From positions 9,019,751 through 9,083,750 of the forward strand of contig OZ037773.1 of the NCBI GenBank assembly GCA_964035545.1: 64,000 nucleotides of DNA, written 5' to 3'. The notes beneath the pieces are model-generated. The model was not told where the DNA came from, searched no databases, and saw only the letters and a list, made by a program, of their open reading frames with translations. Position numbers and translations under genes: made by a program. Numbering within the stretch: the stretch's first letter is position 1; each line of letters begins with the position of its first letter. Below are positions 1-64,000 of the stretch, piece after piece. Source of the stretch: Bugula neritina. Taxonomy: Eukaryota; Animalia; Bryozoa.

Positions 1-101
1 TCTACGTTGCAGGCAGCAAGAACACAAAGTGGAATGTTTTGCCATTTCCTGCCACCTGGCCACTCAGCATCGCCATAACTAACAGTAGCAGCGGCAGCCA
101 T
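1..101 (-). CDS. Probable first coding exon of an unidentified gene continuing beyond the left edge (MAAAATVSYGDAEWPGGRKWQNIPLCVLAACNV...)
   Basis: Minus-strand ATG at 101 in aaacATGG context, preceded by an acceptor-like tttgtttag. The frame is open and relatively GC-rich to the window edge. No homology recognised. Confidence 0.35.
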   Translation of the reverse strand, partial: MAAAATVSYGDAEWPGGRKWQNIPLCVLAACNV

Positions 102-1176
102 GTTTGGAGCTAAACAAAATATAGCATGTATACATGCATTGTTTAATACTCCATATTTTAACCAAATATCTAAATATATTATTAAAGTATAACTACATAT
201 TAAAATGTTATACTGACATATTATGGAGCAGTTTGGGATAAGTAGACAAAGCTGGACATTATCCAAAATGATTGCTACTGATATTCAGTTTGATTCATCT
301 ATTCACTCATTGCTGCTATATATAGTTGCCTAAACATTGTATATATGTTAGGAGTAGCGCTTGACATATAGTTTTAATACTCAAGGATATGAACTGACAA
401 CTTGATTGATTTGACTGTCTGGAAAAATTAAATCTAGTACTAATATAGCTACTATGTCCCTATTCTTTGTATTATGCATGGGGACAGTGTCAATTGAATG
501 AAACCACAACCAAATCTATCCTTACTAGCATCCCCTAGGAATTCATTCAACTCAGTGTATGATAGGTTACAGCTACTGCTATAGAAAGACATCAGTTTAT
601 TTCAATTATAAACATGAGGTCTTTCCAATAGGTCTAAACTTATTGGAGCAGTAAAACTTGAAATTTATTAGTAACTACAACACTCTGCCCACCACATACG
701 CTTTGCCTTTCTACTTACAAACTTTTTTATTTCCTTATTTCTCCAAGTATATGCTTTACCACTTGACTATCCTGTTCATCAGCTTGACCTTTTCTCTCTT
801 AAATCTAAATTATTTATATTTTCGTGTGCCGGTACAAGTAGGGTTGCAAGTAGTAGATACTAACCGTGTAGGAAACGAAACTGCTCTTATCAACACCCTA
901 TTTAATCACAATACACGTCACAAATGTAAACAATACACTATAATACTACAGTCGACTGCATGTACGCTGTTTACCAGTGATAACAGAATGGGTTGTCAAA
1001 GGGTTGATAACTCATAATTCTATAAGCAGCTCTGAATATGATGATGTTGGGTTGTTATACTTTTGGTGATGCCCACTTAAGTCACTACTCATGCAGCAAC
1101 TTATTCTGATGGATATGTGGATGACTGCTGCATTGTGATAAACCACTACTAACAATATTAATTTAAGAACCACCTA

Positions 1177-1478
<302 letters not shown>

Positions 1479-1745
1479 ATTGTATCCTGTACATAGCCTA
1501 TAAAGTTATAGCTATGTAGGTATATAGAGGAGCATGAAACAGAGATAGCTTTTTATATGACACCTTGAAAATACTTTGAATGATTTTTTATTATAAATAA
1601 TCCATCAGAGCTTCAATATTTTTTTCAAATTTTGTTCATATATGCCTACTTATTATAGACAGTATTTACACTGAGTTTCACAACGTGTTTTCAATCAATC
1701 AATCAATCAATTATTCGATCAATCAATTGTACACTTAAAATAATT

Positions 1746-2828
1746 GTATAGCTTGTATAGTAACGCAGTTCTATAGTGATATTCTACCCTTGTATAGCTT
1801 GTATAGTAATACAGTTTTATAGTGATATTCTACCCTTGTATAGCTTGTATAGTAATACAGTTTTATAGTGATATTGTACTCTTGTATAGCTTGTATAGTA
1901 ATACAGTTTTATAGTGATATTGTACCCTTGTATAGCTTGTATAGTAATACAGTTTTATAGTGATATTGTACCCTTGTATAGCCTGTATAGTAATACAGTT
2001 CTATATAGTGATATTGTACCCTTGTATAGCCCGTATAGTAATACAGTTCTATAGTGATATTGTACCCTTGTATAGCCCGTATAGTAATACAGTTTTATAG
2101 TGATATTGTACCCTTTTATAGCTTGTATAGTAATACAGTTCTATAGTGATATTGTACCCTTGTATAGCCTGTATAGTAATACAGTTCTATATAGTGATAT
2201 TGTACCCTTGTATAGCTTGTATAGTAATACAGTTCAATAGTGATATTGTACCCTTGTATAGCTTGTATAGTAATACAGTTTTATAGTGATATTGTACCCT
2301 TGTATAGCTTGTAAAGTAATACAGTTCTATAGTGATATTGTACCCTTGTATAGCCTGTATAGTAATACAGTTCTATAGTGATATTGTACTCTTTTATAGC
2401 TTGTATAGTAATACAGTTCTATAGTGATATTGTACCCTTGTATAGCCCGTATAGTAATACAGTTCTATAGTGATATTGTACCCTTGTATAGCCTGTATAG
2501 TAATACAGTTCTATATAGTGATATTGTACCCTTGTATAGCTTGTATAGTAATACAGTTCAATAGTGATATTGTACCCTTGTATAGCTTGTATAGTAATAC
2601 AGTTTTATAGTGATATTGTACCCTTGTATAGCTTGTAAAGTAATACAGTTCTATAGTGATATTGTACCCTTGTATAGCCTGTATAGTAATACAGTTCTAT
2701 AGTGATATTGTACTCTTTTATAGCTTGTATAGTAATACAGTTCTATAGTGATATTGTACCCTTGTATAGCCCGTATAGTAATACAGTTCTATAGTGATAT
2801 TGTACCCTTTTATAGCTTGTATAGTAAT
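1746..2828. repeat. Minisatellite, ~46-bp unit (ttgtatagcttgtatagtaatacagttctatagtgatattgtaccc), >20 copies
   Basis: Head-to-tail near-identical units with no spacers. Confidence 0.95.
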
Positions 2829-3276
2829 TTTTACTAATGTATGGGGTCTCCTTATTGAGTTGGTCATATGCAGATGCCCTGTTACCAATGAGACTAAAAC
2901 AACTATGGTGAGAGTTGGCCAGAATCAACTAGAATCAGTGAGATGGTTTTTGTTTTGCAATTACTTTTAGTGTTGCATTTAATTTAATTAATTTGGCAAA
3001 TTAAGATGTTTCTTTTGAAAAAAAATACCATGTCTTTATATTATAAAAAGTAATTATTTCAAAATTGTATTCTTGTTTAGGGTAGAAGTGCAGATTCTGC
3101 ATGACTGACTCATTGTGAGGATAACTCCAAACTCTCTCTTTCACATCTCTAGCCTAGAAAGCTGTGGCTTGCTTCTGTGTCAATTAATAATAGCAAAGAG
3201 TTGTATGGCAAACTGGATAGCTACTGAATAGCTTCAACAAAGAGTAAAACTAGTATTAAATATCCATCAGACTGGA

Positions 3277-3760
3277 GATAGAGAGTTACGGTGTATAATA
3301 TAGATAGATGGAGAGTTAAGGTGTATAATATAGACAGATGGAGAGTTAAGGTGTATAATATAGATAGATGGAGAGTTAAGGTGTGTAATATAGATAGATG
3401 GAGAGTTAAGGTGTATAATATAGATAGATGGAGAGTTAGGGTGTAGAGTATAGATAGATGGAGAGTTAGGGTGTGTAATATAGATAGATGGAGAGTTAGG
3501 GTGTATACTATAGATAGGTAGAGAGTTAGGGTGTGTAATATAGACAGATATAGAGAGTTACGGTGTAGAATATAGATAGATAGAGAGTTAGGGTGTAGAG
3601 TATAGATAGATAGAGAGTTAAGGTGTATAATATAGATAGATGGAGAGTTAAGGTGTATAATATAGATAGATATAGAGAGTTAAGGTGTATAATATAGACA
3701 GATAGAGAGTTAGGGTGTATAATATAGATAGGTAGATAGAGGTAGGGTGTAGAATATAGG
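3277..3760. repeat. Minisatellite, 30-bp unit (tagatagatggagagttaaggtgtataata)
   Basis: 30-nt periodicity visible across lines. Confidence 0.95.
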
Positions 3761-4663
3761 CCTCCTATATACAGCTGGTGTGTTATACAAAGCATTCCAC
3801 TAAAATATACATTTACCGTCAAGAAAGAACCCTCAAAACCTTATCACAATGTTACACCTGCAGCAATGCATTTTACTTTGTGTCTTGCATAATAAGTTTT
3901 AAATAAGCATAAAACGCTTGATTTTTTAATTGAATAAACTGTTCTTATAACCAAATGTAGTTATTTGACTATATTATCCATTTAAAGATTATGTTTTGTA
4001 TAATAATAAAGCCTTTTAACAGAGTTTCAAATAGTTTCTTTGTTAGCATGAAGAATGAATTTTTTCTGGCTAACGACACGCTGTATAGAGTAAAACATGT
4101 TATGATTTGGTTAGTTAGTGCCATTGGAAGTATGTAAGGGAGAAAGACGTAACATATCTGTCAGAACCTGTAAGTATACCGGCCATAATAGGTAAGTATT
4201 ATTATATCTTATTGTCATATGTACTTACCTAAATGTTAAAATACATATCATACGACTTAAATAGTAATGTAAATCATATGATATGAGATGCCATGTACAT
4301 CATGTGACCAAAGCAGGGTTATGTCAGCTAGATGTAGTACCTACAAAGCGAACTGTTAGTCAATTTCTAGAAATGTTTACAGTGTTGAAATACATTTATA
4401 CAAGTGAATGACAGGCCCAAACCAAGCATTGGTCAAACTAAATAAAAATAACCTTATAAGATGCTATATAACACGCCTCTCTCTTTGTCTGCATATTTGT
4501 CTGTCTGTCTGTCTGTTTATACGTTATCAAGTTTTGTAAGCATGCATATCTGTGCATGAAATAAAAAAAATTGTTAATGCATGTCAAACTTCTTTATTCT
4601 ATTTTAGGTGTCACATTTATGCTATACCTCCACTATTTACACAAGTCAAAGTGAACCAACAGG

Positions 4664-5173
4664 ATGCCGGGTGCATTACCTACAGTTGTCACCAGACAAG
4701 GAAGAAGTATTCCCAAACCGAAGCTAAGCTTTGCAGCCCGAGTTTCCAACAACAGCCAGAAAAAAATCGAGACTCTGACCAGGTAGTCCTCCAGCGAACT
4801 AGAATAAAACTCAAAATAGAGGCTACAATAAATAACTACAAGACAGAATATATGAATAAGAATCATTTTTTGTAAGCTGTAGTGTTTCTAACCTTATAGT
4901 AATGTTATGCTCTACAAACAGACCACAATAGCAATGCAGGTAATAAATATTCGGTGTATAATAATGTATGCAGGATAGATGACGTGATGCTAAAGTCAAT
5001 GTACAGATTCTATGACCTTGAAAGGGTCATCTGTGAAAATGGATTTCAAAAAGACAGCCAAAATTTACATAAGCAGATCCACACATATCAGAAATCTCTG
5101 TTTGACTCAAAGAGTCTTAGAAAGGTGGTACTTATGATATTTTCATTTATATTTACTTTAATATATATATATA

Positions 5174-5240
<67 letters not shown>

Positions 5241-8200
5241 ATAACTTTACATATCATAATAATAACAAATTATTATTGTAATATATAACTTCACTATCTT
5301 AAGCTAAATACTGTTCCAAAATTCATTTTCCTGGTTTATAAATATAAATTTAAAGATGCCTCTTTTGACCTATAATTGCACCATCCAATCATAGCTTTCA
5401 AATTATTATCTTCTTAAGCTTTACTTTTATAATTTTCTAGACAATATTTTATTATAAAACTTGCAGAGAGGCGAAACTCAAACATTCATGACAGAACCTG
5501 GGGCATCCTTAGACCAAATACATACTCCTACACCTTTGAAATCAGCGGGAGAAAAGAAGATACGGCCCACATACGGCAAATATGTGAACTGTGAGCCTGA
5601 GGCCATAAGCTCTGTGCGCAGAAAGACTCAGAACCTACAGTCTAACCCAGTGAACAAGTCTTTGTCAGATCTGCACAGGCTCAGGGTATGTTTCAACACA
5701 GCATCACATGTTTTTACACATAAATAAGATTTAATATATTATTGCTACTAAAATCATAAACAAATTAACTTATTGTTTTGGAATACCGTCATCTTTCCAA
5801 TTATTAAAATAGGTTGTAAGCTTAAAACATTAGATATCTGTCTTATAATAATTTGCTAGCTTAAGCGCAAAGACAAATATGATATACTATTTATTACCTC
5901 CCCTTTATTGCATGGCTCCTAATACAGCTTTTCTCTCTATATTGACATACTGAGGTGGTAGTAGAAGGTGCTATATATGTAACTAGTGAGAGATGGTTTA
6001 TGTTATTCTCTAGGAGAAGCATGCATTGGAGTATAGAGAGTCGTTAGAAGAACTCCAAAAGTTACAGAGAAGAATGGAGCTGACACTCTCACTTCATGTG
6101 AGTTCCTTGGGCTTCGACTCAATTGAGGAGCAAAATTTTGTTTCACTAATAATTGCTTATTTCATATAACTAAAATATTCAGTTAAATTTTGAACAAACA
6201 AAGTTATGGCAATATCATATTGCGGAGGCATTGTTCAACATTATTACATAATCACATGAAATCTAACTTTTAAAAGTTTAATTTATGCTCTTTCGTAAAT
6301 AACTTTTTTAAACTTAAGAATTGACTTGTTTAGGACATAAAGTATAGAACCACAGGCTAATTGGTGAAGCATACATTATATTAAGCGCTTTACATTATGA
6401 TATGAGTATTATGAATAACTGTTGTGGATAGCTTATGATAATCATGTTGTAATAAAATGAGTTGGTGCTCTGAGTTCTAAGTATAAAAGAATTACAGGTA
6501 CCCAAAAGGAGTTACACCCCCTTTACAGAACCTTTGCTATACTCACCAATTATAGTCAGTCTACGGAATAAAATCAAACACTCGGAGAAAGAACTCATAA
6601 AGTTGCAAAAACGTCTTCAACAACAATCTAGAAAATATGAGAAACCACTTACTGCAGGTGGGTGTTTGACTAAGTTTACTAATGCATATGGCTATCACCA
6701 TGGCAACCTAATAACCATATATTATGTATTTGTGTCTTCACTGCTAGCATATACTCTGCATGTCTACATGAAATAAGTTGTGTATTCAAAACGTACGTGA
6801 GTTTAGGGAGGCTTTATTTTGTTTATATAAACTTGGACCCAAAGTATTTTTAGTTGAAATAATTTACGTACGTCAAAAATTGCATAAAATTTTCAAACCC
6901 AATTGTTTTTCTTTTAGTCCGATGTATAAACTTTTCTCTGTATACATCCAAGTCTGCTTCAGCTAGGCACAGATTTGGGCCTCTGATAAAATTCTTGTTG
7001 TATTCCTTAAGAACTAGGGCTGCTAGTTATAACGACCTCTGAATAGGGTATAGTGCTTTCATTAGCTCTGCTATTGTTTCTATTACTTGAGCTGTGAGCT
7101 TCAAACAAATTAAGATTTGCGTCAGCATTACAAAAGCCCAACTTCAGAGCAAGTCTTTTGTTAAATAAACTGGCAAACTATTATATAACAAAATAACATA
7201 TTTTACAATGACTACAATATTTGCTTGAATAATGCAAACATGCTGTGTAAAATGCAAATAGGAATGCATTATGTACGTGCATAGAGGGTTACTATGACTG
7301 TTGAAACACTGTAGAGTGATTCCTTCAAAATTGAAAGATAAACTTCATAGACTTTAATACAAGCTTTTATTTTATGAAATCATATTATTTAGCTTATCAT
7401 TTTTATCATTATCACACACACACACACCCACACACGCACGCATATATTGTAAACTAGAATATCATGCAAGATAGAGATCTTTTATGTAGAGTTAGTATAA
7501 TATATAGATATTTTTGGCAGTTTCTCAATTGCCAGAGTGTAGGCGCAAACTATGAAGTAAAGTTGGGGGGGGTCATCAACGTACCCACCTTTGTATGTAT
7601 ATGTTTAGCTGAAGGTGAGCAAGAAGATGACGAAGAACTGGAAAATGAAAAAACTAAAACAGTTCACATATTTTGTGAGAAGAAACTAGACGAGAGGGAG
7701 AAGACGATTCTCTCACCTCGTCCCAACACAACACACCTGCCGCAGGTAAGACTGGAGTTGTCTGTCCTAATGAGTTGATGTGTTTTCAGTGAGTTCTTAT
7801 TGTGTATTTATTTGTTTAGTCTCTGTCTCCATGGTAACAATTTAGTAAAGCTATGATATTTAACAATACTTATTTTGTTTCATAATAGAATTTATATCAA
7901 GTTTTTTTTATCTTTTTCATGTTGATTAAATTTTACACTTTATTATTTTTTATTGCACTTTGATATGCTTTAGTTTGTGATAGAGCTATTATGAAGCATT
8001 TAATAATATTCATACTAATGATCAAATAGGTACAATAAGTATTTTATAAAGCTATAAATTCATTATTATAGAGCTTAATCTCGTGATACTAAGTACTCTC
8101 CATTGAACCTGCCAATACTATGTTAAAAACCAAGAAATAGTGCTAACATTGCCTGCTTTATTCAGCTTACAGTATTTCCTGTCAGACTTGCATCCTTAAT

Positions 8201-9577
8201 TTTTGACAAAATAATCTACTTAGAGTTGTCTCTCCAACAGCTCGGCTCGCGGCGAAACTCCCGGGCAGTCAAACTGGATTTAGAAAAACTGAAATCTGAT
8301 CCAGCCTGCTCTCACTCCATGTTGAACCTGTTAGCTCAGAGCAGCAAGAATTCTTATATAGAGATCATTGATAACCCATTTGATACAGGTTAGTTTTGTG
8401 ATAGACATCTTTGTGACTTCATGCGTGTCCACAATGTTATAGTTGCATGGTTCTTCATATTGTCAAGGTATTCAAAAATTATCGATATGATATATTTTTA
8501 AAAATGGTTATAACAAACTATTTTATCAATTATATTAAATTATTACATTGATTTTTATAAAAATGCTCAATCTAATTATATAGTTTGGAAGCATAAAGCA
8601 AAGATTTATTTCCACTTGGTATAAGTATACTGTGTAGTCTGAGTTTATCACTGTGTTTACAGGAGTTATTCCCCCACAGACAAGGTCCCGTCTGCTGATA
8701 GAGGCTAAGAGAGACAATAAGATGTATCAGTGGTTGGGATTCAAAACGGCAGCACAGCTTGAGGCAGCACTTAAAGAAAATCCTCAAAGCATAAAGCAAA
8801 TTCCGGCAGCTCTACTCTCGATGGTAGAGGAAGAGGGTGACGGTAGGCTACCAACTTTTAGATATCAACTGAAGTTGAATATCAGATGACTATTGTGTAG
8901 TTGCCACTAAGATGTATTTGTTATACTGCCATTGAACTTAGCAATAGTACGAAATTCAGTAATTTAATGTTTTACAGCATTTTCAAACATTGGCAAGTAT
9001 TAATAAATTTAAAAAGATTAATTTTCATGACATTAGAAAGCAGGTTTAAAAAATGCATTTGAAGATATAAGATTATGTTTACAAAAATAGCTTGCTGTGA
9101 GGTAAGAGTTTCATGACCATGTTACGGGCGTAGTGAGAAACTCCCACATTTTTGAAGGGTGAATATAGTTGAGATATTATATTCTTGTGGCTAAGACGTC
9201 TACCCCCTCCCCCCCCTTAACGGAAAGGTTTTCAGTTAGACTTTATCAAGTCCAGATTCTAGAGTTTAGAACAATAAGCCATGAGCATAAAGCTAAAAGG
9301 ATATTATAACATTAGGTAGTTTTATTTACTTTGACAATAAAAATTGACAACTAAATTAATATGAGCCCGACATGATATTTATATGGAGTTATAGGCCCTT
9401 GGGTGTATTCTACTTGTTTGTGTGTGTTTTTCAGAAGAAACTAATTTAGACAATGAACAGTTCAGTGACTCGGAATCAGGGGGAGACGATGATGAAGACA
9501 TCAGATTTAAAATATTCGACAAAAGAAAGTTCAAAAAAGATAAACGACGAGTGAGCATTAAAACTGCTCAAATTTAA
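4664..9577 (+). CDS. Uncharacterised ~446-aa protein with coiled-coil segments and an acidic/basic C-terminus (9 coding exons)
   Basis: Exons 4664-4782, 4974-5124, 5467-5685, 6014-6097, 6498-6657, 7609-7745, 8241-8388, 8663-8842, 9435-9577. All are GT-AG with compatible phases and total 1341 nt, from MPGALPTVVTRQGRS... to ...KKDKRRVSIKTAQI*. Heptad-like stretches include LRNKIKHSEKELIKLQKRLQQQ. No domain recognised. Confidence 0.75.
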
Positions 9578-11004
9578 TATTATTTTATATTTTGTTACTC
9601 ATTTTATAATTCGACGTAATAATATAAATATACATAGAATATGTTTCCACAAATGACTGCAGGTGCTAGTATCTAGTAACAGCTTCTTGACTCAAAATAA
9701 TTACATTATGTTGTTATTTTATAAGATAATATTTTCATAGGGAGCAGCTAAAATGCACTAAATAGTTTATGGTAATAATTTTTTTAATTTGTCTGCCTCA
9801 ATATATATTATATGGTTAATAAGCTTTCAATAAATTATTATATATGCAAATTGTGCATCATATTGAAATAGAGGTTATAAAATAATTACAAATAGTCTGT
9901 AAAACGAATATCATATAATAATATATGTTTGCAGATATTATAATATCTAAACTATATAGGTTTATTAATATGCTTGCCTCAAATTTGTTCACTGGCTGAC
10001 TTTTTTGGACTAAATTACAGTACTAATATAATATGGCATATTCTGCCTGGTTTTTAAATTCTGAATAATAAAGTTGGTAATTATAGATAGTATGAAATAG
10101 TTTATAGTGTACGCAATAGTGTATTGAAGACATGTTTTCACTTTACAGTTACTTATTATAATTGCTTTTGAGTCTTCCACTTTTCAATATATTTCACCAT
10201 TTTTAACATTCAACAGTCTCTTAAGAAGTTTATCTAATTATATATTCAGAAATACTTTTTCAACTAAATATAATTTTGTATTAAATTGATTTCCATTGCT
10301 TTCATGACCTGCTTATGTGTTAAATGTAGTTGTGGTTGACATTGTATCAACTTTTTGGAATGACAATATCTAATGCCTGCTAAGTCCTAGCAATATTTTA
10401 TGTTAATTATGAGTTAAAATGCTAATAAAATTGTACTTTGCTCGAAAACGAAAATTGTATTTGTAAATATTGATTTGCAAAACATTTTCAAAGAAATAAT
10501 TTATTTATTAATACAATGTCATATATTATGTATCTGAGAGATAAACGTTCTTCACATATTTCCATTTTCTGAAGATGACTTATTTATAGTTCATAGGAGC
10601 CCATGGTTAGCTTTATAGCTTATTGCTTAAATTATCTTCATTGTCTTATTTTGTTATTTATTCGTTGCTTCTTGCAATGCTATGTGCCAAGGGCAAACAA
10701 CTCTATGCCGAAAGCCAGAGTCGAAGACTGAATGCCGTGAGCTCTTCTGCCAGTAAGAATTACGGTTCATCATTGGTACATTAAATTCAGGACAGATCAG
10801 TTCGTATCACCAAGGTTTAATACTGCTTCGCCACATCTGACAACTCAAATAAATTTATTAACCAAAGAGCTAAAAATTTGGAGTGATTTTTCCTTTAGGG
10901 TGAGCTTATGCTCAAATTCACTCCTGGCAAATTAAGTTTGAATTTGAGTGAGTTTATTTCACTGATCTATCTTTTATCGTTATTGTTTTTTTCTTAAATA
11001 AAGA

Positions 11005-14000
11005 ATGAATGTTCGTCAAAGGCAAACAAGTAAGTAAACAACAAATTACAAATGTCAAATACAATTTCAATTTGAATTACAAAATGAAAATTAAGTTTGA
11101 CAAATAGCAATACTCATTTCAAATAATAATGCAATAATATTAAATTTAATATTGATAATAATTATTAATATTAACAATAACATAGAGTCAAAAAATTGCA
11201 GTAATGCTAGTTTTACTACTAGCAAATGCAATTAAATTAGATTATAGATATAATGATAATCATCAATGATACTTGATTATAATATTAATAATTTAAATAG
11301 TATATTTTAATTTAGTTTAAGTTAATCATAATGATAATTATTGTGATTGTCAAGAATTATTATTATAGTTCTTTTTAGAGTGTGTGTCTACAACTGCTAC
11401 TATTGCAAAATAAAACGTAGATGCTAACTTTTAGTTTATATAACTAGTAAATGTAATGTGGTCGGTCTGATTCATAATCAGTGAATGTGATCATATAAAA
11501 AATAGACACCTTGTGCCCACAGTTTCATTTTCTTTGGTAATCATGTTGTTACACCTGATTAATATTGCAGAAATTATGACATCATTGCTCATGTCATCAA
11601 CACTAAACTTCCTATATTTATATTCTAATATAATACAAAAAATACACTTTATTACTAACTACTAAGTTTAATAAATTTACTTCAATTAGATTGTATGTAG
11701 TTAACATGAAATTCTTTGTAGTTAAAACTACATAGTGATTGTTTCTGTTAACAAGTTTATTTACTAAAAATAATGTGCTAATATCGTTACAACCTATAAT
11801 ATAATCAATAGTAGCATTATACATCTTATTGCTTATTCGCTCAGACATCGACACCTTGTGACATCTTTGCAGGTGCCCTCAGGCGTATGCTGAACTTCAA
11901 CCAGCCTAGTGCTAAGCTGGGTGGTCAGTCTGGCGAGCCTCAGTGGAAGGTGCTAGTGTATGACCGGTGCGGGCAGGATATCATATCCCCCCTCCTCAGT
12001 GTCAGAGAGTTGAGAGATGCAGGAGTTACTCTCCACCAGTATGTAGAGTTCCTCTGTCTCATTACTCTCTTTACTTATAAACAGTCACACAGTCACAGAG
12101 TATTACAATTTCTCTCTGTTTAGGGTTCAGCTAAGGCAAAATAAGTTAGTCTAAGCTTAATCTCTTTATGGATACTAAATTTTTCTATATTCACTGTGTT
12201 TACGGCTACGATCCTTTTGTGACATCATCAATGCCCCTCGTTGTAGCCTAGGTAGCGAGTCATTCAGTCATCTACCTGACTAGACTTAAGTTTTGCTGCC
12301 TTTTTGAATTTTGCCGTATGTAGATTGTATAACTAAATTGTATGACAATTACTTACTGCAGGTTATTACATTCAGACCGAGAATGCATACCAGATGTACC
12401 TGCGATATACTTTGTATTACCTACAGAAGATAATATTAAGAGAATTGCAAAGGTTCGTAGTTAATTGAAGAATAATTCTGAATTAAGGTTTCCCTATATT
12501 TCTTTTGGTTGTTGTATAGACACTAGAGCAGTTTAGTTTTATTTAGTGTGCTCTAATCTATGGATGTTCTAGAAAAGTTGTGTAAGCTCTTCTATTAGTG
12601 CTGAGTCTTCAAACAGTAAAAGTTTGTAGGATTATTTCTTATAAGGGTAAGTACTGTTAGTATAGAAGAGTGTAGAAGTGTTTGAAATGATGCAATAAGC
12701 AGTCACTAGAGTTGTACAACAACACTTCCAAATTAATCTGTTTAGGGCACAGAAGTTTTAAGGTAGTGTTTTGTGTTTTGCTGTCTTGAACTAATAATTT
12801 CTCATCATTTTTTTATTTTTCTATGATTTTAGGATTTGGGTGACCATCTGTATGAGTCATACTATTTCAACTTCATCACGGCCGTCAGCAGGTCTCTTCT
12901 TGAGGATTTGGCTCAGGCAGCGATTACATCACAGGCTGTCACTCAGATACACAAGGTGAGTGAGTCTCAGTGAGTGAGTGAGTGAGTGAGTGAGTTAGTG
13001 AGTGAGTGAGTGAGTGAGTGTCAGTGAGTGAGTCTGAGTGAGTGAGTGAGTGAGTGAGTAAGTGAGTGAGTGAGTGAGTTACAGGCTATGGTTATGGTAT
13101 GTTGCAGGTTGTTGACCAATATCTCCATTTCATCAGTCTAGAGGAGGACATGTTTACTCTACGACCACAAAATGCTGACGCTGCCAGTTATTATGGTGAG
13201 TTGTCTGTCCAATCGTGTTCTATCACACTATTGCTCATAGACTTGTCTGTCTAGGCAGTGTATTCACTGTGTACTCAAGAGCTGAGGAGCTCATAGACTT
13301 GTCTGTCTAGGCAGTGTATCCACTACTACTAAGTCTGTTGTTTCCTGTTTCAGAAATAAACAGAGCCGATGTCAAGGACACGGAGATGGAGCAGACTATT
13401 AGTATTATCGTGGAGGGACTCTTCTCTTACTTTGTCACTCTAGGTGAGTGCTTCAAGTAGTACTCTGTTTCTTCAAGTAGTACTCTGTTGCTTCAAGTAG
13501 TAGTCTGTTTTTTCAAGTAGTTCTTAGCTGCTTCTCTAGGTGAGTACTTTGTTACTCTAGTGATGGGAGTTTTAAAATACTTTTATGTTATGTTAATTAC
13601 CTCACTCTACCTCAACTGGTATGATTGTATATTAAATCATGTGTACTGTATAATCAATAATGGATATTGCATATTGGATAATAAATGCAGTATAACAGAT
13701 TATATGTGTTGTATATTAGGTAATGTGTATTGTATAGCGTATACCTTATAACGGATAATGAATATTGACTAACTGATAATATAGGCTCTGTTCCAATAAT
13801 TCGCTGTCCCAGAGGAAATGCTGCCGAAATGGTGGCTGAAAGACTCGACAAGAAGCTAAGAGAAAATGTGCGAGATCCAAGAAACTCGTTGTTCAAGTAA
13901 GGCAACTCTCAAACTCGATGCCTGCAACTCCTGACATTAGCACCATTTTGTTTGCTGACTCCTGGTATTAATGGCAATTTTGTGCTGTCCATTTGTTCTA

Positions 14001-17000
14001 TTATATTGCATTGTATGATTAGTATTACAATGTCCTTACGACTACTATTATGATGTGTATCATGTTTTAGTGCACTGGACAGTTCTCAACCTCTAGTGGT
14101 TGGTTTACAAAGACCTCTACTCATACTATTAGATAGAAACATGGACCTAACTACTCCCTTACATCACACATGGACCTACCAAGCACTTGCTCACGATGTC
14201 TTGGTGTGTTACCTTTACTATAGTATTTGCATGTGACACCTGCAAGCACTTGCTCTCAGTGTCTTGGTGTGTTACCTTTACTCTAGTATTTGCATGTGAC
14301 ACCTGCAAGCACTTGCTCTCAGTGTCTCGATATGTCTATTGTATCATGTGTTTGACAGAACGCATTGACTATCATCGCTTACATACAGCTAGCTGCTCAA
14401 AATGTTTTTAGAGTCTTATTTGATAGTACTGTTGTATATGTTATTTATATTCTGTGTGCACCAAAAAGCACTATTTCCTCATGCCTCAAAAGTAATTTGT
14501 TTCTTGGGAGTTATCCCTACATCAATTAATTTGTTTTCTTCATTAAGCTTGTATATGCTTAATCTGATATCACAGATGTAAATATTACCATGCCTGTTTC
14601 CGACTCTGAAATTCTTCTGCTTTTAGACAGACTTCTAAGCATTTTATACGTAAACATTTGATCTCTGTAAGACATTGCTCTTTTTCTTTTAGAAATTGAA
14701 GTTGAACAACATAGAGATCGAGGATCCCAGTGATCAGGCAACTCCAGGAGCACATGGTGGGGCAATTCCCAAGAAAAAGAAGAAGTCGTTTGATCTAAAC
14801 AGTTCTACAGACAAGTTGTGGCAGGTGATTGCTGGTGTAGTGTGCTGTGGTCAGGCGATAGTGATGCTACTAAATTATGCAGTCAACGTGTTTTATTATG
14901 TTTTACCTGAGATATTCCTACATCAGGGAGTTTCTTACAAACAGCACAGCTTTTCTGATGTCACTATTTAAAAAATTACAGCACAAATTGGTACTTACTT
15001 GCTATTAATACCATGTATACTGTTGTCCAGCTCATATTAAAGACATAATTTTCTGAAAGCAAAAAACATTTACAGTGAAGCAATGTCTTCTGAATTTTGT
15101 TTTGATTTATTAGGTGATAGTTGTGTTATGCTGTATATGTGCGGTGTGGCGATGCAGCACTGTATTTATATATAACATTCTGTGGTGCACTGTGGTGATA
15201 CAATGTAATTCTTATCAGATTCACAGAGGCAGTCCATTCCCTACAGTAGCTGAGGCTATCCAAGAAGATCTTGATGATTATAGGACTAAGGAAGTGGAAG
15301 TGTCAAGGTTAAAGAATGCCATGGTGAGTGGGAGGAGTCAGTAGGGGAAGGGAAGGAGTCAGTAGGGGAAGAGGAGGAGTTAGTAGGAGGAGGGGAGGAG
15401 TCAGTAGGGGAAGGGGAGGAGTCAGTAGGGGAAGGGGAGGAGTTAGTAGGGAAAGGGGAGGAGTTAGGGGGAGGGGAGGAGTCAGTAGGGGAAAGGGAGG
15501 AGTTAGTTGGGGGAGTTGAAGTAATTTCATTAAATAATTTTCAGAAGATGAAATTTTGTGACCATTATTTGGAGTTGTCACATTTTCTCCATGAACATGC
15601 ATTGCATACATTTGCAACCAAAATAAGATTTACGAATAAATAGAACGCCACATTCTGAAAATTTGTTTAAGCAGTCAGTCATCTAGCATTAAAATGAAAA
15701 TTAAATTGATATTTGGGATATTCAAAAATAAACTTGGCAATTTTAATTTCAACTTGAAATATTTTGAAATGTTTCAGTTTTATCGATTTTTTAATTCATT
15801 ATGATGCAATTCTTTGCCACTGCCATTAAAAAGCACATTTAGTTGGAAAGCACTGCGTATAGTCAAGGTAGTACTTTGTTTCTAAGAGTGAGGATAACTC
15901 CAAATGATAATAATCGGTGGTTAATTCTGGTTATTTGTTGTATTTGTTACTAATTGCATATCGCTGATTAGCAGTCAGTTCAACTCTCTCCAGTTTCTCT
16001 TTTCACCTTTCCCAGGGCCTGGAAGGAGAGGACGAAAACGCTGCCATATCCTTACTCTCCGACAACACTGCTAAACTCACGTCAGCGATGAGGTGAGTTG
16101 TCCCCCCACTTTCTCAGCTGAATTAGTCCTCAGGTGTCAGGAGTGAGGAATACTGAACTGTTCGTGTCTCAGCATTCGATATTTTAGATACTAGTTTTTC
16201 AATTAGTGTTGTCAGTATTTTTAGTGTGTCTTATGATTTATATTCTCTTAACTCCAAATAATTATTTTTATAGTTTGAGGTTTTGTGCACCAAAAATATA
16301 ACAAAATAATAATTATTGTTAAAGATAGCAAATACCATAATACATTGTCTGACTGACCTCACAGTTTGTCTTCACCAATCAAATTAGCAGGTATTTCTGT
16401 CTATTGATATCAATACGGGTAGCTATAGAGCTCATTTCCTTTGTTTCTATATTGTGGAAGTTTTCTCCCCCCTTTCATGTTACTAGATGGCACAACTCCA
16501 TAGCTCTCATGTTAATCATAGATTTGTACTTGACGGAATTTAATTTATTTGCTATGGAATGTCTCACTTTAGTTCACTTCCTGAGCTGCTCCAACGCAAG
16601 AGGTTTCTGGACATGCACACTACCATAGCAACAGCTCTCCTCGAGTTCATTAAAGCAAGGAAACTTGACCTCTACTTTGAAACAGAAGAGAAATTGATGA
16701 GTAGAAGTGCACTGGTATGTACTTAAGTTCTAGAGGTCATGCAACACACATGTTGTGCCTTCCAACAGGAAGTTTGCTCACTGGGAAAATATTTTCCTGG
16801 TTTCATGAATGACATACATTTTTGTGAATAAATTGTAAACATCACTTTTCCTGTAAACAAACTTCTTGACAAAGTCAGTACAAAGTTTGTATAGCAGTGG
16901 ACACCTTCAGCTAATAGCTGAGTGTTAGGTGTTTAGCTATTGGCTGTCAGATTGTTAGATGTTCAGCTATTGGCTGCGTTTTACAGGAACAGTCTCTCCT

Positions 17001-20000
17001 GGAGATACTCAACGACCCAGAAGCCGGAACTGGCGAAGATAAACTCAGACTGATTATTATAGCTATTATCTGTGACCCCAGCATGTCTGATGTAAGTCTG
17101 TCTTGCCACCCCTCCCCTACATGCCCCCCTTCTGTAACAAGTTTCACTGCTACGGCACACGCTGTATGATAGTGGCACACATTGTGGTTTATATATCCTA
17201 TCCTGCTTTGGAATTAGAATAAAAGAAATTACTGGCCCTATTTGTGTAACTTATCTACTGTTTTTAAAGGTGATTTTGTTTACAAACCGTAACAAGGCAG
17301 TATTTTTCTAAAATCATCAAAAAAGCTTTTTCGCATATTATAGTAATATAGTAATATGCATAGTTATAAGTACAATGTTTTAGTAATATAATATTACATT
17401 TTGATAATTATATATTAATAGCTGTATAGTTATTGTAGTAATATATATATTATAGTAATAGTTATAATATTTATATTATAGTAATAGTAGTATAACTATT
17501 CTCTTCTCCACCACACTAAGTCTTCATGTGGTTTTATCTGTTCTTTTCTTCTGCATATTTTATACTAATCTTTCTGTTTAGCATGAGGTCTATATTTCTA
17601 AAATTCATTCAGGGGGACATAGACCAGTACAGCGAGGTACTCAGTAAATGTGGCGTAGAACTAGAGGCTATAAAATACATCAGAAGATGGAGGTAATTAT
17701 TCTAGTTGTGTAAACCATGTTTTCTCTTTTAACTGTGCCAACTTTGTAGTAGATCTATATACTATCAGTTACTGTATACTATCAGTCACTATATACTATC
17801 AGTTACTATATACTATCAGTCACTATATACTATCAGTTACTATATACTATCAGTTACTATATACTATCAGTTACTATATACTATCAGTTACTATATACTA
17901 TCAGTTACTATATACTATCAGTTACTATATACTATCAGTTACTATGTACTATCAGTTACTATGTACTATCAGTTACTATATACTATCAGTTACTATATAC
18001 TATCAGTTACTATATACTATCAGTTACTATATACTATCAGTTACTATATACTATCAGTTACTATATACTATCAGTTACTATATACTATCAGTTACTATAT
18101 ACTATCAGTTACTATATACTATCAGTTACTATATACTATCAGTTACTATATACTATCAGTTACTATGTACTATCAGTTACTATATACTATCAGTTACTAT
18201 ATACTATCAGTTACTATATACTTTCAGTTACTATATACTATCAGTTACTATATACTATCAGTTACTATATATTATCAGTTACTATATACTATCAGTCACT
18301 ATGTACTAGTGACTAATAGTACACTAATAATTTGCAGGACATACAGTACTCTGCCGGCAGCTTCAATACACTCTAGTGGCGGAGGTACGAAAACAGTCAG
18401 GTATGTGTACTGAATACTGTCTTATTAGAATAATACAGAGGGGCTAGCAAGTATGACTGTTTTGTCATTTATAGTAATATAATGTTTTTATATTATAATG
18501 CGATTATTCTAACTACAATAATTATATTATATTATATGTCATATTATAAAGTATCCATAATATAATATAATACTATACTGTGTTGTATGATATAATATAG
18601 CATTCCATAATAATATTATATAACATAATATAACATAACATATAATATAGTATAACATAACACAATAGAATACAATATAACATAATGTAATATAATATAA
18701 TGCGTTGTATAACATAACATAATATAATAGAATACAATATAACATTATGTAATATAATATAATGTGTTGCAGCATGTTCTCCAAACTCATGTCTCAAGCC
18801 TCATCCTTTGCCATGGAAGGAGTGAAAAATCTCGTAGTCAAGAAACATGTGAGTACTACTTAGTCTAAAATGGGGAAGGGGGTTTGGTGCCCCCCCTAAT
18901 CTGTTCTGGTATATAGCCTGAGGTGTGTACCTGTTTATACAGTGTGGGAGGCAGTGGCACTCATGTTAAAACATTGTTTCTAGTTTCTGAGACAAAAATA
19001 TGCGAGCTGGAAAGCTTTGAGATGCTGAATGGACGAACTAATTGTCGTTAGAATATCTGGACTTTTCTAAACGCCAGGAAATACTTTAAATTGTCAATAT
19101 GAGCTTTTGAAAGCTGAACATGCTAATTTTTCTCGTATCTTTTTATGTCTTACTCATTTTTGCTCCGAATTTTGACTGTTGATGTGTGAAGTTCTTGCCA
19201 TCAATCTATTGTAACCACACAGTCTTCACTCTACCTGTGTTACCATACAGTATTCACTCTACCTGTGTAATCATACAGTCTTCACTCTACCTGTGTAATC
19301 ATACAGTCTTCACTCTACCTGTGTTACCACCCAGTATTCACTCTACCTGTGTAATCATACAGTCTTCACTCTACCTGTGTTACCACACAGTATTCACTCT
19401 ACCTCTATCACCTTCACTAGTAATATGATATCCTAATATCCTAATAATCTGATATTGTATAATATTAACAACTCTTTCACACCTGCTGTCACTGTTCCAA
19501 CTTCCTGGTTTCCTTAAGTTTCAGTCATCATGTGAAAGGTTATTCACATTGACTCTTCGTCATTCTCTTGTTTTTGCTTTTTTATATTTTGGATCGGAAA
19601 ATGACTCATGCTTTTATTTCCTCCTTCATTTGAATGCCACATGATTTCAGTATTTTATGTTACCATACAGTATTTACTCTACCTGTGGTATCATATAGTA
19701 TTCACTCTACCTGTGTTACCATACAGTATTCACTACTTGTGTTACCACACAGTATTCACTACTTGTGTTACCATATAGTATTTACTCTACCTGTGTTACC
19801 ACACAGTATTCAGGTGTCCATATTACTATAACAGATAATATATTTGATCAATATAGTATTTTTTATATTATATGCTATCTAATAATCAAAATATTGACAT
19901 AACATATCCTTAAAACTCAACGGAGCATGTACATGTTGAAAGTTGCTAGAATTATTTCTTCCAACTAGCCAAAGCCGCTCTATTCCTCTGTGAAATTTAC

Positions 20001-23000
20001 CTGAGAGAGGTAGTCTCCCCTGTGTAGGGGGAAGCTGTATAACCTGTTTGTTATCACTTTGGTATGTGATGGGTTGTGTCAGCGTGAGAATATTGTTTTG
20101 TAATCACTGAGTGTTGTGTTTGTTTCCTCCTCCATGCCTTCATATCTTCACTGATGTCATCTGATAATATATGATGATTTGCATAGTCTACTTGCTGGCT
20201 ACCTACTGTTCCTGGTTATTCGCTGTCTCCAGGGTCTTTTCCAGGGTTGGCAGGTAGTTGTAGATTGTCACAGGTACTGTCAGATGATAGCAGGTAGTTT
20301 CAGATAGTTAAACTAAGTGTCAAATAGTGACAGGTGTTGACAAATAGTTGTGAAAGGTGACAAGTAGTGTCAGGTGTTGACAAGTAGTTGTGGAAGGTGA
20401 CAGGTAGTGAAAAGTGTTGACAAGTAGTTGTGGAAGGTGACAGGTAGTGTCAGGTGTTGACAAGTAGTTGTGGAAGGTGACAGGTATTGCCAGGTGTTGA
20501 CAAGTAGTTGTGGAAGGTGACAGGTAGTGCCAGGTATTGACAAGTAGTTGTAAAAGATGACAGGTATTGTCAGGTGCTGACAGGTGGTTTGTTTCAGTCT
20601 TGCTGCTGTAAAGCTTAACTTCCTGCTGAAAGGCAGCCATCAGCTGGTAGATGCTGATATGAACTATAGCTCAGTCTAGTAGTATTATATGTCGCCAGCA
20701 TATTGTTTTTTATATGAGTTATTTAGACACTATACTGGTATATGTGAATATCCTGGTATGTTGTAACCTCTCCACAAATATATATCTATTCTCTACAATG
20801 CTGTATTTCCTTTTTGTAACTTGTCTATAGTGATTCCTTTATTTCCTGTGTGAGATTTAGTTGTGAATTTAATACCTTTGAGTAGAGGTCTGGGTTAACA
20901 TTTGTTCTGGAAAACATGCTAAGCTCCTAGCTCTCTCTCCTGTTGGGTTGAGAAGTTGCAATGGTTGTTGAAACCACCTGTTGTTTACTAGGACAGGGTG
21001 AAACTGCATTATGGGATAGTTGAGTATAATGTATATCTTTAGGTAATGCTGCGCCATTATTAAGTGTTTCTGGAATTGAAAGACTTTTTATTTAGTCAAT
21101 TGCTTAGCTCAATTGACATAGTTTTTCATATAAAGGGTGTTGCATCATGATTATATAAGATTTACCTGGACTTTCCCAGCTTCATTTGAGCTTTTCAGAC
21201 AATATTTGGTTTGCACTCAACAAATATTAACAACAATGAACACCTGTATAAGGATCTTATCACATGATGATTACTCTTGCATTAATTGTTCCATTGTCAT
21301 TCCATGACACTCTTGAAATTTTAATTTATCATCAGGGAAATGTTTGGTCCAGCACATGATAAGAGGTTATATTCCCATCTCCCTGCCCCTTAAGTGATCA
21401 CCTCCCTGCCCCTTAAGTGGTCACCTCCCTGCCCCTTAAGTGATCATCTCCCTGCCCCTTAAGTGATCATCTCCCTGCCCCTTAAGTGATCACCTCCCTG
21501 TCCCTTAAGTGATCACCTCCCTGCCCCTTAAGTGGTCACCTCCCTGCCCCTTAAGTGGTCACCTCCCTGCCCCTTAAGTGGTCACCTCCCTGCCCCTCAA
21601 GTGGTCATCTCCCTGCCCCTTAAGTGGTCACCTCCCTGCCCCTTAAGTGGTCACCTCCCTGTCCCTTAAGTGATCACCTCCCTGTCCTTTAAGTGATCAC
21701 CTCCCTGTCCCTTAAGTGGTCACCTCCCTGTCCCTTAAGTGATCACCTCCCTGTCCCTTAAGTGATCACCTCCCTGTCCCTTAAGTGATCACCTCCCTGC
21801 CCCTTAAGTGGTCACCTCCCTGTCCCTTAAGTGATCACCTCCCTGTCCCTTAAGTGATCACCTCCCTGTCCCTTAAGTGATCACCTCCCTGCCCCTTAAG
21901 TGGTCACCTCCCTGTCCCTTAAGTGATCCTAATAATTACAGTAAAGAGCTCACTATCCTAACAGATTATTCTTCTGTCAGAGACCTTCTGATCATAGAAA
22001 TATTTGAGTCTGTTGAAAAGCTGCAGATTTATATAAGCAGAGTTCAGAAGTTGCATCTATATTCTAGCTATTTTATCTCTTTTCATTATTGTGAAAGTTA
22101 TGAGTAAAATAACTGTAAATCTGCCATAAAACTACTATTATTCCAAGTTTAATTTTACCCTTCAGGAGACTAGAGTTATTAAAAAAAGGTATCTTCATTT
22201 CATATTACTTCAGTGCCATAAACTAGGGCCCTAGATAATGGCACCACTAACTAATGTATTTATGTTGTTTGACCTTTGACACCAATCACGTGACACTACT
22301 TCCAGACACTGTCTACTAGGTGCTCTCAAGTTAATTAAGTCACCCAGTGGTTCTACTTCCTTCTAATGACACAACTCTATGTGACTTAGTAACTATATTC
22401 TCGAATCTTCCACGCTCTATGGGCTTGACTTATTTCTAATGTTTTGTGATAGTAATTTGACTTTATTGAGGAATTAAATTCCATACACTAAATCTGAAGT
22501 AGTTCAAGTTTATGATGAAATTAAAACTGCAAATCTGGCATTAATTACCTAATATGTCATGTTTAAAAAATATGATAAACTTGTATACACTGCGACTTCC
22601 TGGTTTTCATTAGTATTAGTCATCATGTGAATTGTTATTCTTGCTGTGATTTCTTTTGTCACTGAAACTGACACAACTTCAATGCACATGTCTTTCTACT
22701 TTTATAAATATATTATGTACCGTTACTGAATATTTAATATAATATATTATTATATCGGTGAGCCTCATATCAGCTAAAAGGGTGGCACATAGAGTAGTAT
22801 GAACACAGAGGGATGTCCACTAACATACAGAATATACCCTGAATCAGTGTTTGGTATTTACTGTGCTAGGTTTGCTGTTCAGCTCTTCCGTAGCTTCTGT
22901 CTAACTTTCTACCTCTCAAAGTTTTGCCTAAGCACTGGAAAAGCATCATACAGTTGGGGTTATGTGGTGTGTTGCCTGGAACACTGGTTAACTACCATAT

Positions 23001-26000
23001 GAATGGCTCTACCATATGAATGGCTCTACCATGCCATCAGTAACTACATGTAATATGTTGGAACTTCCCATTGCTGCTGTATTTAACCACTCATTTCGTT
23101 GTTGTCATAGCTGGGTAGTCCGTGAAAATACGTGAATACATGGATATTGATGTTATTGCTGCTTGTGCCTGTGTTGACAGAGATATTTGAAAAGAGAAAC
23201 ATCCTGGAATAATTGCTATTCCATGTTATTTGGTTATTAATTAGTTCACGGTTGACTTAACGATACTGTTGCATTCAGCAGTCTTCTAGCTTGCAAACAA
23301 ACAGCGACTTATTGCGTCTGCTTTGAATGTATGCACGTATGCATGTATGCGCTTACACGAACTAATAAACTAAATTGAATATCGAGGCTATGTCCAAAGC
23401 AGTTTCGGTTTAGTTGACCAATGAGATGTCAGCGATTGCTGATTGATTCCCACGTTGCTAGTATAAATGAATAAGTTCTAGATCTGCCGGCCAGTTGCAA
23501 CAGGTATACACACGCGAAAAGTCTGTATTTGCGGTAAAATTTCTTATTTCACGTAATGGCTTCAAACTCCGAATCTATACCAAACGGTACCTCTACTCAA
23601 CCTGAGAGTGAGACTGCGGGGTCACTTTCTCAAGCAGTGGGCGCCATTCAAGTCAGTGGTGAGTAACCTAAACTCATTAGACTTAGTCTTACTCTTGGAA
23701 TTAGTTTTAGTTATCCCCCCCCCCCCGTAATATTATTTTTACCTAGTTTGCCATTTTTGCCATTCTTACCTGTGCCATTTTAACCTGACACCAGTTTTGA
23801 TACAAGTAATTACTTTCTAAATAAGTCAATATGAATATGAATATTATGTTTATTGTTTATAATTATTTTCGCTTTAACAATCGTTGTGATTGTTTAATAA
23901 TAGAAAGTTACTTAAATACATGAAAAACTGAGTAAATCATTAATATCTTTAGATATGTAGTTTTTACTATAAAACTACAGATTTAAATAAATAATGCTTT
24001 GCTAGTAGTAGTGAACTAATTTAGCTACTAGGTTTAGTCCATCCCTGATGAATAATTTGACCCAAAACCACAAGTTCATTGGAGCATATCAATGCTAACA
24101 GATGTATAATGCTGAGACCGCTTGATCAGTATTTCATCACAATATTATCACTAGTTTATCTGACTGGAGATTCTGATTTTGAAAAGACTTAATGATAAAG
24201 TGAAAATTGTATATTCAGCCAACTGTAATCCTGGTGTTGCAAACTTTATTTCCTCTACAATGTTTAGCATTCAATGAAGAGCCTCACTAGCAACTGAGCT
24301 TGTTGATATTAGGTGCCAGAACTGTAATGAATGAGGTATTGCTTTATTCTCATGACGTAAATTCAATGTCTTGTAGCAAGCAACAGTTCTCCTGATAGTA
24401 ATGGCTTGACCAATGCAGGAGTTGAAAAGACATATTTCGACAGAATTGATGGAAAGTTGACAAAAACAGAGTATGAGATCAAAGATAAAGGAGTATTTGT
24501 GGTGATTAAGAACACATCTTTCAACTATAAACACAACGGGCATGACTGGAGCAAGGAACCCACTCTAAATTATGATGCAGATGTAGAAACACTCCAAAAA
24601 ACTTTCAACTTGGCTGATGACGCATCAAATTTCATCCTTGGATGTGACTTGACATCAGAAGATCCGGAAGGGGAGGATCAGTTTGATGTATTCATGGATA
24701 ACCTGGTTGAAGATAATCCACATGAACCTCGTTGTGATTTCCTGGTGTTTGTATTGATGTCACACGGCCTTCCGGATGGAAAGTTCCTATTGGCTGAAGA
24801 GCGTGAGAGCCTCGCTTGCTGTGGCAGTGAACATGGAGATGTCACTCACAAATACCAAGGCTATTGTCATATGCGTGATATAAAAAATGATGTGGTCAAG
24901 AAGATACAAGATAGTCCTAGATTCGTTAACATACCCAAAATATTTCTGGTGCAAACATGCCGTGGTGTTCGTATGGATGCAGTAGATTTAAGGAAGCCAA
25001 AAGCTCTTCCTTCACAGCTGAAGCCACCATCGCCAACTGTGACACTCGCCGACAAGTTCATACCAGATGGCTCTGACACTTACATCATGTTTGCTTGCTA
25101 CGAGGACCACCTGTGTTGGGTGGATAATGGCGGGTCCTTCCTTGTCAGGTATTTTTGTGAAGTAATGGATGAGTTGCAAGTAGCAATAAAACAGAGTCAA
25201 ACATTCTTTGCAGAGCTGGACCATAGGCTGATTGACCAGAGGGGAGCAAATGGCATGTTTCCATTCAACAGCGATGAAACAATGAGACGTCTCAACAACT
25301 ATGTCACCAAAGTACGAAATTGGGACAAGTTGTTCCTCTGTCCAGAGAGTTTGACCGGAGGGTGGATGGAGGGCGTGGCCCAGAAGACTATGGCTAAGAT
25401 CACCAACACTCTCATCGTTATGAAGGTCTTAGATGAAGATGGTTATGTCATTGACGCAAAGTATGACAAGCAGCAGCCCCACATCAACTGCACTCTCAGG
25501 TTTAAACTGTCTATGCTGAAAGTGTTACGGACACAGTGGGACGATATGCAGTGACACCAACAAATGGCTCTGTCCATCATTTATCTGAATACATATCCTT
25601 GGCTTTGAGTTCTGTATTTTATAACTCTTCCAGTTACCTGCATTTTTGCTCATTGAAATCAAATTCTCCTTGTTTCTATAATTGCACACACTTTCACTGA
25701 ATTGTTTTTTCTATTTATGTAAATGTGTACAATGTACATCTTATTTATGATATGCAAAATTTCTAATATATAGTATTTTATTATTTGATATATTATATTT
25801 TAAATATAACAAGATTGAAATATATTGTGTTGTTTAACTGATTAGTCTATACTCATGGAAAAGTTTGGCTAAAACATTATGCTGGTAATGCTATTACTAT
25901 TGGCTCCAGTGGGCATGTTTTGAAACTTGGCATTTCTGTTCATGAAGTATTTCTCAAGTTCCATTCTTACATCCTAACACAAACATCTTGTCACAAACAT

Positions 26001-26519
26001 GTTGAATCATCTCTGAACCAAATACTAATAATTACTTTTCATTGCTCTGCCTCATAGCTGCAGTATTCTACTAGCGAAAACCAACATGGCAATTCTGAAA
26101 ACTATCTTACTAGTTTTATCATTTTGAGACCAGATCATTTTTTGAAGTTATCCTACTGTACACTGTTAGTGTTTTAGTATTACTTAAAAACCACGAGTAG
26201 ATAGGTAACAAGTCTTGTAAGAGTTGAATAGTATGCGCTGTCACAGTCTGTTGAAGTTCTGATAACCATATGACAGCACATCAATCTGCTATGTTTGTCT
26301 ACTGCGGCAAGTGTTGGCAAGTGCTTGTATCCAGGTTGGCTGGGAAAATAATAATTCAGGTTACCTGTTTTTGTAATCCTTCTTTTACTATACACTACTA
26401 GTAGTAGTACTACTACTGCTACTATTACTACTACTACCACTGCTACTACTATTGCTACTACTGTTACTAGTACTACTATTATACTACTACTACTATTGCT
26501 ACTACTACTACTACTAGTA

Positions 26520-26556
<37 letters not shown>

Positions 26557-26675
26557 CACTACTACTGCTACTACTACTACTACTACTGCTACTACTACTA
26601 CTACCACTGCTACTACTATTGCTACTACTGCTACTACTACTGCCACTACTACTACTATTACCGCTACTACTGCTG

Positions 26676-26710
<35 letters not shown>

Positions 26711-26720
26711 GCTGCTGCTG

Positions 26721-26772
<52 letters not shown>

Positions 26773-28580
26773 CTGCTACTAATAATAGTATAACTGTATT
26801 ATAACTTGCAGAAGCTTCCCGCAACGCGAATAGCCGATGCCCTGATGGAGCAAAAGTCCTCACAAGATGTGGAAAACTACAGATATTTTGATCCTAAATT
26901 AATAAAACACACTGAAAGGTTTGACACCTCATATGATTTGTCTGACACCTTATGTAATTAGTCTGACATAGGGCTACTACTCTAGTCATTAGGATACTAT
27001 CCTTGCCATAGGGCTACTACCCTAGTCATTGGGATACTATCCTTGCCATAGGGCTACTACCCTAGTCATTGGGGTACTACTTTAATCATTCAGTAACATA
27101 AGTGTTTATGAAGTTGTTTAGTCAACTTAGCTACTGGCCTTTTACAACCACTGAAGCTAGTTTTAAAAAAAAATCTTTAAGCAAACATCCAGTTCAAACA
27201 TTACACAGGCATGATGCGTGACTTTAATACTCTAACAGCTCAGCTTTGCTGCCTAGTAGCACTCTGACCAATAGAATCTAATGTAGCATTTGCTGCTGGA
27301 CTGATGTAACATAGTGCTGTGTTTACTTGACTCTCTAATATAATGGAGTCGTTTATTTTTGACATCCCAAAAATACAGATTTGAGTTATCCCCCCTCCCC
27401 CGCGTCATTCTGGTCAATAGAACTCTAGCGCCTCCTGACCCAAAGTATGTGCATTGTGTGCAAGATCTCATATATGTTGTGTTGTGTTGTCGGTTTTAGT
27501 GTGCCTAGGAGTAAAGCGCCCTCTAGTGAAGCAGTGGTGTTCATGATAGGGGGAGGTAACTATATCGAGTACCAGAATTTACAAGATTATGCCAAGGTAT
27601 GTTCATCACACTTACCTTGTCAAGGTATGTACATCACACTTACCGTGTAAGTTGAATGCTTTCACTAAGTGTTAAAATATTCTCCCACCTTCATGTTTAG
27701 ATTATGATTTCAATTGCTTGCAAGGAAATAAGTTTTTAGTGATGCGAATTTCACATTTGAGTGGCTTCAACAGTGTTGTTGTAACTGTTACCAGACGGTA
27801 CTGTAGCTGTTACTATACTGTAGGGGTTACTATACAGTACTGCAGTTGTTACCAGACAGTACTGTAGCTGTTACCAGACAGTACTGTAGCTGTTACCAGA
27901 CAGTGCTGTAGCTGTTACTAGACAGTACTGTAACTGTTACCGGACAGTACTGTGGCTATACTGTGTTGTAGGGAAGTAAGAAGATATCCTATGGATGTAG
28001 TCAAGTCTTGAATGCCAAGGAGTTTGTTCAGCAGGTAAGTTGGGGGCGTAGAGCATAGCCCCACACCTTTTCCGGCACCCATGATGCTTAGGCTATGTTT
28101 GTTAGGCTGCAAATGATTAGATTGCTATAAGTAGATATCAGAGGCTGACAACTCTAGTGTCACTACTAGATAGTATGTCAGTACTGGAGGATTGTGTAAG
28201 ATTTCTATATATAATATCATACAGTTGACTACATGGCTTGACATTACAAAATGTGAGTTTTCTCTGGGAATTTATCAAGCATCAAACTTCCCTCAATGAC
28301 AGGAGAGTTGTAAACAGGAAGTGGTGTCATAATAGTGAATCACTAGTTAAATATTCAGGGAGCAGCTGTGGTCTAGGGGTTAGAGCGTTTGCCTTATAGT
28401 ATGCACTGAATCATGGGTTCAAACTGGACAAAGGTCATGGGTGATGTTAAGAAGAGCATCCATCCAGTCATAATTGTCTCATCTGAATAATAGTTGGATA
28501 TTCAGTATTCTAGTAGTTGTATTGTCACCACAAGTAACTCCATGTTGCAGCTGACGCAGCTCGGACAGGAAATGAGGTGA
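11005..28580 (+). CDS. SCFD1: Sec1 family domain-containing protein 1 (Sly1; ER-Golgi SM protein), ~634 aa, 20 exons
   Basis: Exons 11005-11029, 11873-12038, 12362-12452, 12833-12955, 13108-13195, 13354-13443, 13785-13896, 14071-14203, 14693-14824, 15219-15323, 16016-16092, 16573-16714, 16987-17091, 17613-17692, 18338-18400, 18773-18848, 26812-26918, 27500-27596, 27972-28034, 28551-28580 (1905 nt, phases consistent). Sly1 motifs present: [81 protein letters not shown]. Confidence 0.96.
12956..13080. repeat. (GAGT)n microsatellite starting at the exon-4 donor GTGAGT
   Basis: Directly visible. It fills most of the intron. Confidence 0.9.
14180..14330. repeat. 63-bp tandem duplication that includes the SCFD1 exon-8 3' end and donor
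   Basis: caagcacttgctc recurs at 14180, 14243 and 14306. Confidence 0.85.
15330..15515. repeat. 21-bp purine-rich minisatellite (ggaggagtcagtaggggaagg), potential G-quadruplex
   Basis: Directly visible just after the exon-10 donor. Confidence 0.9.
17757..18305. repeat. 17-bp minisatellite (actatcagttactatat)
   Basis: About 30 near-perfect copies in SCFD1 intron 14. Confidence 0.95.
19210..19810. repeat. Two blocks of a ~28-bp minisatellite (acagtcttcactctacctgtgtaatcat)
   Basis: Blocks at ~19210-19410 and ~19660-19810. Confidence 0.85.
20080..21060 (-). mobile_element. Possible highly decayed Mutator-like (MULE) transposase remnant, interrupted by a minisatellite
   Basis: Minus-strand fragments [19 protein letters not shown] / [15 protein letters not shown] / IR*HQ*RYEGM resemble, in the right order, the WSV...RTNN..EGWH..LN / FY.L...L..E / L.R.QR..Y C-terminal motifs of MULE-like transposases. 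Stops and frameshifts are present and no TIRs were seen. Confidence 0.3.
20320..20585. repeat. 40-bp minisatellite (caagtagttgtggaaggtgacaggtagtgtcaggtgttga)
   Basis: The unit recurs every 40 nt from 20341 to 20541. Confidence 0.9.
21380..21927. repeat. 23-bp minisatellite (cccttaagtgatcacctccctgc)
   Basis: About 24 near-identical tandem copies with no spacers. Confidence 0.95.
23401..23467 (+). promoter_or_regulatory. Core promoter of caspase-like gene A: IRF/ISRE-like site, CCAAT box, TATA box
   Basis: AGTTTCGGTTT at 23401-23411, CCAAT at 23418-23422, TATAAA at 23462-23467, about 90 nt upstream of the ATG. All three are conserved in copy B. Confidence 0.6.
23556..25554 (+). CDS. Atypical caspase-like cysteine protease A (peptidase C14 fold, ~426 aa), nested in SCFD1 intron 16
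   Basis: Exon 1 23556-23658 (phase 1) joins exon 2 24377-25554 in frame. Motifs: GVFVVIKN (beta1), [26 protein letters not shown]...[28 protein letters not shown]. Confidence 0.9.
26390..26780. repeat. (CTA)n/(CTG)n trinucleotide tract upstream of the SCFD1 exon-17 acceptor
   Basis: Directly visible. It explains the poly-S/poly-L ORFs. Confidence 0.95.
27780..27955. repeat. 22-bp minisatellite (ccagacagtactgtagctgtta); paralogous copy at ~32780-32965
   Basis: Directly visible in both segmental copies. Confidence 0.9.
28360..28475 (+). mobile_element. Degenerate tRNA-derived SINE-like fragment (second copy ~33370-33485)
   Basis: A-box-like TGGTCTAGGGG and B-box-like GGGTTCAAAC at Pol III spacing, followed by aagagcatcc. 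No intact cloverleaf. Confidence 0.45.
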
Positions 28581-29482
28581 TTTCACGGAAGAAGATTGAA
28601 ACTTTAGAGTTCGGAATAGAAATTCAGCAGCCTGTAGTTTTTACACTTCTCTGACATTCTACAGATTGGAGGCTGGAAGTCATATCTTTGTTCACAAGTG
28701 GGATGTCTATTACTCCATGAGCCATGGCTGATGATATATAAGACATTGTATTGTTATATTAAAATTATATTTTATATGGTAACATTTATATTCACTAATT
28801 GTAATTTATTCTTTAGCATATGTATGATTAATATTACAAGATATAAGGAAATAAATGTATGTAAAACATGCAGCAGAATGGGCTTTATTTTCCTGGTAGC
28901 ATGTGCAGGAGTTGTCATTTCTGTAAGTATCAGTACAAGGAAAGACAACTGCATACTCGGTTATCAGATTAAAATAGTAACTGTTGATTTTACTGAAGAC
29001 TTCATTTCAATATGCAGTACATCATGTATGCACACTGACTGGGTTAGTATATATGGAACATTATTATCCAGTTCTTTTGGAATTGTTGGTGTGAACATTG
29101 CATTAAGTTTTCTTGAAATTAGCCGTAGTAAAATATTTTCTCAGGCTTTAAAACGAACTAACAATGCCCTATTTGAGTGGTTGTTTGAGTAAAACCATGC
29201 CACTACCTTGAATTACAATGTACTAAATAAAGTTAGACTAAGCACCAGTTTAACACTGGTGTTCATTATTAGTCATATCTGGATAGTCTGTATAAATAGG
29301 TAAATATAAGGATATTGATATTGGTTATTAATTAGTTCACGGTTGACTTAACCATACTGTTGCATTCAGCAGTCTTCTAGCTTGCGAACAAACAGCGACT
29401 TATTGCGTCTGCTTTGACTCTACACTACAATACTTACATGATAATTGACTGATCAAATATTAAGGCTATAAATTTCCAAAGC

Positions 29483-29549
29483 AGTTTCGGTTTAGTTGAC
29501 CAATGAGATGTCAGCTATTTATGATGAACTTCCCAGTTGCTAGTATAAA
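29483..29549 (+). promoter_or_regulatory. Core promoter of caspase-like gene B: IRF/ISRE-like site, CCAAT, TATA
   Basis: AGTTTCGGTTT at 29483-29493, CCAAT at 29500-29504, TATAAA at 29544-29549. Spacing is the same as in copy A. Confidence 0.6.
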
Positions 29550-29633
29550 TGAATAGGTTCTAGATCTGCGTGGCTAGTTGCAACAGGTATTCACACACGA
29601 AAAGTTAATACTTAATATCTAATAATCTAAATA

Positions 29634-31642
29634 ATGGCTTCAAACTCCGAATCTATGCCTAATGGTACCTCTGGATCTGCTACTCAACCTGAGAGTGAAA
29701 CTGCTCAAGTCGACTGTGAGCATTCATTAGTTATTACTATTAGTTATCTTTCTATAACCTATTAGTATTACTATAGCAGTAAACATTACCTATATTTTGT
29801 ACTTGTGGTTCAGTGTTGTATAATTACTGATGTTTCCTTGGATATATTGTTTCTCAAAGTCTATTCTTGCAATAGCTGTATTCTTTACATAGTTCAACTA
29901 TAGTTTCATTTCAAGTATATTGTTATACTTACACCCTGTATGCTTCTCCCTACTGTTACTGTATACACATTATAAATTAATTACAGTTCTCATTATCAAT
30001 GCAATCATGACAATTGTCCAACTGGAAGTATCATAAAATTAAATTTATTATCCACCCAACGTAAATATGGCTTTGATGCAAATAAATAGATTCTAAATAA
30101 GTCAATATAAATATGATTGTCACTATATAACAATCGTTGTGATTGTTTATTACTATAGAAAATTAATTAAATGCATCAAAAACTGAGGATATCTTTAGAT
30201 GCATATGTATGTTTTACCATTAAACCACACATTTGAATTACATAGTGCTCTTGGTGTATTATGATTGTAGTAGTTTTAATAATTTAAATAACGTTTTGCT
30301 ATAGTAGTTGTAAACTTCCTTAGGCAACTAGGCTACTACATTTAATCTTCTCTGCTAAATAAATTGCCCAAACTACAAGTTCATTGGAAATGTAATATTT
30401 AGATTATAGGTGCCAAAACTGTAATGAATGAGTTATTGTTTTATTCTCATGATGTAATTTCAACATCTTGTAGCAAGCAACAGTTCTCCTGATAGTAATG
30501 GCTTGACCAATGCAGGACTTGGAAAGAAACATTATGTGATTGATGGAAAGTTGACAAAAACAGAGTATGAGGTCAAAAATAAAGGATTATTTGTGGTGAT
30601 TAAGAACATATCTTTCAACTATAAACACAACGGGCATGACTGGAGCAAGGAACGCCCTCTAAATTATGATGCAGATGTAGAAACTCTCCAAAAAACTTTC
30701 AACTTGGCTGATGGTGCATCAAATTTCACCCTTGGATGTGACTTAAGATCTGAAGATCCGGAAGGGGACAATCAGTTTGATGTATTCATGGATAACTTGG
30801 TTGAAGATAATCCAAATGAACCTCGGTATGATTTCCTGGTGTTTGTATTGATGTCACACGGCCTTCCAGATGGAAAGTTCCTATTGGCTGAAGAGCGTGA
30901 GAGCCTGGCTTGCTGTGACAGTAAAAAGAAAGAGGTTACTCACAAATATCGAGGCTATTGTCATATGCGTGATATAAAGAAAGACGTAGTCAAAAGGATA
31001 CAAGATAGTCGTAGGTTCTTAAACATACCCAAAATATTCCTGGTGCAAACATGCCGTGGTGATCGTAAGGCTGCAGTAGATTTAAGGAAACCAAAAGGTT
31101 TTTCACAATCAAAGCCACTATCACCAACAACTGCGGACAAGTTTATACCAGAGGGTTCTGACACATACATCATGTTTGCTTGCTTCGAGGACCACCCGAG
31201 TTATGTAGATATAAAAAGTGGTTCCTTTCTTGTCAAGTATTTTTGTGAAGTAATGGATGAGTTGCAAGTAGCAATAAGACAGAGTCAGGCATTCTTTGCA
31301 GAGCTGGAGCATAGGCTGATTGACCAGAGGGGAGCAAGCAGCATGGATGCATTCAACAGCGATGAAACAATGAGACGTCTCAACAACTATATGACCGAAG
31401 AACTAGAGTTGGGCAAGTTGTTCCTCTGTCCAGAGAATTTGATTGAAGGGTGGATGGAGGACGTGGCCCAGAAAACTATGGCTAAGATCACCAAAGATCT
31501 CATCGTTATGAAGGTCTTAGATGAAGATGGTTATGTCCTTGACACAAAGTATGACAAGCAGCAGCCCCACATCAACTGCACTCTCAGGTTTAAACTGTCT
31601 ATGCTGAAAGTGTTACGGACACAGTGGGACGATATGCAGTGA
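29634..31642 (+). CDS. Atypical caspase-like cysteine protease B (~416 aa), tandem paralogue of A
   Basis: Exon 1 29634-29715 (phase 1) plus exon 2 30474-31642. The ORF is intact with SHG and QTCRG and is colinear with copy A. Confidence 0.9.
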
Positions 31643-31725
31643 CACCAACGGGTGGTACTGTCTATGCTGAAAGTGTTACGGACACAGTGGGACGATATGC
31701 AGTGACACCAACGGGTGGTACTGTC
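31594..31725 (+). repeat. 63-bp tandem duplication spanning the stop codon of caspase-like B
   Basis: actgtctatgctgaaag...gggtggt starts at 31594 and again at 31657. Confidence 0.9.
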
Positions 31726-32779
31726 CTTTCTTTTTTATCCGAAAACATATCATTTAATTGCTCTGAGTTGTGCATTTTTACAATCTTTTCCTGTTACCTG
31801 CATTTTCTGCTCATTAAAATCAAATTCTGCTTGTTTCTATAATTGCACACACTTTCACTGAACTGTTTTTTCTATTTATGTAAATGCGTACAATGTACAT
31901 CTTATTTTATTGTATTATGTTAAATTTCTAATATAACATTTTAGTATTTGACATATTATATTTTAAATATAATAACTTTGAACTATATTCTGTGGTATTG
32001 TTTAAGTAACTACTTAGCTTGTATCCATTGAAAAGTCTGGCTACAACATTATGCTGGTAATTCTAGTACACCATTTGTTCCAGGAGGCATATTTTATAGG
32101 TTTAGCATTTCTGTTCATATAATAGTTTGTCAATTTGCGTACTTTCTATTTTCAAAGTGTGTCTTTTCAAATTTATTATTCTAGAAGTCAACAGATTTTG
32201 CTGCATGCTTATATTTTACAAAAATGAAAATATTTTCATTGTTTGAATATCAGAACTATTTATATTTTTTGTTTTCAACATATCTTTTTTCAGTATAAAT
32301 TGTTAAATATATGACTGCTCGCATTAATCATAGGCTGTAAAGTGCAGTATAATGTGAAAAGCATAGAAAAGCACTTTTCTATTGTCAAAAATCAATTACT
32401 CTCTTTGATCAATGTGTAAATGTTAGAACCAACAGCTAAAGAACTGGAAGGTAATCAAAGTATAGGTCATTATAATCTGACAATAGAACAACTAAAGTGA
32501 TAAATCTTTTCAGTGTTTTGACCTCCACTTTCAAAACTCTTTCTACGATCAGTGTAACAATCAATCAAAAGAGATGTATTGGAAAAAGGTTATTGATCAT
32601 AATATGGATGGCTTTAGAACAAAATGTTTTACAAAAGTGCTGCATTTCATCTCTGACGATTACTTTCTTTAGGCTGATTATCACAATATAAAACACATAA
32701 GTCTGCTGTGCTTGTTCTGACATGTGTTTGCAAGTGACTTTATCCTGGCCATAGTTAACTGGGAAATGAACACAAGTCT

Positions 32780-34240
32780 GACAGTACTGTAGTTGTTACT
32801 AGACAGTACTGTAGTTGTTACCAGACAGTACTGTAGCTGTTACCAGACAGTGCCGTAGCTGTTACTAGACAGTACTGTAGCTGTTACCATACAGTACTGT
32901 AGCTGTTACTAGACAGTACTGTAGCTGTTACCAGACAGTACTGTAGCTGTTACCAGACAGTACTGTGGTTATACTGTGTTGTAGGGAAGTAAGAAGATAT
33001 CCTGTGAATATAGTCAAGTCTTGAATGCCAAGGAGTTTGTTCAGCAGTAAGTTGGGGGCGTAGAGCATAGCCCCACACCATTTTCTGTATCCTGTCACTT
33101 AGGCTATGTTTGTTAGGCTGCAAATGATTAGATTGCTGAAAGTAGATATTAGAGGCCGACAACTCTAGTGTCACCACTAAATAGTATGTCAGTACTGGAG
33201 GATTGTGTAAGATTTCTATATATAATATCATACAGCTGAAGGCATGGCTTGACATTACAAAATGTGAGTTTTCTCTGGGAATTTATCAAACATCATATCT
33301 TCCTCATTGACAGGAGAGTTGTAAACAGGAAGTGGTGTCATAATAGTGAATCACTAGTTAAATATTCAGGGAGCAGCTGTGGTCTAGGGGTTAGAGTGTT
33401 TGCCTATAGTAAGCATGAAGTCATGGGTTCAGACCCTAAACAAAGGCTATTGGTGATGTTAGTTTAAGAGCATCCAGTCATAATTGCTCCTGTGTCTCAT
33501 CTGAATAATAGTTGATATTCAGTATTCTAGTAGTTGTATTGTCACCACAAGTAACTCCATGTTGCAGCTGACGCAGCTCGGACAGGAAATGAGGTGATTT
33601 CACGGAAGAAGTTCGAAACTTTAGAGTTCGGAATATAAATTTAGCAGCCTGAGTTTCTAAACTTTAGTGACATTCTACAGATTGGAGGCCGGAAGTCATA
33701 TCTTTGTTCACAAATAGCCGTGGGATATCTATTACTCCATGAGCCATGGCTGAGGATATATAAGACATTGTATTGTTATATTAAAATTATATTTTATATG
33801 GCAACATTTATATTCACTAATTGTAATTTATTCAGTGGCATATGTATGATTATTATTACAAGATATAAGGAAATAAATGTATGTAAAACATGCATTAGAA
33901 TGAGGTTTATTTTCCTGGTAGCATGTGCAGGAGTTGTCATCTTTGTAAATAACAGTACAAGGAAAGACAACTGCATACTCGGTTACCAGATTAAAATAGT
34001 AACTGTTCATCTTACTGAAGACTTCCTCTCAAAGCCCTAAAACTAGTCACTCAGCTCTGAGAGTACAGTTCTATATGCAGTACATCATGTATGTACACAG
34101 ACTAGGTTAGTATATATGGAACATTATTATCCAGTTCTTTTGGAATTGTTGGTGTGAACTTTGGAATTGTTTTCTCTTGCTTGTTATTTTATCCATTACC
34201 TTAAATTAGCTATAGCGAAATATTTTTTTCCAGGTTTTAC
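32780..34240 (+). pseudogene. Duplicated SCFD1 3' end (exon 19', exon 20', 3'UTR)
   Basis: Colinear with ~27780-29150. Exon 19' (32985-33046) lost one nt at the donor (62 nt) and changed YGC to CEY. Exon 20' (33568-33597) is identical to exon 20. No copies of exons 17-18 were seen. Confidence 0.88.
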
Positions 34241-34249
34241 AATGTGAAG

Positions 34250-36492
34250 TTGTATCGTCCAGAGTGAGAGAATTGGACAAAGTCATAGTACTAGTTATAG
34301 TATGAGTATCAATATGTGATAGTACTCAATTTAAAATATAATACACACGCATACGCACATATAAAAGAAGTTTTCTACTGCATATACAGTCTAAAAGAGT
34401 GTATTTTCTAATGTAAATAATCTGACAAAACGGCCATGGAACTTGGTTTTTTCTAGGAGCAGTCAAATTAATGAGAACAGTGAAAATTGGTACGGCAAGA
34501 CATGCTTAGCTGAGCGAAACTAAACAAGGTCTGAATATTGAGCAGGGTGGGTGAGACTGCCGCAGTGACTGTACTTTTATGGGACTGTTTTTACAACCTA
34601 ATGGCTAATATTACACTATATTCATAACTCTAGGTTGCTACATAGCAATTGCCTTCTCTTGATCCTTTCTGGAATGTTTTTAATTTTATAGAAAATGCAT
34701 TTCGTAGTTAATTCTAGAAGTTTAGTATAGGAGGCTATAGACCATGGTTCTCTATAAATATATTTTATATAAACTACCAAGACTAAATGTGATAGCTAAT
34801 TGTGTAGAAGAGTGAAAATTAAATTTGGTTAAAATTATGTTATGTAGCTCTTGACGCTGTATTTAATTTAGAATTTAAATAGAGTAACACATATTTTTCT
34901 GTTGTTTTGGGATAGCAATAGTAAAAGCTACACGAAAATGAGCAGTTGTAGGTTTATGGCTTTTTCTCTTGGGTTGTAAGTTTGCTGATTTATACACTGG
35001 TTCACTATCTAAGAATTACAGTTTTCTGACAAATGATGCTCCTCTAATGCCAGCTGTGCAGTATAATCATTATGCCAATTTGCTGCACTCCTGCGCACAC
35101 TGAGCTACAAAGAAGAGCTAAATTTTAGCGGCGCCAGTATCTCAATCTAGGCAGTCGCATAGTCTAGACCTGCGACATGCAGCCAATAGCACGCCAGAAA
35201 TATTATTTGTGGCGCTTCGGGTTGTTTGATTAAGAGATGAGGTATTTCTTAACAGGGGTAGCATCTATCTCAACTTCATGTTGTAAATTTTAGTGAGGAT
35301 ATCAGCCTTATTACTTCTAGTCATTGCAAATAAAATAAGCAAAAACAAATTTATGCAAAAAATTTCATTTGATGCATTGTTATAATAAAATCAATCCATT
35401 ACTTCAAAACTATTTTCAACAGTATTGGAGAAAAGTTGGTTATATTCAAAATTAAACTAATAAATATAAAAATTTTGGAAATAATTATTTTAAAATATTG
35501 CATAAAACTTTACTTATTGCTTAAAAATTGTAAAATCTTTAATCTGGGTTTATATTCTACGTTGTATTCTCACTCGTTTTAATAGTTGATACCCCTATAA
35601 ATAGAACTTCATTCGCGAAGTAGACTACTCATGCATAGGCCGTCTACAAACATTACAGAATATAGTCTATTGTACTGTCAACAGATTGGCTTTCATTGTA
35701 GGCTATTGATGACGGTAAGGGTGGCACGTTAGGGCCTCCAACGATTTCATGCACGTTGTTGCAAGTGATTATTATGGTATCAAAGGCAAACAGCATAAAC
35801 TTTATCAAGGAATAATTATTATAATTGTTCAATGCCACTTCCAACCTAGAATAGCTTCATCTGCCACTCAAGATAGCAATATGCAGATGCACCAGAGTTA
35901 CAGTATTTAAAACTGAACTCGCATCTAGCTGTCTTTTAGATCCTCACCCAGGTTGAGCTCAGCATCAGAAATTACAAGTACTGTGAAATACAACTTTGTC
36001 AGCTTCAGGTAACACTAAGTCTAACAGTAACTTACTATTACTAACACTAACAGTAATACTAATAGTGAATATGTAGTTTTACCATATCATAAGTATTGCA
36101 GTTACTATTACTATTAGTATTACTATTATTATTAGTAGTATATCAATGAGTCATATAGTTATACTAACTCTAAGAGTAAAAGAAATAGTTTTAGTTATCG
36201 TACTGGTAGTACTTATTACCTGCTAGTCTTGTAGTGGTACACACTCAGTCTCACTCTGAGTAATAGTAGTAGTGATACTAAGTACACGAAACCTGAAAGT
36301 TAGCATTATGATCATGATTATAAAATATACATATCATTATGAATATACAAGAACTGTAAGTGTTAAGGTGCATTTAAAACTTAGAGTCTGGAACCTAGAG
36401 CTGTAAGTGTATCGTCCAGAGTGAGAGAGTTGGACAAAGTCATAGTACTAGTTATAATATGAGTATCAATATGTGATAGTACTCAATTTAAA
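34250..36492. repeat. Dispersed ~85-bp direct repeat (34250-34335 and 36408-36492)
   Basis: gtatcgtccagagtgagag...gtactcaatttaaa occurs twice. The first copy abuts the end of the duplicated block. Confidence 0.8.
35125..35220 (+). promoter_or_regulatory. Candidate Smad-responsive element cluster upstream of Smad6/7
   Basis: GGCGCC at 35130-35135, palindromic SBE GTCTAGAC at 35162-35169, CCAAT at 35183-35187, TGGCGC at ~35210, all in a local GC-rich island. Confidence 0.5.
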
Positions 36493-37834
36493 GTATGGAG
36501 AATATTAAATTTAATGCTAATAAATTTAATATTATTCAATTTAATGTTAATAAATTTAATATTGTATTTGTTGTTGATATACCCAATCTGAAAATGTGCA
36601 TTTCCTTTAACTTCGTCTCACTGTCAGCAGTTGGTGTTAGACTGTTACACTTACAGTCACAGTTATTGTGCTGATGCAAGTGTAGACTGGTTTATAGTTA
36701 TCCATAGTTAAAGTGAAAATCATAGAATTGGAGTGCTGTAAACTGTAAATGGTTCGACTTTTGCACAGTATGCACCCCTAGATTTTAAATTCAACTTGAA
36801 GCCAAAAGCATTGTTTATTATTCATAAATATAAAGCTATAGCTTATGCAATAATAAATATAATATTTATAGTTAGTGTAACAGCAATACTGAGAATAATA
36901 GTTATGATTATTTCATTGAATTGTGTTACTCATGTTATAATTGTAAATCAACTTGTGACTGCGTAGTGATTATGATTAAGAATGTTGTCATAGTGATAGT
37001 TATATTCACATCCCATTTCACATTAGGCCTGTTATCCGTAATAAGATTATGTCTGCTATCTTGTTCTTTGAGAGCTCTAGTAAGCATATTATTACTAGTT
37101 ACTAACAATAAGTACTACTACTTTTTACTATTTCACTAGCAGTGATGCTAGTAATCACCAGCCTATTGTGGTAAGGATGATTTTAATGGTTTAAGTATTC
37201 CTATTAATGTTTATATTGAAACCTGTGTTTGCATGTATTTATAATGATGATCTTATCAATGGCGAGATAAAGGTAGAAGTTAATTCAGCGTTACATTAAA
37301 AGTGACATTAAGGTTGCAAATTGCCCCCAAATTGAGTATCAGCATGACTGCTTTAGTCATCATTTTCATGAGCCAATTAGAGTTGAATAGGTAAAGTATG
37401 GCACAGTAAAAAATATTCTATATCGAATATGATATATTAGTATGATATGTTTCAGTACATTGTGACATTTCAGAATGACAGCTATACAACTCATAGTGAT
37501 CAATTTAAAATAAAATTCAACTACTGACGCTGTTGAAGAAGGTAAAATCTCTCAGCCACCAGTTTGATAGATTCAACACCGAAAGTCAATTTCAATTTTC
37601 AATAATTGATGTTTTACAAACAAACATAGAAACAAATTATGAAATGAAGAAGTTGTTGATATTGTTATTGACCTGTCAACTTAATTTAAATGTGGATTGT
37701 AGTCGTTCTGGTTGACCGATTTTGACACAAAACCCAGAGTACCTGTTGTACCGTGTCTATGCATAGAATCAATTAGTCTGAGCAATCAATTTATAGCGGC
37801 ATGCCTCATGTGCCTTTGGAATGTCATTGATTGT

Positions 37835-37842
37835 TACTACTA

Positions 37843-37876
<34 letters not shown>

Positions 37877-37941
37877 GCTACTACTACTACTATATACTAC
37901 TACTACTACTAATACTACTACTAGTACTACTACTACTGCTG

Positions 37942-37986
<45 letters not shown>

Positions 37987-38010
37987 GTACTACTACTACT
38001 GCTGTTGCTG

Positions 38011-38078
<68 letters not shown>

Positions 38079-38095
38079 GCTGTTACTACTACTAT
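37835..38095. repeat. (CTA)n tract upstream of the acceptor (38114) of the first Smad coding exon
   Basis: Directly visible. Confidence 0.95.
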
Positions 38096-38351
38096 CATAA
38101 ACTTTAACTTGTAGGTTGACTGGGATCCACTGAAATCATTCTCTACCAGATGACTCATGCAAATGGTATTCATATGCAGACACAATTACTCAGCTTCCTG
38201 TAGCAGCTTCTCCTGACAAGACAAGATTTCCGCCATTGAGTCGAACAGGAAATGCCTGTCTCGTTGCCAGAATAGTCGAGCAAAGCTGACGGCCCACTCC
38301 GTGGCCGATGTCCCCACTTCCATGCATCTCGAATGTTTTGGACTGGATTGT

Positions 38352-41300
38352 ATGAGACGACAGAAGAGAAATCAGCTGGTACGTGATATATGGAGACTGG
38401 CAGCTAGTGGGGACAGCGCGGGACGCCCCACACCCCCTCCCTCCTCCATGCACTCAATAAACTCTTTAGACATGCAGATCAAATCTACTTTGAACTCTTT
38501 ACTGAAACGCCTGGATGTGGAAGAGCTAGAGACGTTGTTAGAGTCGGTGAAGTCGAAGGGGAGGGCTCACACCCCTTGTGTTCATCTCCCGTCATTCTTC
38601 CACCTTCACAGTAACAGCAGCCGGTGCAGTGACACTGAGATATGTACTGAATACACGTCTGATATCAACCTGCAAGCACCTGTCTGCGCACCTTGTCTTG
38701 GCAACAGAGAGGATGTTAGCTGGGTGGTGTGTCGGGCTTTGCGGTGGCCAAATCTCCTCCATGTCGACCCCCTGAAACAGATGCCCAACTGCCAGATACC
38801 GGCAGTGGTGGATAAAACTCCCAGTGGAGGGGGGACCGAGTATGACAGGAAATCTCACCTGCTATGTGTTAACCCGTATCATTGGTGCAAAGTCAGTGAC
38901 ATTAGTACTGGTAGGTCTGTTTGTTCTAGTGCTTAGCAATGTTGAAGGAGTGTAGAATATCAATCAACTGTTGTATACAGCTAGTCGCTACTTGCCTACT
39001 TGCTTGTTAGTCAGTCACTGTGGTTCAGCTAGTCAGTCACTGTGGTTCAGCTAGTCAGTCACTGTGGTTCAGCTAGTCAGTCACTGTGGTTCAGCTAGTC
39101 AGTCACTGTGGTTCAGCTAGTCAGTCACTGTGGCTCAGTTAGTCAGTCACTGTGGTTCAGTTAGTCCAGCTGGTGTCTTCAGGGTGGAGGAATAAAACTA
39201 CATGCCGTAACAGCTTTTTCACCACATAATCTTAATAAACCAGAGCAATGCAATAATCTAGCTAGTAATCTGCATATCTGCCACCATAATCTCCTGCCAT
39301 CTTACCACCCCTTACGTGTAACGCCAACAAATCCAGCAAACCTCTAGGGATTTGCTAACTAAATTTCACACCTCCACCTGCTTTATAGCCTGGTTAGTTG
39401 TTATTTTGGCAACTAAAAATAATAAGAAAAAAGTTAAATAAATCTTATATGTTCAAATTTCCTGGAAGTTTTGGGTTTTATGGATGATTTGGTATTACAT
39501 TGTCTCTCTATTTTATATAACATTCGACTAGAAAAAGTACTATTATTATCTTACTACCACTAGTACTGCCATTACCTTAGTACCTCTAGTACTGATAGTA
39601 CCTCAGTACCACTAGTACTGATAGTACCTTAGTACCACTAGTACTGATAGTACCTTAGTACCACTAGTACTGATAGTACCCCAGTACCACTAGCACTGCT
39701 ATTACCTCAGTACCACTAGCACTGATAGTACCTCAGTACCACTAGTACTGATAGTACCTCAGTACCACTGTATCTCAGTGATACTCCTCACTAGCCACTC
39801 TTTGCCTCAATACAAATTATGAATGGAATGACTTTCCTGTGCTCTACTGGTCAGAAACAAAGAGCAAATTTATCCCTTTGAATGAATACGGAGACCGTAG
39901 TATTACTTCTGCATTTGCATTGCTACCACTATCGGGAGGGTAAAATACTTCCCCTACGCTACGTAGTCCTCAGTCTATTCAAATAGTCAGCCAAGATGTT
40001 TTTCTCCAAACTGTAACTGTTGGGAGGTTTGTGATATTGGATATGCACATTATGTAGCTTACAATAGTAATTTGAGCCAGTGTTACGGCATAGTTTAATC
40101 TTACTGCATTTATAGTACCCAGTGATCTTACAGGGGATATGCGACTTGCTTAGTCTAAACATCACCAGTTAGTCTCCTGAAGGTTTCAACTTGCATGTGT
40201 AGTGAGTTTTGGCACAGTTTTGCAATTTAGTTTTTTATCATCATTCTAATGCCGAATGCAGAGTGCTAGTGGGAAGACACAAACTGCTGGTTTGCTGTAT
40301 ATACAGTATGATTTACCAACCTTGAGTTTTGTCTCACGGTTGGAGTCCTTGTTTTGTCTCAAATGTCAATTTCTAAACTGTTTTTATTTTCTGATCCCCA
40401 CTATCACTTCATGGGTAGATAACGCTGTCGCTGGCTGTCGCCTGCCAGCCCAAACATATCTGTCCCAGTTTTTCATTTTCATTGTTGGCGGGTTGTCAAC
40501 ATAAAAATCTTTAGGTTAACTAAAATTCTTTGATCTTCAAATCCCATTGTTTAGCAAAATCACTCCTAAGCAGTGAGTAGATACTAAAAGTACTCATTCA
40601 CTATTAAGTGAGTCACTGGGTTAGTGAGGGAATGACTCACACCTAGAGTGACTAACTAACCTTATCTTCACAGACTTCTAAATGCAAACTTGCGCTATGG
40701 TAATGGCTGTTGCAAAGCTGTAGCAATAAAAAGCAATCAAAATGATGTATTTAACTAGTGAATGTAATGCTGACTATTCCAGTAAATAATCCATGGTGTA
40801 CGGGAGAGTGGTGGAAGTTTAACAACTATCCTTGTAGTTGATGACTTGTGTTTTGCTAGCCATCACTTCTGACATTCTATTCTATCTCGGCCTCATTAGT
40901 TCAACTGGAAAATAACTCAATAAATGTTAGGAGTTACTCACTCTATGTAAAGTTTCGCTATAGTAAGCCCCTTGTTGTGGACTATACAAGTTACAATACT
41001 AAATATTAGCTATAGGGAGGCCTAAATTATAATTGTATTATTCTATAAAATGCTGTCTGACCATTTCATGTTTCCTCTCTTCTTGGTGTTTGGTGATGGG
41101 TCTTTTTAGTTACCCAAGTTATTGTCGGGGAGCTTTCACGCATGAGAGCAATTTTATCCACTCACTGCTATAATTGTGATTTTGACTGACTCCTGTCTAA
41201 ATTTTCATTCTCGGATCTGAAACTCCCTTCATATATTAAACATGACACTGTTACAAGTTTGTGTTGTGAGTTGTGTACTCTTTAATGTCAAATGTTTTGT

Positions 41301-44219
41301 CACACAGATCTGAAACCATGGTCAGAGGAGATTATTCAGTCAAAGGATATTCAAATCGACAAGAAGAACTCAGATTTTCTCACTCAGTCATCAACTGATA
41401 CAGGTTGGTTAAATCCTAAAACTCTTGAGTCCAGTTACAGCTGAATTACTAACACAAAAATATATAAATACAGGTTCAGAAAATAAGTTTTACCAAATTA
41501 AATAAGGTGATTTAAAGGCCGTTGCTGGTTCTCAGGTTGTTACAATGACTTCAAACAAGCTATAGTTCAATGAGGTCTTGGTTTACAATTTACCTGAAAA
41601 CTAAATAAAAACAAACGAGAAATCTCTGTCCACGCAGCTCTAAATTTGTGAAGCTCTGTGACTGCTTGCTGGTGATAAGAGAGCTAAGTTACTATCAGTC
41701 CGACTTATTGTCACGGAAGTGGCCTCCCTGCTCCCAACTCCCGAGTAAATATTAACATTCCAAATTTATCTTTATCTCGGGTGATCAGGCACTAATTTCA
41801 TCTGCTTATCTGCCCAATCACCTGCCCTGTCTGCCATGTCATAACTCTCGGTGAAGCACTTGCTCCACTTGACAGTAAGTTCTGTAGGGATAAATAATAC
41901 ACCCTTGCGTTACACCCACTCACCTAGTGCTGCCCTTAGCCTAGTGCTGCCAGTAGGGCTGACTCTGGAGCCACTTTATCTATGCTGTTGTCTAGAGAGG
42001 AAGTTTTAGCATTTATTGCATCTATTGTTGGCAGAACATTGCTTGCTATACTTTTACTACACTGTTATACTAAAGCTGAATTCAGTATTGAAGCACCAAA
42101 TTATTGTTAGTCAATTTATATTTATAATCCACAGTTCTATGGATTTACTACTTATTCCTGAGAGCATGTTCTTTCCAGATACACCTAAATATTTGGTAGC
42201 TCCAAATAATTGTTTTTTCTCCAGGCTCACTTGCAAAATTATAGTATTTGTTTGTCTACTGGTCACTTTACTTGTTAGCTAAGAAATGAATGCTCTAAGA
42301 CACTCCATTATTACTTCTACTTATTTGTCACTTCAGCAAGTCTTATAATATCCCCCTAACATTACTTCATCTGCATGATCACTGGCACGTTGTTATTTCT
42401 GTATACAAGTTCACTTTGACATGTTGCCGTTAGACACTCCGTCTCTAGATAATTGTCTATAATCAACATAAATATCCTACATACTTGTCTAAATCATAAC
42501 ATTGATTTGTGTACTAAAACAACTGAGTGGGCTAGTTCATTTCCCCAATGAGCTGCAAGCAGACTCATAGCAGTCGGTGCTGTATACCTGAATACATCTC
42601 GCCTGTTGGAGACAGCTAGAGTGAGTCTAGTTCAAAACTATGATAATTCATACTAATTACCATACTATCGCGCCGTACTGTACACAATCATGACTGCGTA
42701 GTCTTGGGTTTAAACCTCTTCTCCCTTATCTACGCAGAAGAATATGCTAATGTCGTCTGGCATTCGCGCCAAGGCTAGGTGTAAGATTACAGTAAGCCGT
42801 TTAAAGAGTCACGTGACTAGTAAGCCAGGCAGGCTGGCGTCTGCTTAGCGACTGAAGCGAGCTATCAGATGGTTGCGACTCGCAGCCGGTCGTCCGCATC
42901 ATTGAATCATGGAGATTGAAGACTGATTTTGTACGTGATAGCAGATGTTGTTGGAGTAATGCTTCACTTGAAGATATCGAAGCGAGGCTGCGTTTACCCT
43001 TCAATATCAAACAAATAAATGACCTGACTCCATTGTTATTTGTTCCCCAAAGGCATAGAGTGTATTCTTTAGTCTCCATCCATATTTCATTCATTAACCA
43101 TTCTGCTGTCATTTTTATTGCGCCATTAATCACGGGCTAGCAGTCTGCTAATTACATAGAATTATTATATCATAATTTAGTAGTTACTAAAAACCACTTT
43201 ACTAGTTAATGGCTTGTTCCATTCTTTTGATTTTTAGTACTACTCCACGTATTTCCAAACTGTTATAAATTGAAATCTATGTCTTTCGTTTTGATATGTT
43301 GAAATTGTAGATACTGATCATGATATTTAGGATGTATTATATATAAACGAAGGCATTTTTTGGTTTACAAATTTTATACTGTTGGGTTGTCTACTCACAA
43401 CAGGTTGAAGTTCACATCCATAAAATATAGCATCATGATATATATAGCGGCTCAATTTTAACCTCACAGTTATTTGTGTAATTTATTAGAAAAGAATGTT
43501 GATATAAATAGAAAAACTACCAATATCAGGGTAAATCTATTGTCTTCATGATTACATTACATTATGCGTTGATACTTTTTTCTGGTATTTTATTACGTTC
43601 AAACTATTTGATGGCATATCGTGTGAAACTTAACCAATTTCTATATGTTTTAGAACTCTGCGGTGGTTGTCCTCTCTCAAGGCAAGAGTACTGGTGCCAA
43701 GTGGCTTATTGGGAGTTATCTACTCGAATAGGAAAACTACTACCCATTACTCCCACATCCATAGACATATTTCAAGATTTAGCTCAAGGTGGGGGGGTCT
43801 CACTAGACGCCCTTCATCGAACTCATCCGCCAGTCTCCAGCTCCGTGGAGTCTGTCAGGAGTAAGATAGGTGCGGGAGTGGTGCTGAGTAAAGAGGGGGA
43901 GAGAGTTTGGCTGTTCAACAGATCTGAAAGAGATGTATTCGTCAGCTCTTACTTCCTCAACTCCCATCGAACGGACACTCATACGTGGAGAGTTTGTAAA
44001 GTGACACCCGGATATGCTGTGTTAGTCTACGATTACAGCTCCATCGGTGACCAGCCTGGTCAACGAGGTTCGGCCGTGTGGGAGGGGCCAACTGACCTAC
44101 ATAGTGTACATATTAGTTTTATAAAGGGGTGGGGCGGAGCCTACTCCAGACAAAATATTCTCAACTGTGAATGTTGGCTTGAAATCCTTATGAACAAAGC
44201 TGTGTTTGCATACACGTAG
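38352..44219 (+). CDS. SMAD6: Inhibitory Smad (Smad6/7, Dad-like), ~406 aa
   Basis: Exons 38352-38910, 41308-41403, 43654-44219 (phases 1/1; an alternative in-frame ATG lies at 38322). The N-terminus MRRQKRNQLVRDIWR resembles the I-Smad KRS.LVRRLWR motif. MH1 motifs: LLKRL...ELETLLESV.S.G, CR.LRWP.L, CVNPYHW. MH2 motifs: WCQVAYWE, ISFIKGWG.AYSRQ...CECWLEI. No C-terminal SSxS. Smad6 versus Smad7 cannot be resolved for an invertebrate gene. Confidence 0.92.
39009..39165. repeat. 22-bp minisatellite (agtcagtcactgtggttcagct)
   Basis: Directly visible. Confidence 0.9.
39585..39770. repeat. ~26-bp minisatellite (agtactgatagtacctcagtaccact)
   Basis: Directly visible. Confidence 0.85.
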
Positions 44220-44940
44220 CAACAACTTAATAGATTGGGAATTCCGCTGCCTAATATACTTGAAAAAACTAACAAGTGTAATGTAATAATATGAGATTAT
44301 ATTTCGACTTTTTAGAGTCATAAAATTGTAAATAAGCTACATGTTACATCTACAGTATTGTCTGACCATAAAAGTTTACAGGTTTACATTTTGTTAGCAA
44401 TATTTCAAAGAAATATGGCACAACAATAAAATTGTACCAATTAGCCATAGGCCATTACTCTTATTACAAGTTACTGCTTTTTCTACCTCACAGTTTTAGT
44501 ATTTATTTTCATATTTTCTTATTAGGGTAATTTTTATTACTTGTCCTAGAGTTTTTATTTCTTGTATTGTATAATAAAAATTGGAATTAGCTGTTACAGA
44601 ATCTTATATTATTACCATGGCTATATCATTGCTGCAACTTGTAAATTACAAAATCCAAACATTAGTTAGCAATATATAATCGTAGTGTTAATATAAAAGT
44701 GTAGCAGTGAGTTAGATAAAAAGGAAGGATAACTCTGTAATTAATGAAGGCATCATCACTAAATTCTATAACCAACCAAGTACTGAGTTACTGCTGCAAA
44801 AGATCACAAAATATTTTAATGTCTTACATAAATAAAAACTTGAAAAAGTTATTGTGGAGAAGACTGTTTATGCTGAATTTAATTCATACTTTACATACTA
44901 TTAATTTTACACAATGGAATTCCTATTCAGGTTAATTAAC

Positions 44941-47900
44941 TTAATCACTTCGAATTTTGAAGACTGCTCCGGCTATGAACAACACTACGGCGAGTACGAT
45001 GGAAATAATCTCCACTGTTCCGTAAATTTTCATTTGACTAAAAAAGAAGATAACTTTCATTTGTATGTTTCAATGGCAGAAGAGTAGATTATTCTGCAAA
45101 AATTTTTGTTTAGCCAAACATTCGAAAGTGAATTTGTCAAAAGATATTGCAAAATTGATAATTTTATTAGTTTATAAGTGATTTTAGAAAGAACTTTGTA
45201 AGGCAACTATATATTAAAACTATACTTTCACTTCTGCTTAGTTCCATTAAAAATAGTATCATTTATTGGTAATCCCAGCAATAATGAGTAATTTAAGAAT
45301 TATCGTGTAGCATACAGCAGGAGATTGTTTAGTTAACATCCAGTAATATGGGGTAGTCTATGTTATCAGGTAATACAGTAATTTAGTAATACCATATTAT
45401 AGTAATACAGTAATATAGTAATATATTATAGTATTACAGTAATATAGTAATATATAGTAATACAGTAATATAAGAATATAGTAATGTAGAAATACAGTAA
45501 TATAGTAATTATACAGTAATATAGTAATACAGCGATATAGTAATATAAAAATATAGTAATATAATAATACAGTAGTATAATAATACAGTAATACAGTAGT
45601 ATATAGTAGTGCAGTAATATAGTAATACAGTAATATATTAATATAGCAATACAGTAATATATTAATGCAGTAATATAGTAATACAGTAATATAGTAATAT
45701 AACAATAATACAACCTCTTCCAGTAGGTGCAGCAGTACTGAGAAAAGTCACTCCCACAGCAATATCTTGCCTTGTCTTCGTCCGTCTTCTCAAAAGGACA
45801 AACGAAAGTCTTTAAGTTTTGATAACTGGTCCCATTAATGGTTATTATTTCAGCATTAGTACAGATGAAAGGGTCTATAATATAATATGATATAATATAG
45901 CATGACATAATATAGTAATATATAACATTATACATAACATAATACAATATATAATCTATATAGCAAGATATAATATAAATGTTATAGTATATTGTAATTA
46001 AGCTTTGCAGTTATAGTTATATATATACTGCATATAATATTTTAGCTGATCAGCTCAATAAAAAACTTGTATTACAGTTGCTAAGAGCAAGCATTACTGT
46101 AATAATTTTTTTATAATTTATAAAGAAATGCTGATCGTACATATATAAGAAATTTTATTTTCTGAATATTAAACATGAACAACATGTACGCATGCGCGGT
46201 TTAACAACCAAAGTTAGTTGATGCAGCTGTTCACTGCGATGAATGCTCTTAATGTTTTTTTTGGCAAAAATTGATATAATCAAGTTTTGGTGAAATATGC
46301 AGAAATTTCTTGACAGTCAGGTGCATAGATGTTACTATATGTTGCTATGACACCATTATTAAGTTAAGTGAACAACGAGACATAAAGTACTACTTTTTCG
46401 TTTGCCATTGAATCGAGCGTTGTAAGCATCCATTCCAATGAGCTTCAAGTTGGTGTGTTTATCCAGAGTTTTGTACCTTCCTATCCCCTTTGCTCTGGAA
46501 GTGCAAAATGTTAGATATTTCGCTCTATGTGATGAATTATATTTTGTCAAACACCTGAACTGATATAGAAATTTAATATATGCTCTCTATTTATAAACTA
46601 TATATGTGAAATAATTTAGCAGCTTTAAATTGAAATATTTTAGCTCAAATTTCAGTACAGTAATAATTACTTATATATATATATAGACTTCTAAATCCTT
46701 TTCAATAACTGAGTGGAAATCATATTGATAAAAAAAACTTCAGCTTTTATAGGACAAATTTTCAAAGGTTGTATATAAGTCTTTTTTAATATATAGTTGC
46801 AGTTATAAGAAAATATTATATAAATGTAAACTCCCAAGTCCTGCATTTTCACTTTACACGATATACTTAAAATTGCATGTAAACAAAAAAAGCCATAAAA
46901 AACTAAATTTATTTACAAGCAATATTATATATTTAAAAGTTGAAACACAAAAACTTACTAATATGTCATATTCTCAGTATAAATTACTCTTTTGAGGACA
47001 TACAATTATTACAACAAATTATAATATATCTACAACAATAAGTTGTTCTGATAAATCAGAAGTTATTATTCCATGAGACTACAACCCTAACCAATAGATA
47101 TGTTTGAAACACAAAATCAAGCTTATATACAAATATCAAAATAAGATTATTTACCCGCCATATCCATTGATTCCAGTACCAACATTTTTTCCGCTGTATC
47201 TAGACCAAGCTGAAACTGAGTTACCTGCAAGAGATGTGACATTTACATTTATATTTATAGAGCATAATATAGTTCATGACCTTGATATCCGAAATATTAC
47301 AATATATATAGTAAAAAAGTTACAATATATTAAAGCAATACAATATATCATAGTAAAATGAGTATAATAAAGCAATATAATAATAGTAAAAAAATTATAT
47401 AAATAGCATTACAATAGTAGAAGAATTATGTTGAACAGCACTCAATAGAAAAGCATCTATATAATATATATAACTCTTTATAATTGCCCCCCCCCCATCC
47501 CTGGTTCACACTTTAACTGCAGTAAACAATTCTTATTTATGGTGTTTCCTGGTAAGCTATTGTAACGGTCTGTACTATAGCACTGCTCTGGCAGGTACAG
47601 TTACCAATACTTGTTGTAAACATCACCTTGTAACCTGTTATATCTTGTATAAGCTGACTTTCTATAATTTGTTTGCTAAGCCCCAAGTCTTTTATGTCAC
47701 TTAAAATGTGGACTAAGTCATCATTCAATTAAACTGCTATTAACATGCATGTTATATTCCACCAAGGAAAAAGAAGAATGTACGCCTGTGTGACAGCTGA
47801 TAACTGTTGCTGTATCAGTACGGGTGCTGTTTGGCACGGATGCCCATGTATTGTGATTCACTTAATGAAGAGTGAATGGATGGAGGACACAGATGCAGGC

Positions 47901-48866
47901 CACAACTCTATTTTTGTCTATTGCCAACAGTATATTTTCTAAGTTAGACTTCATTTCATACTTGTACTCATACTTGTACTCATACTTGTACTCATACTTG
48001 TACTCATACTTGTACTCATACTTGTACTCATACTTGTACTCATACTTGTACTCATACTTGTACTCATACTTGTACTCATACTTGTACTCGTATTTTACTG
48101 TAACCTATAACCATGAAAATTACAAACATATTGTTAACTTAACATTAATTACATAGCTGATAAAAACATATAATTAATGAAGTTCAAAACAAAAGATAAT
48201 ATACTACTTGATACTTACAATTATTTTGACAATTAAGTATAGATTGCCTGCATCTTTAGCAGGAGGAAAACTGAGCTACACTGACTCATCTACCAAAAAC
48301 TGTCAGTAAATAGCTATCGCGAAAGCTTTCACAAATAGCTTTCGTTACACAATGGTTTTTGGAAAGCTGCCAGAAAGCCTCTGCAACAGCCTGTACTTAC
48401 TATGATTGGTATACTTGAATTAATAGCTATGAAATAAAATGGCAAATAGTTTTTCTATTAGTCAACTATTAAAGGTACAGGAATGCTTGATATTGGCAAT
48501 TTATTAAAGCAATAAAGTGAAATAGCAAATAAATTTTGCTATACATTATAAGTAAGCAAACTGCAGAAATGAATAATATGAAGTATTTTTGCAGATTAAT
48601 AAAATCATATGTTATGGTACTATATCAGAAAAGCTTATATACATTGCTGTACAGCATAGCCTATTTGAAAAGAAGTTGCGGTATATTAAAGTTGCAAATA
48701 GAGATCCATGATGTACCAACATAGAGCAAAGCAGTTGTGTGTAAGTTGACATTTATGTTATGATTTGTAGATAGTATATAGATATTATATACAATGCAGT
48801 ATACTTACAGAAATAGCACAGAAGTGCCAAAATGAGAAATATAGTTGAGTACTTTCCCGGCAGCAT
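44941..48866 (-). CDS. Shisa-like single-pass membrane protein (~181 aa, six-cysteine extracellular domain, minimal cytoplasmic tail)
   Basis: Minus-strand exons 48866-48809 (signal peptide MLPGKYSTIFLILALLCYF), 47224-47155, 46554-46394, 45874-45715 (FIC...FVCP...RYCCGSDFSQYCC), 45037-44941 (TM IISIVLAVVLFIAGAVF, then KIRSD*). Total 546 nt with consistent phases. Confidence 0.8.
47955..48090. repeat. 12-bp tandem repeat (tcatacttgtac)
   Basis: About 11 perfect copies. Confidence 0.95.
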
Positions 48867-49758
48867 GCTGACGACCTTTTTTAGGATTGACTAGCTTTGC
48901 TGCCGATCAACTTAATTGTAAGCTTTTGTTGTTTATTCTTTGAAAAGGTTTGAATTACAATCAATATTATAATAATGGACTAGGAATATTATGAATGGCA
49001 ATCAATGGCCTTTTATACATGCAGTATATTATATGCAGTGAAATTTGTTTCCGTCAGAACTTTGCACTGTGTTAACACCAACAAACTATAGCATTCAATA
49101 AAAGCCTGTTCAATAGTGTATTATATTGCTGCGGCATTGCCATATGGATATAACTATTTTTCATGATTTTATGAAATACATGTAGAAATGCTTATGCATT
49201 AGATTGCCCAATTTCACTGAGAGATTTTAACATCATTATATAAGAAAACATTCAATTAGCAAGTTGTGGTATGTGGCTGTTAGCGCTTATATATTGCTCA
49301 TGATGACACAATTTTTTTCTAATGTCAACATTTGTTTGATATAAATTATATGCATGCAGGCTTGAATTTAAAGTAGTTGATGCATGAGTTAAATATAGAA
49401 ATACTTTGGTTTGATCTTTATTTTCGGTGTTGGAATAAAGGACCAAATGATAGGTATCTGATAAGCTGAGTTATTCTAAAAGGGGCTATTGCAGTTTACA
49501 AAAATACAAAATTAATCACACAACTTTAGTATTGATTTGCATCATTATGTGTATAATAGTTATAATAATATTATTATAACGATTTATAATTTTTATAAGA
49601 CAACTTCAAGTCTCAAGTTTGGAGTTATGTCTTCTTCCAAACTTGACTTCCAACTCGGGGTTGCTTATAAAAATAATTATTATTCCAAGCTCTAGCTCTA
49701 GCGAGCAGTTTGTTGACGTTTATCAAAATACTGATACTGCTAATCATTAACCTGTGAA

Positions 49759-52700
49759 ATGCTTGCTAATAAACTGTAAGTAATTGATATAAAATATTGG
49801 CATCCAAAAACTGTGGTTAACTTATTTAAATTTGAAATTGCAATTAAAAAGCTTTTACTACCACTGCTAGTGCTACTATGCTAGTGCTAGTGTGTACCAG
49901 TGCTGTAGTCAGTAGCAGTACCTCAACACAGACACTCAACAGTCATTGTCAAACTCAACCGCAACGGTCATACTGATACTGATAGTCATAGTGATACTCA
50001 TAGTCAACCTGTTCCTGTAATCGTTTTCGGTCATACTCAATCTCATAGTCATAGTGGATAGTCATACACATTCATACTGTTAGTGTTTCTGTTAGACTAA
50101 GAGTGTAAGACTAAGAGTAACTTTAAGTGTAAGACTAACTCTAAGACTAACTCACTAAGAGTAAGTCACTTAAAAGTAAAACTAAATCAAATTGAAAATG
50201 CATCAGTATCTCTATCACTGATACTGATAGTGATAGTATTGGTTGATTTAGTTTGATTTGATTTAGTATCAGCGACAGTATCAGAGTATGAGCATGACTA
50301 TGAATGTACCTATGAGTATCAGTATGCGTATGGGCATAGCCATATGACCATGACCAATGGGCATGGCACATGGTGATGGAACTGGTGTTACTATTAGTAT
50401 TACCAATAAACCATAAGATTGAGCATCAGTATGACATTCACTATGAGTTATGATTCACAGTCACACTGACAATATGGCTGTTAGTAGTTAGTATAGAGTA
50501 TAGACTACTTTAAATTGGAGTATGAGCGTGATTTAGAGTAGTCGATGGGTATGAGTAACTCAGTCTAACTGTGACTCTGACTCTGAGAGTAAGTCCACCG
50601 CCATTATTTACTGGCTTATGAGACTGAGTATCACTATTAGTGTCACTCTGAGAGTGATGATACTCCTTATGTGTATATGGGTATCAGTATGAGTATGACT
50701 ATTTCTATGGCCCATAGGGCATAGGGAATAACTTTCATAGGCCATAGCTTATAATGATAGTGATAGTATGTGCTATGAAATGATTACCAGAATTATTTGA
50801 CTTGCAGTTATATTGACAGTTACTGTTTGTGTTACTCTTTCAATTTAACGCTTTGAGCATAAAATCTGATTTTTTAGTGTTGTAATTTTATAAAGTTTCA
50901 AATCTATGCCTTAAAACATACATACTTTTGATCCTGATATCACATATTTTGTGTGGTTTGTTTTTACGTAAGTCAATTGTTTTCCCGTAGGCTGCAGTGC
51001 TGCTTGTCTGTTATACGACCTTGTCAAGGTCAAGTTCGCTCTTTGGCCGCACTAAAGCCCAGGGAGATTCGAAATGCCAAACCCAGAGTATCTGTAGTGG
51101 GCTTGTATGTTAAGGAAAACTTCCAATCTATTAAATTTCAATATCCTCGTAAGCTTATTTTCTATAATATTTAGTATCCACATTATATTTTGTTTACTAA
51201 TTGTTCAACTTTTTTTTATAAAGAACACTATAAACTGTAGTTGGATTGCAATACGTATGCATGCTGTTAGGTGTTACAGTAGTTGATTCATACTAAGTTG
51301 CTACCACAAAGACTGAAAACAAAAAAGCAAACTTGAAATGAAAACATGTGTTATTTTTGAAATGATGCCTAGTTTCTCAAAGTGCTAGAAACTATACAGT
51401 GTAAAATATGTTACCTGATACAGCATCTTAATTATCATAGATTTAATTATTGCATACATGTGTTTGCAGTATGCTTTCCTATTACTCTGAGTTTCTTTTT
51501 GCAATAACATAATTAGATCACTTGAAGCTGATTTGGTTAAGCTAGAACTGCTAAGTGTAGTGTGCAGTGTGTGGATAGCTGATTGAGACTGTAGTGTGAA
51601 GTACATCCTGTACCAATTTGACTTGTTTTAGAGGCAAGTAACGCAGAGCTCTTCAAAGTCTTATCACAAAACTGGAACCAGCTCACATCTGACGAGCAAC
51701 AGGTGAGGATAACCCCTACACTCTCCTTAGATGTTTTCTATAGTTTTCACGCATTCTCTAAAAGGTAAATGCTGCACCAGTTTATGATTTTATTAAATGA
51801 GCAGATATTGTTTGTGAGCTGTAAGTGTTTGTGCAGATATTTTAATTCAAGACCCGAAAAAATGACATTCCTTAGTGATGTCTCATACCTCTTTGAGTTC
51901 TTGTTATTGGCTGGCTCTAGATGCGAGATTCAAAACCACTAAAACTACTTTAATTGTATCATTATGGTCTGTAGGTTGTTTAAATCACTTCTTTATGTTA
52001 TTCTAATGCTGCTATTGAGTTGACTGTTATAAAAGACTGGTTGTAATTGATCAGCACTTTTATACGCTGCTTCTGATTGGTAGATATACAGAGACAAGGC
52101 TGCCCAGCAGCAGCAAGTCTACAATGATGAATACGAGAGTCTGACAGACGAACAGAGGTATGACCTCATTGCTGAGAGGCAGCTGAAGGTCACTAAAAAG
52201 TTTGCAGCAAATCTTGTCAAGGTACAAGAGGTTATGACTTTATCTGTAGTGGAGGGCTTGCTGTACAGGTTCTCAAACCATGTTGTCAATTAGCTTGAAA
52301 ACCTCTTTTAATCAGGGGTTCCTTTAAGGATGGAGACTCTAAACTAGTGGAAGTTTGTAGTATTTACAGAGGAATCTGGAGGGTGGAAATGAAAACCTTT
52401 AACTAAAGGTTGTGTGAAACTAAATGAAAGGAAGTGTAACTGAGAATTTTGAACATCTAGATTTGGGAAAGAATTTTCCAGCAGTTGTGATCTACTTGAA
52501 AATCTAGTATCCGCGACAATAGTTTTGTGAACAGCTTATGTACAGCTAAACCTATGGTTATTTAATTTTATACTATGAATATACTCCTCAATACTATTTA
52601 CTGTTTATGTAAACCTGGTTGTGCAAATAAATGGAAGCTGATAAGTTTTAGAAGTTTTGTGACAGATTTCTGTCTCTCTTGTGTCATCAGAAATATTGCA

Positions 52701-53466
52701 GTTCAGTGGCAACAGTGTCTTTTAAGTCTTGAGGTGTTTTTCCCAGTGCACATCTGTTTATGCTGGGTTCTTTCAGTTAACATACAAGGTGGTAGAATAC
52801 CCATTCACAACATTATATTTGCAAAACCTGATTCTAGTTTACGTACATATGCAATTCCAATTCTTTAGGAAAAGACTAAGAATGGCCGACCCCGACGCCC
52901 TATGGCTGGCTATCAGTACTACTTCCTGGCAAAAGGCGAGAAATCAGTTGAAGTGAGGAATTTATCTTATCTTACGGGAGGACAACTCTACCAGTAACCG
53001 CACTTAGTTCTGGTCATCCAGACCAGAGTTGACTTATTCACTGATGATTTTTAGTTAATTGCTGAAAAGGAATATGTTTACTCTTGTAGGTGGGAGGTGA
53101 GCGGTGGAAAGTCCTCAAGAATGAGTTCAATGCTTTGCCAGCCAATGAGAAAGAGGTACTACTTTTAGTATTATACTACTACTATTACTAGTACTACTGC
53201 TACTACTGCTAGTACGACTACTACTAGTACTACTACTAATATTACTACTACTACTAATACTACTACTACTACTACTAGTACCACTACTACTACTACTACT
53301 AATACTACTAGTACTACTAATACTATTGCAGATATATGAAGGAAAAGCAGCTGAAGATTCTCTCAGATATCGACAGGAAATGACCGAGTGGGTCGCACGG
53401 ATGTTGAAGGAAGGAAAAGATCACCTTGTATCAAACTATTCTAAACAAAAGTATCGCCTGTTTTAG
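49759..53466 (+). CDS. TFAM: Mitochondrial transcription factor A (two HMG boxes), ~222 aa
   Basis: Exons 49759-49775, 50991-51148, 51632-51702, 52084-52221, 52869-52952, 53090-53155, 53332-53466 (669 nt). Features: Arg/Leu-rich, acid-free presequence; box A LSQNWNQLTSDEQQIY; box B GRPRRPMAGYQYY...IYEGKAAEDSLRYRQEMTEW; TFAM-type tail MLKEGKDHLV. Confidence 0.85.
53156..53325. repeat. (CTA)n tract making up nearly all of TFAM intron 6
   Basis: Directly visible. Confidence 0.9.
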
Positions 53467-54615
53467 AGACTTCACGTTTGTATATTACTCAGTAGTCCAT
53501 TTACTCTGTGACTGAAGTTGTATTCTCTTTACAACATGCCACTGGCAGATATGTTAAGCTTGTTACATTGTGATTTGGTGTTCCCCATGTACAGAGATTG
53601 TCTATATATTCGAGATTATTGCTACATAATACACAAAAATGCATAAACATTATATAATATAACGTGGCATTTCTTTAAATTGTTTTTTTCCAATTTACCA
53701 GTAGATATTAAAACTTACCAAGACACAACTAATTCTGTGATCTAACAAGGTTGAGGGAGTTCCTTTCAATTGACTAATATAGTCTATGTCAATAATAGCA
53801 TGTCTGGCGAGTTATTTAAATGTTGAGACGTTTTTACAAAACTAATCCATATGAAACAAGTTTATTCACATATAAATGCTCAGGACTTGAGAATTACGTG
53901 TAGAAAATAATATCGGAATGTAATTGAAATTGCAGATTTTTTTAAATTCCTGAAGCACACAAGGCAGAATATTTATAATTATATATTAAAATAAAATATA
54001 TTTATTATTATATACATGATTTAAAACAGTCACTGAGCATAGAATGGCATTAGTAAGCATTCATGGAGAGGTAATTACGAATTTACTCAGTTAAGTATTT
54101 TATGCTCTGTTGGCTGAACTGCAAATAGCAACTCTCTAAATATATTACATTATTATCCAAGAGTTATTTTCTTCCAGTCTTGAAAGAAATTATCACAATA
54201 ACAATCTGATTTAGCAAAAATATAGAAGATAAAAGGAGTGTAGGCAAAATATACAGTAAGGTAGTTGTGTAATGTACAGGTAGCAAGGCACAATGGTGTC
54301 TAAGATTGAAACAAATGATTTCAAGTTAATTAGTAGCAGTAATTTCATTTTCATGCAGACCGGGATTATTGTTGAGATTAATAGAGAACTACAGCCAATT
54401 AAATGCATCTAACAATGATTATAGCCAATAGAAATTTGTCTAATAATAAAAACAACAAAACTGTAATGTCTAATATTGTAGCTATGTACATAAATATTTA
54501 CAACATGCACTTATACCCGTAATAGCTAAGACTAAGTAATAATGTACACAGCTTAAACATTCCTGAGAAGTATACGATGATGTCATCACAGATCAGCCAA
54601 TCAGGAAGCAGTCTA

Positions 54616-57600
54616 TCAGCTACCTAATGTACTAGAGTCGCTAGGAAGTAGAGTACACGGACTGCCATAGTTGTCATCGTCCAATGTCCGATCTATCATC
54701 AGTTGGTCAGGTCGACAGCGTGCTGACTCCAGAGAAGCTGACTGCAGAGAAGCTGACTGCAGAGGGTGACTAGATCTATTAGAGTCAGCGAGGAGACTGT
54801 CACATTCGCTCTGAGCATGCAGTCTGGCAGCTGACTCAAAATTACCACCATGTATCTCGGATCTCCACCTGATGTATCACACAAATACAGATAAGGGAGT
54901 GTCCAAACAGACTAAAGCTCTGAATAGACGGTAAAACTGAGCCACGGATGGTATGTGACAAGTACAACTCTAGAACCAAGTATAATGGGACGTTTGACCC
55001 CATGAATATCAATGCTGTAACTAAATGGAATCTATTGCAAAGTGAACATTTACCCGAGACTATTTCCGCCATCTTGGAGAGACAACTCGCTGGTTAGACT
55101 GAGGCCGGAGCCCATCAGCCCCTCCTCCTCGATATCGTACTCTCCGAGATCCTGAGAACTTCGGTGATCGTCTGTCGTACCGTCAATACCACTGTCTTGA
55201 CCTGAGGTAGCCTGCGTGAATACCAGTGACTGTCAGTAAAGAGTTACTAGTGCGAGTAGAAAGTTACTAGTGAGTAGATAGTTACTAGTAGTTTAGTTAA
55301 TATTTGGGAGTTGTCAACTCACTTTATTAGAAAGTTGAGGCGGGGACACAAAAGTGCTATTGAGAGGTAGATTGGTGACCAAGTCGTTGACTGGATGGAT
55401 GGGGGCGAGAGAGCTCTGTGTGATGGACATGGTGAGCTCGTAGTTAGAAGGAGCCGTGCACACCGTCAGGGGCTGGTGGTCAAAGGATCCCGGGTGCCTT
55501 CGGTAGGTGCGGCTGGAGCGGTGTGGCTGTACAAACCTAAAACAGAGGCTCAAGTTGATCAAGTTCATTGATTGATTTGATTGTAGAAAATGTAATCAGT
55601 AGCTAACATGAGAACATAACAGAGGTTTGAGTAAAACTTGAGGACAGTAGAGGTGGAGTTCAGATATTTCGGCGAAGAATTTTATTCACGACTCGATATA
55701 AAAGTATCCTGAAGAATGATTTCATTGAAAAAAAAATAAGTGAAATGCCGGGCAGATATATTGAGAACTTACTTCTTACGGAACACCATCAGCATCAGCG
55801 CAGATATAATAATAAGTATGAGAGAGATGGACACACCAATGATAATGCCTATGTGAGTCTCGGTAAGTCCAGATGAGCCAATAGGAGAGGCTGAAACAAA
55901 GTATTGACCAATAGTAACAGCTACAGTCTAACATCATCAATTATGTTATGAGTGATTCAATGCTAAACATGTAAGCTACAGGTCAAGTAGAAATGTTATT
56001 GTTGTCCCAGCTGATTGCTATTCTGCTGCCAATGTGAGTTGTCCCCACATGATTCTGAAAGCCCTGACAGGACATTTATTTACTGATGGAAGCTTTATTA
56101 TTCACTTAACAGAACGAATAAGACAATACTATATAAAGTTACCTGTATTGGTGTTACCCAGGTATCCGGAACTGCCTGTTGCGCCCTCACCTACAGGCAG
56201 CACACTGCGTTGAGGTGTACTGAACACTAGAGATGACATAGCACCAGCTCCGTGCAGGTTGATGCCGGTGACGGTAATGTTGTAAGTGGTGGAAGGCAGC
56301 AGGTCAGCGTACTCTACCTTGTAGAACTTCTTCTCAAAGGAAGCTGTGAATCAGAACAGCCAACAGAGTTTTGAAATATCACTAAACTAATCGATTAAAT
56401 ATATTCTAAATATTTATATGTATTTGTGTACAAGTTGAATAAGTTAAATTATCTTCCCATGTAAACCACAACTGAACAAGTCAAAGTTTAACAACGTCAG
56501 AGGCTGAGTGAACTACACAACCGAGTCTTTGCTACGACCACCAGAACCAATTCAAACTCTTGTATTTGAAGTGGAAAGAGAACAACTAGCTAGGAAATGT
56601 AACCATGGCAACAGCATGTCCTTGACACCTACCGGGTATAGTAGTGGTGTTGATGGAGATCCAGGTGGAGTAGGTCTGCGTGTACAGCTGGAGGACGTAC
56701 ATGGTGAGGTCGTGCTCGGAGCTGATGGAGTTCCAGTTAACCACCGTCACTCCCGGGAACCTGTGAAACAGGGCCGTGAGACCCTTGGCAGAGGGAGGGC
56801 GTCTGACCGTGTGAGAGACAAGGGGGGATACCCTCCGCTCCTCGCTGACGTTGGTGAAAGCCGTCACTTGAAACTCGTACGTTATGTCGAGCTCGAGACC
56901 CTGAGGAGACAACACCTAACTGTATCACAGCTGACTAACACACACTAACTGCTGCCTGACAGCTAGCATAGACATTCATACTTCTCCATAGTATTTCGGT
57001 GATAAAAGATGAGTCATGAAACACACAGACAGATGGTTACCTTGACGATAGTCTCCAGCTCGTCTTGTATCAGTATGGAATATTCTGGAGAGAACTCAGT
57101 CTGGCCGCGTGTGCGCCACTGCACGTGGTAGTTGACTTCGCACGTCTGGTTGAGGAAATGTCCCGCCTTCCACTCCACCAGCACGTCGTAGACGCCGTTA
57201 GCGTACTCCACGCCTACAGGAAGTAGTTCCAGCAACAGGTTGAACGTCACGTCATGATAGAATGCAGCACATTATACATTACTTTATTGTGAGAAGATAA
57301 AACACAGTTTAATAAAGAGAAGGAATTGAATTCCAAAATCGAATAATTCCATGATATGCATATAGAGAGTATTATTCTATAAACAAAGAACATGTAATCT
57401 ATGGACAAGAAGCGTATTTTCTACGAATGATGTGTATATAATCTATAAAGAGCATTACATTAAGCGCTATATACATAGAAGTGAGATTTCAGATGTACTT
57501 ACCTTCGCGCTGATGTGGCCTGACAGCGATGTCCCTAGGTGATATGACGGTGGGACACCATCGGTCAAAGGAGGCGACGGCAGCAGTCTGGGGCTGTCCT

Positions 57601-60600
57601 TTCACGACGGGGGCCACAACTACCACACATCTCTTCTCTGGTAAACAATACAACATGTCAGTTGTTACGGGTGGCTGTGAGGTACGCCCCAAACTAAACC
57701 AGAGCCACTGATAATCAGTTGCTTGTAGCCAGGTAGTGTATGCTAAAGGTTGTTCTAGCAAGTTCTTATTTGACTAGTCGCACAACATTGCAAAAGGACA
57801 AAGAAAACCTTTCTGAACCAAAACACTGCACACTTTCAAACACATTGTTAATAAAATCTCACTGCCGATAGAGAAGAACCATTTCTAAATGTCCAGCTGT
57901 ATTGACTCATTACATTATATACAAAGTGTTGACTGCAGATGTGAGCTGCAGATTTCCAATTAACATCTGACAACATTTGACAGCATATCACACTACAAGT
58001 AACAAGTGATCAAGTGAAATCCTTCTGCAAAAAACTTTGCCAAAAGAATATTTAAATAATTAATTGAATTCATCATGAAGAGAATTCAAATCTATTAACT
58101 GAAATACTCAGAACCTACTAAGCTTGGAATAAATTTAGAAAGACAATTATTCAAAGAAATGTAAAATAAACTCTAGAATGACGCAAACTCATTTTACTAT
58201 CACCTGCAGAGTAAAATCCCACACAAATACGGAATGATTTATTTTGGAAGCAAATTACATGCAACTTCACTTCACGCTGAGCTGACATTAGGACATACAG
58301 ACAGACAGACATCATTGTGACATCAGCTGACAGCATCCAACTAGCCGGCAGCAACAGCGACCTTTCCTATTTCACAGGAAGTGATGTAATATACTCACCG
58401 ACTGGAATAATCTTGAGGGTTTTATTCGCGCAGTCGAGTGTGACGAGAGCCTCGATTTCATCACACTTGTACCAGACGTAGTAATAGTCGCAGTTCTCAA
58501 CTTCCGTCCAGTAGGCTACTACTCCGGGGAGTCCCTCCTCTCCCACAATGTCAACTATCTGCACGGAAGGAGCTGGAGCTAAGTCTACAAGTATGAGTCA
58601 TCAGACTTGTCAATGAACAGCCAGAGAAACAGAGCTACTGTTGAGATAATGTACTATACCTGGCTGAGTTTACTAACTTAGCTGCCCTGCCACTTACCTT
58701 TAACTAAAGGTGACTCACCTGTGGTAACTAAAGGTGACTCACCTGTGGTGACTAAAGGTACCTCACCTGTGGTGACTAAAGGTAACCCACCTGTAGTGAC
58801 TAAAAATGACTCACCTGGTGATTTGATGAGCTGCCGCTGAAGCTGCTGGACTCGCGCCACTGGCTCACTGATGGCCTCAACCTCCACGAATAAAGTCACA
58901 TTTTTTCTGAATCCTGAATAAGAAATATGATTGGAGGTCAAATTGTTGGGATTTTACACAAGTTGGGAAAGCTTTTCCTAATTCATTATAACTTTTCATG
59001 TATCATCTCAGCTATGCCAGAAATGTTATGCTTTTTCCACTCTCATTATGGCTACTACACAATAGCTTAATATTGCAACATAACATAATATTACAAAAGA
59101 CATGGGCTAGCTGTGACCAACAAAACAAATTGCATGTGATTTTAAAACTATGACCCTATAGGGAGGATTCTTTTAAAACTATGACCCTATAGGGAGGATT
59201 CTTTTATTCTCGAGGACTGAAAAATATCATTTCACAATTAAAACCATTAGCACAATGACATATTTGAATTCCCATGAGCTGAATAACAGCTAGTAACTAA
59301 TACTAATAATCATTATTTTAATTATTCAACTTGTGGTAATTATGCAACATTTTAGAGCAACTTTGGTGGTCATCTCATGCATTTAAAGAAATCCCTCAAC
59401 TCTTGTAACAATAATCTTGTTTTATGAATCATCTACAGCTTAACATTAAATATTTTTTAATAAATTTCTACCTGATGCCTATATACTATAACAGGAGTAT
59501 ATATACTATAATAGAAGTATATATACTATAACAGGAGTATATATACTATAATAGAAATATTGTATATATAATACATGAAGACAACAAAAGAAAATATATA
59601 TTCAAGGCATAGAAGTTGCTTGCAGTGAAAGCCAACGTATTCAGAGGCAGTGAAATGTTTAGTTCTGCTTTGATATTTTCTCTGGTTTTTTAATGCCAAA
59701 AGCTCAAAAAAATATTTTAACAATTATTTTATATGTAAGTTGTTCTAATATTTAAATTATGGTGTTTATTATACTGGCATTTACAGCAGAGTATAAATTA
59801 TATCAAAGCGAGAGTATAGGAATTATCTCCACCTTCAATCAGCGTGTAGTTCTGATTGTTACTCCTCTCTATGAGCTCCGAGATGACATGAGGCACTACG
59901 TCCTCTGTATTATGATGCCGTAGTATGACTCTGTAACTGGCCACCATAGGCAGCGAGTTCCACTGTATAAGCAGCACATTGCTGAAGTCTATCACCTCCA
60001 ACCCATACTCAACTAACAAACAGAGAACACAGTCTATTTATCACCTAGTCCAACAACTAATAACAGGAAATGGGAACGTTACGCAACAGCAACATACATG
60101 CATAATAAGTTGATCTGGAGTAATAAATTAATAATGACATATAAGCCAACATGGTAGTCACTGTAATTACAGTATAAGTACTAAACATTCAACTCATGGA
60201 TAATACTAGTAGAAATAAAGGAATTAATCTCACTATATTTGATAGCAGCAGGAGGGTTGATCTGCTTTGAGAAAGCTTGAATAAAGTGAGGGGGGCTAAT
60301 CTGACCCCCGACTCGGTTGAACACCGAGAGTTGGATTCTGTAGTCTACGTCTCCCAGGATAGTCTCAAAGGTGGCATTGCAGCAGACAGTGTCGTTTGCT
60401 AGGCAGGGCTTACACTGACACTCATTGGGCAGTAGCAGCTGCAAAGAGCAGGCAAGTCTATATGGCAACTGATAGCAAGCACCTTGCCCCAGCTGTCACC
60501 GAGAGCACAGCTAACCTGGCTATTGGCTGGACATGAGTGATGCATGGTTAGCCAGCAGTGTGATAGCCATGACAATGTGTCATCAATCACCTTGCACACA

Positions 60601-63279
60601 CTTGTCATATTATACATCACCAAAACATGCTTATTTACTGCCTTTATATATAAAGAAATAGTTGAGGAAACTGACTATTTCTACTGTTGAGTTTTTAAAG
60701 CTCAACTTTCCAAGTATATACATGCATCAGCAAAAAAAAACACATTCAGTTTTAAATTTAAAATTTTCTGGTTTTTTTGGTAGCAAAATTCGAAAAGAAA
60801 CACTGTTTTAATAGATACATACGCTGTTATATGTCACACCAGTTATACTACAACTTACTGTGTAAACTTGAGAATTTCACATGACATTAGCTCAATCAAG
60901 CACCTGCCATGTGATGTCACACCAAGATGGCACTTGGTTACACACATTCAGGGCTACTTTACCTTGTAGATGATCTCGCTGTCAGGAGAACAGGCGGCAG
61001 AGGAATACGTCAAACTGTACGCCAGCATGCCTCTGTCATCCGGGTGTTTCCGGGCAGTCCAAAACACTTCTATACTCTCCTGGCTCAAATAGTTGGCGTA
61101 AACAATCTCTGGTAGAAACGGCACTCCATCTGCACAAACAGGAAGAAGAAGTTAGTAAACACATTCCAGCTCAGTCAGCAGGGGAATATATCAATGAGTT
61201 ATCAGTTGTTTAGTTGTGAGTTCTGTAAAACCCATCAAATGAAGAGAAGAGGTTAGCAGGACTTCAACTGTAGCTGTGAAAATCATCAACAGATCCCTGT
61301 TTATGCCCTCACTATCTATCTAGCAACTACAGCCACCTAGTGTCACTATGTATCTAGCAACTACAGCCACCTGGTGTCACTATGTATCTAGCAACTACAG
61401 CCACCTGGTGTCATCACTATGTATCTCACTATAACCACCTGCTACCTGGTGTCATCACTATGTATCTAACTATAACCACCTGCTACCTGGTGTCATCACT
61501 ATGTATCTCACTATAACCACCTGCTACCTGGTGTCATCACTATGTATCTAACTATAACCACCTGCTACCTGGTGTCACTATAACCAAACAGGTACCTTTG
61601 AGGACGACTTGAAGGAAGTAGGTGCGAGACTTCACTCCGTACTTGTTACTCGCCACACACTGATAATATCCGGTGTCCGTGAGGGACAACTTCTCCACTC
61701 TCAGGTCATTAGCCACAAGCTGCAATATGATTGGTTGAACATTCATCTCCCGAAAGTCGTGTAAGATTACAAAATTATTTATGTTACTGAAACATCAATA
61801 ACCAAAAATTCACTGAGTTTTCCGAGAATTAGAAGAACTGGTAAAATAACTTCCTTTTTTCCTAAGAGAGAAACTCTTCAACATTAATGAGGAGTTTAAG
61901 AATTTAATGAAGTAAAGACAGAGTAAGAAGTAGTAGAGAAGTTCTAATGGTGATAACTTTATTCACTCTACATTAGTTTTTAGAGTACACGGGATTAAGG
62001 AGAAAACAAAGGAAATGAGAGTGAGGTACAAAAAGTAGCACCTGTCAATATGTGACATGCTTCATTTCATCACCTGTCACCATTTCAACAAGAAAAAGTA
62101 GAGCTTAAGCCAAAACCCGGTGTAGGATAAATAAGTTTACATAAATTATAGCTCAAAATGTTGTTGATTCGTGATCATTTCAACAAAAATGGCAAAAAAT
62201 TATACTTGGAAAAAATCAACATTGCATAAGCAGAGATTGGCTTCAACCAGCAAAATAGAGAAAAAGGCAACAAAGTGGGTTTTTAAAGTAAATTTTGGCT
62301 AACCCAATTAATAGCTTTTTTGCTATAATTTCCTTGGAGAAAGGCACAACTTTGAGGAAACGCATTTTTATACAAGCTTCAAGACTTCCGAGGAAAATTT
62401 AGGACATTAGGGTAGCCATTGTTGAGCTACAAAGCTCTTGGCGTGATGAAATACTATTTCAGTGCTTTTACAAGCAAGAGTTTACCTTCATCTCATGGCA
62501 CATGTCCACAGGTTCGCCATTCTTGTACCACACTACGGTGACCGCCGGCTCGCCGATTATTTCGCACTTGAGGACAACATGGTCGGTAGCGAGAGCGGAC
62601 AAGTGGCTGACGGGCTGGATGTCTTTACTCTCGTACTTGGGAGGTGCTAAAATAGATGACATAGTTGGTGACAGGCACGGCATCTCTCCTCAACTCACGA
62701 GATATTTACATAAATTAATGAACATGTTTACGAAATGCAAAAAATAGAAATCATAGAAACAAGATGGATTCTTTTAGACTCCTCACGGCTAACTTCTGAC
62801 TGCGGCAGTAATACTTACATTATAGCAGTAATACTTACACTACGGCTGTAATATAGCCGTAAACACACGTGTAAGTAAAGCATGCAGCTCTGACCAAATA
62901 ATCTCACAATTCATGAGATGATTGGCAATAGGAAACGGCAGTTGAAGTCAAATACTAAAATATGACTCAATGCTTCACGAAAACGACGTATGACTTTGAG
63001 GCTTGAAAAGGTTGGAATGAGAAGACAACTGAAATGTCGAAAATCAAATTACCTGAGGACCAACTAGAAAGTGTTTTTCACCGCCCCACCTCAAGAACAT
63101 TTAATTAACGAAAACTCGAATCAACTTACAGAATATTTCCACGTCAGCAACTGTTTGGTACAAGGAACCTGTTTGGACGTCAACCCTGTACTGGCCGGGC
63201 TGAGTAAGACCTCTCATGTACTGGTCTGGTTTAGTCATCTGTAGTTGCTGCCATACGGCATCGTGTGTCGCAGTATACA
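54616..63279 (-). CDS. Type-I membrane receptor/adhesion protein: >=1 Ig I-set + ~5 FN3 + TM + ~210-aa non-catalytic tail (5' end not found in the window)
   Basis: Minus-strand exons 63279-63130, 62646-62486, 61719-61596, 61129-60963, 60468-60234, 60012-59833, 58913-58815, 58584-58399, 57742-57503, 57213-57041, 56900-56633, 56343-56143, 55890-55773, 55536-55323, 55229-55054, 54868-54616. Ig motifs LKCEIIGEP..VVWYKNG and DTGYYQCVASNKYG; FN3 motifs GLELDITYEFQVTA and DLLPSTTYNITVTGINLHGAG; TM IGIIIGVSISLILIIISALMLMVF-RKK. Confidence 0.85.
58698..58820 (-). repeat. 24-bp repeat that reiterates a splice donor in frame
   Basis: The minus-strand unit (ACAG|gtgagtcacctttagtcacc) encodes ESPLVTTG. 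Confidence 0.9.
61310..61585. repeat. Compound minisatellite (ccacctgctacctggtgtcatcactatgtatct...) next to a splice donor
   Basis: Directly visible. Confidence 0.85.
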
Positions 63280-64000
63280 CTGGAAACATGAAGAGTATAC
63301 ACTGGAAACATGAAAAGTGTAGTGAACTAGGCTTTGAGTTGAGCATTAACTCTTCACTGATGTTCTTTATTATGTTTTATTATACTTCTATTTTGCTCTC
63401 TTAGAATTACACCAGTTCACTAGCACCAACTATTGCAAAGTGCCAGAGTTAGCACTGGCTGTGCTGTAGAAAGCTTTTCTTAGTGTAGCTTAAATAGCTT
63501 AGCAAACTAGCGCTAATTTCACTACAAAAGTATACACTGGAAACAGGAAAAGTGTACACTGGAAACAGGAAAAGTGTACACTGGAAATATGAACAAATAT
63601 TCAGTTTTATTCCACCAAAATACTTGGTAACTTCAGAATAAACTAGCATAAATATAAGAAACATTCTATGAGCAAGTAGAATATTGTAGTGTATGTCAGG
63701 TGCTTATATCAGCTGTTGAAGTAACACTGCAAGGTACACAGGCTACGGTATTAGATAATACAGCCTGAGAGATGCATGCAGTAGGGGAGTTAACTCAACA
63801 CTGGATGACTTTCAACTTATCTGATTTTATGAATACAAACATAAATTATTTGACATTTCCTCACACATTGAATAGAATAGCATATTAACACACTGTATAA
63901 GTGACTCCATCAGTAGCTGGCAGAAAGCAGTGAACATTAATAGTTATTATTTTATATTCCTAAGTGATTATATATTAAATTATATTATCTATTAAATTAT

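Follow-up and report, generated by a model that had tools for sequence, protein, structure and literature searches.

A bryozoan caspase subfamily in which both S1 arginines appear to be replaced by uncharged residues

What defines caspases is their specificity for aspartate, which depends on three residues, Arg179, Gln283 and Arg341 (caspase-1 numbering), whereas metacaspases and paracaspases line the S1 pocket with Asp/Glu and bind Arg/Lys. Two neighbouring genes, here called A and B, in the window (the whole stretch of DNA analysed, 64,000 nucleotides) keep the catalytic machinery of a caspase but appear to have lost both arginines. The question raised by this locus is whether A and B are still proteases and, if so, what they would recognise at P1.

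Gene models, expression and fold

A and B are tandem two-exon genes encoding proteins of 426 and 416 aa, respectively, which are 81% identical. The introns of both are correct GT-AG introns and both reading frames are intact, with a single, terminal stop in the spliced ORF of A (Table 1). The two genes arose by a recent tandem duplication (dS 0.18), and the dN/dS between them, 0.49, is relaxed. An earlier note on this DNA had located both genes here with SHG and QTCRG retained, and every residue that it cited is matched by codon. It had also described proteins with neither CARD nor DED and only a short Ser-rich leader; the former holds, but the Ser-rich stretch is not the N-terminus, as an upstream exon 1 with an ATG gives each protein a leader of ~60 residues, in which no domain, CARD or DED was found. 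A bacterial or contaminant origin was rejected on the basis of the GT-AG introns and the position of the genes within an SCFD1 locus of an animal genome.

RNA-like contigs from four runs in four studies (80–99% alike) cover exon 2 of gene B, contain almost none of the intron and connect the two exons, with a junction from ~29696-29702 to 30480 and loose ends at 30473 that carry the end of exon 1. These contigs come from a related organism, in which the orthologue is spliced and present in RNA-like data.

Table 1. Exons, key codons and segments of genes A and B (positions in the window)
Gene	Feature	Position	Strand	Description and basis
A	Exon 1	23556..23658	+	ATG + 34 codons + 1 base; donor GTGAGT from 23659; tblastn with N-terminus of Bugula neritina protein P0001, sequence read
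A	Intron acceptor AG	24375-24376		Exon 2 starts at 24377
A	Exon 2	24377..25554	+	Entire caspase domain + stop; ORF, Pfam PF00656 (E 3.8e-10), hhalign column mapping
A	Arg179 position	24562-24564	+	Thr (ACT)
A	Catalytic His	24763-24765	+	
A	Cys/His insert	24811-24876	+	
A	Gln	24952-24954	+	
A	Catalytic Cys	24958-24960	+	
A	Linker	24967-25053	+	
A	Arg341 position	25120-25122	+	Val (GTG)
A	p10 insert	25210-25359	+	
A	KQQP	25468-25479	+	
B	Exon 1	29634..29715	+	ATG + 27 codons + 1 base; donor GTGAGC from 29716; tblastn, sequence, RNA-like contigs
B	Exon 2	30474..31642	+	Entire caspase domain + stop (31642 is the final base of the stop codon); ORF, Pfam PF00656 (E 8.4e-12), AF2 model, Foldseek, VIA-align
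B	Residue before Arg179 position	30653-30655	+	Arg (CGC)
B	Arg179 position	30656-30658	+	Pro (CCT)
B	Catalytic His	30857-30859	+	
B	Cys/His insert	30905-30970	+	
B	Gln	31046-31048	+	
B	Catalytic Cys	31052-31054	+	
B	Linker	31061-31138	+	
B	Arg341 position	31205-31207	+	Val (GTA)
B	p10 insert	31298-31447	+	
B	KQQP	31556-31567	+	

Both proteins score above the curated cut-off of 21.4 bits for Pfam Peptidase_C14 (PF00656), with 40.3 bits for A and 45.7 bits for B. An AF2 model of B (m9d0f665cbfb4), built with 40 sequences, reached a pLDDT of 84.2 and a pTM of 0.85; an earlier model built with 8 sequences was poor (pLDDT 58.9) and was discarded. Foldseek matched the model to caspase-3 with an E of 4e-14 (TM by target ~0.75), and VIA-align superposed it on caspase-3 and caspase-8 with Z of 23.4–24.2 and an rmsd of 2.6–3.4 Å over 220–230 residues. 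The 50 VIA-align neighbours listed are all caspases, with no paracaspase or metacaspase among them, and ESM Atlas searches returned generic caspase clusters only. In a single-sequence search of the PDB, caspase-6 was the sole match (E 0.006), and profile hmmsearch provided the alignment. The assignment to caspase-fold proteases made in the earlier note is thereby upheld by profile and model alike, and A and B are genuine caspase-fold proteins with contiguous p20 and p10. For dimerisation through the last beta strand, a complex prediction with two copies of B (residues 27-388) scored 0.01, a value that speaks neither for nor against a dimer. A C-terminal extension domain was considered and rejected, since this stretch is the normal last caspase strand (KQQP...TL), shifted by 50 residues inserted within p10.

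The S1 pocket and its conservation in the family

The SHG and QTCRG motifs of A and B retain the catalytic His, the oxyanion Gly, Gln283 and the catalytic Cys. To place the remaining pocket residues, a 42-row family alignment was aligned by hhalign with 19 canonical caspases (probability 99.9–100). The column of the canonical Arg in R-x-G-[ST]-x-x-D (Arg179) is occupied by Thr in A and Pro in B at a moderate posterior confidence (6 of 9), because L1 is 5–7 residues longer than in canonical caspases, and the column of the canonical Arg in S-[WFY]-R (Arg341) is occupied by Val in both at a high one (9 of 9). An independent hmmsearch against the PDB aligned this Val with Arg220 of caspase-6, in S-H-R-E. 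The profile alignments therefore agree with the residues named earlier, including the Pro of B with an Arg one residue before it. On these alignments, S1 arginines 179 and 341 are both replaced by uncharged residues, and Gln, Val and Thr or Pro stand in the columns of the pocket, with no acidic residue, so that A and B appear to fit neither the basic S1 pattern of caspases nor the acidic pattern of metacaspases and paracaspases, as had been claimed.

A scan of 1.84 billion representatives yielded ~45 sequence clusters that carry the dyad, Val at the Arg341 position, the Trp, the CC-H-C-R insert and KQQP. The Val is found in ~38 of the 42 family members and the Gln of QTCRG is nearly invariant, while the Arg179 position is variable; His, Gly, Gln and Cys are all kept in ~31 members that are only 25–35% identical to B. 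The conservation of the Val across the whole family points to a reshaped pocket maintained by selection, and away from decay. The family is further marked by the lengthened L1, in which one Trp is invariant, by a Cys/His-rich insert of 22 residues behind the catalytic His, which has the conserved pattern C-(x)-C...H-x5-C-x2-R, and by the helical p10 insert; compared with canonical caspases, p10 also gains an extra hairpin, and the last strand is followed by a C-terminal helix. Arg165 (B numbering) is family-specific and at least 90% conserved, and a Lys/Arg lies within the L1 segment of 24 of 28 members (Lys58 in both A and B, Arg60 in B only).

The proteins closest to A and B by name are from Bugula neritina, in which orthologues are found, and subfamilies are common to Watersipora; the named family members are all bryozoan (Bugula, Watersipora). 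The family branches apart from canonical caspases with an SH-aLRT of 99, suggesting that A and B belong to a C14A caspase subfamily that is old and apparently confined to bryozoans. Topic searches of the literature turned up no account of either bryozoan caspases or the family, and yielded only the single Arg341 substitutions of mussel caspases. Contig records of the other family members point to marine biofilm or symbiont metagenomes only.

Some relatives have lost catalytic residues. This genome has three paralogues at G000:C9:4.22 Mb, of which two (L004 and L005) carry SYG or SYS together with QTCHG, the catalytic His being replaced by Tyr. A 7-member clade with QTVSG has lost both His and Cys, but its members still have the Cys/His insert along with the Val and the C-terminal motif. 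Such repeated loss of catalytic residues shows that proteolysis is not required for the scaffold to have a function. The earlier suggestion of a regulatory pseudo-caspase accordingly describes some relatives rather than A and B.

Linker sites, proposed mechanism and rival readings

The p20-p10 linker, which is disordered in the AF2 model (pLDDT ~50), retains acidic sites. At least 25 of the 31 catalytic members have Asp/Glu immediately before the p10 strand, often with an acidic P3, and 21 of 31 have an Asp, in a GEAD-like site, 7–18 residues past QxCRG; the second linker site aligns with TEVD193 of caspase-6. These conserved sites are indirect evidence of cleavage after Asp, and processing may thus still take place at an acidic P1. 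The linker Asp is also kept in the catalytically dead clade and therefore need not be a site of self-cleavage, and the acidic sites would fit an acid-specific protease as well as upstream activation.

The explanation that we favour, and to which we give about an even chance of being right, is that A and B represent a lineage-specific C14A subfamily of linker-activated cysteine proteases with a remodelled, uncharged S1 pocket and altered P1 recognition. They would still be cysteine proteases, but with both arginines gone the canonical clamping of a P1 aspartate would not be possible, so the P1 residue preferred would be uncharged or would be recognised through different contacts. A and B may be kept as zymogens and released by cutting of the disordered linker at its conserved Asp/Glu sites, for which the many canonical caspases of this genome would be the likely agents. 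The Cys/His insert may form a small metal-binding or redox module beside the active-site hairpin, and probably serves folding or partner binding, because it is kept in members without catalysis. A bolder version, which we put forward tentatively and think rather doubtful as a whole, is that of a bryozoan C14A clade with a non-acidic (uncharged or hydrophobic) P1, built around the Val-for-Arg341 exchange, with CCHC-type metal or redox control near the catalytic His. If true, this would mark the first change of primary specificity in a caspase subfamily proper, and the clade would also have its own dead-enzyme regulators.

The loss of both S1 arginines could also mean that A and B share the fold and pairing of caspases, have little or no activity of their own and act on canonical caspases or other partners as modulators, in the manner of cFLIP and the insect decoys, with the dyad being a leftover of recent history or serving a weak activity. 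The His-less paralogues, the QTVSG clade with its otherwise preserved insert, Val and C-terminal motif, and the relaxed dN/dS between A and B are consistent with such a role. However, the retention of His, Gly, Gln and Cys in ~31 divergent members is hard to explain without catalysis, and the Val is conserved rather than drifting; we consider this reading unlikely, if a serious competitor. The acidic linker sites, including the match to TEVD193, could instead point to a caspase that is still directed at Asp and/or Glu and processes itself at [ST]-[DE]-x-[DE] sites, the P1 charge being met by a relocated basic residue of L1 (Lys58, or Arg60 in B) or by Arg165. The frequency of L1 Lys/Arg and the conservation of Arg165 are in keeping with this, but no L1 basic residue is fixed in position and P0006 has none, while the alignment puts Arg165 at the beginning of helix 3, which, from caspase-3 geometry, we take not to be a pocket position in canonical caspases. 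Moreover, the abundant canonical caspases of the same genome can account for the acidic linker sites, and the same Asp persists in the dead clade, making continued acid-directed specificity improbable in our judgement.

Finally, A and B might be duplicates in decay, without a specific function, within a caspase repertoire that has expanded hugely; their recent tandem origin and the at least 161 exon-level PF00656 matches in the genome would fit this. Intact frames and correct introns, the Bugula neritina orthologues and the subfamilies common to Watersipora, the spliced RNA-like contigs and the persistence of family-specific motifs at 25–35% identity all speak against it, and we regard this last reading as very improbable and already largely refuted by conservation.

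A conserved, expressed subfamily that has the catalytic machinery but in which both arginines are replaced would be a natural experiment on re-aiming the caspase fold. Bryozoans live as colonies, their polypides degenerate in cycles and their metamorphosis is drastic, and this bryozoan genome holds dozens of caspases; if active, A and B would bring a new protease specificity to cell-death or remodelling pathways. The Cys/His insert and the dead-enzyme relatives would in addition offer a compact system in which to study the regulation of caspase-like enzymes. If A and B are inactive or still Asp-directed, the family would simply add another divergent branch to a caspase expansion specific to the lineage.

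Comparison with known systems

A and B resemble the C14A caspases (caspase-3, -6, -7 and -8) in fold, with a Z of ~24 and nearly all of the caspase-3 catalytic domain (29-277) aligned, in SHG, QxCRG, Gln283 and the K-Q-x-P of the last strand, and in a disordered p20-p10 linker with acidic sites; like effector caspases, they have a short leader with neither CARD nor DED. They differ, family-wide, in the exchange of Arg341 for Val and of Arg179 for a variable uncharged residue, in the longer L1 with its Trp, in the Cys/His insert past the catalytic His hairpin, and in the p10 insert, extra hairpin and C-terminal helix. Substitution of Arg341 as such has been reported for mussel caspase-2 and caspase-3/7-4 (PMC3037946), and our HMM alignment shows no Arg in this column for proteins of Armadillidium nasatum (named Dronc), Darwinula stevensoni and Ciona savignyi either. 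These are, however, scattered single cases in which Arg179 is mostly kept or which were compared at Arg341 alone, and all of them lack the two inserts (Cys/His and p10) as well as the C-terminal motif of the bryozoan family.

With the dead caspase homologues (cFLIP, insect decoys) the family shares members, namely L004, L005 and the QTVSG clade, that keep the scaffold after losing His or both His and Cys, whereas A and B themselves keep His, Gly, Gln and Cys and, unlike cFLIP, have no DED domains. With the metacaspases and paracaspases (C14B, e.g., MALT1) they share the clan CD fold and the His-Cys dyad; C14B enzymes have no Asp specificity, and A and B would resemble them in having no canonical Asp-pocket arginines, but unlike in C14B the pocket positions (Gln, Val, Thr or Pro) include no acidic residue. 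A hydrophobic or small P1 is known in clan CD from the C80 toxin cysteine protease domains, which cut after Leu, and from GPI8. These are different families with, to our knowledge, no specific sequence relationship to that of A and B, and they provide the precedent for an uncharged S1 pocket on a caspase-like fold.

Gene models and S1 positions of A and B

The window lies at G000:C9:9,019,751-9,083,750 within a 216-Mb assembly and is eukaryotic in character (GC about 35%, introns, microsatellites). The long open reading frames (ORFs) described in the earlier note proved to be the second exons of two tandem caspase genes, A and B. Each is directly preceded by TTGTAG, and a tblastn search with the full-length Bugula neritina protein P0001 located a short ATG-bearing exon 1 about 0.75 kb 5′ of each. 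A and B are 81% identical, and their nearest named proteins are three Bugula neritina hypothetical proteins, at 83-84% and 45-49% identity, which points to a bugulid bryozoan or a near relation as the source. Between A and B, dN/dS is 0.49 and dS 0.18, values that point to purifying selection of moderate strength following a recent duplication; that either gene is a decaying duplicate is very improbable. Transcript evidence comes from assembled contigs, their RNA label guessed by the index, of four RNA-like runs from four studies of a related organism (80-99% alike). These contigs span B's exon 2 but hardly touch the intron; some connect about 29696-29702 to 30480, and contig ends at 30473 bear the terminal bases of an exon 1. 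This is good, if not final, evidence that the orthologue in the related organism is spliced and expressed.

Caspase genes A and B, neighbouring features of the window, and paralogues on the same contig
Feature	Coordinates	Strand	Details
Gene A	23556-23658 + 24377-25554	+	426 aa; spliced ORF, single stop, GT-AG intron
Gene B	29634-29715 + 30474-31642	+	416 aa; spliced ORF, single stop, GT-AG intron
SCFD1-like exon	11887-12123	+	Pfam Sec1 positions 1-29
SCFD1-like exon	14096-14236	+	Pfam Sec1 positions 201-232
SCFD1-like exon	16559-16726	+	Pfam Sec1 positions 310-353
SCFD1-like exon	27447-27650	+	Pfam Sec1 positions 524-552
Trinucleotide microsatellite	26180-26863		poly-Ser/poly-Leu/poly-Val ORFs over two strands
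Similar ORF pair	28238-28399 and 33249-33467		3′ of A and 3′ of B
Similar ORF pair	28698-29192 and 33720-34040		3′ of A and 3′ of B
Paralogues L003-L005	G000:C9:4,223,187-4,230,720		three tandem copies

The exons of an SCFD1-like Sec1-family gene (span 11887-27650) flank gene A, which thus lies within the span of that gene and is apparently intronic; gene B lies downstream of the SCFD1-like exon at 27.5 kb. A long microsatellite separates gene A from this exon. The first copies of the two ORF pairs gave no match in a Pfam search; the pairs suggest that the duplicated segment reaches well past the caspase genes, or that it carries a repeated element.

Both proteins pass the Pfam Peptidase_C14 model and carry SHG and QTCRG, and the codons cited for them in the earlier note were correct. 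That note had also claimed that A and B are without the S1 arginines Arg179 and Arg341 (caspase-1 numbering). In an hhalign comparison of the family alignment with 19 canonical caspases from the same search (probability 99.9-100), the Arg of R-x-G-[ST]-x-x-D aligns to Thr62 in A and to Pro61 in B, in which Arg60 stands one residue earlier; the posterior confidence at this column is moderate, a consequence of an L1 loop lengthened by 5-7 residues. Opposite the Arg of S-[WFY]-R both proteins have Val, aligned with the highest confidence, and a PDB-sequence profile search independently pairs this Val with the S-H-R-E arginine of caspase-6. The two alignments together bear out the observation. As read from these alignments, the predicted S1 pocket, with Thr or Pro, Gln, and Val at its positions, is uncharged and neither caspase-like nor metacaspase-like.

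Family extent, fold and inserts

A and B are not isolated oddities but belong to a family. When 1.84 billion representative proteins were scanned with a profile, 32 matches fell below 1e-30 and the family came to about 45 members, with ordinary caspases entering only from about 1e-10. Key columns across the matches share an invariant Trp in L1, a Y-x-x-D opening helix 1, the insert pattern C-(x)-C...H-x5-C-x2-R, and K-Q-Q-P. About 38 of 42 members have Val at the Arg341 position; two have Ala, and dead members Ile or Leu. Past rank 46 this column is Arg in most ordinary caspases. The Arg179 position varies (P, T, K, E, I, Q and others). In a maximum-likelihood tree (quick search), a branch supported by SH-aLRT 99 sets 44 family rows apart from 22 other caspases. 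All named members belong to Bugula neritina or Watersipora subatra, both cheilostome bryozoans (one order); unnamed ones derive from metagenomes of marine biofilms or symbionts and from Logan assemblies. The Watersipora sequences fall into two other subclades, which places the diversification of the family before the Bugula/Watersipora split. Five members are encoded in the genome of the window, namely A, B and a trio at C9:4.22 Mb.

An AlphaFold2 model built from 40 sequences (pLDDT 84.2, pTM 0.85) ranked caspase-3, -6, -7 and -8 at the top in Foldseek (E about 1e-13, TM by target about 0.75). The caspase fold proposed earlier was upheld by VIA-align against caspase-3 and -8 (Z 23.4-24.2, rmsd 2.6-3.4 Å over 220-230 residues), the match spanning essentially the whole catalytic domain of caspase-3. 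Two inserts depart from it: 22 residues after the hairpin that follows the catalytic His, and, between the p10 helices, a helical insert of 50 residues that displaces the last strand downstream. A candidate C-terminal extension was rejected, as K-Q-Q-P...T-L-R-x-K-L is that ordinary last strand (canonical K-Q-x-P).

Catalytic loss in relatives and predicted specificity

The paralogues L003-L005 are 48-49% identical to B, with dN/dS of 0.28-0.35 among them. L003 keeps SHG and QTCRG; L004 has SYG and QTCHG, and L005 SYS and QTCHG, so that the catalytic His has been lost in two recent copies. A His-less, QTVSG-like subfamily comprises P0023, P0028, P0029, P0031, P0032, P0034, P0035 (Watersipora subatra) and P0037; seven of these form a clade with SH-aLRT 99, P0037 having been omitted from the tree. 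This clade retains the CC-H-C-R Cys/His insert, the Val and the C-terminal motif. Since dead relatives keep scaffold and insert, the scaffold appears to have a non-proteolytic use of which the insert is part, and A and B might themselves be regulatory or decoy caspases, which we consider possible but unlikely. The His, Gly, Gln and Cys are kept in about 31 members only 25-35% identical to B, a pattern best explained by catalysis.

It is more doubtful still that A and B remain Asp/Glu-directed enzymes with relocated charges. The disordered p20-p10 linker does carry caspase-like acidic sites: in at least 25 of 31 catalytic members the first p10 strand is immediately preceded by an Asp or Glu, mostly in the form [ST]-[DE]-x-[DE] and aligned with TEVD193 of caspase-6, and a GEAD-like site follows QxCRG by 7-18 residues in 21 of the 31. 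However, the dead clade keeps the same linker Asp, and canonical caspases could process the linker, given a very large expansion in this genome of at least 161 exon-level PF00656 matches, many in tandem clusters (e.g., C1:32.8-35.5 Mb, C6:2.5-6.3 Mb, C7:5.0-7.7 Mb and C9:9.32-9.36 Mb), three of them 240-275 kb downstream of the window on the same contig. Likewise, a Lys or Arg occurs within the longer L1 in 24 of 28, but without a fixed position and with one member having none, and the nearly invariant Arg165 falls, in the alignment, where helix 3 begins. The reading we prefer, to which we give an even chance, is that A and B are active caspase-fold proteases with an added Cys/His module, whose primary specificity has moved off canonical Asp recognition and which would be activated by cleavage of the p20-p10 linker.

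Comparison with other caspases

In the literature searched, neither this family nor any bryozoan caspase is described. A small, separate clade of unnamed proteins from ENA and JGI metagenomes (P0061, P0067 and P0088), with SHG and QACRG, is otherwise ordinary and has no family inserts; in alignments it is without Arg at both S1 columns, with L1 reading L-x-Y-x-x-D and Cys, Ser or Val at the Arg341 column, suggesting that loss of the S1 arginines may have occurred more than once. Single Arg341 substitutions are already known in mussel caspases (PMC3037946), and our HMM alignment places such substitutions in single crustacean and ascidian proteins too.
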